From Mobula hypostoma (taxonomy: Eukaryota), in NCBI RefSeq assembly GCF_963921235.1, contig NC_086097.1, positions 21,516,001 to 21,580,000 of the forward strand: a stretch of 64,000 bases of DNA. The letters are read 5' to 3'. Numbering within the stretch: position 1 is the first letter of the stretch; each line of letters starts with the position of its first letter. Positions 1 through 64,000 of this stretch are shown here, in pieces. Position numbers and translations under genes: made by a program. The notes beneath the pieces were generated by a model. The model did not search any database. It saw nothing but the letters and a program-made list of their open reading frames with translations, and was not told where the DNA came from.

Positions 1-290
1 TGGGCCGAATGGCCTCATTCTACTCCTATATCTTCTGGTGGCCATGGAATAATGATGCACGTCGCCTTTCTACGGCAGTGCCTCCTGTTAATACTACCAA
101 TGGCGGGGCGGTATTTGCTCATTGAGAGATAATTGCTGGCTGGGGCGCTACTTCTTATTCAGACTGTGACTCCATTTTTAATCACCCCGCTACCTGTGTG
201 TGTCAGCCACAGGCTGATGTCTGGGAGACTGAGGGGAAATGATTGATGGAAATAATGAGGATAACAAATCTGAAGTAAACCAAATGATCT

Positions 291-490
291 AGTAGAGTTG
301 TGGTTAGTGCAATCGCTTCACAGCGTCTGATTTCACCGATTGGGATTCTATTCCTGCTGCTGACTGTTAGGGGTTTGTACGTCCTCCCGTGACCGTGTGG
401 GTGTCCTCTGGGTGCTCTGCTTTCCTCTCGCTTTACAAAGACCTATAGGTTAGGGTTAGTGATTTGTGGGCATGCCTTGTGATGTACTGG
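291..490 (+). mobile_element. tRNA-derived SINE with V-domain-like core (HE1/V-SINE type), degraded
   Basis: Core gtttgtacgtcctcccgtgaccgtgtgggtgtcctctgggtgctctgctttcctc matches the V-SINE central motif seen again at 1440, 5260, 26590 and 51680. Confidence 0.75.
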
Positions 491-1354
491 CACGTCCCTC
501 CCGCTACTGTCTGCAGCCTCTCATTCTGCATTTGAATTCCAATCTATTCCCACTCGGTCTACATCTTGCACCAATTATTTTGACGTGTTTTGCAACCTGC
601 ATTGAAACAGGTGTCTTATATTTTTAGACAGCATTTAATCACACACTCCCTGGCTCCCAGACTACTTAAGCCCTTGAGGGGTAAAAGTCAGTAAAAAAAA
701 ATGATAAGGGGAGTTAAATGACTTTTATTGAAATGAACAATTTATCTTAAAGAGAGTGGAGGAGATTCCTTTAATCTCACGTCCACAGCATGAACCATCA
801 GCGCTCTACGAAGCACATGGGGAATTTGCACCTGTAACAGTCACAGGGATAGAAAGAGAGGGAAGTATCATTATTACAAGTAAAACATTTTCAAGGCTGC
901 AGATTAACTAACAGATCTGCTGCAAACAACCTTAATTTTTCCTGACTACCTTGAATGGCTCGAAAACTTTTCTCCTCACCCTGAACATCTCCCCTTTACC
1001 CACTCCCAAATGAGGGCCATAAATCAAGCAGTCAGCTCCCAACACTGAATTTTCTTTAATTCAGTCAGATGGACCTTGTGTCCTTCTGGATTAGCCCAGA
1101 GTCTGCGGGAGTTGAAGTTTCATCTCTGGAGCACTAGTGTGCGCACCTCCAGAGAATAGAAACCCATGGGGCACCAGCAACAGAATTAGTCTTGCTTTAC
1201 TGTTCTTTGAGCACTCCTGTCTACCAATTGCAACATTAATTAAGGATGGGTGGAATGAATATTTGCATCATCTGGAGCATCAGCCAGCTGAGTAATCAGG
1301 ACTTTGCTCTGGTATAAGAAGGCTGTGCTTTACCAGAATGGATATGTCGGATAT

Positions 1355-1642
1355 ACCGTAGCAGTTAGTGCAATGTGTTTACTGCTCAGGGCGTCACGTC
1401 GGAATTTGGAGTTCAAGCGTAGGAAAGTCCTCTGTGAGAAAGTTTGCATGGTCCTCCCATGTGCCTGTGGATTTCCTCTGGGAGCTTCAGTTTCCTCCCA
1501 GACTCCAAAGATGTACTGGTTAGTAGGTTAATTGATCATTGAAAATTGTCCTGTTAGTAGGGTAGGGTTAACTCGATGGGCAGTGTGGCTTGGTGGGCTG
1601 GAAGTGCCTGTTTCATGCTGAATCTCTAAGTAAAATAAATAT
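1355..1642 (+). mobile_element. V-domain tRNA SINE
   Basis: gtagcagttagtgcaa head, tttgcatggtcctccc...gtttcctcccagactccaaagatg core, CR1-like tail ending taaaataaat. Confidence 0.75.
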
Positions 1643-1659
1643 ATGGCAGGGGCTGGGGA

Positions 1660-2165
1660 CAGCATGTTTAAAGGCATTGAAATGAACCTCCCCTCTGTGG
1701 GCTCTGTCTACACTATAGCCTGCCTCAGTTAAGCAGCTAATGTAATGAAAGACTGGACATTCTCTCTCTCTCTCCTCCCCAGTGGGCTAAAGATACACAA
1801 GTCTGTGCCACCAAGGTCTCGAACAACTTCTAACCCACTGTTATAAAACTATTGAATGGTCTGCTGGTGTGATAAGATAGATACAAACAATGCATTTCAT
1901 GACGTTTGGAGGTTTCAATGTATATGTGACAAATGAAGCTCATCTTTAAACCTCTTCACCCCATGATCCACCTCGTTATGGCCTTGCACGTTATTGTCTG
2001 CCTGCACTGTACTTTTTCTGTAACTGTAACACTTTATACTGCACTCTGAAATGTTTTACCTTCTGTTACCTCAATGCACTTTTGTAATGAAATGAACTGC
2101 ACAGATGTTATGCAAAATAAGTTTTACCCTGTACTTCAGTACAATAATGAGCCAATTAATCAATT
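1660..2165 (+). mobile_element. Rex1/Babar-type LINE 3' remnant
   Basis: Degenerate ORF end and 3' UTR shared with 47140-47610 (gttatggccttgca...ttattgtc). Confidence 0.55.
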
Positions 2166-2389
2166 TATTAATCATTCAACCTGAGCTGACACACCTACAT
2201 CAACCCTGTTCCACTTTTGACCTATATTCAGTGGCCACTTTATTAGGTACACCTGTACAACTGCCCATAGTGCAAATATCTAGTTAGCCAATTATGTGGC
2301 AGGAACTCATAGCATAAAAGCATGCAGACATGGTTCAGAGGTTCAGCTGTTGTTTAGACCCAAACTTCAGGATGGGAAAGAAATATGAT

Positions 2390-2892
2390 AGTAACATAGA
2401 AAATCTACAGCATATTACAGGCCCTTTGGCCCACAATGTCGTGTCAACCATGTAACCTACTCTAGAAACTGCCTAGAGTTTCCCTACCGCATTGCCCACT
2501 ATTTTTCTAAGCTCCACATACCTATCTAAGAGTCTCTTAAAAGACCCTATTGTATCCGCCTCTACCACCTTCGCTGGCAGTGCATTCCACACACTCACCA
2601 CTCTGTAAAAAAACCTTGCCTCTGACATCTACTTCTAAGCATCTTAAAACTATGCCCCCTCATGTTAGCCATTTCAGCCCTGGGAGTGCCTTCAATCCAG
2701 GCAACATCCTTGTAAGTCTCCTCTGCACTCTCTCTATAGTATCTACATCCTTCCTGTAATGAGGTGGCCAGAACTGAACACAGTACTCCGAGTGGGATCT
2801 AACTAAGGTCTTGTATAGCTGTAACACTACCTCACAGCTCTTGAACTCAATCCCAGGGTTGAAGGCCAACACACCATTTGCCTTCTTAACAA
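2390..2892 (-). mobile_element. CR1 LINE 3' fragment
   Basis: ORF 2660-2872 (LYKTLVRSHSEYCVQFWPPHYRKDV...VQRR) is the CR1 ORF2 C-terminus; CR1 3' UTR and microsatellite tail. Confidence 0.9.
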
Positions 2893-2902
2893 TGATCTAA
2901 CG

Positions 2903-3091
2903 CAGGGATGGCCAATCTTTGGCATTCCATGCATCAATTTTTTCACACACGAGTTCAGATGCGATTTTTTCACACACGAGTTCAATGTTAACATTTTTAC
3001 ACCAATTGTGGGGGTACAAGAGTTGTATGGCACATCTGAACTTGTGCATGAAAAAATTGACGCATGGAATGTGAAAGGTTGGCCACCCCTG
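2903..3091. mobile_element. hAT-type MITE
   Basis: Ends cagggatggccaa / ttggccacccctg, ~60-bp imperfect inverted arms, 8-bp flanks atctaacg / atctaact (7/8). Confidence 0.85.
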
Positions 3092-3914
3092 ATCTAACTG
3101 ATTTTGAGCGTGGAATGACAGTTGGTGCCAGACAGGGTGGTTTACGTATCTCAAAAACTGCTGATCTCCTGGGATTTTCACGCACAACAGACACTAGTGT
3201 TTACAGAGAATGATGTGAAAAACAAAAAAAAACACCCAGTGAGTGTCACTTTGGGCAAAAATGCTTTGGTAATGAGAGAGGTCAGAGGTGAGAATGGCCA
3301 GAGTGGTCCAAGCTGACAGAACTTAAATCACCATGTGTTACAACAGTGGTGTGAGAAGAGCATCTCTGAATGAACAACATATTGAAGCTTGAAAGTGGGT
3401 GGGTTACAGCAGAGGACCATGAACATACACTCAGTGGCCACTTTATTAGCTATAGGATGTACCTGATGCCTCAGTGTATGTCAGGATGGTTAAACACCTT
3501 CCGCCCTTCTGTCTCCTCTTCAGTTCTCTGTGGTTGAAGCCAACTCCCTATCTGCTCCTTTCTCGCAGCACTGCAAATGTAGGACAATGTTAAAACCAGA
3601 GGAAAGAGATCATCAGTAGGCAAGGGGTGACAGTAGAAAGGATTCTGGAGTCAGAGAGCACTACGTCAGGGCAGCAGGCCCTTCGGCCCTTCTAGTGTAG
3701 CCAACAGAAGTATTATTTACCGTAGAATCACATAGGACTGAAGGCAAGATGTATGAGAACTCTGTTTTTTATTTATCCATTCATAGCATATCACCACTGA
3801 TTGGCTAATAGGGATTCCACAAAAAGTACAGGCAGCAAGTTGCTGCCTTCACCCGTGTGGTCTTGATAACAGTGGCAAATCAGATTGGCTCCCCAGGCCA
3901 TTTCACAGTGGATA

Positions 3915-4032
3915 GGTCTTCAGCCTGAAATATTAACCCTGCTTCTCTTCTGCAGAAGCTGCCTGTCCTGCTGATGCTCTCCAGCATTTTCAGTGATTGC
4001 TTCAGATTCCCAGCATCGGCAGGTGTTTTGAT
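3915..4032 (+). mobile_element. Penelope-like element terminal remnant
   Basis: gcctgaaatattaac...gctgcctgtcctgctga...ccagcatttt, the PLE end motif recurrent in this window. Confidence 0.65.
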
Positions 4033-4064
4033 TTTAATTTCTCAGTGGGTTTAATGTTCTGTGG

Positions 4065-4770
4065 GTTATAGAGCACTTCACACAGAAACAGGCTCTTTGG
4101 CACCACTTAGTCCATGCGGAACTATCAACCTGCACCCAGACTGTGGCCCTCCATAACCCTTCCAGCTACAGAATGTACTTTTCCAAATTTAGAGCCTTAG
4201 AGTCGTGGAACACTACAGCACAGAAACAGGCTCTTTGTCCTGTTTAATCTGTGCCAAAATATTAATCTGCCTTGTCCCATCAACCTGCACCCAGCGCGTG
4301 GCACTTCATACCCCTCCATTTATGTCCCTGTCCAAATTTCTCTTCAATGTTGAATTCTAACCTGCATCCATCACTTCCACTGGCAGCTCTTTCCGCACTC
4401 TCACTAACCTCTGAGTCAAGTTTCCCCTCATGTTCTCCTTAAACATCTCACCTTTCATCCCTAACCCATGTCCTCCAGTTCTAGTCTCATCCAAGCTCAG
4501 TGGAAAAGGCCTAGCTAGCATTTACCTCATCTATACCCCTCATAATTTTGTACATCTCTATCAAATCTCCCCTCCTCCTCCTCCTACACTTTCCAAATCA
4601 TCTTAACCTATTCAGTCCTTTCCTATACCGCGGGTGCTCAAGCCCCAGTAACATCCTTGTAAAATCTCTCTGAACTATTTCAATCTTACTGATATCTTTC
4701 CTGTAGGTTGGTGACCTTAAATACACACAATACTCTGAATTTGGCCTCACCAGTGCCTTATACATCTTCA
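4065..4770 (-). mobile_element. CR1 LINE 3' fragments (two tails in tandem)
   Basis: Two cacagaaacaggctcttt tails followed by CR1 ORF2 3' sequence homologous to 48620-49200. Confidence 0.85.
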
Positions 4771-4789
4771 ATATTAGGAGTCAATATTA

Positions 4790-4962
4790 GGAGGCTATTA
4801 CAGACTCCCAATGGGTTTTTACAACAACCCATTAGTTTCATGGACATCATTACTGATGATAGTTTTTTTCTTCTGGATCTATATAATTAACCAAGTCCCC
4901 AGCTGATCTCCTGATCGTTAGTGAAGGCCTCTTGATTACAAGTCCAGGGATGTAAGCATGTG
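4790..4962 (-). mobile_element. old tRNA-type SINE (second family), partial
   Basis: Reverse complement resembles 36440-36690 (cagctgggga..., ccatgaaact..., ttgt..taaaaaccca). Confidence 0.5.
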
Positions 4963-5171
4963 TTTCTGGTGTGCTAGTTGAGAGATAATTGCTGGCTGGG
5001 ACACCACTTCTTATTCTGACGGTGACTCAATTTTTTAACCTCTCCACTACCTCTGCGTGTAGGCAGATGTCTGGGAGACTGGGCGGGGGGGGGGGGAAGA
5101 TAAAGGAGAAATGAACAAAGGAAATAACAAGGATAACAAATCTGAAATAAACCAAATACAATGAAAAAAGA

Positions 5172-5470
5172 CACGGTAGCGTAGCCTTTGGTGCTTTGCT
5201 TTACACTGCTAGCTTTCACTGATCGTGGCTCAATTCTTGCTGCTGCCTGTACAAACTTTGTATGTTCTCTCCATGAGTTTCCTTCAGAAGCTCCAGTTTC
5301 CTCCCACATTCCAAAGATGTACGGATGGGGTTAGGGAGTACTGGGCAAACCATATTGGTGTTGGAAGCTTGGCGACACTTGCATAATCCTTGCTGGTTTG
5401 ATTTGACACAAATGACACATTTCTCTGAATGTTTTGACGTACATATGACAAATAAAGCTAACATTTTTAA
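5172..5470 (+). mobile_element. V-domain tRNA SINE
   Basis: ggtagcgtagc head; gctccagtttcctcccacattccaaagatgtac core; tail gacaaataaagctaa as at 26520-26825. Confidence 0.75.
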
Positions 5471-6096
5471 AGAATACAGCTTCTCTTCTGTAAACGTAGT
5501 ACAGTCCAAGTAACGTTATTGTGTCAGTCCATTACATCAGCTCTGTACATTTACAGCATTGCCTCCAGCTTCTGTGTGTCTATAAAAAGTACCAGAAAAT
5601 AGCTTCAACAAGCTTTGTTCCTCTGAACTTGCACTGCCATTTTACAAGTTACCACACAATACTCAGACCACTGTTGGCTAAGGGGTGAATGTAGTTGATC
5701 TGAGGATTTAATTGGTATTATCAATGTGAGGAGATGCTTTGAGAAGGTTAATGAATAATGTAGGTCTATTTTCCACCACGAACAAAGGGCAAGGATTAAG
5801 GAGGAAATTGGATTTTTTCTGACAGCAAAATTTGAATATGGAACAGTTTTGTCACGAATAGTCATTACAAGAGTATACTAGAAAATTTTACATGCCTTTG
5901 GAAGGACATTTGACAAGGAAGACTGAGATTTATTTGGTAACATTTCAGTTCTTCTGGTCTTAAAAAGTACTTCAACTAGTCGGTTCTTGTCAAAGAGCAT
6001 CCTTTATTGCCCTTTCACTGCCTCTGCCTTGCCACACTCTTGACTGATCAGCAGTAACCCACTGGGCTGAAATTACTTCCAACTCAGTAGGTGAGA

Positions 6097-7005
6097 CCAT
6101 TAGCCATAGGGAACAGAATTAGGCCATTTGGTCCATTGAGTCTGCCTCGCCATTCCATCATGGCTGATTTATTATCCCTCTCAACCCCTTTCTCCTGCCT
6201 TCTCCCTATAACATTTGATGCCCTGACCAATCAAGAACCTATCAATCTCCAGCTTTAAATGTACCCAATGATTTGGCCTCCACAGCTGTCTGTGGCAATG
6301 ATTTTCACAAATTCCTCACCCTCTGGCTAAAGAAATTCCTCCTAATCTTTGTTCTAAAGGCATGTCCCTCTATTCCAAGGCTGTGCCCTCTGGTCCTAGA
6401 CTCCTCCAATATCGGAAACATCTTCTCCACGTACACTCTAGATAGGTCTTTCAGTATTCTGTAGAGTTCAATGAGATCCCTCTGCCCCTGCTAAACTCAA
6501 GTCACTACAGCCCCAGAACCATCAAATGCTTCACATAAATTAACCCTTTCATTGCCAGAATAATGCTGGTTAACCTCCTCTGGACCATCTCCAATGCCAG
6601 CACATCTTTGCTTAGGTAAGTGGCCCAAGTCTGCTCACAGTACTCCAAGTGTGGTCTGACTAATGCCTTATAAAGTTTCAGCGTTACATCCTTACTTTTA
6701 TATTCCAATCATCTCAAGATGAATAGCACTGTATTTTCCTTCCTTGCCACAGTCTCAGCCTCCAAGTTAACCTTTAGAGAATCCTGCATAAGGATTTCTA
6801 AGTCACTTTCCACCTCTGGTTTCTGAATTTGCTCCCATTTAAAAAAAAATAGTCTATGAAAGTGCATTGCCATACAATTCCCTACACTGTATTCCATCTG
6901 TCACTTCTTTGCCCATTCTCTAATCTAATTCCTTCTGCACCCTTCCTGCTTTCTCAACACTACCAGCCTATCCACCTATCTTCGTTTCGTCCACAAACTT
7001 GCCCA
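6097..7005 (-). mobile_element. CR1 LINE, 3' part of ORF2, degraded
   Basis: ORFs 6505-6708 (LYKALVRPHLEYCEQ) and 6709-6897; CR1 3' UTR. Confidence 0.9.
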
Positions 7006-7139
7006 AAACATATTGACCAAACCGATTGTCTTCAGCCCTGTTTGATAACTCTGTTTCTTTTTCCAAATTTCCAGCATTTTCTGTTTGTTTCAGATTTTCT
7101 GCATCTGTAGTATTGTTTCAGTTTTCTTCTCTTTCTTCA

Positions 7140-8300
7140 ACACCTTTGCCAATCACTGCTGAACCCCTGATCTGTGCTCTTGTAAACTCCAGATTTGGCT
7201 CTTCAGAGCACTCTCCTAAATTTGAACCTCCACATATCTTCATCCAGCCAAATCTTTGCAGGCCCTGCCCTAATCTGCTGTGACCCATTCACCCACCACA
7301 TAAGAACAGAAGAGCATACGAAATAGGAGAAGGAGTAGGCCATCTGGCCCATCGAGCTTGCTCTGCCATTCATTAAGATCATGGTTGATCTGACCACAGA
7401 CATATCTTCACCTACCTGCCTTTTCCCCAAAACCCTTAGTACCCCAACTATGCAAAAATCTAACCAACCTTGTCTTAAATATATTTACTGAGGTAGCCTC
7501 CACTGCTTCATTGGGCAGAGAATTCCACAGGTTCATCACCTTCTGGGAAAAGCATTTCCTCCTCATCTCTGTCCTAAATCTACTCCCCCGAATCTTGAGG
7601 CTATGTCCCCTAGTTCTAGTCTCACCTATCGGTGGAAACAACTTTCCTGCCTCTGTCTTATCTATCTCTTTCATAATTTTATATGTTTCTATAAGTTCTC
7701 TCATTATTCTGAATCCCAGTGGGTACAGTCCCAGGGGACTAAATCTCTCCTCAAAGTCTAACCCCCCAATCTCTGGAATTAACCTGGTGAACCTCCTCTG
7801 CACCGCCTCCAAAGCCAGTACATCCTTCCTCAAGTATGGAGACCAGAACTGCACACAGTACTCCAGGTGCGGCTCCACCGGTACCCTGTACAGTTGCAGC
7901 GTAGCCTCCCTGCTCTTAAATTCAATCCCTCTCGCAATGAAGGCCAACATTCTGTTTAGCCTGCTGTACATGCAAACCAACCTTTTGTGATTCATGCACA
8001 AGGACTCCCAAATCCCTCTGCACAGCAGCATGCTGCAATTTTTTTTACCATTTAAATAGCTCCCCTTTCTCCTGAATCATATCAACTCAGAACTTAAAAA
8101 AATTTTATCTTTATTTTCAAAGTCCTCCATTGCCCTACCCCTCCCCATATCTGTAACCTCTTTCAACTCTGCAGCCCTTCTGAGATCTTAATGCTCCTTT
8201 AAGTTGGATCCTGCATCATCCTCAATCACCTTATCTACCTCCATTAGTTGTCAAGACTTTAAACAGTGCAATTTCTTCTCTGAAGTTCTCCACCTTTTTG
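7140..8300 (+). mobile_element. L2-clade LINE 3' remnant split by a CR1 insertion
   Basis: ctgctgaacccctgatc...ctccagatttg...cccattcacccacca (7140-7297) continues as ttcaaagtcctccattgccctacccctcc...tctgtaacctc (8059-8300), the L2 ORF2 3' pattern. Confidence 0.55.
7298..8058 (-). mobile_element. CR1 LINE 3' fragment
   Basis: ORF 7408-8031 (EPHLEYCVQFWSPYLRKD...TRGHSLK...LWNSLP). Confidence 0.92.
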
Positions 8301-8619
8301 AGAAAGGGCGTAGGAGCCCTTTCCGGTCTTTTGGCTGATACATGTCGTTTAAACACTTCTAAACTAGGCTAATTGACTAGTTATCACCTTACTGTTTCTT
8401 GTGTTTAGACTGTATGATTTGGCTGCTGTGATTGCCCAAGGGTGACCTGCAGGCTAGCAAAGGGAAGAGCCCCTTACACCTCCTTTGCTAGAGGTGGATA
8501 TCCACCCTGCCACCCAAGAGGAATAATGTCAAATATTAATCTAGAATTGAAGCATACTCAGTAAAACTAAATACTTTGCTCTGGCCTAGACTATGTCCAG
8601 TGCTCGGTTAGCAGAGCAG

Positions 8620-9370
8620 TGTACAACCCAAGCCAACTGAGTGTAATGAGGGTCTTGATGTTGGGAGCATTGGTCAGGGAGAGAACACTAACATTGGTTC
8701 ACTTGTTGTTCCAGAGGACCAAGTGGAAATAACATGCCAACTATCTCTCTGGTGCCTTGAGCTGCCTGCTATAGGAAATCCATAACAATACCAGGAGCTG
8801 CATTGCCTCCATTCACCACAGTAAAATTGCTTGACTCCATCTTTGCTTCTGCTGCCAATCCCTTTGATAAATCTGGACTTGATTATGCCTGACTCATTGA
8901 ACTTCTTTGCTTTAAAGTGGAGATCATCCAAAACTCTGCTATCTATGGCACAAGTCAAACTCTTCCCCTCCTGTGTGCACTGCCGTATCTTGGCTTTCAG
9001 TAAACCACGCCTTGGATTTGAGATTATCACTGCTGACTTCAAATCCCCCTGGGGCCTTGTTCCTCTCTGCTCTGTAATCTCCATGTCATACAGTCTCAGA
9101 AAAGTTCTGTCATGTGGTCCCTGAAGAGTTTTTGTTTCACTACCATGAATTCAGTCACCCCATTAGCCATGCCTTCAAACTGCCAAATTCATGAGTCCCT
9201 ATTGTATCTCTGCTTTCCTTTCTCCTTCAAAAGGCTCAGTGACATCTCCTCTCCAGTCATACTTGCTTTCAGAGCTCCTTCTGTGTCTTAAAGTCAAATT
9301 TAGTTTCATAACTCTCCCATGAAGCTCCTTGGGATGCTTTGACAAATATATCGTCAATGTTTAATATCGT
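8620..9370 (+). mobile_element. ancient L2-clade LINE remnant
   Basis: atccaaaactctgct...ttcaaatcccc...ctctgtaatctcc and 3' end tgaagctccttgggatg resemble L2 3' regions. Confidence 0.5.
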
Positions 9371-9799
9371 GTCAACTTGTGGGTGTTTCACAAGAGAAAA
9401 TCTCCCTTTTGCTCTATATCTGCCTTGGAAATTGTCAGTAATAACCAATCAGCTCAGGTGGAGTGGAGGAAAGGTGGTTATTGCAGCCAAATTACAGTAT
9501 GGACTGGTGACTATCACAGCCAATTACGCCATCTCAGTTGGAAATTGGACAGAGAATTTTCACAACCAATCACTTCAGGGCGACTCTGATAGCTGTCACA
9601 ACTAATCAGGTGTCCAATTTTTAAAAAAAAATCTTTAAAATGATGAACAATAATCATCTTTGAAATCTAGTTTTCAAATATATTTCAAATCTTGTTTTAG
9701 AAATTAAAATACTAAAATGGCACAGTGTGAGCAATCCCCTACAAGATAGTTGGTGAGTGGGGGAATTTGATGGCAGACAAGCAAACTGGTATTTAATAA

Positions 9800-10410
9800 A
9801 GCAAAGACACAAGAGATCCTGCAGTTGCTGGAAGCCTGCAGCAAATTGCACCAAATACAACCGCAGCTCGCTATGTCGGGCAGCATCTATGGAGGAAAGT
9901 AATGGTCTGAAAGGCAGAGCTGAAGACCTGCACAATTAGTCTCGAGGTATTACATAAAATTTTTGCTGGCACGAACATCTATTTTTCTAACTTCCTGTAA
10001 TTTCTTCCCCTCCCCCCGCTCTCTTTTTCCATTCCCCATTCTAGCTTCCCTCGTGCCCCTTCCCTTCTCCTCACCTGCCTATCGCTTCCTGCTGGTGACC
10101 CTCCTCGTTCCCTTTCTCCCATCGTCCACACTCCTTTCCTTACAGATTCTTTCTTCTTCAGCCCTTTCATCTCCCAGCTTCTCACTTCATCACACCCTTT
10201 TCCACTCACCCACCATCCCCTTCACCTATCACCTGCTGGCTTGTACTCCTTCCCCTCCCCCCCCATTCTAACTTCTGCCTCCTTCCTTTCCAGTCTCGAA
10301 GGGTCGTGACCTGAAAGGTTGATTGTTTATTCCTCTGCATAAGTGCTGCCTGACCTGTTGAGTTGCCCCAGCATTTGGATTTCCAGCATTTGCAGAATCT
10401 CTTGTATTTA
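9800..10410. mobile_element. Penelope-like element ends in inverted arrangement
   Basis: Minus-strand end 9800-9935; plus-strand end 9970-10410 with pyrimidine-rich UTR and decayed hammerhead ccagtctcgaagggtcgtgacctgaaagg. Confidence 0.75.
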
Positions 10411-10789
10411 TTAATTTGAAAAACTGCTATTGTTACAATCAAGCCAGAGTTTCAACTCATGTTCATGGGGCAATGAGGTTGTGAAGTTGGGGAAATGTGA
10501 ACTTAAAGTGGCAGATGGGTACGAGCTGGCAGGCTGAAGGCGAAACAAAGAACACAGGAGTGACAGTCGTGACAAAATGAGATCGACCAGATCAGGGAAT
10601 CCCCATATCCTGGCCTCAGGCCTCAGATCATCAAATCCCCAGACCAACATGAGGTTGACAAAATCAGGAGAAAATACATGACAGCAGAAGTTTTAAAACT
10701 TGACAAATGATTAAATCCACACTCCCCAATATTCTGCAGAGAGTGCGTGCAGGAACCTCACAGTCATTGTAGTCACAGATCCATGTATG

Positions 10790-11545
10790 GTATTTGTGGG
10801 GGGAGGGATTGCCTGCCATCACTGGGTGTGTTGTATATGTCCTGATTACTGGGTAAATGGGGAGGCTATGTTAGACATAGACATAGACATACTTTATTGA
10901 TCCCGAGGGAAATTGAGTTTCGTTACAGCTGCACCAGCCAAGAATAGAGCATAAATATAAAAATACAAAAACCACAAACAATCGAACAACAATATGCAAA
11001 CTATGCCAGATGGAAATAAGTCCAGGACCAGCCTATTGACTCAGGGTGTCTGACCCTCCACGGGAGGAACTGCAAAGTTCGATGGCCACAGTCAGGAACA
11101 ACCTTCCATGACGCCCAGTGTTGTATCTCGGTGGAATATGGCTGGAGTCCAACAGCAAAAAGTTCAATATCCGGGCTACAAACAAGTGCCTCGATCGTAA
11201 TATGACCAGGATTGCACCATCCGTTGTTAACCAGAACAGCAAGCCCCCAACTCCTTTACGCTTACCGCTTACCCGTTATGATTAATGGGAGGGTAGGCCC
11301 TGATTTCAGGGAGGGAGGAATGTCCTAATTACTGTGAATGGTGTGTCCTGATTACTGGGAGGGTATCTGATTCCTGAGTGGGGTGTTTCCTGATTACTGG
11401 TAGGGTATATAATTACTGGTGGGTTGTGTCCTGATTACTAGGGGGGATCGTGTGTCTGGGTAGTGTGTGTCCTGATTACTGGGGAGGGTGTGTCCTGATT
11501 ACTGGGTAAATGAGAGGATATGTCTTTATTAATGGGAGGTCAGGC
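10790..11545. repeat. degenerate minisatellite, core gtcctgattactgg, interrupted by a retroposon
   Basis: About ten recognisable cores with variable G-rich linkers on both sides of 10872-11274. Confidence 0.8.
10872..11274 (-). mobile_element. short non-autonomous retroposon with a Rex1/Babar 3' end
   Basis: Ends ...GGSDTLSQ* with the same 3' UTR end and hexamer tail as the 13603 and 31098 LINEs; the 5' part does not match them. Confidence 0.75.
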
Positions 11546-11819
11546 CTGCGCTGGACCTGATTGCGCCCATCCCATAAACTGCAACTTCTACTTATTCTTA
11601 CCCTCCTCTGCTGTGGCGGACACACAAGGCAATCTTTGTCAGAATTAGTCACAGTGAGCTGAAGAGAGAAGGCAAGACAGCAGCAAGAGTTGTGTTAGTT
11701 GCTTTTATAGCCAGATGCTTAGCCATTCATTGATACTGGTATTGGTTTATTATGGTCATGGACTCCATCTCCACCGCATCTGTTCCCGGGATGAGGCTTT
11801 CCTTTCCAGGACATCAGAG

Positions 11820-13155
11820 ATAGAAACATAGAAACAGAGAAAATCTACAGCACAATACAGGCCTTTAGGCCCACAAAGCTGTGCTGAATATGTTCTTACC
11901 TTAGAAATTAGCTAGGGTTACCCATAGCCCTCTATTTTTCTGTGCTCTATATACCTGTACAGGAGCCTCTTAAAAGGCCCTATCGTATCCGCCTCCACCA
12001 CTGTCGCTGGCAGCCCATTTCATGCACTCACCACTCTCTGCGTAAAAATCTTACTCCTGACATCTCCTCTGTGCCTATTTCCAAGCACCTTAAAACTGTG
12101 CCCTCTCATGCTAGCCATTTCAGCCCTGGGAAAAAGCCTCTGACTATCCACACAATTAATGCTTCTCATCATCTTATACACCTCTATCAGGTCACCTCTC
12201 ATCCTCCGTTGCTCCAAGGAGAAAAGGCCGAGTTCACTCAACCTTTTCTCATAAGGCATGCTCCCCAATCCAGTCAACATCCTTGTAAATCTCCGCTGCA
12301 CCCTTTCTATAGTTTCCACATCCTTCCTATAGTGAGGCGACCAGAACTGAGCACAGTACTCCAAGTGGGGTCTGACCAGGATCCTATGTAGCTGCAACAT
12401 TACCTCTCGACTCCTAAACTCAATCCCACGAATGATGAAGGCCAATACACCGTATGCCTTCTTAACCACAGAGTCAACCTGCGCAGCAGCTTTGAGTGTC
12501 CTGTGGACTTGGACCTCAAGATCCCTCTGATCCTCCACACTGCCAAGAGTCTTACCATTAACACTATATTCTGCCATCATATTTGACTTACCAAAATGAA
12601 CCACCTCACACTGATCTGGGTTGAACTCCATCTGCCACTTCTCAGCCCAGTTTTGCATCCTATCAATGCCCTGCTGTAACCTCTGACAGCCCTCCACACT
12701 ATCCACAACACCCCCAACCTTTGTGTCATCAGCGAATTTACTAATCCATCCCACCACTTCCTCATCCAGGTCATTTATAAAAATCACAAAGAGTAGGGGA
12801 TCCAGAACAGATCCCTGAGGCACACCACTGTTGACTGACCTCCATGCAGAATATGACCCGTCTACAACCACTCTTTGCCCTCTGTGGGCTAGCTAGTTCT
12901 GGATCCACAAAGCAATGCCCCCTTGGATCCCATGCCTCCTTACTTTCTCAATAAGCCTTGCATGGGGTACCTTGTCAAATACCTTGCTGAAATCCATATA
13001 TGCTACATCTACGGCTCTACCTTCATCAATGTGTTTAGTCATATCCTCAAAAAATTTAACCAGGCTCGTAAGGTATGATCTGCCTTTGACAAACCCATGT
13101 TGACTATTCCTAATCACATTATGCCTCTCCAAATGTTCATAAATCCTGCCTCTCC
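11820..13155 (-). mobile_element. CR1 LINE, 5'-truncated, RT domain
   Basis: ORFs 12893-13132 (YMDFSKVFDKVPH) and 12020-12871 (GVPQGSVL, KFADDTK, PHLEYC); (tctatgtt)-type tail. Confidence 0.96.
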
Positions 13156-13176
13156 ATCAGCTTACCAACCACTGTC

Positions 13177-14900
13177 CAAACAACACACACAAAATGCTGG
13201 AGGAACTCAGCAGGTCAGGCAGCATCTGTGGAAGAGAGTGCAGTCGATATTTCGGGCCAAAGCCCTTCAGCAGGACTGGAGGAAAAAAGCTGTAGTAGAT
13301 TTAAAAAGTGTGGGAGGGGATGAGAAACACAAGGTGATAGGTGAAACCTGGAGAGGGAAGGATGAAAAGCTGGGAAGTTGATTAGTGAAAGAGACAGAAG
13401 GCCATGGAAGAAGGAAAATGGGGAGGAGCACCAAAGGGAGGCAATGGGCAGGCAAGGAATAAGGTGAGAGAGGGGAAAGGGGATGGGGAATGGTGAAGGA
13501 GGGGGGTGGGGGCGGGGTCATTACCGGAAGTTTGAGAAATCGATGTTCATGCCATCAGGTTGGAGGCTACGCAAACGGAATGTAAGGTGTTGTACCCCCA
13601 ACCTACAAGAAGGGTCAGAGCCGTCTCTATTTCCTGAGGAGACTGTGGTCCTTTAACATCTGCCGGACGATGCTGAGGATGTTCTACGAATCTGTGGTGG
13701 CCAGAGCTATCATGTTTGCTGTTGTGTGCTGGGGCAGCAGGCTGAGGGTAGCAGACACCAACAGAATCAACAAACTCATTCGTAGGGCTAGTGATGTTGT
13801 GAGGATGAAACTGCTCTCTCTCACGGTGGTGTCTGAAAAGAGGATGCTGTCTAAGTTGCATGCCATCTTGGACAACGTCTCCCATCCACTACATAATGTA
13901 CTGGTTGGGCACAGGAGTGCATTCAGCCAGAGACTCATTCCACTGAGATGCAGCACGGAGCGTCATAGGAAGTCATTCCTGCCTGTGGCCATCAAACTTT
14001 ACAACTCCTCCCTTAGAGGGTCAGACACCCTGAGCCAATAGGCTGGTCCTGGACTTATTTCATAATTTACTGGCAAAATTTACATATTACTATTTAACTG
14101 TTTATGGTTTTATTACTATTTATTATTTATGGTGCAACTGTAACGAAAACCAATTTCCCCCGGGATCAATAAAGTATGACTATGACTATGAAGCGAAGCA
14201 TGGCCTCATTATGCCAGTGGGGGAGGCCATGGATGGACATATCGGATTGGGAATGGGAATGGGAATGGGAAGTGGAATTAAAATAGGTGGCCACTGGGAG
14301 ATACTGCTTTTTTATGGCGGCACGGTCTCCCAATTGACGTCGGTCTCACCGATATACAAGAGGCCACAACGGGAGCACCGAACACAGTATATAACCCCAA
14401 AAGACTCGCTGGTGAAGTGTTGTCTCACCTGGAAGGTTCGAGAAACAATACCTTATATTCCGTGGGTAGCCTCTAAACTGATGGCATGAACATCGATTCC
14501 TCACACTTCTGGTATGCCCACCATCCCCCTCCTCTGCTTCACCATTTCCCATCCCCTTTTCCCTCTCTCACCTTATCTCTTTGCCTTCCCATTGCCTCCC
14601 TCGGGTGCTCCACTTTTTCTTTCTTCCATTTTCTTCTGTCTCTTTCACCAGTCAGCTTCCCAGCTCTTTACTTCATCCTTCCCCCTTCAGGTTTCACCTA
14701 CAACCTTGTGTTTCTCTCTCCCCTTCCTCCCTCCTTTTAAATCTACTCCTCAGCATTTTTTTTCCAGTCCTATGGAAGGGTTTCAACCCAAAACATCAAC
14801 TGTACTCTTTCCCTAGATGCTCCTTGGTCTGCTGAGTTTCTCCAGCATTTTGTGTGTGTTGCTTGGACTTAAAGCATCTGCAGATTTTCTCTTGTTTGTT
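13177..14900. mobile_element. Penelope-like element 3' region with GIY-YIG remnant; inverted structure
   Basis: Minus strand 14341-14435 translates FQVRQHFTSESFGVIYCVRCSRCGLLYIGET; minus arm 13177-14435 (Rex insert inside), plus arm 14436-14900. Confidence 0.88.
13603..14191 (+). mobile_element. Rex1/Babar-type LINE 3' fragment (young)
   Basis: ORF 13670-14041 differs at 12 of 123 aa from the end of ORF 31500-32099; (tatgac)n tail. Confidence 0.9.
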
Positions 14901-14989
14901 ATCAGAGATATCTTCCTTCTTCAAAGAAGAAAAGTTGTTAAAGGGCAGGACCTCCAGCATTGTGATCTCATGATTGCTACCCAAATCAC

Positions 14990-16460
14990 ATACTAGTGAG
15001 GCCAGAAGAAGGTGATTTTAACTTTCCACATATGACTGGGACTCCCATACTGCAAAAGTGCTGGATGGGAAAAAGTTTGTTAAATGTGTTCAGAAAAGTT
15101 CCCTTAATCAGTACATAAGAAACCCAACTAGACAGAGTGTGATACTAGATCTCCCATTAGGGAAAGAGACAGGGCACATAACAAGAGTTTGTGCAGGGGA
15201 CCGCTTTGCATCTAGTGATCATGATGCCAGGGCCTGATACAGTATACCCTCGGACCTCGTGGGAGGCTAGTACAGATACTGCAGGAACTCCAGCAGAGAT
15301 ATTTAAAATATCCTTAACTACAGGTGAAGTGCCAGAGGATTGGAGGATAGATAATGTTGTTTTGTTGTTTAAGAAAGGTTCTAAGAAAAAGCCAGGAGCT
15401 TGACGTCATTAATGAGAAAGTATTGGAAGGTATTCTAAGGGACCAGGTATATAAGTAGAGTATCTGGATAGGCAGAGACTAATTAGGGATAGTCAACATG
15501 GCTTTGTGCATGGTAGGTCTTTTCTATCCCATCTTATAGAGTTTTTTGAGGAAGTTACCAGGAAAGTTGTTGAAGGCAAGGCAGTGTATGTTGCTACATG
15601 GACTTTAGCAAGACCTTTGACAATGTCCTGCATGGGACGTTGGTGAAGAAGGTTCAGTCGGTCAGCGTTCGATATAAGGTTGTAAATTAGACTGGATATT
15701 GTCTTTGTGGTAGAACCGCAAAGTGTGGTAATCGATGGTTGCCTATCTGACTGGAGGCCTGTGACTAGTGGTGTGCTGCAACATTGGCACTGGCTTCAGT
15801 GTTGTTTGTCATATATATCAATGATCTGGATGATAATGTGATCAGCAAATTTGTGGATGACAACAAGGTTGGGGGTGTAGTGAATAACAAGGAAGGCTAT
15901 CATGGCTTACAGCGGGATCTGAACAAGCTGGAAAAATAGGCTGAAAAATGGCAGATGGAAGTTCATGCAGACAAGTGCAAGGGTTGGTTTTATACAGAGA
16001 ACAGTAGGGCACTGAGGAATGTGGTAGAAGAAAGGGATCAGGGACTTACAGGTCTATGATTTGTTGAAAGCAGCCTCATAGGCAAATAGGGTATTAAAGA
16101 AAGCCTTTGGCACATTGGTCCGTCATAGGTCAAACTGATGAGTTCAGGAGATGAGATTTTTTTAATGAGGTTGTACAAGACATTGGTGAGGCCTAATTTG
16201 GAGTATTGTATGCAGTTTTGGTCACCAGCCTATAAGAAAGATGTAAGTAAGGTAAAGTGCAGAGAAAATTTACAAGGATGTTGCCGAGACTTGAGGATCT
16301 GAGTTACAGAGAAAGATTGAATAGGTTAGTACTTCATTCCCTAGAATGTAGAAGATTGAGGGGAGATTTGATGAAGGTATCCAAAATTATGAAGGGTGTA
16401 GAAAGGGTAAATGCAAGCAGGCTTAAGGGCCTGGTTCTGTACTGCAGTGTTCTATGATTA
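14990..16460 (+). mobile_element. CR1 LINE ORF2, degraded with internal deletions
   Basis: GDFN-like endonuclease remnant at ~15010, GEVPEDWR, RT region, ORF 16257 (QRKFTRMLPRLE). Confidence 0.9.
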
Positions 16461-16464
16461 TTTG

Positions 16465-16950
16465 ACCTGTACACTTGCATGTTAGTGCAAATATCTAATC
16501 TGGCAATCATATGGCAGCAACTCAATGCAAACATGGTGAAGAGGTTCGGACCAAACATCAGAATGGGGAAGAAATGTGTCCTAAATGACTTTGACCATGG
16601 AATGATTGTTGGATCCAGACGGGATGGTTTGAGTATCTCAGGAACTGCTGACCCCCTGGGATTTTCATGCACAACAGTCTCTAGAGTTTACAGAGAGTGG
16701 TGTGAAAAACAAAACAAAGCATCCACTGAGCAGCAGTTCAATGGGTGAAGATGCCTTGCTAATGAGAGAGGTCAGAGGAGAATGGCTCAAGCTGACAGGA
16801 AGGTGACAGTAACTCAATTAACCACGATCTACAACAGTGGTGTGCAGAAAGGCGTTTTAGCACACAAAGCATTGAACCTTGAAATGGATGTCGCAGCAGA
16901 AGATCACGAACATATGCTTGGTGACCACTTTATTAGGTGCAGGAGGTAAC
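16465..16950 (+). mobile_element. Tc1/mariner-derived element, second copy
   Basis: ORF 16479-16748 contains MGKKCVLNDFDHGMIVGSRRDGLSISGTADPLGFSCTTVSRVYREW (Tc1 HTH); ccactttattaggt near the end. Confidence 0.85.
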
Positions 16951-17139
16951 CCATTTCATCTTATTTACTTCTATCAAGTTAACTCTCACCCCCTTCACTC
17001 GAAAGAGAAAAGCCTTAACTCATTCAGCATTTGCTCATTTCATTGCAACAGAGACTGCCCTCTGGACTGCACTGTAATGTACCTCCCCTGGGTTGCCTGC
17101 GAGGGCAGTTCTTTTGGAATTCCTTTCGTTCTACCCTGC

Positions 17140-17735
17140 CACACATAGGGAGGGTTGGCAAATTTCTTCAGATGTACAGTGGGAAGTATTCTGACCGGTT
17201 ACTCAGCGTCTGGTACGGAGGCTGCAAAGAGCAGAATCATAAGAGGATGTGGAGGGTTTCTAGCTCCCTTATGGGCTTCAGCCCTCCTCACCATTGAGAT
17301 CATCTTCAAAAGGATACCTCAAGAAAGCTGCATTCCTCATTAAGGACCCTCATCATCCAAGACATGTGGCGAGAAGGCAGGTATATGGGGTTGAGTGGGA
17401 TTGGGGTCAGCCGTGTTGAAATGGCGGAGCAGACTCGATGTGCTGAATGGCCTAATTCTGCTCCTGTGTCTTCTGGTCTAATGGAGCCGCCCTTTTTTCA
17501 TTCTTAACATCAGGGAGGAGGTAGACCCACACTCAATATTTCCGTACCAGCTTCTTCCCCCTGCCATCAAATTTCTGTGCGGTGCCTGAAACCATGAGCA
17601 TCACTTCATAATTCATCTTTTGCATTATTTGTTTATTTTTGTAACTCAAGGTGATTTTTATGGATTGCACAGCACTGCTGCCGCAAAGCAACAGATTTCA
17701 TGACACATGTCAGTGATTACAAAGCTGATTTTGAC
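17140..17735 (+). mobile_element. Rex1/Babar-type LINE 3' remnant with an inserted CR1 tail (~17367-17485)
   Basis: ORF 17155 (NFFRCTVGSILTG); taaggaccctcatcatcca; tail gacacatgtcagtgattac. Confidence 0.7.
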
Positions 17736-18710
17736 TCCAGCTGTTTAACCTCTGTGGGGACCGCTGTGTGGAATAGAATCGCTTCTGGGTTGGACCTCGG
17801 CCAACAGGGCAAGCTGTCTGTGGAATTGGCCACTGGGGGCAAACGTTGGCAAGAGCTTCTCGCCATGAATTCCCCGCCGGCCTCTCACCTGATGCCCTGA
17901 TTAAGAACCTCATTGGTCCAGTTTAAAAGTAAGATTTGGAACCTGAATCGAGGCAGATAAGGTGACTGCTTGGCCTTGTAATCCATTTGATATTTCTAAA
18001 CCTGTTTGATTGCTAGAGAGCTGAAGGATGGTAATCTCCATTGTGCAAAGACTAATCTATCTTTTATGTTACTGTGGCAAAGCCCAGCTGTGCCTGTTTA
18101 CCTATTCATGGAGTTTAGTGGATGCCTGAGCTCTGCTCACACTAGATACACATCAGGACCATTGTCACAGAGTTCCAGTTCGATTTCATTGTGTCGCTCT
18201 GCCTCGAACCTTTAACATTTGGACGTACCAAGGAATATTTCCAAAGAAGGTCTTCTGTTTTCACGTTTTCAACATCAGAAGTTTTTTTTTACGTTTTGAA
18301 CCAAAGTTCAAAGTTGAAAGTATATTTATTATCAAAGTATGTATACTATATACAACCTCGAGATTTGTCTCTTTACAGGCAGCAACAAAATAAGGAAATG
18401 AATGTCAAGGTTGCACTTTTGATATAAAATGCAAAAAAACCTGATGTCAAAGCAGAAAATGCTGGTGATACTCATCATATAAAAAATCACTGGCCTGAAA
18501 CACTAACTCTTACCTCTGTCTCCACAGATACTGCCTGACCTGCTGAGTACTTCTAGCATTTTGTTTTAGACTGAAAGGTTGACTGAGCTAGGGCCTTTCT
18601 CTTTGGAGCAAAGAAGAATGAGAGGTGACTTGACAGAGGTGTATAAGATGATAGGCGGCATTGATAAAGTAGACGGCCAGCAGTGCTTTCCCTGGGTGGA
18701 AATGGCTAAT

Positions 18711-19600
18711 GTGTTTGCTTGTTCGTTAGCTGCTGTGTCATATGATGTGGGTGATCACGATCTTTCCACGACCATGGTTGCTCTTCGCAAATTTTTCTAC
18801 AGAGTTTGTTTGCCATCGCCTTCTTCTGGGCAGTGTCTTTACAAGACAGGTGACCCCAACCATTATCAATACTCTTCAGAGATTGTCTGCCTGGCGTCAG
18901 TGGTCATATAACCAGGACTTGTGATGTGCACCAGCTGCTCCTACAGCCATCCGCCATCTGCTGTCATAGCTTCATGTGACACTGACCAGGGGGTTAAGCA
19001 GGTGCTACACCTTGCCCAAGGGTGACCTTGTTAAGGATCTGGCTTGAACACTGGGTCGAAGGCCCTCTGCGGGTAGCTCTGGATCATGACAGTCTTTAAT
19101 TTCTGTTTTCTTTCACCTGGCCATGTGGGTTTTGGTCCAGCCCTTTTCCTTTTTGGACTTCCTCCAATTACCTGCTTGTCTCCTCATTTGCACCCACCTG
19201 TTTCTAATTTTCACTCATTACCCTGTCCATTTAAACCCTGCCTTGACTAGCATCCTCTGCCAGTTTGTCCCAGTTTTGACTTGTGCAGTTCTAGCCTGTC
19301 ATTGTGACTTCTGCCAACCGATTTTGCCTGTTCTTGGACCTGATTTTTGCCTGTGCGCTCTGGATTGTCTGCCCTCGCCTGACTGCCTTTCCTGGTAAGA
19401 TCTCTGCCTGTCATTTCGGATTTGTGCCTGCCTTCCGTTTTTGAAAGACTGTTGCCTTTGTGCTCCCTAATAAATCCTGGTGAAAAAGTATTCATTGGTC
19501 TGCACTTGAGTCCCACCGAAACCCGACAGACCTGCAGGTTAGCGGAGGCTGCACCTTACAGCTCCTTTGGTCAAGATGTATCTCTGCCCCACCACCCAAC
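18711..19600 (-). mobile_element. SINE-like retroposon (RTE-like tail), split by a solo LTR
   Basis: ttgcccaagggtgacct|gcagg junction is contiguous in the partial copy at 8430-8515; gtttgccatcgccttc tail motif. Confidence 0.6.
19029..19528 (+). mobile_element. solo LTR (500 bp)
   Basis: TGT...ACA termini, exact 5-bp TSD gacct (19024-19028, 19529-19533), tttaaa box ~19230, aataaa ~19468. Confidence 0.85.
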
Positions 19601-20219
19601 ATGAACAGGCATCAGTTTAAGGTGTTTGGAGGAAAGTATGGGGGGGGGGGTATGTTGGAGGCAGGTTTTGTTACACAGAAAGTGGTAAATGTATTAACAA
19701 ATTCCTACTCTCTGTGTAAAAGTGCCAGGGGTAGTAATAGAGGCAGATAAATTTGGAAGATTGAAGAGGCCCTTAGATAGGCACATGGAAAAAAAAAATT
19801 GGGAGCTATGATGGAGGGAAGTGTTAGACTGATCTTGGAGCAGGTTAAAATGTTGGCATAACATCCTGTAGTGTGCTGTACTGCTCTATGCTATACTGTG
19901 TGTTCTAAGTTCTACTTCCAGCACAGATTTATAGGGCCATACAGCACAGGAACAGGCAGTTTCATCCAAGTAATGCAAGGTGCCTATCCAGGCTGGTCCT
20001 GTTTGCTAGTGTTTGCTTTAAATTAAACAACACAAGCATGTTTGTCAAGAGCTTCCACTTCTGTGGGGAAATGGTGAAGCTGGCATTATTCTCTTACTTG
20101 CAAAGGGGGCAAAGATTAAATAAACATTTTGGAGGTTCTCGCAGAATATGGAAGAATCTTACAGGAGTATCTATGGTCTGGACGGCAGCTCTATCTGAAA
20201 GGGTGGCCAGGTACCAGCT

Positions 20220-20560
20220 ACCCAGGGACAGGCACATTCCAGGCTGCAGGAGTATCTGCTGAGGGGCGGACTAAAGCTCAGTGCAGCCACCACAAGGCCT
20301 CGGTGGAGAGGACCACAGTATAGGGTTCTTCCACTAGTGGAGAGGGAGGGGCCGGGTTGGATGAGGAAGCCCCTCAATTTATTATAGCGAGTACCACCCC
20401 GGGGGCCACATGAGTGGCAACCATCTTATTGGTTTTGAAGAATGAAATAGAAAACTAAGAGCATTGACTTAGAATGTGAGACTATTAAGGCATTGTATGG
20501 TTTACTCTTGAAAATAATTTTTATTATGAATAATGTTTATTTTGATAATAAAACAAACAG
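20220..20560 (+). mobile_element. L1/Tx1-type LINE 3' end remnant
   Basis: Translates AHSRLQEYLLRGGLKLSAA, resembling the Tx1-like ORF2 C-terminus; AT-rich tail ttatgaataatgtttatttt. Confidence 0.55.
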
Positions 20561-21429
20561 CTACTGAAGAGAAGCTGAATAAATATTAACAAAGTTAATG
20601 GGAGACGAGAAGGAGCATGTGAGCCAAGGCTGGTCTTTCAGTGAGCTAACAGAGACCGACGGTTGAATGGCCTCTTGCACGGGGAAGGCTCTGTAATGCA
20701 GATCTCAATTGATGAGATTTTGTTGTGCCAACCAGGACCTCCTTGTAAAGCTGGACCGTACAGATTACTGCGTTTGAGAGTGATTGTACTCGTTTGACAC
20801 ACTTGGCTGGGTGGTGAACAGAGTTTGGCAATTCATGTCTACAGGAATCTATGTCCACGGCCCCTCTTCAGCCACTCAGCCAGACAGTGCCAGCATCTCT
20901 TATTCTCAAAGTGATGTGAATGCCTGGTGGGGCTGTGTGGATGTTAGGAATGTCTCTTCCACTCAGGATATCATGAAATACAGAGCAAACTCAGTGGACT
21001 GAAACCCTTCGGAGCTGGGCAAGGGTTGTGTTGTGAGAAGGGAGGGGAGAAGGGGAATGTGACTGTAACCTGCTGGATATACTGGTGTCTGCTAGACCTG
21101 CTTTTTGATTCTAACAAGAACACTGATTAAGATAAACAGCCTGGAGTGTAATACATGGTCACTGTATACTGTATGACAGTATCTTCAGTCTGGGCTGTTC
21201 CTATATTGGTAACATGGAGCAAGGAGATTGAAATGCTGGACAACAGTGGATAAAGCAATTTATTTTTGTAACTGCATCCCCATTCCAGTGCTGCATTTGT
21301 CAGGAATGAATGGAAGTAATTTTCATGCCAATTGGTCATGGTTGGTACAGCACAGACACAGGCCTATCGGCCCATCATGGCCATGCTAATCCTTGCCCAT
21401 CTACACTAACCCCATTTGCCTGTATTAGG

Positions 21430-21975
21430 GCTGTATTATTCATGTATCACCGTTGCGAGTGTTCAGATTGGCTGCGTCACCATCTGGTATGTGGTGGGTG
21501 GGGTGGGGGGGGGGAGGCTGCTGCACAGGATCGAAGAAAGCTGCAGGGAGTTGTAAAGTCAGTCAGCTCCATCATGAGTACTGGCCTCCAGAGTGTCCAA
21601 GATGTCTTCAAGGAGCGGTGCCTCAGGAAGGCAGCGTCCGTCATTAAGCATCCCCATCACCCAGCACATGCCCTCTTCTCATTGCTACCATCGGGAAGGA
21701 GGTACAGAAACCTGAAGGCACACTCAGCAATTCAGAAACAGCTTCTTCCCCTCTGCCATCTGACTCCTAAATGGATATTGAACCTAGGAACACTACTTCA
21801 ATACTGTTTTTATTTATGTTTTTGCACCACTTATTTTAACTAAACTATTTAAGATACATATATATAATGACAGTATTTCAGTTTTTTCTATATTTATCAT
21901 GTATTGCATTGTTCTGCTGCTGCGAAGTTAGCAAATTTCACGACATATGCCAGTGATAATAAACCTGATTCTTAT
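21430..21975 (+). mobile_element. Rex1/Babar-type LINE 3' fragment
   Basis: RCLRKAASVIKHPHHPAHALFSLLPSGRRYR; tail aaacctgattct. Confidence 0.88.
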
Positions 21976-22061
21976 TCTACACTTTGTCCATTTAAATGTG
22001 TGTCTATAAGTCTCTCAAAAATAGTGATTGTATTTGATTTCAATAACTCTTCCGCCAGTGA

Positions 22062-22370
22062 GTCTAGATAGAGGGCACAGCCTCAAAATAGAAAGATGTC
22101 CTTTTGAGATGAGGAGGAATTTCTTTAGCTGGAGGGTGGTGAATCTGGACTTCATTACCACAAATGTCTGTGGAGACCAGGTCACTGGGTATATCTAAAG
22201 CAAAGGTTGATAGATTCTTGATGAGTAATGGCATTAAAGGTTACAGGGAGAAGGCGGGAGACTGGGGTTGAGAGGGCTAATAAATCAGCTATGATGGAAT
22301 GGCGAAGAAGACCCAATGGACCAAATGACCCAATTCTTCTCCTATGGCTTATGGTTTGATGTTCTTATGC
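22062..22370 (+). mobile_element. CR1 LINE 3' end
   Basis: agagggcacagcctcaaaata...gagaaggc...cctatggcttatgg. Confidence 0.85.
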
Positions 22371-22571
22371 TTTGTAGTGCTGCCACAGAACAACAAATTT
22401 CACGACATATGTCAATGGTAATTGATCTGATTCTGATTCTGATTAATTGCTTTGTGACACAGGCTATTAAGGCACACAACTAGAGGGCAATTATGGATGG
22501 GCATCAAACACTGGTGATACCCTCTTCTGGGGATGGATGTACATAGGCGGCAGAGTGAGGGTGTCCAGTTT

Positions 22572-22765
22572 TGTTGTTGATGTTGTTCCTTTCCACACCT
22601 CGTGGCGCATCAGGCAGCAACCTTGTTGTTTCTTCTCCTCGTTTTTAACGTTTTTTTATGAGGCTGAGTTGCTAGCTCGATGCTCAACCCAGCACGGATG
22701 GAAAGTGTGCAAGGAGCACTCGCCTTGAAATCCGGTGTGGATGACACTACACCACTGGCCGGTTC
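22572..22765 (-). mobile_element. tRNA-derived SINE (same family as 33088-33292)
   Basis: ttgttcctttccacacc...gagttgct.gctcg.tgctcaaccc...cactacaccactgg shared by both copies. Confidence 0.75.
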
Positions 22766-22869
22766 TAGTGGTTATATGGTTCAGTGCCTCAGTTCAATGT
22801 CAGTGTACAACCTGAAATTCTTACTCTTCACAAACATCAGGCTTGTTTTGCAGCAGTTCATTATGGACT

Positions 22870-22897
22870 TACAGTACTGTGCAAAAGTCATAGGCAG

Positions 22898-22956
<59 letters not shown>

Positions 22957-23464
22957 AAGGGTGGCTAAGACTTTTGCATAGTTCTGTAGTAATTTTATGC
23001 ATTACACTGTACTGCTGCTGCTGCTGCAAAAAAAAACAAATTCCATGGTATATGAGTGATGATAAACCTGATTCTCAAATGGGTCTCTGCTGTGGACAGA
23101 GTGGGAAGGGGTCAGAGAGAGGGGAATCATGGCTGGGAAAAGGAGAAGGGAAAGGGGAGTGATCGGGAAGCACCAGAGAGACGTTCTGTAATGATGACTA
23201 AGCCAATTGTTCGGGGTCATATGACCTTGCCTGGTGTCTCACGGCTGGGTGTGTTTGTACCTGTGCCACCCCCTGCCCCTGGCACTCTGCCACCTGTCCT
23301 ACACCCCTCCTGTGGGCACTCCACCCTCACCATTACCAATATTCTTTACTCCCACCAGATTTACAAACTCGCTCTCTGCTCCATGTTGACAAATACAGTA
23401 CTGTGCAAACACCTTGGACACCATCGCTATATAGATGTGCATCAGACTTTTACGCAGTCCTGTA
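22870..23464. mobile_element. composite Tc1-like non-autonomous element, copy 1
   Basis: tacagtactgtgcaaa mini-hairpins at both ends; interior homologous to 47745-48253; (CA)n expansion in the left hairpin. Confidence 0.75.
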
Positions 23465-23830
23465 GCTGGGAGGTTAGCCTTGCCATCTGCACTGATGACT
23501 TCTGGCACATCAGCAAACACATGCTAGTGCCCTTTTATGTAACCCCACATTTATCGGCTAACCTGTGGCATTCTATTAAGTGCCACACAACACACTTATG
23601 GTGAAAACCTCTTTAAATAGATTTTGGAGCCCTGTAAATCACACAGGAATGAACTCTTTGCAAAACCTGATTCTGCAGCTGCAGCGGGAGTACTAAATAA
23701 CGGGAGCACTGCGGTGACAATAATCATTTCTATTATGTGTCACCTTCCCCTAAACACGTTACAGGGAAATGTTATTAACTGGGATGGTTTGCCTGGGAAT
23801 TCTGTGACACAACTGTGCTTTTCAGAAGCT

Positions 23831-24347
23831 TTAATGCAAGAGGGTCTGCAGATACTGGAAATCCAGAGCAACGCACGCACAAAATGATGGAGGGACTTAG
23901 CAGGTCAACAACTATGGAGAGCAATAAACGTGGATAGATGGATAGATAGATAGATAGACTGTCGGACATTTTAGGTTGAGACCCTTCATCAGACTGTCAG
24001 ACCTTTCAGGCTGAGACTCTTCATCAGGACTGTCAGCTGTTTTGAGCTGAGACCTTTCATCAGGACTGTTGGATGTTTCAGGCTGAGGTCCTTCGTCAGG
24101 ACAGTCAGATGTTTTGAACCAAGATATTTCATCTGGACTGTCTTCGGTTCAGGCTGAGACCCTCCATCAGGACTGTCAGATGTTTTGGGCCCGGAACCTT
24201 CATCAGGATTGTTGGACATTTTGGGCTGAGAGCCTTATTCAGGACTGTAGGATGTTTGCCCAAAACCTTTTATCAGGACTGGATTTATTCCTCTCCATAG
24301 GTACTGCCTGACCTGCTGATTTTTTTCAGCATTTTGTTTGCATTGCT
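23831..24347. mobile_element. PLE-derived fold-back insertion carrying a tandem array
   Basis: Minus PLE end 23837-23930, (GATA)n, array, plus PLE end 24283-24347; flanked by cttttcagaa(g/a)ct direct repeats. Confidence 0.75.
23957..24282 (-). repeat. 9 x ~36-bp tandem array of degenerate minimal hammerhead-ribozyme motifs
   Basis: Minus-strand consensus CTGATGA-A-GGG tctcag CCC-GAAAC-(A/G)TC-tgacagtc; units start at 23957, 23992, 24028, 24064, 24100, 24136, 24171, 24207, 24243. Confidence 0.8.
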
Positions 24348-24879
24348 CTTTTCAGAAACTAATATTGTTTCTAAACCAAAGCAGTTTCATCGTGAACCGG
24401 ATTGTCTGAGGATTGGGAGAGCTAGGTAGAGCAGATGGCAGTGAGTTTAAAGATCAGGGAATGGCCACCGGGTTTCGGGAATTTTGGAATCACTGTTAGC
24501 CAATCCTCTGGCTGAGGGATTCAATCCTGTTGATGCTAATGATGACCGGCTTTTCAAGGTTCCTCATCTGTCTGCCTTGGGAGATCTAACAAGCTTAATT
24601 TTGCAAGCGGAAAACACTGGAAACATTCAGCAGGTCAGGTAGCATCTGCTGCTAATGTTTCTAATTAGTGGCCCACCTTCAGAAATCTAATGACTGCTGC
24701 TGAGCAGTCCCAGTGTCTTCAATTTTTATTTCAGATTTCCAGCATCTGCATTATTTTGGATTGAATTTGGTGTTGCCTCTGAATCCGTGTGATCCGTCTA
24801 TCACAGGGCCAGTAGCAAAGGGAGAAATTGGAAAATAAGTGATTTTTTTTCAGGGAATTGAGTTAGATTTCATGGGCAT

Positions 24880-25825
24880 AGATTCACGATTGTTTAATGT
24901 CATTTCCAATACACTAGCGTAAAGGTGAACAAAACCATTGTTACACCGGATTTGATGTAGCACACAAAAAAAACACAATAAGATCATTGACACAGCAATA
25001 ATAAAATAGTCAAAATAAATATAAATGCATAAGATAGCTTATATACATAGATTGGTTGTAGGACCATAAAGTGACCCTAGGCCCAGGAGTATCTGTACGT
25101 AATGTGTCTGACGGGAAATGATAAAGTGGTGGTGGTTGGGACTGTATAGGGGTGGGTTAGTGGGTGGAAGTGTTGATAAGCCTTGCTGCTTGGGAAAATA
25201 CAGTAAATGTTTTTGAGTGTGGTGGTCCTGGTGTGGATTCTGTGTAGCCTCCTCCCTGATGGGAGTGGGACAAACAGTCCATGAGCAGGGTGGGTAGGAT
25301 CCTTCATGATGTTTCTGGCCCCTTTCTGAATATACACCCTTGACGATGGGTAGGTGATGCCAGTGATGTGTTGGGCCGTATTGACTACTCGTTATAGTGC
25401 TTTCCTGACCGCCACAGTGCAGTCCCTGTACCGTGCACTCGTGCAGCTTGTTAGGATGCTCTCTGCTGAGCGTCTGTAGAATGACACAAGTATGGATGTG
25501 CACAGTCCAGCCCTCTTCAGCCTCCTCGGAAAGTAGGGGCACTGACGAGCTTTTCCGATTGTGTGTGATGTGTTCTGGGACCGTGAGAGGCTGTGCGAGA
25601 TGTGCGCTCCCAGCAGTCTGAAACTGCTCACAGCTGTGATGCTATGCCACCGATGTAGAGAGGGGTGTGAGTGGTGCGAGTTCTTTTGAAGTCGATAAAC
25701 ATCTCCTTGGTCTTGTTGACATTGAGGAAGAGGTTATTTGCCTGGAACCAGGCCTCGAGCTCTTCCACATCCTCTCTATAGGTGACGAAACCCACCACTG
25801 TCGTGTCATCAGCGAACTTGACAAG
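24880..25825 (-). mobile_element. Rex1/Babar-type LINE, RT to 3' end
   Basis: KFADDT at ~25803-25820; FRLLGAHISHSLS...KARQCPYFPRRLK...; KDPTHPAHGLFVPLPSGRR. Confidence 0.9.
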
Positions 25826-25961
25826 AATAGATGTTAGCTGATTTCCCTCTGCTGCTGCGATGAACGAGACAAGTGCAACACTTCAAGCTTAAATACTGGA
25901 AGAATGTAGCGTTGGCGGATTAAAACATAGTGTAGTCATAAATACAAGCATCTGTGCTGAG

Positions 25962-26402
25962 AGAATCAAAACCAAAATCAGATTTAATATCATGGGCATA
26001 TGTTGTGAAATTTGATAACTTTACAGCAGTAGTACATTGAAATACATGACAAATATGGAGAAAAAATACTGAGTTATATTAAGTATATATATATATATAT
26101 ATGTCAATTAAGTAGTTAAAGTAAATAGTGCAAAAAAAAACAAATAAAAAATAGTAAGGTAGTGTTCATGGGTTCAGTGTTCATTTAGAAATCGGATGGC
26201 AGAAGGGAAGAAGCTGTTCCTGAATCGCTGAGTGTGTGTCTTCAGTGTACGTCCTTCCCAATGGTAACGGTGAGAAGAGGGCATGTCCTGGGTGGTGGGG
26301 GTCCTTAATGATGGACATCACCTTCCTAAGGCACCGCTCCTTGAAGGTATCTTGGATACTACGGAGGCTGGTATCCATGAGGGAGCTGACTAATTTTACA
26401 AG
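25962..26402 (-). mobile_element. Rex1/Babar-type LINE 3' fragment
   Basis: ORF 26181-26378 (RCLRKVMSIIKDPHHPGHALFSPLP). Confidence 0.88.
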
Positions 26403-26519
26403 AGGAAGGCCGGACTCCAGAATTCACTGCCAGCTTATCAGGCTGTCTCTGTGGATTGATGGTGTCTTGTCTGTAGTGAATTCTGCATTCCCATGATGAT
26501 TTTCACCTTGGAGGTATGG

Positions 26520-26830
26520 GAAAGCATGGTAGTACAGTGGTTAATGTAACACTTCACAGTGCCAGCAAGTACGATTCCCACCGCTGTCTGTACGTTCTCC
26601 CCGTGGCGGTGTGGGTTTCCTCTGGGTGCTCCGGTTTCCTCCCACATTACAAGGATGTACAGGTTGAGTTAGTGAGTTGTGGGCATGTTTTGTTGGTGCC
26701 GAAAATGTACCGACACTTGCAGGCTGCCCCCAGCACAATCCTCGGACTGTGTTGGTCATTGACACAAACATGGCTTTTCACTGCATGTTTTTGATGTACC
26801 TGTGACAAATAAAGCTAATCTCTGATCTTT
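26520..26830 (+). mobile_element. V-domain tRNA SINE
   Basis: gttctccccgtggcggtgtgggtttcctctgggtgctccggtttcctcccacatt. Confidence 0.85.
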
Positions 26831-28316
26831 GTAAACCTCTGCACTGATAAAGGGAGCCCTGTTCCTGCATCGCTTAGCAGCCGAGTCGGGTTTGGTGGAG
26901 AATCGCATGGGCGAGAAGGACGGTCCTGTGCATTTAAAACAATGGCTCCAACCCTGCAGGTACGCAGAGTGACTGATGGTGGAAGGAAGGGAGCAGGAGC
27001 TGTAACCTAAAATTAGGTTGATACTGTCTTCAGGGTATTTTATGTGCGTGTGTTCCTGAGACGAGGGACTGAGGAGTTGTTGCTGGCTGTTGTTAGAGGT
27101 TGTACTCAGCCGCCACTAAAGCAAGCACTGTCCTGCAGGGAACATTTGCAGTCAGCCGAAACCAAGAAGGGAGGGGGACAGGGAACGCAGCAGCCATCAC
27201 AAGGGGGCACTGCTCCTCTAGAGGTTTGCTCGGTTACTGAAAATGGAAAAAAGCATTTATCCTTCCTTTTTGTCCCAGTTTAAGCTGCAAAATTAATTGA
27301 AAATGAAAATCTGTCCAAAAGTAACATTCAAACCACAGCCGTAACCTTGAGATGTGTCAGCTGTTCGTGTTGCCACAGAGGAGCTTATAGAGCATAGAAT
27401 ATAGAACAGTACAGCACAGTACTGGCCCTTCGGCCCACATTATTGTGCCGACCCTTTAACCTACTCCAAGATCAATCTAACCCCTCCCTCCCACATAATC
27501 CTTCATTTTTCTTTTATCCACATGGCCATTTCAGAGACCCTTGGATGTATCTGCCTCCTTCTCTGCCACCACCTTTTGAAGTTGTCCTCGATGTTGAGAG
27601 GGTTATGCCCATGATGGGGCTGACTTGAGTGTACGAGGCATTGGCAAGGTGCACTGATATCTCCATACTAGGCCCTGATGCGACCAGTCAGAATGCCCTC
27701 CACCTTGCATCTGCAGAAATTTGCTAGTGACAAACCAGCTCCCCTGAAACTCCCTGTGAAATGTAGCATGTCTTTATTTTAGTTGATTGATATGTTGAGC
27801 ACAGGATAGATTCTCAGAGATGTTGACGTCCAGGAATTCTTTGTGCTCACAGTCCTGGACTCACTGCTAAAATTCGCACGTGCCTGATTCCCCCATGCCT
27901 CATTCCTCCTTTTCTTTCTAATCACCCTCTCATTATCTCTGTACTCCACTCATTAAGATCTTTCAAGCATACCAGGGTTTGATGGCTCCACCATTGACTG
28001 TGCTCCTTCAGCTGCCTTAGCTCTATAAGTTGGCATTGGAGCCTCTTTGTCCTCCTTTATCAGTGTGTGTAAAATCATGGTGGGGGGGCGGTGTAGAGTT
28101 AAGCTGAATCTGAGACCAGATTCAAAGTACGTTTGTGTATGCTGTACCACCTCATCGCCAACTCCTCAAGGGCAACTAGGGACGGGCAATAAGTGCGGCT
28201 TAGCCAGTGACGCCCACATCCCATAAATAAATAAATACAACCCTGAGATTTGACTTCTCCACAGACAGCCCCGAGACAAAGAAAACTATGGAATCATTCA
28301 AAGAAAAAAAAAAACA

Positions 28317-28852
28317 GCCTAATTTGGAGTATTGTGTGCAGTTTTGGCCACCTACCTACAGGAAAGATGTAAATAAGTTTGAAAGAGTATAGAAAAAACT
28401 TACAAGGATGTTGCTGGGTCTGGAGGACCTGAGTTAGAAGGCAAGATTGAATAGGTTAGGACTTTATTCCTTAGAACTGAGAGGAATTTTGATAGAGGTA
28501 TACAAAATTATAGATAGGGTAAATGCCAGCAGGGTTTTTTCACTGAGGTTGGATGGGACTACAATCAGAGATCATGAGTTAAGGGTGAAAGGTGAAAATT
28601 TTAAGTGGAACATGAAGGGAAACTTCTTTACTCAGAGGGTCATGAGAGTGTGGAACGATCTGCCAGCGCAAGTGGTTCATGTGAGATTGATTTCAACATT
28701 TAACAGAAACCTGGATAGGCACATGGATAGTAGGGATATAGAGAGCTTTGGTCCCAGTGCAGGTTGATGGGAGCAGACAGTTTAAATGGTTTCAGCATGG
28801 ACTAGATGGGCTGAAGGGCCTGTGTTTGTGCTGTACTTTTCTATGACTCTAT
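28317..28852 (+). mobile_element. CR1 LINE 3' fragment inserted in a minus-strand non-autonomous retroposon (~28235-29566)
   Basis: ORF 28447 (NRLGLYSLE...RVWNDLP) and tctatgactcta tail; host sequence continues on both sides. Confidence 0.85.
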
Positions 28853-29721
28853 CAACCCCCCACACACACAAAAAACAAATTGCGCAAATGGCCACAAGAA
28901 GGAACGAGTGAAAACGTAGAAAATAAACCCCAAAAGTGAAGAGTCCATATTCATTTCAGTGTTCCTTACCCGCAGGGCGCCCTGAATTAAAGTCGCCCAC
29001 AATATCAAAATATCAACAGAAAAAGGAGCGACTAGAAACTATAGTCCAATCCACAAAGCGCAGACCCAGAAATGGAGTACCATCCCCTCAAAGCATCGAT
29101 TTGGGGCGGGGGGAGAGAGAATTTGAATGCAGGGGCCTTCTCTCAGGAGCAGTGAGTGAGAAGGAGCAAAAAACCCTCATACGCAGGCACCTCCTCTGGC
29201 AGCAGCGAGGGAGAGGCTGGTAAACAGCACTGAACACCCGCTCGCCTCCTGCACTCTCCTCAATGTTTTCAAACCTCCTTGACGTTTTGATCTGTGAGAT
29301 GGTGAGAAATGGAGTCGACTGTGGGCTCAAGCCCCATCTCTGAGCTTCTTGGCTTCGGGGCTGCTCAACTCCTGGAACCTTCTTGGAGACGGCAAAGTGC
29401 CGGATCACTCAATCGGCCTGAAGGCACACCATCAAACTGTAGGTCACAGGCCCCAACAGTATCAGAGCCAGATTTAAAAGAAACAAAACATAAAAGAGGT
29501 GAAAGAAGCAGATTCACGGACCAACTGGAGAATGTCACCCACAATAACGCTGTTCGCTGGTGCCACAAGGATGTTACCGAGACTGGAGGGTTTGAGTTAT
29601 ATAAGGAGAGACTGTTTAGGATGAGACTTTTTCGCTTAGAGTGCAGGAGGCTGAGGAGGCGATCTTATAGAGCCATAGAGCATTACAGCACAGAAATGGG
29701 CCTTTCAGCCTATCTAAAAGT

Positions 29722-30345
29722 TTAAAGGTTCAAAGGTTCATTTATTATCAAAGTATATAACTCCAAAATTATTCTTCTCCAGGTAGCCACGAAACCAAGA
29801 AAGAAAAGAACAGCAGCATGATCACCCAACCCCCCAAATCCCTCCTCCCCACACAAAAAGATGAACAAAAATGGAACAGGCACATCGACTCTCAAATACC
29901 CCTCCTGCGCACACAAAAATGAGTGAATAACACAGAATATAAAAAAAACTAAGTCTGAAAAAGAAGTCTATAGTCCAAGTCCGTATCCAAAATGCGGAAA
30001 ACCTGGGTATCATTCTCCGAGCACACTGGTAGGCCTTTCCCTCTCCGTAGCAAAGTGATACCCCAGCGATCAAAAAGCGGTTTTCCCCCTTGCAGAGCGA
30101 TCCCACCAGCAATCAAAAGACAGTCTCCCCTCTCCGTAGCAAAGTGATACCCCAGCGATCAAAAGGCACTTTCCCCTCTTGCAGAGCAATCCGGCCAGTG
30201 ATCAAAAGTCTCCCCTCTCCAGTAGCAAAGTGATACCCCGATGATCAAGAGGCAGTTTCCCCTCTTGCAGAGCAATCCCACCAGCGATCAAAAGACAGTC
30301 TCCCCTTTCCATTTGCAGAGCGATCCCATCAGCGATCAAAACGCC
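29722..30345 (-). mobile_element. non-autonomous retroposon with internal tandem repeats, inserted in a CR1 tail
   Basis: (aaaggttc)n tttattatcaaagta tail; CR1 3' UTR breaks at ~29716 and resumes at ~30345. Confidence 0.65.
30036..30345. repeat. ~44-bp tandem repeat, 7 monomers alternating A/B
   Basis: A: ccctctccgtagcaaagtgataccccagcgatcaaaa; B: cccc(tc)ttgcagagc(g/a)atcccaccagcgatcaaaag. Confidence 0.85.
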
Positions 30346-30728
30346 ATCTAGTCAATATCAACCTGGTTTTCTGCCAAGTCCCATTTACCTGCACCTAGAC
30401 CATAGCCCTCCATACCACTGTCGTCCATGTACCTGTCCAAACTTCTTTTAAATGTTACAATTGAACTTGTAGCTATCACTTCTGCTTGTTTCACATTTGC
30501 ACCTTCCCTCTGAGTGAATAAGCTCCCCTTCAGCTTCCCTTTAAATATTTCATCTTTCACCCTCAACCTATGACCTCTCAAGCTGAGGGGAAGAAGCTTG
30601 CCTGCATTCATGCTGTCTGTACCCTTCATAATTCTTTATACCTCCATTAGATCTTCCCTCATTCTCCTGTGCTCTAAGCCTATGCTGGTAATTCAGGTCT
30701 TCAAGTCCCAGCAGCAGCGTTGTAAAAT
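30345..30728 (-). mobile_element. CR1 LINE 3' fragment
   Basis: ORF 30348-30629 (LRGHRLRVK...FKRSLDRYM). Confidence 0.85.
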
Positions 30729-30858
30729 TTATAGAGATAAGTAATATCATGAGGTTTGTAGATGAGGTGAATGGTCACAGAACTAGAAGGATAACTTTAA
30801 GTGAAAGGAGAAAGATTGTAAAGGGACCCGAGGGGAAACGTTTTCACACAGAATGTGG

Positions 30859-32364
30859 TGTGACAAGAGGCCTAGGCAAAGATGGTAAGGACCCAAGTGC
30901 TGGAGCATCTGAGACTAGAATTGAGACATGATTTTGAGATTGAGATGAGAGCAGCATTCTTAACTGGATGCTACACGAGGATCCTACTGAGACAGAAATC
31001 AAAAATGCAATCGCAATACTAAACTAACTTGAGCTGACGACTGAGCATTGAACCTGAGGGCAGGTACTCTTGTAAATTTTAAAATCCTGGCTAAAATCCG
31101 AGCACTGTGAGGGTCATGTTTTTTGACTTCTCCAGTGCGTTCACCACCATCCGCCCTGCTCTGCTGGGGGAGAAGCTGACAGCGATACAGGTGGATGCTT
31201 TCCTGGTGTCATGGATTCTTGATTACCTGACTGGCAGACCACAGTACGTGTGCTTGCAACACTGTGTGTCTGACAGAGTGATTAGCAGCACTGGGGCTCC
31301 ACAGGGGACTGTCTTGTCTCCCTTTCTCTTCACCATTTACACCTCGGACTTCAACTACTGCACAGAGTCTTGTCATCTTCAGTAGTTTTCTGATGACTCT
31401 GCCATAGTTGGATGCATCAGCAAGGGAGATGAGGCTGAGTACAGGGCTACGGTAGGAAACTTTGTCACATGGCGTGAGCAGAATTATCTGCAGCTTAATG
31501 TGAAAAAGACTAAGGAGCTGGTGGTAGACCTGAGAAGAGCTAAGGTACTGGTGACCCCTGTTTCCATCCAGGGGGTCAGTGTGGACATGGTAGAGGATTA
31601 CAAATACCTGGGGATACGAATTGACAATAAACTGGACTGGTCTAAGAACACTGAGGCTGTCTACAAGAAGGGTCAGAGCCATCTCTATTTCCTGAGAAGA
31701 CTGAGGTCCTTTAACATCTGCCAGACGATGCTGAGGATGTTCTATGAGTCTGTGGTGGCCAGTGCGGTCATGTTTGCTGTTGTGTGCTGGGACAGCAGGC
31801 TGAGGGTAGCAGACACCAACAGAATCAACAAACTCATCCGTAAGGCCAGTGATGTTGTGGGGATGGAACTGGACTCTCTGACGGTGGTGTTTGAAAAGAG
31901 GATGCTGTCCAAGTTGCATGCCATCTTGGACAATGTCTCCCATCCACTACATAATGTGCTGGTTGGGCACAGGAGTACATTCAGCCAGAGACTCATTCCA
32001 CCGAGATGCAACACAGAGCGTCATAGGAAGTCATTCCTGCCTGTGGCCATCAAACTTTACAACTCCTCCCTTGGAGGGTCAGACACCCTGAGCCAATAGG
32101 CTGGTCCTGGACTTATTTCCTGGCATAATTTACATATTACTATTTAACTATTTATGGTTTTATTACTATTTAATTACTTATGGTGCAACTGTAACGAAAA
32201 CCAATTTCTCCCAGGATCAATAAAGTATGACTATGACTAAAACATAGCCACCAATTAGCGGAGTGGTCCTGAATCATTAAAGGGCCATGCCAGCTATCCG
32301 TACTTTGGGGAATCGGAGCATCCAAAGCCCCGGAAGCTGACGCGGTCGGGTGCGTACCATAAGA
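30859..32364 (-). mobile_element. probable solo LTR split by a Rex LINE, itself inside a CR1 fragment
   Basis: Begins tgtgaca, ends ccataaga (one change from ...aaca); CR1 ttttcacacaga.tgtgg resumes as ggtgggcatgtggaa; TSD not exact. Confidence 0.5.
31098..32238 (+). mobile_element. Rex1/Babar-type LINE, 5'-truncated, RT domain (one in-frame stop)
   Basis: FFDFSSAF...GAPQGTVLSPFLF...LQ*FSDD; ORF 31500-32099; (tatgac)n tail; ctaaaa on both flanks. Confidence 0.93.
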
Positions 32365-32445
32365 GTTGGTGGGCATGTGGAAAGAACTGCCCGAGGAAGT
32401 GGTACAGGCAATACATTTAAATGACATTTGGACAAGTACATGGGT

Positions 32446-32525
32446 AGGAATTCCCAACCTGGGATCTACAGACCCGTTGCTTAATGGTATTGGTCCATGG
32501 CATAAAGAATGTTGTGAATCCCTGG
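32446..32525. mobile_element. small hAT-like MITE
   Basis: aggaattcccaacct ... tgttgtgaatccctg imperfect inverted ends. Confidence 0.5.
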
Positions 32526-32559
32526 TTTTAGATGACACGGTGAACCTGCGCAAAATTCT

Positions 32560-33005
32560 CAAAGTAGAGGTGCTGTCATGCTTTCTTTGTGATGGTCCCA
32601 GCAGAGATCCTCTGATATGATTATGCCAAGGAATTCAAAGTTACAAATCCTCCCAACTCCGATCCCCTAATGAGACTGGCTCATGGACCCCAGTCTCTTC
32701 CTTCAGTCGTCAGTAAACCGCTCTGTGGTTTTGTTGACATTTAGTGAAAAGTTATTGCGGTGGCAACATTCAAACAGATTTTCAATCTCCCTCCTGTATG
32801 CCAAGTCATCACCACCTTTGATCTGACCAACGATAGTGGGATTGTCGGCAGACTCTGCTGTGGCATTGGAGCTGTACCTGGCCTCACAGACATGAGCATA
32901 AAGTGAGTAGAGCAGGGGACTGAGCACTCAGCCTCCTGGTCCACCTGTGCTGATGGTGATTGTGGAGGGGAGGGAGCTGTGTGTGACTGTTCCTGTAAGT
33001 GATAG
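32560..33005 (-). mobile_element. Rex1/Babar-type RT fragment
   Basis: ORF 32703-32927 (LSPLLYSLY...LNVNKT). Confidence 0.85.
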
Positions 33006-33087
33006 GGCAGGGAATCAGAATCAGGTTTAATATTACTGGCATATGTCATAAAGTTTGTTGCTTTGCAGCAGTACATTACAAAACATA

Positions 33088-33292
33088 ATTGTTGTTCCTT
33101 TCCACACCTTGTGGCACATCGGGCAGTAACCTTGCCATATCTTTAGCTTTTGTCTGTTTTTTACGAGGCCGAGTTGCTCGCTCGGTGCTCAACCCACCAT
33201 GGATGGAAAGGGTGCAAGGAGCCGGCCGGATTCGAACCCAGGACCACTCGCCTCGGAGTCTGGTGTGAATGTCACTACACCACTGGGCAGCT
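33088..33292 (-). mobile_element. tRNA-derived SINE inserted in a LINE tail
   Basis: Minus strand has B box ggttcgaatcc and A-box-like agtggtgtagtg; (ttg)n end. Confidence 0.8.
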
Positions 33293-33884
33293 TAAGTACC
33301 ATACAAAACCCTAAATCACAATAAGAAAAATACTATATAAAATGTTATAAATTATAATAAAAATAACTTGAATAAGGAGTGCAAAAAGGCAAATAAAGAG
33401 CAAAAAAAGAAAAAAGTGAGGTAATGTACATGGGTTCATTTCCCATTCAGAAATCTGATTGTGGAGAGGAATAAGCTATTTGTAAAATGTTGAGTGTGTG
33501 TCTTCAGTTTGCAGGAGGTTACAGTGGGTGTTTTGTCCATTGAATCTGATCCACCTTTCAATCAGGGCTAATTTATGTTCCTCTCAATCCCATTCTCCTA
33601 CCTTCTCCCCATAACCTTTGACACCCTTACTAATCAAGAAACTATCAACCTCTTCTTTAAATATAGGCAGTGCACTGAGGTCTGTTGGCAGAGGAGAAAA
33701 GCTGGTTCTAGAATGTTGAGTGTTCATTCAGGCTGTTGTGCCTCCTTTCTGCTAACAGTAATGAGAAGTCCTTAGTGATGTCTGCCACCACCTTGAATCG
33801 CCTATTGAAGACGGACTCGATAGTTGGGAGGCTTGTGCCCGTGAGGGAGCTGGCAGAGCCTGTAACTTTCTGCATCTTCTTGGA

Positions 33885-34630
33885 TGTAGGTGTCTAAGAA
33901 GATCTAGATGTCCTTGTTCATCAGTCACTGAAAGTAAGCATGCAGGTACAGCAGGCAGTGAAGAAAGCTAATGGCATGCTGGCCTTCATAACAAGGGGAA
34001 TTGAGTATAGGAGCAAAGAGGTCCTTCTGCAGTTGGACTGGGCCCTGGTGAGACCACACCTGCAATATTGGTGTACAGTTTTGGTCTCCAAATTTGAGGA
34101 AGGACATTCTAGCTATTGAGGGAGTGCAGCGTAGGTTCACGAGGTTAATTCCCGGGATGGCGGGATTGTCATATGTTGAAAGATTGGAGTGACTGGGCTT
34201 GTATACACTGGAATTTAGAAGGATGAGAGGGGATCTGATTGAAACATATAAGAGCTTACAACATATAAGAAGGGATTGGACACGCTAGAGGCAGGAAACA
34301 TGTTCCCGATGTTGGGGGAGTCCAGAACCAAAGGCCACAGTTTAAGAATAAGGGGTAGGCAATTTAGAACGGAGTTGAGGAAAAACTTCTTCACACAGAG
34401 GGTTGTGGTTCTGTGGAATGCTCTGCCTCAGAAGGCAGTGGAGGCCAATTCTCTGGATTCTTTCAAAAAAGAGTTAGATAGAGTCTTAAAGATAGCGAAG
34501 TGAAGGGATATGGGGAGAAGGCAGGAACGGGTACTGATTGTGGATGGTCAGCCATGATCACAGTGAATGGTGGTGCTGGCTCGAAGGGCTGAATGGCCTA
34601 TTCCTGCACCTACTGTCTATTGTCTATTGT
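33885..34630 (+). mobile_element. CR1 LINE 3' fragment nested in a minus-strand Rex remnant (33670-34750)
   Basis: ORF 34276 (ESRTKGHSLR...LWNALP); (tgtctat)n tail. Confidence 0.92.
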
Positions 34631-34769
34631 CTTCCGATCCTGCGCAGTGGGGTCTCCATACCGGGTGGTGATGCAACCAGTTAGAATGCTCTCCATGATA
34701 CATCTATAACAATTTGCTGGAGTCCTTGGTGGTTTCCCAAATCACCTCAAGCCTACAAACAATGCCGTT

Positions 34770-35222
34770 TCAGTCACAGATATTTCCATCCATCCCATCA
34801 CCGAGGGAAAGAGTCACACATAACTCACACCATGCTGTTATGGGCAGTGACAGGCACGCACAGCAGTACGGAAGGTAACAGTCACGCTTAGATCCAGCTC
34901 CACCATCATTGATTGCAACTCTACACAAGGCCTCCTATAAATCATCGCTGACAGAAAATGGATTGAAGCTGTCACAGGGCTCCCTCTATATCACTGGTGA
35001 TAGAAAACTGACACACAGCTCCATCTAAACCAACACTGATATATAATATTCATACACGCATCAGTCCACACCTGTAATAGAAGCTGTCACACACAAACTC
35101 CCTTTACACTGTTACTTACAGGAACTGTCACTCACACCTCCCTCTACACCAGCACTTTCAGGAATTATCGCACATATCTCCCCTTGCACTATCCCTTACA
35201 GGAACCGTCACACACACCACCC
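34770..35222. repeat. degenerate ~40-bp minisatellite
   Basis: Recurring acaggaactgtcacacacacctccctctacac-like units. Confidence 0.65.
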
Positions 35223-35227
35223 CCCAT

Positions 35228-35800
35228 GGGGATCAGCAGTGGAAAGGGTGAGCAGTTTCAAGTTCTGGATGTCAACATCTCTGAAGATCTATCCTGGGCT
35301 TAACATATCGATGCAGTTACAAAGAAGGCATGACAGAGGCTGTATTTCATTAGGAGTTTGAGAAGATTTAGTATTTTATCAAAGACACTTGCAAAGTTCT
35401 ACAGATGTACCCTGGTGAGCATCCTAACTGGGTGCATCACTGTCTGGTATGGAGGGGCCACTGCACAGGATTGGAAGAAGCTGCAGAAAGTTCAAACATA
35501 GCCAGTTCCATCACGAGTATTAGCCTCCCCACCATCAAGAACATGTTCAAAAGGTGATGCCTCAGAAAGACAGCATCCATCGTTAAGGACCTCCATCACC
35601 CAGGACATACTCTCTTCTCCTTGCTACCATCAAGTTGCAGGTACAGAAGCTTGAAGACACACACTCAATGTTTTAGGACAAGCTTCTTCCTCTTCGCCAT
35701 CAGATTTCTGAATGGACAATGAACCCATGAACACTACCTCACTTTTTTAGTTCATTCTTTTTGCACTACTTATTTAATTTTACTTAAAATTTTTTTTCTT
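35228..35800 (+). mobile_element. Rex1/Babar-type LINE 3' fragment
   Basis: agcagtttcaagttc...aagaaggca...ttctacagatgtac...aaggacctccatcacccagg. Confidence 0.88.
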
Positions 35801-35974
35801 CTTGCTGTGTACATATCTGGGAAATGATAGAATTTCGCGGTGAGTTGGATTTTATTCTGCTTTTTTACAAGGTAGGAATAGATTAAGAAGGTGATTCAAC
35901 CTATGCCAGCACACATAAACCGGCTCATGCATTCTTAATGCAACACACACAAAATGGAGGTGAATAAACAGTGA

Positions 35975-36250
35975 ACAGTCCGATGTAGCTGGGTGCACTA
36001 TGCAGATGTAGTTATCAGGGAGAAAGGAGGTTTCCCAGATCTCCCACATCTGACATGAAGAACACACCACTGACCCTGATCCTTTCTCACCTGTCCAGCT
36101 GTGCACTAAAAGACGATGAAAGAAAGAAACCTACCGGAAGCATACCTTGGTCTTTACCTCTTCTCACCAAAGCTGCTTGAGCCAAAGTCTCACGCTCTCC
36201 TCTTTAATACTGGCCCACTCACACAATGGCCGTTCCTCTAAAACTCCACC
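35975..36250 (-). mobile_element. CR1 5' UTR / ORF1 zinc-finger remnant between inverted PLE ends
   Basis: VVCSSCQMWEIWETSFLPDNYIC homologous to ORF 61391-61720; PLE ends at 35940-35975 (-) and 36255-36380 (+). Confidence 0.7.
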
Positions 36251-36439
36251 AGTTTGTTAAGGGCCCAAAATGTCGACTGTTTATTCCCCTTTGTAGATGC
36301 TATCTGAACTGCTAAGTTTTCCAGCATTTTGTGTGTATTACTCAAAATGTCCATAATCTACATGATCTCTTGTGTTTATCATTGATTCTAATTCTGTTTT
36401 GTATCTATCCCTATTATTCTAACTCGAAGAGTTGTTTGG

Positions 36440-36700
36440 TAGTGTAATGGTTAAATTCGTGGGTTAGAAAACCAGATGATATGACTTTGAATCCCACCAG
36501 ATCAGCTGGGGAATTTAAATTGTTCATTAAACAAGCTGGAATAAAGTGTATTGGTGACCTTGAAACTACAGGATTGTCATTAAGAACTCAACAGGGGAAG
36601 AATTACTGCAGTCTTTACCTGGTCTTGGCTGCCTGTGACAGCAGATTCACTGCCTCCTGTGTTTCCAAGCATATCTGTCAATAAATACAGATGATGTTCA
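36440..36700 (+). mobile_element. old tRNA-type SINE (second family)
   Basis: agtgtaatggtta head, ttgaatcccacc B-box-like, cagctggggaatttaaatt core. Confidence 0.6.
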
Positions 36701-37034
36701 ACTCTCATGAACTGATGCTTATTGCTTTTATCTTCAGCTGTGAGTACATTTTAATTGGTCCTTGTGTACTGTGGCAACCACTGCTTTGGTTGTGGGATTA
36801 AATGCTCACATACAGAATTCCAGAGCCTCTCTGTCAGCGCAGTGCACACGAAGGCTGCGCCTGGGATCAAGGGGAGAGTCTGAAGGTACGGGAAGAGGCA
36901 GTTAGGTAAGGAGGGAGGGAGATCAGCTACAGGCAAATTGACAGCAGTAAAGGACCACAAGTTGTTAAAAGGGGGAAAGGGTTCAAATGTCCTGGGCCCT
37001 TTTGGGTGGTTGTATCTGAACTGAGAGCCCTTTC

Positions 37035-38002
37035 CCTATCCTACCCGCTTTATACTTATGACTGTGAGGCCAAGCACATCTCCAATGCCATATTTAAGTT
37101 TGCTGACACCACTAGTGTCACTGGCTGAATCAAAGATGGTGACAAAGCAGCTTATAGGAGGAAGACTGAAAATCTGACTGAGTGGTACCACAGCAACTCA
37201 TTGTCAGCAGGACCCAGGAGCTGATTATTGTCTTCAGGAGGAGGAAACCAGAGGTTCATGAACCAGTCCTCATTGTGGGATCAGAGGTGGAGAGAGTCAG
37301 CAACATTAAATTCCTTGGCCTAGCACATTAGTGCCATTACAAAGAAAGCATGGTAGTATCTCTAACTTCCTTAGAAGTTTACAAGGATTTGGCATGTCAT
37401 CTAAAACTTTGACAAACTTCTATAGATGTGTGATGGAGAGTATACTGATTGGTTACATCAGAGCCTGATATGGAAACACTAATAACATTGAACAGAAAAG
37501 CGTACAGAAAGTAGTGGATACAGCCCAGTCCATCACGGGTAAAGCCCACCCCACCATTGAGCGCATCTACACGGAGCACTGTTGCAGGAAAGCAGCATCC
37601 ATCATCAGGGACCCCCCACTATCAGACCATGCTCTTTTCTTGCTGATGCCATTGGGAAGGAGGTACAGGAGCCAGAGGATTCAGTGACAGTTATCACCCC
37701 TCAACCATCAGGCTCTCGAGCCAAAATGGAGAACTTCACTCACCCCAATGCTGAACTGTTCCTACAACCTACAAATTAACTTCCAAAGACTCTTAATCTC
37801 ATGTTCTCGATATTTATTTATTATTATTATTTTGTTGGTTTCCTTTTTCTTTTTGTATTTTTACATTTTGTTTTTGCACTTTGGTTGTCCATCTTGTGTG
37901 CAGTTTTTCAGTGATTCTGTTGTGTTTCTGTGAATGCCCACAAGAAAATGAATCTCAGGGTTATATATGGTGACATATATGTACTTTGATATCAAATTTT
38001 GA
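37035..38002 (+). mobile_element. Rex1/Babar-type LINE, RT to 3' end, degraded
   Basis: aagtttgctgac (KFAD) ~37096; NFYRC..ESIL region; aatctcagggttatatatgg tail. Confidence 0.88.
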
Positions 38003-38019
38003 GTTAGCAAGGCAATTGA

Positions 38020-38670
38020 ACACAGAATTTAGAATATTATAGCACTGTACAGGCCTTTCAGCCCACAATGTGCTGACATTTTATCCTACTCAAAGATCAA
38101 TCCATGCATTGATTCCCACATAGCCCAACATTTTAAAATTATCCCTGTCCCTACCTAAGGGTTTCTTAAATGTCGCTAACGTACCTGCCTCTATCACCAC
38201 CACTGGCAGCGCGTATCTCGCACTCACCACTCTGTGTAAAAAGCCCTGACAACCCACCACCCCCAATTTTCTCCAATCACCTTTAAAATTTTGCCCTCTT
38301 GTATTAGGCAGTTCTGTCCTGAGAAAACAAAGTCTTCAGCTGTCAACTTGATCTATTCCTCTTATCGTCTTGCTCACCTACGTATGTCAAGTCACCTCCT
38401 TCGCACCAAAGAGAAAAGCCCTAGCTCACTCAACCTACCTTTATAAGACATCCTCTCTAACCATGACATCATCCTGATAAATCTCCACTGCACTGTTTTT
38501 AAAGCTTCCACATCCTTCCTGTAATGAGGTGACCAGAACTGAACACAATATTCCAAGTGTGGTTAGCCAGGGTCTTATAGAGCTGCAACATTACCTCGTG
38601 GCACTCGCACTCGAACTCAAATCCTGTCTAATGACGGCCTGCACACCATATTGCTTTCTTAACAACCATA
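38020..38670 (-). mobile_element. CR1 LINE 3' fragment
   Basis: Homologous to 11820-12470. Confidence 0.88.
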
Positions 38671-39984
38671 GGCTGTTTGAAGGTCGGTGAGTTGGAAGGG
38701 CTTTGGGCACTGTGGTTTGCAGTTTGGTACCTCAGGAGGGTGGAGCTGGTTGGTGGAAGAAGTTTGTTTGGATGGTTTCATAGGGTCTCCAATGGTCAGC
38801 AGCTAAATGGTTTCTAGGGCATCTCTGGGGCCTGTGGGGGGAGTCATTGCAGCCACGCTGTCATATCATGGCTGGCACGCTTGATATTAGTTTGCTATTG
38901 ATATAGTGAACAGTTCTTGTTTCATTTTTCAATGAGACAGATGATACCATACATCGAGTAGTAAAAGGAAAATTTCTGTTTGAGGGAAAGTGCAGTGCTG
39001 GTAGATCAATCAAGTGCGAGGGCCACATTGAGGGAGAGTGGGAGATCAGGCTGAGCTCATCTTACCACGATAGAAGGCAGACAGCCAAGGGCAGAAGAAA
39101 CCACTTCCCACAAGCTAACCTTGGAGGGTCAGGGTGCTGGTCAGTGTCAGGGTTCAAGCTCAGTTTGCCAACTCCCTACCCAATTAATTTCCCACTTCAA
39201 ACCACTCTCCCCACTCTCCATCGATCCTTCCACAGATCCTTACCAAGGCCTGTCAGAAAGCAACCAGACTCATGCCTGATCTGAGAAGACAATTTGAGGG
39301 AGTGAGCCAGCTCCCTCAACAGTACAAGCCTGCCCACCTTCAAAATGGTGGCATCTGTCATTATGAACTCTCACCATCCACAGTGTTTCCCTCTTCTCAC
39401 TACTACCATCAGGCAGGAGGTACAGGAGCCTGAAGACCAACACACAACGTTTTAGGAACAGCTTCTTCTCCCTCCAGCATCAGATTTCTGGATAGTCCAT
39501 GAACACATATCTCATTACTCTTTTTTTATTGTCACTTATAGTAATTTTATGTCTTGCACTGTATTGCCACAAAACGAGAAATTTTGTGGCGTATGTCAGT
39601 GATAATAAACTCGATTCTGATTCTGGATCCATTTCCAAACTAATATTTATTTCTGTGTCACACAGAAGCCCACCATTTTATTGACCCTAGTCAGGCTCTC
39701 AGAGAATTCCATCACTTCCACTCCCCCATTTAATTCTCTAAATACTATTCTGCAACTTGGCTAACAACTACCACCCACCACCTATCTACACAAGGAACAA
39801 TTTACAATGGCCAGTTAACCTACCAACCCACATACCTGTGGGATGGGGGAATCAACCAGCATAACTAGAAGAGACCCACGCAGCCACAGGAAAGAATGTA
39901 TGAAGTCCACGCAGACAGTGCGGGTGAACAAGATCACTTCTGGGTCAGTGGCACGCTACCTGCTGCTCTGTTGCTATACAGAGA

Positions 39985-40370
39985 GAACAAAGAGCTCTAC
40001 AGCACAGTACAAGCCCTTCAGCCCGGGACGGTGTGCCAACCTTTTAACCCACTATAAAATCAATCTAACCCTTCTCGCTTACATAGCCCTCTAATTTTCT
40101 ACCACCCATGTGCCTGTCTAAGAGTTTTTTTAAATGTCCCTAAAACATCTGTCTCTACCGCTACCCTTAGGAAGGTGTTTCATGCACCCTTTACCCTCTA
40201 GGTAAAGATGTTATCTCCGCCATTCCCTCTGTACTTTTCACCAATCATATGCCCCCTGTTATTAGTCTCTCATCTTCCGTCACTCCAAAGATAAAAGCCC
40301 CAGCCTGCTCAACCTCTCCTCATAAGACATGCACTCTAATCTAGGCAATGTGCTTACTAATCCAGGCCAC
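39985..40370 (-). mobile_element. CR1 LINE 3' fragment
   Basis: tacagcacagtacaagcccttcagccc tail; ctccaaagataaaagccccagc. Confidence 0.8.
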
Positions 40371-41369
40371 ATGGTATGTTCTGGAAAAGCATATAATAAT
40401 GTTTAACCAGCTTTTGCCTTACAACAAGGAAGTTACTCCTTGGACAACACTTGTTTAAAGTATTGCAGAAATTATTCATCAGGATGAAAGTTCTTGGCCC
40501 GAAACATCAGCTGTTAATCCTCTCCATAGATGCTGCCTGACCTGCTGAGTTCTTCCAGCATTTTGTGTGTGTTACTCTGGATTTCCAGTATCTGCAGAAT
40601 CTCTTGTGTTCACATTTGAAACTTCTACCTTTGTGCGACACACTGCTATTTACCCGTACTAATTAAGTGCTCTTATCAAAGTCTTTGAAATCTAATCATC
40701 CATTTGCCCAAAGGCATCTCTTCGCTTATTAAATAAGCTGCAGATTAAGATAGTAAATGCAGACAAATAATCTTTGACAGGGGAGATGATTTGTAATGAG
40801 GATAAAAGTGAAGGGTTTTATTTTTCGATGATCCCAAGCTGAATGTGCAGACGCTGGAAAGGGGATTGTATCAGTGAGCTCGCTGTGTAACAAACGAGAC
40901 TTGCCCATCCCATAGGACCGGAGACAGATGTAACTCACGACCGGCCGCACACTGTTGGCAGAAGATTAGCAGATCAGTGCTTAATGAGGCTTTCTCATTC
41001 ATCAACGTGGAGTGTTCAGTCGCACAAGTACCGTCTGGGAATTCAGACGAGTGCCAGGAGCGATAGCAAGCTAGTGAGCAAGAGATCAAATTCCCATCGT
41101 TCGGGGAGGCCTTCTGGATACAGCCAGTATACAATGAACCTTTTGAAGTTGGATTTTCTGCCTAATCCAGTGAACGGCCTTAGTGCTTTATCAAGCGTAA
41201 AGCGAGTTGATTATCACCCATTGACTCGACCACAAACAGAACCCAGAGCTGATCAGCAGGTCAGGCGGCATCTGTGGAGGGAAATGGACAGTTGGTGTTT
41301 ATGGATCAAAAACACTGATCAGTTGAAACACTGAACTTTGACCAGACTATTGAGTATGTGTGGAGGCTC

Positions 41370-41572
41370 AAGAAGCTGCAGGTGTTGGAACCTGGACCAA
41401 CACACAAGAAGCTAGAAGAGGTCAGTGGGTCAGTCAGCAGCCGTAGAGGGAAGTGGACAATTGACGTTTTAGGTCCCGAACCTTTCCATTTCCCTCCACA
41501 GATGCAGCCTGAACCACTAAGTTCCTCCAGCATTTTGTGTGTGTTGATCTGGACACCCAGCATCTGAAATTC
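41370..41572. mobile_element. PLE-derived fold-back (two inverted PLE ends)
   Basis: caacacacaagaagctagaagag...agagggaagtgga vs tccatttccctccaca...ctccagcattttgtgtgtgttg. Confidence 0.7.
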
Positions 41573-43962
41573 TACTCACACTCAGCAGTCCGGTCAAAGT
41601 TCAAAATTCAAAATAAATTTATTATCGAAGTACGTATAGATTACCATATCCTACCTTGGGATTCGTTTTCTTGCAGGCCTTTACAGGAGAAAAAAAAAAA
41701 GAAATGCAATAGAATTTACGAAAAGCCATACATAAACTGACAAAGACTGACAAGCAATCAATGTGCAAAAGAAGATGAACTGTGCATGTAAAAAATACAA
41801 CTCAGAACTTGAGTTGTAAAGAATCCATGAAAGTGAGTCTGCAGGTCATAGAATCAGTTGGAGTTGTGGTGAGTTGTTATCCACACCGGTTCGGGAGCCT
41901 GATGGTTGTAGGGTAATAACTCCCTGAACCTGGTGGTGTAGGGCCTAGGGCTTCTGTACCTCCTGCCTCATGGTAATAGTAAGAAGAGGGCATAGCCTGG
42001 ATGGTGGGGTCCTTGATAATGGATGCTAAAAGTACAACTTATAGTAAAGAGTTCCATTTAAGTGTCTGATAACATTGGGATAGAAGCTGTCCTTGAGCCT
42101 GGTAGTATGTGCTTTCAGGCTTTTGATTCTGATGGGAGATGGGAGAAGAGGGAATGTCCTTGGCTCATAATATCTGCGGTGAAGGAATGCTTAATTAAGC
42201 CAAATATCTTCTACCTGTATGATCCCTATTCTTGTGCGTGATCCATAGTACTTGTGGTCATGCCTTGAACTCTCTCATTTTTAGCTATCTGCCCCAAAGG
42301 CTGGGGGCGGGGGGATAGGTTGTGGGGAGGCATCTTCTGTTAACCGACCAGCTTGGCCGCCTCCTTCCTCTGGGCCCCGCACTTCCTTTCAGCCCGAATC
42401 TGAGGTTACTGCCTCTCTGCTGATTGCTGGCACCCTGTCCCCAAGGTTCACCTAGTCATCCCACCTACCACAGAGACTGATGTCTGTGATTGTCTTCATC
42501 CACAATGGCTCAAAAGCCCTATTTAAAAAATAGAAATACAATCCAAACAATTACAATGATTGAACATTTAAAAAATATTAAAATACCCCACACCTTTAAC
42601 AACAATTAAGTACAGTTAAAGCAAATGAAATCAGGGAAATTAAGTCGTTCCCACTGTTCTGTTGGTATTGTCCTTTCCCACGGGTTCCACTCAGGAGTCC
42701 TGACCCTCACAATCTGCCTCATTATGATCTTGCACATTAACATTTACCTGAACTGCACCTTTTTTTGGGAGCTTTTACACTTTATTCTGAATTGTTATTC
42801 TTTTACTTTATTCTAGCTTAGTCACTGTGTGATGATTTGATATGTATGAACAGTATGCAAGACAAGCTTTTCATTGTATTTCAGTATATGTGACAATTGT
42901 AAACCAATCCCAATACCTGTCAAATGGTGAAAGGCCTAATTCTGCTCCTATATCATAGCTTTATTAGTCAGGACGTCAAAAGTTACAGGGAGAAGACAGG
43001 AGAGTGAGATTGAGAGGGATAATCAATTAGCCATGGAGCAAACTCAATGGGCTGAATGGCCTAATTCTGCTCCTTTGTCTTATGGTCTTATTAGTCAGGC
43101 TGGTGGACTTAAGTTGCTCTGCAAGGGTTGCAATGGAAGAGACGCTGACCAACACCTTGTCAAGTGGTTTTGGAGCGCCGTTGAGATTTTATTGTTTTTG
43201 TGACTTGAAAAGTGCAGTGATGTTGTTGGATAAACTCCCTGACTCACTGAAGGGACATGAATGAGTTCCTAGTGGGCGAGATGCATTGTGCGTCATTAGC
43301 ATTGTATGCCTGTCGTGATGTATGTTATGAGTCAGATGACTTAGTGACCAGGGTGATGACGGGGATGGAGGGATTGGATTATGAAGGGTGATTACATAAA
43401 TAGGGCAAGGTTTGGGGGGGGGGGGTAATCCGAGTGGCGAGCTCAAATGATTAAGTAATGTGAAACATGGCATTTCACCTTATCCAGCACAGCAAAACTA
43501 CAGCAACTTTTACTTCTGGAGGGGAAAAAAATCAAAACTAATCATTGGAAATATTATTTCAGTCTGTGAATGTATCTGTGGAACAGCCTCCCTAGGGAGG
43601 CAGTGGAAGCAGATAGTGTTGATTCATTTAAATGCAAATTAGATAGACTTCTTTCAGAAAATAGCATTTTGTGATACAGTATTGTGAGTAATTTGAGACA
43701 TAACGTGTGTTGCTTGTAGCACTCCTGGGAATGAAAGACTTGTATTTCTATAGAGCCTTTTACATTTCTTTCAGGCCATTTGAAGTGTTTGTGAAGTTCA
43801 AAAAAGTTCAGTGTAAATTTATTATCACTTATATGTCACTGTATACTACCTTGGAACTCATTTTCTTGCAGGCATTCACTGTAGAACAGGGAAACACAAT
43901 AGAATCAAAGAAAAACTACACAAAAAGACTGACAAACAACCAATGTTGCAAAGACATTGGCA

Positions 43963-44810
43963 AATCAGAATCAGGTTTATTATCATCACTGGCATGTGAC
44001 GTGAAATTTGTTAACTTAGCAGCAGCAGTTCAATGCAATACATAATCTAGCAGAGAGAAAAAATAAATAAAATGATAATACTAAATAAAATAATAATAAA
44101 TATAATAATAATAAAAACAAGTAAATCAATTATGTATATTGAATGATTTTTAAAAAGTGCAAAAACAGAAATACTGTATATTTAAAAAAAAGTGAGGTAA
44201 TGTCCAAAGATTCAATGCCCATTTAGGAATTGGATGGCAGAGGGGAAGAAGCTGTTCTTGAATTGCTGTGTGTGTGCCTTCAGGCTTCTGATGGTAACAG
44301 TGAGAAAAGTGCATGCCCTGGGTGCTGGAGGTCCTTAAGAATGGACGCTGCTTTTCTGAGACACCGCTCCCTGAAGGTGTCCTGGGTACTTTGTAGGCTA
44401 GTATCCAAGATGGAGCTGACTAGATTTAAAACCTTCTGCAGCTTCTTTCGGTCCTGCGCAGTAGTCCCTCCATATCAGACAGTGATGCAGCCTATCAGAA
44501 TGCTCTCCATGGTACAACTATAGAAGTTTTTGAGTGTATTTGTTGACATGCCAAATCACTTCAAACTCCTAATAAAGTATAGCCACTGTCTTGCCTTCTT
44601 TATAACTGCATCGATATGTTGGGACCAGGTTAGATCCTCAGAGATCTTGACAGCCAGGAACTTGAAACTGCTCACTCCCTCAACTTCTGATCCCTCTGTG
44701 AGGATTGGTATGTGTTCCTTCGTCTTACCCTTCCTAAAGTCCACAGTCAGCTCTTTTGTCTTACTGACGTTGAGTGCCAGGTTGTTGCTGTGGCATCACT
44801 CCACTAGTTA
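43963..44810 (-). mobile_element. Rex1/Babar-type LINE 3' fragment nested in another LINE tail
   Basis: ORF 44556-44744 (DFRKGK...SSFKFLAVKISEDLTWS...KKARQWLYFIRSLK); (aatcag)n tail. Confidence 0.9.
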
Positions 44811-47744
44811 AAATAAATAAAGAACTTCTCAAAATAAATAAATAAATAATACGGAGGACATGGGTTGTTCCCACCAATCCATCCAGCCTCCTCTTTGACT
44901 TTCTACCATCAGGCAGGAGACTCTGATGCATAAAGACAAAAATGGTCAGGATGGGGAACAGTTTCTTCTCTCAGGCCGCTGGGCTTCTGAATTCCCTGTC
45001 ACATCGTATTCAAAGTGTCACTGGTTAATCTGTTCTGTATCTGACAATATTTAATTTATGTACTTTTATTTGTGCACAATTCATCTGTAGATTTAATCCT
45101 TACTTTCCTAAGTTATCGTGTATTAAATGTGTGTTAATTGTACTTCTGTGCTTTACTCCCGGGTCTGAATAAAAGTTGTCTTATTTCACAGAATACACCT
45201 ATGTGGTGAAATGACAATGAACTTGACTTGACTTGACTTGAATTGCTGAGTCCTTGAAAGTGAGTTCACAGGTTGTGGAATCAGTTCAGCGTTGGGGTGA
45301 GTGAAGCTATCCACTCTGGTTCAGGAGCCGGATGGTTGCAGGGTAATAACTGTTCCTGAATCTGGTGCTGTGTGATTTAAGGCTCCTGTGCTTCATTCCC
45401 GATGGCAGCAGGGAGTATGACTTGGATGGAGGGGTCCACGTTGTGGAAGTGCTCCCTGGAGGTGTGCTCAGTGGTGGAGAAGGGTTTTCCTCTGATGGAC
45501 TGGCTGTGTCCACGGCTTTTTGGAGGTTTTTCCACTCATGTGCATTGGTGTTTCCATACTGGACCACGCTGAAATGTAGAAATGTGTAGCCAATGTGGGA
45601 AGTATGTAGCCAATTGTGCACAGCATGCACCCAAAATAACAGATAATATTTTCAAGCAAACAACAGGAATTCTGCAGCTGCTGGAATTTCCCTTTAGTAC
45701 CTACCGACTGAGGGAGATATATTGGTCAGGACATTGGAAAGCCCTCCTCTACACTTCTTCGAATTTTTTTGGGGATATTTAACATCCACCTTATGTTAAT
45801 GTCCCAGCATTTCTTCAGTCTTTGTTTCTCTACTGAACTTGATACTAATTGATCCGAGGCAAGAGTTATTCTGACTGACCTACATTTAAATCTTGAAGCA
45901 ACAGCAAAACAAGCCTCTTTCCACCCTCCCACCTGCAGCCTCTAGGCACCAGGCTTTAGTCATTGGGCTCTGATTCTGGACTTCTGATCGACTTTCAGGC
46001 TCCAACCTTTGGTTTCAACTCCCCACTTAGCCGATGATGGTTCCCTGAACACTAGTCACGGCAACTGAGTGATCCTACCTGATATATGGACCTCTGGTCG
46101 CTGGCCTTCAAGTGCAGAGTGGAGGCCTGAACAATGGATGTCCTTCATCACCATGCACGCTGCTGGCCTTCGAACGCAGAGTGGGGGCTAGACCGCGGGT
46201 GCCCTTTGTCTCCTGACCATGTTGTTAGATACTGAATGTGGATTACGGAGTGGAGGGCTGACCTTTAATTCCAACACATCCCTGTCCGTAAACCCGAATC
46301 TGACATCTAGCTTCTTCACAAAACCGTCCCTAAACCTTAACCTGACTTTTAACTCCCCTTTCCGTCACCAATATCAACCCAATGATCTTAAAATAACAAC
46401 TATCTCTAAGACATGATCTCGATGGAAACCACAGCTTGGCACCATCTTTAAAAAAGTCTATAATAGCTCTATGTGAGATCAATCCAACTAACCCCACCTC
46501 CTTGGTTCTCCCCATGTCCCTGCAAACTCTTTTCTGTCATGAACGTACCCAGCTTCCTTCTGATTTCCACTGGTAAATAGTTTTTTCCTCACTTACATTT
46601 GATTTGTTTACCAGTCACTTCCTTTCTATGTTCCCTGTGTCTTGACCCTTCCACTGATGGGAACCGTTCCTCTCCATCCATTGACTACAGATTCTTCAGG
46701 ATTTTAAATACTTCTATCAGATCTCCATCCAACCTTGGCCTAGATGAACATCAAGTCTATCCACAACCATTCCTCTGTTCTTGAGTTATTTTACTAAATG
46801 TCCTTTGCATTCGCTCTGAAGCCTTTATATCTTATCTGAAGTATGTCAGCAAACTGGGCACCTTACTCCAGTGGTGCTAAACTAATGTCTTATCTGCATT
46901 CATCATAGCATCATGCTCTTGTACATTGAAGGACAACCCAGCCAGGGAATTGAGAAGATTGCTTCAGGATGTTGGCTTCATCGCATGCCTCCCTTGTGAC
47001 CCCTTGTGACCTTCTTTGTCTAAAGATAGCAGCAGATGCCAGACCATTCTACTTGCAAAAGGAATTAGTTGGAAGTTCAAAGAATTATTCAACAAAAGTT
47101 CTGGCACATACATGGCACCTCGTACGCAGTAAAATGGTCCAAAGAGCTTTGCAGGAGCATTAGCAAACAGAGTTTGATAATGAGATGTGTTATGGTAACT
47201 GCTCTGTCCAACACCACAAAAAACTGCCAAAAGTTGTGGACACAGCTCAGCACATCATGGAAACCAGCCTTCCCTCCATGGACTCTACCAAACTTCTTGC
47301 TGTCTTAGAAAAGCAGCCAGCATTACCAAAGACCTCACCCACCCCAGATGTTTCCTCTGCTCCCCTGTTCCATTGGGAAGAAGATACAAAAGGCTGAAAG
47401 CACGTTCCACCAGGCTCAAGGCATCAGAGTCTTGAACCGACCTCTTGTGCAATAAGATGGACTCTTGACTCCATGATCTACTTTGTTATGGCCTTGCATC
47501 TCATTGTCCAGTCCTAAGTGTAACACTTTAGTCTGCATTCTGTTATTGCTTTCCTTATCCATCTCAATGTACTGATGTGATTAAATGATCTATATGGATG
47601 GCATAAGGAGATGGCGGAACCAGTAACCAAAGTGTGGATGATGATGAACATTTTAATACAGGAGAGAGGGACTGAAGTGATGTTTAACAGATTTCCTAAT
47701 ACAGCACGCAAGCTAATTCAGTTAAACATGACCAACATTAATTG

Positions 47745-48253
47745 CACAATTCTGGGCAAAAGTCTCAGGCATGTATATATAGCTAGGGTGCCTAAGACTT
47801 CTGCAGAATACTGTAGTAATTTTATGTATTGCACTGTACTGCTGCTACAAAAGAAATCATGACATATGTCAGTGATGATAAGCCTGATTCTGATACGGGT
47901 CTCTATGGCGGACTGAGAGTGGGAAGGGGCCAGGCAGAGGGGAATCATGGTTGGGAGAAGGTGAAGGGAGATGGGAGGGAGTGGGAAGTTCCAGAAAGGC
48001 ATTCTGTAATGATCAATAAACCAATTGTTTGGAATCAAATGACCTTGCCTGGTGTCTCAAAGCTGGGTTTGTCTGCATTGGCCCCTGGCATTCCTTCTTT
48101 GCCCCACACCCCTCCCGTGGCTCGGCAGTCCACCTTCTCCATTCCCAACATTCTTTGCTCCTGCCAGACTTACAAACTCTCTCGGTCCTCCACATTGACA
48201 CATACGATAATGTGCAAAAGTGTGTGTGTCCAGGATTTTTGAACAATACTGTG
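47745..48253. mobile_element. composite Tc1-like non-autonomous element, copy 2
   Basis: gcaaaagtctcaggca...gtgcctaagacttctgcagaatactgta left hairpin; same interior as 22870-23464; shortened right hairpin. Confidence 0.75.
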
Positions 48254-48618
48254 TATTGCTAAAACAAATCAAAGGTGATAATTTGGAAATATTTTGAGCA
48301 ATTCCCACCCACCCCTGAAGGTCAAATCTATAAGTTTGCAGCATATTTGGGTATGGGTTCATCGATACTTGATTTTAACTACCTTTGTTTTACCAATGGT
48401 TATATTTTCACATTTACCACAAGATAATCAGTAGAAGAAGTAAGTAGAGACGACCTGCTTTACCTATAGAATCAGAATCAGGCATATGTTGTGAAATGTG
48501 TTGTTTTACAGCAGTAGTGCATTGCATACATAAATTACTAAAAATCATAATAATAATAAATAAATAACGCAAAAGAGGAATTATGAGATATATTTCATAG
48601 GTTCATGGAATATTCAGA

Positions 48619-51265
48619 ACCATAGAACCATAGAAATTACAGCACAGAAACAGGCCCTTTGGCCCTTCTTGGCTGTGCCGAACCATTTCCTGCCTAATCC
48701 CACTGACCTGCACACGGACCATATCCCTCCATACACCTCCCATCCATGTATCTGTACAATTTATTCTTAAATGTTAAAAAAGAACCTGCATTTACCACCT
48801 CGTCTGGCAGCTCATTCCATACTCCCACCACTCTCTGTGTGAAGAAGCCCCCCCTAATGTTCCCTTTAAACTTTTCCCCTCTCACCCTTAACCTATGTCC
48901 TCTGGTTTTTATCTCCCCTTGCCTCAGTGGAAAAAGCCTGCTTGCATTCACTCTATCTATACCCATCATAATTTTATATACCTCTATCAAATCTCCCCCC
49001 ATTCTGCTACGCTCCAGGGAATAAAGTCCTAACCTATTCAACCTTTCTCTGTAACTGAGTTTCTCAAGACCCGGCAACATCCTTGTAAACCCTCTCTGCA
49101 CTCTTTCAACCTTATTTATATCCTTCCTGTAATTTGGTGACCAAAACTGAACACAATACTCCAGATTCGGCCTCACCAATGCCTTATACAACCTCATCAT
49201 AACATTACAGCTCTTATACTCAATACTTTGATTAATAAAGGCCAATGTACCAAAAGCTCTCTTTACAACCCTATCTACCTGTGATGCTACTTTTAGGGAA
49301 TTTTGTATCTGTATTCCCAGATCCCTCTGTTCCACTGCACTCCTCAGTGCCTTACCATTAACCCTGTATGTTCTACGTTGGTTTGTCCGTCCAACGTGCA
49401 ATACCTCACACTTGTCAGTATTAAACTCCATCTGCCATTTTTCAGCCCATTTTTCCAGCTGGTCCAATTCCCTCTGCAGGCTCTGAAAACCTTCCTCACT
49501 GTCTACTACACCTCCAATCTTTGTATCATCAGCAAACTTGCTGATCCAATTTACCACATTATCATCCAGATCATTGATATAGATGACAAATAACAAGGAC
49601 CCAGCACTGATCCCTGTGGCACACCACTAGTCACAGGCCTCCACACAGAGAAGCAATTCTCTACCACCACTCTCTGGCTTCTTCCATTGAGCCAATGTCT
49701 AATCCAATTTACCACCTCTCCATGTATACCTAGCGACTGAATTTTCCTAACTAACCTCCCATGCGGGACCTTGTCAAAGGCCTTACTGAAGTCCATGTAG
49801 ACAATATCCACTGCCTTCCCTTCATCCACTTTCCTGGTAACCTCCTCGAAAAACTCCAACAGATTGGTCAAACATGACCTACCACGCACAAAGCCATGTT
49901 GACTCTTCCCTAATAAGCCCCTGTCTATCCAAATGCTTGTAGATTCTGTCTCTTAGTATTCCCTCCAATAACTTACCTACTACTGACATTAAGCTCACCG
50001 GCCTATAATTTCCCGGATTACTTTTCGATCCTTTTTTAAACAACGGAACGACATGAGCCACTCTCCAATCCTCCGGCACTTCACCCGTAGACAGCGACAT
50101 TTTAAATATTTCTGCCAGGGCCCCCACAATTTCAACACTAGTCTCCTTCAAGGTCCTTCAAGGGAACACTCTGTCAGGTCCCAGGGATTTATCCACTTTA
50201 ATTTTCCTCAAGACAGCAAGCAGCTCCTCCTTTTCAATCTGTACAGTTTCCGTGGTCTCACTACTTGATTCCCTCAATTCCATAGATTTCATGCCAGCTT
50301 CCTTAGTAAATACAGACGCAAAAAACCCATTTAAGATCTCCCCCATTTCCTTTGGTTCCGCACAAAGCCGACCACTCTGATCTTCAAGAGGACCAATTTT
50401 ATCCCTTACAATCCTTTTGCTCTTAATATACTTGTAAAAGCTCTTTGGATTATCCTTCACTTTGACTGCCAAGGCAACCTCATGTCTTCTTTTAGCCCTC
50501 CTGATTTCTTTCTTAAGTATTTTCTTGCACTTCTTATACACCTCAAGCACCTGATTTACCCCGTTTCCTATACATTTCATACAACTCCCTCTTCTTCTTT
50601 ATCAGAGTTGCAATATCCCTTGAGAACCAAGGTTCCTTATTCCTATTCAATTTGCCTTTAATCCTGACAGGAACATACAAACTCTGCACTCTCAAAATTT
50701 CCCCTTTGAAGGCTTCCCACCTACCAATCACATCTTTGCCAGAGAACAACCTGTCCCAATCCACGCTTTTTAGATCCTTTCTCATTTCTTCAAATTTGGC
50801 CGCCTTCCAGTTCAGAACCTCAACCCTAGGACCAGATCTATCCTTGTCCATGATCAAATTGAAACTAATGGTGTTATGATCACTGGAACCAAAGTGCTCC
50901 CCTACACAGACTTCTGTCACTTGCCCTAATTCGTTACCTAACAGGAGATCCAACATTGCATCCCCTCTAGTTGGTCCCTCTATATACTGATTTAGAAAAC
51001 TTTCCTGAACACATTTTACAGACTCTAAACCATTTAGACCCCTAACAGTATGGGAGTCCCAATCAATGTATGGAAAATTAAAATCTCCTACCACCACAAC
51101 TTTATGTTTCCTGCAGTTGCCTGCTATCTCTCTGCAGATTTGCTCTTCCAAGTCTCGTTGACTATTGAGTGGTCTGTAATACAATCCCACTAATGTGGCC
51201 ATACCTTTCCTGTTTCTCAGCTCCACCCATAAGGACTCAGTAGACAAGCCCTCTAATTTGTCCTA
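48619..51265 (-). mobile_element. young CR1 LINE, 2.65 kb, most of ORF2 (endonuclease C-half + RT) in five frameshifted segments
   Basis: ORFs 50543-51247 (YYRP, VGDFN, SDH), 50158-50580, 49879-50151, 49551-49889 (DFSKAFD, GVPQG), 48694-49596 (KFADD); inserted in a Rex tail (48468-48618 / 51266-51600). Confidence 0.97.
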
Positions 51266-51600
51266 ATCTGTTCGCAGAAGGGAAGAAGCCGTTCCTAAAT
51301 TGTTGAGTGTGTGTCTTCAGGCTCCTGAACCTCCTCTCTGATGGTAGTAATGAGCAGAAGGATTGAGCCAAATGGTAGGGGGTCCTTAATGATGGACTCT
51401 GCCTTCTTGAGGCACTGCCTTTTGAAGATGGCTTTGAAAGCGAAGAGAGTTGTGCCTGTGATGAAACTGGCTGAGTCTACAATGCCCTGAAACCTCTTTC
51501 AATCCCGTACATTGGAGCCTTCGTACCAGATGGTGATGCAACTAGTCAGAATGCTCTCCACTGTACATCTGTTAAAGTTTGTAAGAGTCTTTGGTGACAT

Positions 51601-51890
51601 CACGATAGAGTAGTGGTTAGCACAATGCTTTACAGTACAAGCGACCCAGGTTCATTTCCTGCCGCTGCCACTAAGGAGTTTGTATGTTCTCCCTGTGACT
51701 GAGTGGGTTTCCTCTGGGTACACCAGTTTCTGCCCACTGTCCAAAGACGTACCGGTCGGTAGGTTAATTGGTCGTTGAAACCGTACCATGCGTAGGCTAG
51801 GGTTAAATTGGGGGCGATTGCTGGGTGGCATGGCTTGAAGGGCTGGAGGGGTCTATTCCACACTGTATCTCAAACAATAAATAAATTAAC
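51601..51890 (+). mobile_element. V-domain tRNA SINE
   Basis: gtagtggttagc, ggttcatttcc, gtttgtatgttctccc...gggtttcctctggg, (taaa)n end. Confidence 0.85.
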
Positions 51891-52619
51891 AAATCTCCTC
51901 AAATTCCTAATGAAATCATGTGTTACATGGTGTTATTGAGGCAAATAGCAATGAGAAATTGTAGAATTCTATGAAAGAGGAAGGAGTAGAGGTTGTCCTT
52001 GATGATGTGGGGATAGAAAGGGGAAGACTCCAGATCAGGCTTGCTGGGACCAATGGCTTATTCCTCTGCTGAAATTCCTTACTCCATGTGATTGTACAGT
52101 TTATCTTTTAGAAAGACGTCCAAGGTGTCATTTGCCCATGATCAATTGATTTGCTGTTTAACCACAGCTTGATGCCGTTGGTGCACAGAGAGTAACCAAG
52201 TGGCCTATTCAACGTATTCTGTCTTGACTCAGTAGATTACTGGTCCAGTGAGTAGCATCACTAAGTTTCAGTGCATTGAATGTATTCTCCAAGTACATTT
52301 ACTGGTGTAGAATGCTTAGATTCAGTGAGAAAATAATACTTCTGTATATTAGCTACAATTGACTGACTGATGGCTGCACTCCAGTTTCTGACTGGATCAT
52401 AATCAACATAGACAAACAAGATGCATTGGAGAGCTCTGCAGTAATGCAGTGCATCTTCCTTACATCTGCATTGGCCTACTGGCTGCATTACGGACACATT
52501 TTTAAGCTGGAGTAAAGCTTAGCTACAGTGATGTAAATCAAATGGAAATCTGCAGCTGCTTCAAATCTGAAATAAAGAAAACAGAAACTGGTGGAAAAGT
52601 CATTTAGTTTTTCACTAAC

Positions 52620-54320
52620 TTTTTTATTCTTCATTCCTTCCTTCCTTCTGTCCATCCCTTCTTCCTTCTTCTTCCTTCCTTCCTTCCTTCCTCCCCTCCC
52701 CTCCCCTCCCCTCCCCTCCCCTTCTTCCTTCCTTACCTTACTATCTTCCCTTTTTTCTTCCATTCCTACCTTCTTCCTTCCTTCCTTCCTTCCTTCCTTT
52801 CCTTCTTCCTCTTTCCTTTCTCCCTTCCCATCTTTTCTTCCTTCCTTCCTTTCTTTTTCTTTCCTTCCTTCCCTCCCTCCCCTCCCTTCCTTCCTTCCTT
52901 CCTTCCTCTCCTTCCTCCCTTTTCTTCCCTTCCTTCCTTCCCTTCCTTCCCTTTCTTCCTTCCTTCCCTCCCTCCCCTCCCTTCCTTCCTTTCTTCCTTC
53001 CTCTCCTTCCTCCCTTTTCTTCCCTTCCTTCCTTCCCTTCCTTCCCTTTCTTCCTTCCTTCCCTCCCTCCCTTTCTTCCCTCCCTTCCTTCCCTTTCTTC
53101 CTTCCTTCCCTTCCCTCCCTCCCTTTCTTCCCTTACCTTACTCTCTTCCCTTTTTTCCTTCCTTCCTTCCTTCCTTCCTTTCCTTCTTCCTCTTTCCTTT
53201 CTCCCTTCCCATCTTTTCTTCCTTCCTTCCTTTCTTTTTCTTTCCTTCCCTCCCTCCCTTTCTTCCCTTACCTTACTCTCTTCCCTTTTTTCCTTCCTTC
53301 CTTCCTTCCTTCCTTTCCTTCTTCTTTCCTTTCTCCCTTCCCATCTTTTCTTCCTTCCTTCCTTTCTTTTTCTTTCCTTCCTTCCCTCCCTCCCCTCCCT
53401 TCCTTCCTTCCTTCCTTCCTCTCCTTCCTCCCTTTTCTTCCCTTCCTTCCTTCCCTTCCTTCCCTTTCTTCCTTCTTCCCTCCCTCCCCTCCCTTCCTTC
53501 CTTTCTTCCTTCCTCTCCTTCCTCCCTTTTCTTCCCTTCCTTCCTTCCCTTCCTTCCCTTTCTTCCTTCCTTCCCTTCCCTCCCTCCCTTTCTTCCCTTA
53601 CCTTCCTTCCTTCCCTTACCTTACTCTCTTCCCTTTTTTCTTCCATTCCTACCTTCTTCCTTCCTTCCTCTCCTTCCTTCCTCTCCTTCCTTCCTCTCCT
53701 TCCTTCCTCTCCTCTCCTTCCTTCCTCTCCTTCCTTCCTCTCCTCTCCTTCCTCTCCTCTCCTTCCTTCCTCTCCTTCCTTCCTCTCCTTCCTTCCTCTC
53801 CTTCCTTCCTCTCCTTCCTTCCTCTCCTTCCTTCCTCTCCTTCCTTCCTCTCCTTCCTTCCTCTCCTTCCTTCCTCTCCTTCCTTCCTCTCCTTCCTTCC
53901 TTCCTCTCCTTCCTTCCTTCCTCTCCTTCCTTCCTTCCTCTCCTTCCTTCCTTCCTCTCCTTCCTTCCTTCCTCTCCTTCCTTCCTTCCTCTCCTTCCTT
54001 CCTTCCTCTCCTTCCTTCCTTCCTATCCTTCCTTCCTTCCTCTCCTTCCTTCCTTCCTTCCTCTCCTTCCTTCCTTCCTTCCTCTCCTTCCTTCCTTCCT
54101 TCCTCTCCTTCCTTCCTTCCTTCCTCTCCTTCCTTCCTTCCTTCCTCTCCTTCCTTCCTTCCTTCCTCTCCTTCCTTCCTTCCTTCCTCTCCTTCCTTCC
54201 TTCCTTCCTCTCCTTCCTTCCTTCCTTCCTCTCCTTCCTTCCTTCCTTCCTCTCCTTCCTTCCTTCCTTCCTCTCCTTCCTTCCTTCCTTCCTCTCCTTC
54301 CTTCCTTCCTCTCCTTCCTT
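52620..54320. repeat. 1.7-kb polypyrimidine (TTCC-based) complex microsatellite
   Basis: Almost entirely C/T on the plus strand. Confidence 0.97.
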
Positions 54321-55154
54321 ATATTGTACTGTACAACAAACTTCACGACATACGTCAGTGATTATAAACCTGATACTGATCTGGTGTTTCGATCTGGAGA
54401 CCCTTCTTCTTTTAGAGCATTACGGAGACTGAGCAAGTCAGAAAGCAGGCTAGTCGAAGTGGCAGAGAAGGCAGAGTAGGGGGTAATGTCTGTAATAGGG
54501 TGAAATGGCATTGTCTTCAATGAGACTCCTCTGTCTGTGTAATGTGTGGCTAATGTTGAGCAGTGGCGTAGTCTTGCTAAGCAGTCCCTCTGGATTGAGA
54601 ATGTTGTGCTTCCAGTACAGTTCTGCAGGGTTTGACGAGGTCAGTGTTAAATCTGAGGACTCTGCTACCAGTGGAGAAGGAGATGGCTGATGGGGCAGTG
54701 GCAGGAAGGTAGCTTGCTAGGTGGTGCACTCCTCCCAGAGCCTCTTCATCTCTCTTCCCCTCTCTCAGTCCTGATGCAGGGTTCCACCAATGTTCCCTTT
54801 AAGGTGCGTGCACACATTTTTTGTTACAAGCACACAGAGGGATTTAAACTGCGCACAAAAGGTTGTCACCCTCTTCCTTGTTGGCATGTTAAGTATATTT
54901 CATGATCGTACACAATCACATTTCCTTTTCCGGTTTGTGACGCGGATGGTATTGACAACGCGGAGTTTGCAGTGATTTGTCTGCAGATTTTAGAACTGGC
55001 TTATTTATTTATGTTGTTTTTATTGAAGAAATTATTCAGTGTGCACATGTTGTTGTCACTGGGCAAAACACTGCACAGCACAAGAATCTTGCACACACTG
55101 GTCATTACAAATTAGAAGGAACATTGGTTTCAACTCCAAATATCAACAATTCGT

Positions 55155-55505
55155 ATTAAGGTTGTGAGAGGCATAGATAGAGTGGACAGCCTGCACCATT
55201 TTCCCAGGGCGACAATGGCCAATACCAGAGGACACCCTTCTAAGATGAGTGGAGGAACATTTATTGGAGTTGTCAGAGGTACAGAGAGTGGTAAGAGCCT
55301 CAATGCGCTGCTGGGGATGGTGCGAGAGGCTGATACATTGGGGATATTTAAGAGACTCCCCGAGAGGTACATGAATGATAGAAAATTTGAGGGTTAAGGG
55401 GTATGTAGGAGCGAAGGATTAGATCGATCATGAAGTAGGTTTATATTGGTCAGCATCACATTATGTGCTGAAGGGCTGTACTATGCCATATTTTCTATTT
55501 TCTAG
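55155..55505 (+). mobile_element. CR1 LINE 3' end
   Basis: ORF 55164 (RGIDRVD...NTRGH). Confidence 0.85.
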
Positions 55506-55829
55506 TTGAAAATAGTCTAGCTGCTTGACCCTCTCCTCCAACAAATTGTTTGTTGTTTCTGTAGCTCCTCTTGAACTTGAATTGTGAGTGCCAGAGCTAA
55601 TGTTCCTTCTCCACTTGAAGTTGTTGTGGCCCAGGGATTCCTGAGAATTGCTGGGGATGCTACTTTTTTCCAAAAACCGTTTCCTCAGTTCCCCGGCACT
55701 TTGCTCTAAACTCTATCCGGCACCATCCTCTGTTGCCAGGAGATGCCAGTCATTCCTTCGCCATACTTTAAGATCAGCAAACCTTGGGTTTTACTGCAGT
55801 TCACCTTCAGTCCCCTGGCTATTCACCGA

Positions 55830-56170
55830 ATCATAAGACCATAAGACACGGGAGCAGGATTAGACTTTTCAACCCATTGAGTCTGCTCCACTATTCTGTC
55901 ATGGCTGATTATTATCCCTCTCAACCACACTTTCTTGCCTTCTCCTCGGAACCTTTGATGCCCTTACTAATCAAGAACGTATCAACCTCCGCTTTAAATA
56001 TACCCAATGACTTGGCCTCCACAGCCGTCTGTGACAATGAATTCCACAAATTCATCACCCTCTGGCTAAAGAAATTCTTCCTCATCTCTGTTCTAAAGGG
56101 ATGTCCTTCTATTCTGAGACTGTGCCCTCTAGTCCCAAACTCCTCCACTATAGGAAACATCCTCTCCTTG
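55830..56170 (-). mobile_element. CR1 LINE 3' end
   Basis: TRGHSLRIEGHPFRTEMRKNFFSQRVMNLWNSL. Confidence 0.9.
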
Positions 56171-56794
56171 TTCAATCCTCTCAGCAGGCATGAAAGACAC
56201 AACTTAGTCCTTCTTAAACAGGTGGTTGTCAAAACATAATTAATGTGCGTTTTAAACCATTTGTGGAATCACTGTTGGCCTGGACTGATAAATATCATAA
56301 CCCACTTTTAGCATTCCTGTGTGCAATTTAGCTTTCCATTAACTTTTTAAAAATAGTCTTTGTTTAAGTGCTGACTGGAAATGGCTAGAAGGACTCTCTG
56401 AACCAATCACATGAAAGGAACTGAATTAATATCCTCAGATGGTCATTAATCTTTTGCTTCTTATTCATTCAAGGGATGGATTTTTTGCCTGGCGCTCTTT
56501 GTCCTTCAACAGCGTGGCTGGCTGGGCCATTTCTGTGGCTTCTGAGACATCAGCCATTGCTCCAGGGACACTGTGTGCTAAACCAGCTGTCCTTAGCCCT
56601 GACCCAGTTCCTCTCACTCAGTGTACAGAAGCATTTACCAGCGACTTCACTTCTGCCCGCTGAGCATTGGCCTGTGACATCTGTTAGGCTTGTCAGAGGG
56701 TCAAGTTAAGGGAGTCACCAGTCTGAGGCACAGGTCCATGGGAGGTGCCAACAGGGTGTCTGAGATTGCCTGTCTGGGAGCTTGTAATGCTAAT

Positions 56795-57290
56795 GTCCTG
56801 GAGCACATTTACAAGGAGCGCTGCCACAGTGTAGCAGAATCCATCATCAAGAACCCCCAACCATGCAGGCCGTGCTCTCTTCTCACTGCTGCCACTGGAG
56901 AGAAGATACAGGAGCTTCCGTTCCATACCACCAGGTTCAGGAACAGTTATAGCGCTTCAACCATCAGGCTCCTGAACCAGCGCGAATAACTTCACTCACC
57001 CCAACACTGAACTGATTCCACAACCCTTGGAGTCACTTTCAAGGACTCGACTACTCATGTTCTCAGCATAATTTATTGATTTATCTATTTATTTACCTTT
57101 GTTTATTATTTGTTTTATTGTGTTTACATAATTTGTCTTTTGCACATTGATTGTCAGTATTTGTGTGTAGTTTTTCATTGATTCTATTGTATTTCCTTGT
57201 TTCACTGTGAATGCTTGCAAGGAAATGAATCTCAGGGTGGTATATGGCGACATATATATACTTTGATAATAAAATTTACTTTGAACTTTG
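56795..57290 (+). mobile_element. Rex1/Babar-type LINE 3' end
   Basis: EHIYKERC...TTRFRNSY; (actttga)n tail. Confidence 0.85.
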
Positions 57291-57904
57291 GAGTTAGAGC
57301 ATTTTTGGACCCTTTGGCCTGTCAAGTCCTTGCTGACTATCAGGTACCCATTTTGCATTAGTCTTATACTAAACTCATTTTAATCTCCCTATATTCTCAA
57401 CGACACCCCCTTCCACTACCAAGATTGTGTCTCACACCACATGCTAAGGGTAATTATATTATCTTACCAACCCACTCATCATTGGGAGACGGGATGAAAC
57501 TAGAACACCCGGAGAAAATCCACGAGCTACAGGATGAACATGCAAACTCCGCACAGACATATTATTTGAGGTCAGGATTGAATCTCATTCTCTGTAGTTG
57601 TGAGATACACCTAGTCACAAATGCCTTACAAGGCCATTTTTGCCATACATGTGGTACAGCAAAATTCTCCTTCTTCACCTCCCCACCGCAACCCCCAGCT
57701 CCATCATCACTGCCAATGTTAGTATATCGGACATGCTTCCGAGGAAACAGCAGATCCAGCCCACTTGGAAAGCTTGCTAAATACAGTTGCCTTCTTAAGG
57801 ACTGCCAGCAAATATGTATATACTCTTGTAGATGTTGGAGCTTCACTTTGGTCACCCTGAAACTTTGACATGATCATGGAAACCCCTTTATTTATTCACC
57901 TCTT

Positions 57905-58020
57905 CACCTATCCTTCTATCTATCTACCATCCATCTGCCATCTATCTATTTATCCAGTCATGTATGTATGTATCTATCTATCTATCTATTTATCCATCTA
58001 TCCATCTATCCATCTATCAT
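57905..58020. repeat. (TCTA/TCCA)n microsatellite
   Basis: Direct observation. Confidence 0.9.
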
Positions 58021-58200
58021 AGCCTGGGTGGTACTGGTAGAAAAAGTATTTATAACCCGTCCTTAATTTTCATTGTGAAAATGGTGCTAAGCTTTCTTTG
58101 TGAACTGCTGCAGTTCTTGTGATGAATCTGTTCCTATTGCTGTTGGGTAGAGAGTTTCAAGGTTAAGCTTTGCCCTGAGAAACTCCTGGATATTTCGCAG

Positions 58201-58556
58201 AAACTCCTGTAAACACTGATACGCTCCTAGGGAACCCTTTAAATCCTGACACACTCTCAGGGACTCATTTAACCTTGACATACTCCCAGACACCCCTTTA
58301 ACCCTGACACATTCCCAGAGACCCCTGTAAACACTGACACACTCCCAGAGATCCCCTTTAACCCTGACAAACTCCTAGAGACCCCATTAACCCTGACACA
58401 CTTCCAGGAACCCCTATAATGCTGACACACTCTGAGAGATGTCAATGAGCCTGACCACTCCCAGACACCCCTTTAACCCTGACACACTCCTACGGATCCC
58501 TTTAGCCCTGACAAACTTCCAGAGACCTCATTAACCCTGACACAATCCCAGAGACC
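58201..58556. repeat. ~29-30-bp minisatellite, ~12 units
   Basis: Consensus acccctttaaccctgacacactcccagag. Confidence 0.9.
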
Positions 58557-58592
58557 TACATCCTTTGAAATATTGTTTATAGTTCCTTCACT

Positions 58593-61500
58593 AATAAGAC
58601 CACAAGACATAGGAGCAGAATTAGAATATTTGGCCTTTCAAGTCTGCTCCACCATTCAATCATTTTTCCACTCTTCAACCCCATTTCCTGGCCTTCTCCC
58701 TGTAACCTTTGATGCTGTGTCGAATCAAGAACCTATCAAGCTCTGCCTTAAATACACCCAATGACCTGGCCTCCACAGCTTCCCGTGGTAAAAAGTTCCA
58801 CAAATTCACCACCCAAAGGCGAAAGAAATTTCTCTGCATCTCTGTTTTAAATGGACGCCCCTCTATCCTGAAGCTGTGCCCTCTTGTCCTCGACTCCCCA
58901 CCATGGGAAACATCTTTTCCATATCTACTCTGTCTTGGCCTTTCAACATTCAAAAGGTTTCACTGAGATCTCCCCCACCTCCTTCTAAGTTCCAACGAGT
59001 ACCAACCCAGTGCCATCAAATGTTCTTCGTATGATAACCCTTTCATTCCTGGAATCATCCTTGTGAACCGCTCTGGCCCCTCTCCAATGCCAGCACATCT
59101 TTTCTTAGATGATCTAAGAAATCTAACAGTTTCTTAGATGAAACTGTTGACAATACTCAAGGTGAGGCCTCACGGGTGCCTTATAAAGCCTCAGCATCAC
59201 ATCTCTGCTTTTGTGTTCTAGACCTCTTGAAATGAATGCTAACATTGCATTTGCCTTCCTCTTTACCGACTCAACCTGCAAGTTAACCATTAGGATGTTC
59301 TGCACGAGGACTCCCATATCCCTTTGCATCACAGATTTTTGTGTTTTCTCCCTGTTTAGAAAATAATCTGCACATCTATTTCTACTACCAAAGTGCATGG
59401 CCATGCATTTTCCAACATTGTATTTTATTTGCCACTTTCTTGCCCATTCTCCTAATCTGTATGTCCTTCTGCATCCTACCGGTTTCCTCAACACTACCTG
59501 CCCCAATCTTTGTATCATCTGCAAACGTGCAACAAAGCCATCTATTCCATCATCTAAATTATTGATATACAGAATAAAAAGAAGCAGTCCCAACACTGAC
59601 TCCTGTGAAGCACCACTAGTCACTGGCAGCCAACCAGATAAGGATCACTTTATTCCCACTCGCTGCCTCCTACTTATCAGCCAATGCTCTAACCATGATA
59701 GTAACTTTCCTGTAATACCTTCGGCTCTGTACTTGAAAAAGTTTTTACTATCCACTTTTATATTGTCTGCTAGCTTGCTTTCATATTTCATCTTTTCCGT
59801 TCTAATGATTCTTTTAGTTGCTCTGTAGGTTTTTAAAAGATCCCAAATCCTCTATCTTCCCGCTAATTTTTGCTTTGTTGTATGCCCTTTCTTTTGTTTT
59901 TACATTAACTTTGACTTCCCTTGTCAGCCATGGTTGTACTATTTTGCCATTTGAGTATTTCTTCATTTTTGGAATACATCTATCCTGCACCTTCCTCATT
60001 TTTCCCAGAAATGCACGCCATTGCTGTTCTACTGTCATCCCTGCCAGTAGCTCCTTCTAACTTACTTTGGCCAAGTCTTCTGTCATACCACTGTAATTTC
60101 CTTTACTGAACTGAAATACTGCTATGTCAGACTTTACTTTCTCCCTATCAAATTTCAAGTTGAATTCAATCATATTGTGATCACCAGCTTTTTTTTTTTT
60201 ACCTGAAGCTCCCTAATTGCCTCCAGTTCATTACATAACACCCAATTCATTATAGCTGATCCCCTAGTAGGCTCAACGACAAACTGCTCGAAAAAGCCAT
60301 CTCGTAGGCATTCAACAAACTCACCCATTTGAGATCCATTACCAACCTGGTTTTCCCAATCGACGTGCATGTTAAAATCTCCGTTGCCCTTTTGACATGC
60401 CTTTTCTATTTCCTGTTGTAATCTGTGGTCCACCTCCCAGCCACTGTTGCGAAGCCTGTAAATAACTGCCATCAGGATCCTTTTACCCTTGTGTTTCTTA
60501 ACTCAACCCACAAGGATTTAACAATTCCAGTCCTATGTTACATCTTTCCACTGATTTGATGTCATTCTTTACCAGCAGAGTCACGCCAGCCCCTCTGCCT
60601 ATTTTCCTATTCCTCTGATACAATGTGTAACCTTGGACATTCAGCTCCCAACTACAAGCATCTTTCAGCCATGATTCACCCTGTTGGTTGCAATTTTGTG
60701 CTATTATCTGCCTGCGCTTCCTGACAATCTGACTGCACGCTATCTTTGTTCTTTTACCATCTGTCCTATCCTGAGTCCCTTCATTCTGGTTCCCACCCCC
60801 CTGCCAAATTAGTTTGAACCCTCCCCCACAGCTCTAAGAAAAACCTGCCCACAAGGATATTGGTCCCCCTCAGGTTCAGGTGCAACCCATCGCTTCTGTG
60901 CAGGTCATACCTCCCCCAGAAGAGATCCCAGTGATCCAAAAAGCTGAGGCCCTGTTCCCTCCATCAGCTTCTCAGCTATACAACTTTCTGCCAAATCATC
61001 CTGTTTCTACCCTTACTAGCACGTGGCACAGGTGGCGATCCAGAAATTTCTATCCTGGAGGTCTTGCTTCTCAGCTTTCTACCTGGCTCTCTCAATTCTT
61101 TCTTCAAGACTTCATTGCTTTTCCTGCTTATGTCACTGGTACCAATATGTCCCAATACATCTGGCTGCTCTCTCTCTCTAAAATGCTGTGGGCATGATCT
61201 GAGATGTCCCTGACACCTTGGAGGCAACGTACCATCAGGGTGTCCCATTCATGTCCACAGAATCTCCTGTCTGTTCCTCTGACTATTGAGTCCCCTGTCA
61301 CTACTGCTCCCCTCTTCTCCCTCTTTCCCTTCTGCACCATGGCCCCATGCTCAGTGCCAGTAACTGGTCTCCATGGCATTCCCTGGGAGGTCATCCCCCA
61401 CACGTATCCAAAACTGTATTTTTGAGTGGAAAGGCCACAGGGGTGCTCTGCGCTAACTGCTTATTCACATTTCCATTTCTCCTGGCAGTCACCCAGCTGC

Positions 61501-61930
61501 TCAGCTCCTGGAACTTCGGAGTGCTTGCTTCCCTGTAACTCTGATTGATGATCTCCTCACTCTCCCGTACAAGCCGAATGTCATCCAGCTGCTGCTCCAG
61601 ATCCCTAACATGGTCTTCAAGGAGCTGCAGCTGGATGCACTTCACGCAGGTGTAGTTCCCCGGGAGACTCTGGGTCTCCCAGGACTCCAACATTCGGCAT
61701 GAAGAACACACAATGGCCATTTACTACACTAAGTACTGCAAGAGAGAGAGAAAAAAGGGAACCTTAACAGAAATGTACTCATAGACGATGGATTTTCTGA
61801 GCAGAAGCCTCTTTTGAGCCAAAGCCTAACACTCCTACTCTTACCATTATCCTACTCCCAACAATGGCCGCCCTGCTTATCTCTTCTGTATTTTTACTTA
61901 GTTCGCTCTGCTCTGCTCCCACTGCTGATT
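58593..61930 (-). mobile_element. CR1 LINE retaining 5' end: ORF1 (Zn-finger/coiled coil + SGNH esterase) and internally deleted ORF2
   Basis: CSSC...CVKC-LQLLEDHVRDLEQQL (61391-61720); VVTGDSIVR and HIGTSD (60976-61403); IYR...GDFN (60170-60472); RT remnant 59123-59623; 3' tail. Confidence 0.9.
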
Positions 61931-62199
61931 GGGCCTCTGGAATAGCGAAAGCATATAAATCATTCCCTTCATAACAGACCCCTCACCTCAGGTAAATTAT
62001 CCTGGGTCAGGTTAAGCTATAACAGTGCACAGTATTATTCAGTACCTTCACTCTCCCATGCTTACATTTTGCAAGGGGACAGGTTGACATTGCAGCCCAA
62101 AGAAATCCTGCAAGTAGGAACACTTATCTCTGTGTGATTTGCTGCACATTTTCACCTGATATTTATTTTGCCCCCTCCTCTGATGAAAGTCAGTTGGAT

Positions 62200-63122
62200 A
62201 GGTAGTGGGAGAGTCTAGGGACAGAGAGCACAGCTGCATAATTGAAGCACGTTCCTTTAGAACATAGGTAAGAAGGAATTTTTTTAGCCAGAAGGTAGTG
62301 AATCTGTGGAATTAATTGCCATAGATGGCTGTGGAGGCCAAGTTGTTACAGTATATTTAAAGCAGAAGTTAATACGTACTTAGGCTGTCAAAGACGAGAA
62401 AATCTGCGGATGGCTGGAAATTCAAGCAACGCACACAAAATGCTGGTGGAACGCAGCAGGCCAGGCAGCATCTATAGGAAGAGGTACAGTCGATGTTTCG
62501 GGTCGAGACCCTTCGTCATAACTAACGGAAAAAAGAGATAGTAAGAGATTTGAAAGTGGAGGGGGGAGGGGGAGATCGGAAATGATAGGAGAAGACAGGA
62601 GGGGGAGGGATAAAGCTAAGAGCTGGAAAGTTGATTGGCAAAAGGGATACAAGACTGGAGAAGGGGGAGTATCATGGGACAGAAGGCCTTGGAAGAAAAA
62701 GGGGGAGGGGAGCACCAGAGGAAGATGGAGAACAGGCAAGGAGTTATTGTGAGAGGGAAAGAGAGAGAAAAAAAATTAAAAATTAAGGATGGGGTAAGAA
62801 GGGGAGGAGGGGCATTTCCTCCCCCTCCTGTCTTCTATCATTTTGGATCTCCCCCTCCCCCTCCCCCTTCCACTTTCAAATCTCTTACTATCTCTTCTTT
62901 CATTTAGTCTTGACGAAGGTTCTTGGCCCAAAACGTCGACTGTACTTCATCCTATAGATGCTGCCTGGCCTGCTGCATTCCATCAGCATCTTGTGTGTGA
63001 GGCTGTCAAAGGTTATGGGGAGAATGCGATTGAGAGTTAAAATAAATCAGCTATGATTGAATGGTAGAGCAGACTCGATGGGCTGAATGCCCTCATTCTG
63101 CTCCTAAGTCTTATGGTCTATG
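62200..63122 (+). mobile_element. CR1 3' end split by a PLE insertion
   Basis: CR1 text stops at 62393 and resumes at 63000. Confidence 0.85.
62394..62999. mobile_element. Penelope-like element: inverted terminal segments with 12-bp TSD
   Basis: Minus arm 62394-62814, plus arm 62815-62999; aggctgtcaaag at 62382-62393 and 63000-63011. Confidence 0.88.
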
Positions 63123-63820
63123 AATGATAGTAGAATTGATATTATAAGGGGTCCTGGATTCAAATATTGTCTCTTTATCACCACAATCAGAGACATAGTC
63201 CTTATCACAGTATCATAGATGCAGACTTTGAAGGGATTGGTTCGAAGTTGGGTCTTTCCAACTCAGGCTCAGCACCTGATGTCATTACCTTTTCCTGTTG
63301 ATGTTTTGCATTTATCTGGAGATCCAACTCACAAAATTAGCACTGGAATCATTTGACAAGGTATGACAGCAATATTTAAGAAATATTTGGACTAACTCAC
63401 GAACAGGCAGGAAATAAAGTGTTAGGGATTTTGTGCAGGCAGATAGGGTTAGTTTAAAGTGGCGTCATGGTCAGCACTGACTTTGTGGGCTGAATGGCCC
63501 GTTCCTTTGCTGTACTGTTCAATATTCTGGTTACTATCTTATAAGGTGTGAGCTGTGGAGGACCCCACGATGAACGTGAATGATCATGCATGGACTTGCA
63601 AAAATTGGCTCTTTCAAAGCCAGCCTAAACACAAGCAAAAATTAAAACATTGACTTTCTAAATGACTGTAAGCTTCTGAAGTGTGTAACTGCTTTAAAAT
63701 CTCTGTTTGTTAGGTTTGTTTTGAAGTTTTAGGAACCAGAAACAATTAGTAGTTTACACCAGTAAATGATTAGTGAAAGGTTATCATTGTTTGATGTTCA
63801 CCGAGCTTGGCAATTAGCTT

Positions 63821-63860
63821 GCAGACGTTTCTTCACCAACCAAGGTGACATCCTCAGTGC
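63821..63860 (-). ncRNA. minimal type I hammerhead ribozyme motif of a Penelope-like element end (~63780-64000)
   Basis: GCA-CUGAGGA-U-GUCACC-uugguu-GGUGAA-GAAAC-GUC-UGC: both core boxes, GUC site, ACGU palindrome in place of stem III. Confidence 0.7.
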
Positions 63861-64000
63861 GCAGTGGTTGGTGTTTCTCTCTGGGATTGCTCGTGTTTAT
63901 ATAGGCCCCCCTTCGCTTGCCTCAGTCCTGATTGGCTACGCCTTCAGTTGACTATCAAATCCTATTGGCTCGTGTTTCTTTGACTCATTTATTATACAGC

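Follow-up and report, generated by a model that had tools for sequence, protein, structure and literature searches.

Minimal hammerhead ribozymes (min-HHRs) have been described in the pLTRs of metazoan Penelope-like elements (PLEs), with one core per pLTR and an intact stem I (PMC4209133). EN+ PLEs are reported to insert together with an inverted 5'-truncated partner, an optional 30-40-bp tail and a TSD (PMC8557442, PMC11167929). Two further systems consist of tandem repeats. Animal non-LTR retrozymes (PMC7229834; Li, Clavereau and Pollet 2026) are tandem type I hammerheads derived from PLE terminal repeats; they are recognised by consecutive complete motifs, and their units are reported to measure 51-972 bp (bioRxiv 10.64898/2026.07.22.740005), typically 150-450 bp (PMC7229834). 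TE-derived minisatellites (Haber-Louis model; Alu, B1) arise when a word-bounded retroelement motif is duplicated and expanded, and have 10-100-bp head-to-tail units, whole-unit changes in copy number and bounding repeats of 5-10 bp (PMC6947457).

Here we describe an array of nine hammerhead-derived units in a stretch of 64,000 nucleotides from Mobula hypostoma (the window). The array has the element context of the min-HHRs of PMC4209133, and its inferred ancestor shares with them the core, the bulged nucleotide after A9, G10.1-C11.1 and the palindromic 15.2-16.2; however, the array has nine cores at 36-nt spacing instead of one, and a hybrid linker and an extra base interrupt stem I. The surrounding insertion has the inverted partner, tail and TSD of EN+ PLEs, and, like theirs, its inverted short-tail arm is about 30 nt shorter than its long-tail arm, but a central array is not part of the insertions as described in PMC8557442 and PMC11167929. 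Likewise, although the units are tandem repeats with a type I hammerhead motif that derive from a PLE terminal repeat, as in retrozymes, the survey (bioRxiv 10.64898/2026.07.22.740005) contains no hammerhead tandem unit as short as 36 bp, and none of the nine is complete. TE-derived minisatellites as presented in PMC6947457 agree with the array in motif origin, unit length, head-to-tail order and whole-unit copy change (the latter seen in one contig of one relative). The differences are that the two sides of the core are alike at only 3 of 4 nt, that the motif is a ribozyme core, and that expansion appears to have taken place at about the time of insertion. The array is TE-derived-minisatellite-like, and outwardly resembles an extreme retrozyme.

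The units lie on the minus strand at 23957-24276. TRF reported a repeat of period 36 with 8.4 copies (23957-24257, score 238), and cutting at GACTG-like starts gave nine units of 35, 36, 36, 36, 36, 35, 36, 36 and 34 bp, starting on the plus strand at 23957, 23992, 24028, 24064, 24100, 24136, 24171, 24207 and 24243. A lone GACTG (24277-24281) comes right after the ninth unit. With at most one mismatch allowed, a unit-junction pattern matched eight times in the window, where 0.13 matches are expected by chance, and every match fell inside the array; eight matches were reached in none of 100 shuffles. This confirms the nine units of 34-36 bp proposed in an earlier note on this DNA. TRF, unit cutting and alignment concur that the units are arranged head to tail and derive from an internal segment of the PLE. 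Each unit is made up of the stem I 5' strand, CUGANGA, a bulged A, stem II, GAAA, an NUH triplet, an extra base and a hybrid linker; the amplified segment is little more than the ribozyme core, as had been claimed.

The array is part of an insertion composed of a long-tail PLE arm and an inverted short-tail arm, both inside a 12-13-bp TSD. The left TSD was read on the plus strand as 13 bp (23818-23830), but is probably 12 bp (23819-23830), position 23818 being a T in three of four relatives; the right TSD (24348-24360, plus strand) forms a direct repeat with it, identical at 12 of 13 positions. Among random zone pairs, low-complexity tracts included, 44 of 3000 equalled this match. The left arm (23833-23929, minus strand, in the same orientation as the array) is a PLE 3' end from downstream of the hammerhead and bears a long tail of ~30 nt; the right arm (24284-24349, plus strand), also detected as an inverted repeat, is a PLE 3' end without the long tail. 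Over 23837-23927 and 24285-24349, respectively, the arms match other copies of the family in opposite orientations, at 81% (copy 40514-40606) and 85% (copy 40514-40578), in agreement with the oppositely oriented PLE ends and the flanking direct repeat of the earlier reading. The array does lie between these ends, but not directly: a GATA/GGAT microsatellite spacer found by TRF (23930-23956) separates it from the left arm. On the other side, positions 24277-24283 (minus strand) constitute the fold-back junction, where the last unit's stem I 5' strand is joined by a further 2 nt that match the native upstream context. We also observed that 23923-23961, minus later GATA growth, leaves about 7 irregular bases between the left arm and unit 1, which resemble the degraded start of a further unit.

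The window contains at least about a dozen further fragments of the same PLE end, and in its monomers CAGUC and GACUG directly flank the core, forming a 5-bp stem I. One copy of a sister subfamily (c13200) is preceded on the same strand by an ORF end of 27 aa that matches the C-terminus of the ray protein P0001 at 21 of 27 positions; the focal insertion itself has no ORF. P0001 and two further proteins (P0002 and P0003) were found through a GIY-YIG remnant at 14315-14443, with matches from Mobula and Hypanus. They score as GIY-YIG at E values of 5e-4 to 2e-3, below the Pfam curated cut-off, and by eye P0001 and P0003 have a YxDD RT-type motif and a Cys linker. Since a hammerhead-plus-tail follows a GIY-YIG-type ORF end in another copy of the window, the source family is, judging from sequence, an EN+ PLE bearing the min-HHR of Cervera and de la Pena (PMC4209133), which upholds the PLE origin assigned before. 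The Cys-rich linker suggests the Neptune/Nematis type. A long-tail arm joined to an inverted short-tail arm is a described PLE insertion pattern (PMC8557442), and two RT start sites with extension of both strands fit the fold-back architecture of PLEs (PMC11167929). A fold-back insertion at 62382-63011, which served as a control, lacks an array and is bounded by an exact 12-bp TSD; its long-tail and inverted short-tail arms each include a hammerhead motif and ~200-300 nt of upstream pLTR. Other PLE pieces in the window include a copy at 14315-14900 whose 5' end adjoins an inverted piece coding for the GIY-YIG motif region, and a short end at 40474-40606 that opens with a ~10-nt inverted copy of the 5' part of the hammerhead core, a micro fold-back inside the ribozyme. 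Several decayed PLE-end fragments in mixed orientations occupy ~330 bp at 41230-41560, and two more, from a different subfamily, lie just right of the insertion at 24611-24750.

We compared the locus with four related organisms (B, D, F and J, four of the 24 runs listed), and the insertion was found at the orthologous site in all four. Single contigs lead from the left flank into the array in D (to 23998), F (to 24030) and J (to 24244), and two overlapping contigs do so in B (to 24101); right-flank contigs of the relatives extend into the right arm. Among the contigs listed for the four relatives, none spans the whole insertion and none represents an empty site. Because the array is found in other organisms, an assembly artefact can be ruled out. 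Orthologous contigs diverge from the window by about 2% in B and by 6-9% in D, F and J, from which we infer an age for the insertion of about three to four times that of these splits. In D, F and J the GATA tract is shorter by ~20 nt, and in one relative by 8 nt, judging from gap counts and lengths; because of its shortness in D, F and J, we regard it as mostly a later, lineage-specific expansion. Telomerase-like stutter was considered as the origin of the tract and rejected, as the tract is mostly absent in three of the four relatives.

One contig of J skips 71 nt in register, a single observation for which misassembly is possible. Before the skip it has about 20 mismatches at 24031-24093, where 16 are predicted from off-register units plus orthologous divergence; the J lineage appears to have lost two units (units 3-4). 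In D we also noticed a 76-nt contig (23988-24063) covering two units with 10 differences, at a depth of 15.5 compared with 6.7-7.1 in the flank; it may stem from a collapsed stretch of the orthologue, or else from a second array. In paralogous contigs, stem I is where an antisense core meets a sense tail: the joint 24032->24284 occurs in three of four runs, and 24068->24284 in all four (among the joints listed). The repetition of these joints marks the stem I edge as a recurrent switching point.

Four CpG columns of the units hold both TG and CA, and 2 of 34 CpGs remain intact across units. Position 23999 is a G in D, F and J (three of the four relatives), which confirms the earlier interpretation of the unit variants as products of CpG decay. 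The direction of decay is concordant between units in 43 of 85 comparisons. Outside CpGs, the units diverge from the inferred founder at 29 of 251 sites (11.6%), and shared derived pairs number 5, against 6.6 expected under independent decay (P 0.77), a star-like pattern. With so few shared derived changes, all nine units were therefore in place before decay began. The extra base common to eight of the nine units indicates a single founder: all units descend from one unit with intact CpGs. This inferred unit equals the family consensus over the core, CpGs included, and its stem II loop is CpG-bearing, as in that consensus. Measured against a rough local consensus, the arms have 10 of 73 and 10 of 56 sites changed, with CpG changes and differences between subfamilies counted in; the two arms disagree with each other at 15 of 60 sites. 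Units and arms would thus be of about the same age. A two-unit periodicity is weakly present (lag-2 sharing, P 0.023; 0.06 when corrected for four lags) and comes mainly from units 3 and 5, a pair with P 0.12 under a star. A recent gain of two units in this lineage was rejected, given that the closest pair of units differs at 5 of 35 sites. Selection on the core was not significant: 8 of 98 core and 21 of 153 non-core positions have changed (8% vs 14%, P 0.23).

Hammerhead residues are numbered here according to the standard scheme. The invariant core (CUGANGA, GAAA, UH) is complete, with 12 of 12 nucleotides, in the inferred ancestor and in units 2 and 4, while the remaining seven units keep 9-11. 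The earlier statement that no unit has a perfect core is incorrect for the core alone, and holds only if the stems are counted. The inferred ancestor also has stem II, G10.1-C11.1 and the bulged nucleotide after A9; all three inner pairs of stem II remain in two of the nine present units, with G-U pairs counted. No present unit combines the core, stem II, the palindrome and an in-register stem I, and the doubt already expressed about present activity was well placed.

The identification of the units as hammerheads stands for the ancestral core and fails for stem I, where a single extra base at the cut site breaks the register. In eight of the nine units this base separates the cleavage triplet from the next native bases and comes ahead of the hybrid linker. 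It is found at the scissile bond in none of seven monomers of the window, and is missing from the loose-end consensus of paralogous contigs in all four runs. In the inferred ancestral unit one of five in-register stem I positions pairs, the innermost being C-C, compared with five of five in the native monomer. Eight of the nine present units have 0-1 of the three inner stem I pairs; unit 6 does pair in stem I, and has lost its cleavage triplet. Innermost mismatches of stem I are reported to have the greatest effect on cleavage (PMC8495972), and the units are predicted to have been catalytically crippled from the start by the extra base at the cut site. Loss of cleavage is a prediction, because looping the extra base out gives a 6-pair helix of similar modelled stability (stem I at -12.9 kcal/mol, vs -12.7 without the extra base). 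The 8-nt linker between adjacent units cannot fold on itself to close the inner stem I, so a full double hammerhead is impossible for neighbours. These pairing results speak against two suggestions of the earlier note, that the array supplies dimer partners in cis and that it records a self-cleaved RNA of ~36 nt.

Folding energies do not discriminate in this case. The array folds no better than shuffled sequences (z -0.67; 21 of 100 shuffles were as good), and a hammerhead-like fold lies ~15 kcal/mol above the MFE with the extra base present or absent; the preferred fold of the native monomer is also a different one. A cmscan of 20000-28000 against Rfam (E<=10, without an intact-monomer control) returned four chance matches and no hammerhead. 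Overall, the array is likely an inactive copying accident.

We consider it rather probable, though far from assured, that this is a one-off minisatellite: a slip at the stem-I edge would have founded it upon integration or shortly afterwards, and DNA-level duplication would have expanded it in an early burst. Our preference is due to the shared novelty, the hint of two-unit copying and the unit-exact loss, which all point to DNA copying; the birth of minisatellites from TE motifs between short repeats is, moreover, an established route (PMC6947457). Following published PLE biochemistry, extension of both nicked strands would have begun at the two RT start sites, and the products would have been joined close to the hammerhead. 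At the outer edge of stem I, a nascent end would then have re-annealed at a 3-of-4 microhomology across the core; the dimer so formed would have had one base too many at the scissile bond. Expansion, perhaps partly by two-unit steps, would have been confined to roughly the first tenth of the insertion's age. Decay, in which no selection was detected, came afterwards, as did the descent of the insertion into related species and the lengthening of the GATA tract; two units would have been lost in one lineage. Some observations fit this course less well. The microhomology is shorter than the 5-10 bp of the model as published (PMC6947457), units 3 and 5 supply most of the two-unit signal, and the position of the extra base exactly at the scissile bond is left to chance. 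With that base looped out stem I is modelled as equally stable, the core is somewhat less mutated than the rest, if not significantly, and the two-unit contig of D, at about double depth, could be a second array. A star phylogeny as old as the arms is equally expected if the units were synthesised during integration.

Such synthesis is what the principal competing explanation proposes: the PLE RT would have stalled at the stem-I edge and realigned one core length back eight times, in a telomerase-like manner, on an RNA template already carrying the extra base, before leaving it and joining the second cDNA. We regard this as possible but doubtful. Timing does not separate it from the slip at the stem-I edge, because both predict an arm-aged star; it would nevertheless account for the star phylogeny, the common age of units and arms within a single TSD, and the match of the inferred unit to the family consensus over the core, CpGs included. 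The last unit, in addition, runs 2 nt into native context (a 1-in-16 chance), fold-back joints recur at the same stem-I edge, and PLE RTs are sister to telomerase RTs (PMC8557442). Against it, the weak two-unit periodicity implies copying after some decay, the outer junction of the first unit is not native, the template must have had the extra base beforehand, and we found no published report of such reiteration. A further reading supposes that the RT jumped time after time to the 3' end of a hammerhead-cleaved RNA, adding untemplated bases at each jump. A unit parsed as 33 nt (stem-I edge to cut site) plus a 3-nt linker then has both boundaries on ribozyme landmarks, and non-LTR RTs are reported to add untemplated bases and switch templates (PMC8857657). 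Yet the jumps predict variable junctions, whereas the 3-nt linker is identical in eight of the nine units save for CpG decay and single substitutions, and two of its three bases are simply the next native bases. PLE insertion in vitro, as reported in PMC11167929, has no need of cleavage, and no reads ended at the cut site. We thus hold the iterative template jumping raised in the earlier note to be very improbable, as independent jumps should not give a uniform junction.

Two more explanations require units that cleave. The array could descend from a 36-nt circular RNA, produced by an array elsewhere, reverse transcribed by rolling circle and captured in the insertion. A circle would yield uniform units and junctions of one age, the self-complementary linker can pair at 6 of 7 nt when the extra base forms a loop, one two-unit contig of D is at about double depth, and non-LTR retrozymes, which occur as tandem arrays, do originate from PLE pLTRs (bioRxiv 10.64898/2026.07.22.740005). 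This origin nevertheless seems improbable to us: stem I is out of register, with the innermost mismatches that are reported as most harmful to cleavage (PMC8495972), the units are smaller than those reported for retrozymes, and the array passes out into native linear sequence. A circle presupposes a unit able to cleave as well as an array to serve as its source, and neither was seen in the 64-kb window, where the junction pattern detected no second array. That the array is a selected device, offering dimer partners in cis or cutting a host transcript, could be argued from its presence in all four relatives, from the complete cores of units 2 and 4, and from the need of min-HHRs for dimers (PMC4209133). 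We give this little credence, as no unit unites an intact core with stem II, the palindrome and a stem I in register, constraint is not significant with CpGs nearly saturated by decay, two units were apparently lost in one lineage, and flanking DNA is retained equally well.

In the rest of the window, Pfam searches of 47 of the 57 stop-to-stop ORFs (the other 10 belong to a CTTC tract) identified pieces of LINE-type RT and endonuclease and, among these 47, no clear host gene. The LINE-type ORF fragments are located at 48694-51262 and 12020-12892. TRF also reported unrelated tandem arrays at 30039-30341 (43/86/89-bp units), 58194-58556 (29/118-bp units) and 11321-11506 (19-42-bp units), besides the 1.7-kb CTTC tract at 52629-54320. 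The junction pattern had no matches in metagenome contigs, but the monomer used as positive control had none there either, and none in viral contigs, which makes these scans uninformative. Outside the supplements of the retrozyme survey, which may list short chondrichthyan families, we found no core-only hammerhead array in print. The earlier note had named as evidence against its proposal a one-off slippage expansion absent from all other copies and orthologues; the array is indeed absent from the other copies of the window, but it is present by descent in the relatives.

The array is real, old and inherited, and it is probably dead. Min-HHRs, fold-back PLE insertions and TE-born minisatellites have all been described already, and a single dead locus matters little. 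Its value is that of a fossil, with unit boundaries on the stem-I edge and beside the cut site, and with the age of the insertion. There is a limited prospect that the PLE RT, stalled at the stem-I edge of the hammerhead, recopies a ribozyme-bounded 36-nt segment, or rolls on a 36-nt circle, and that core-only arrays recur in ray genomes. If repeat addition by the RT were the correct reading, which taken as a whole we hold to be unlikely, such arrays would be fossils of RT activity and the extra base would mark the scissile bond, a proposition that we advance only tentatively. Should arrays of this kind recur, they would offer a direct way to learn what part the hammerhead plays in a PLE cycle that is poorly understood, and whether repeats can be added by a telomerase-related RT.
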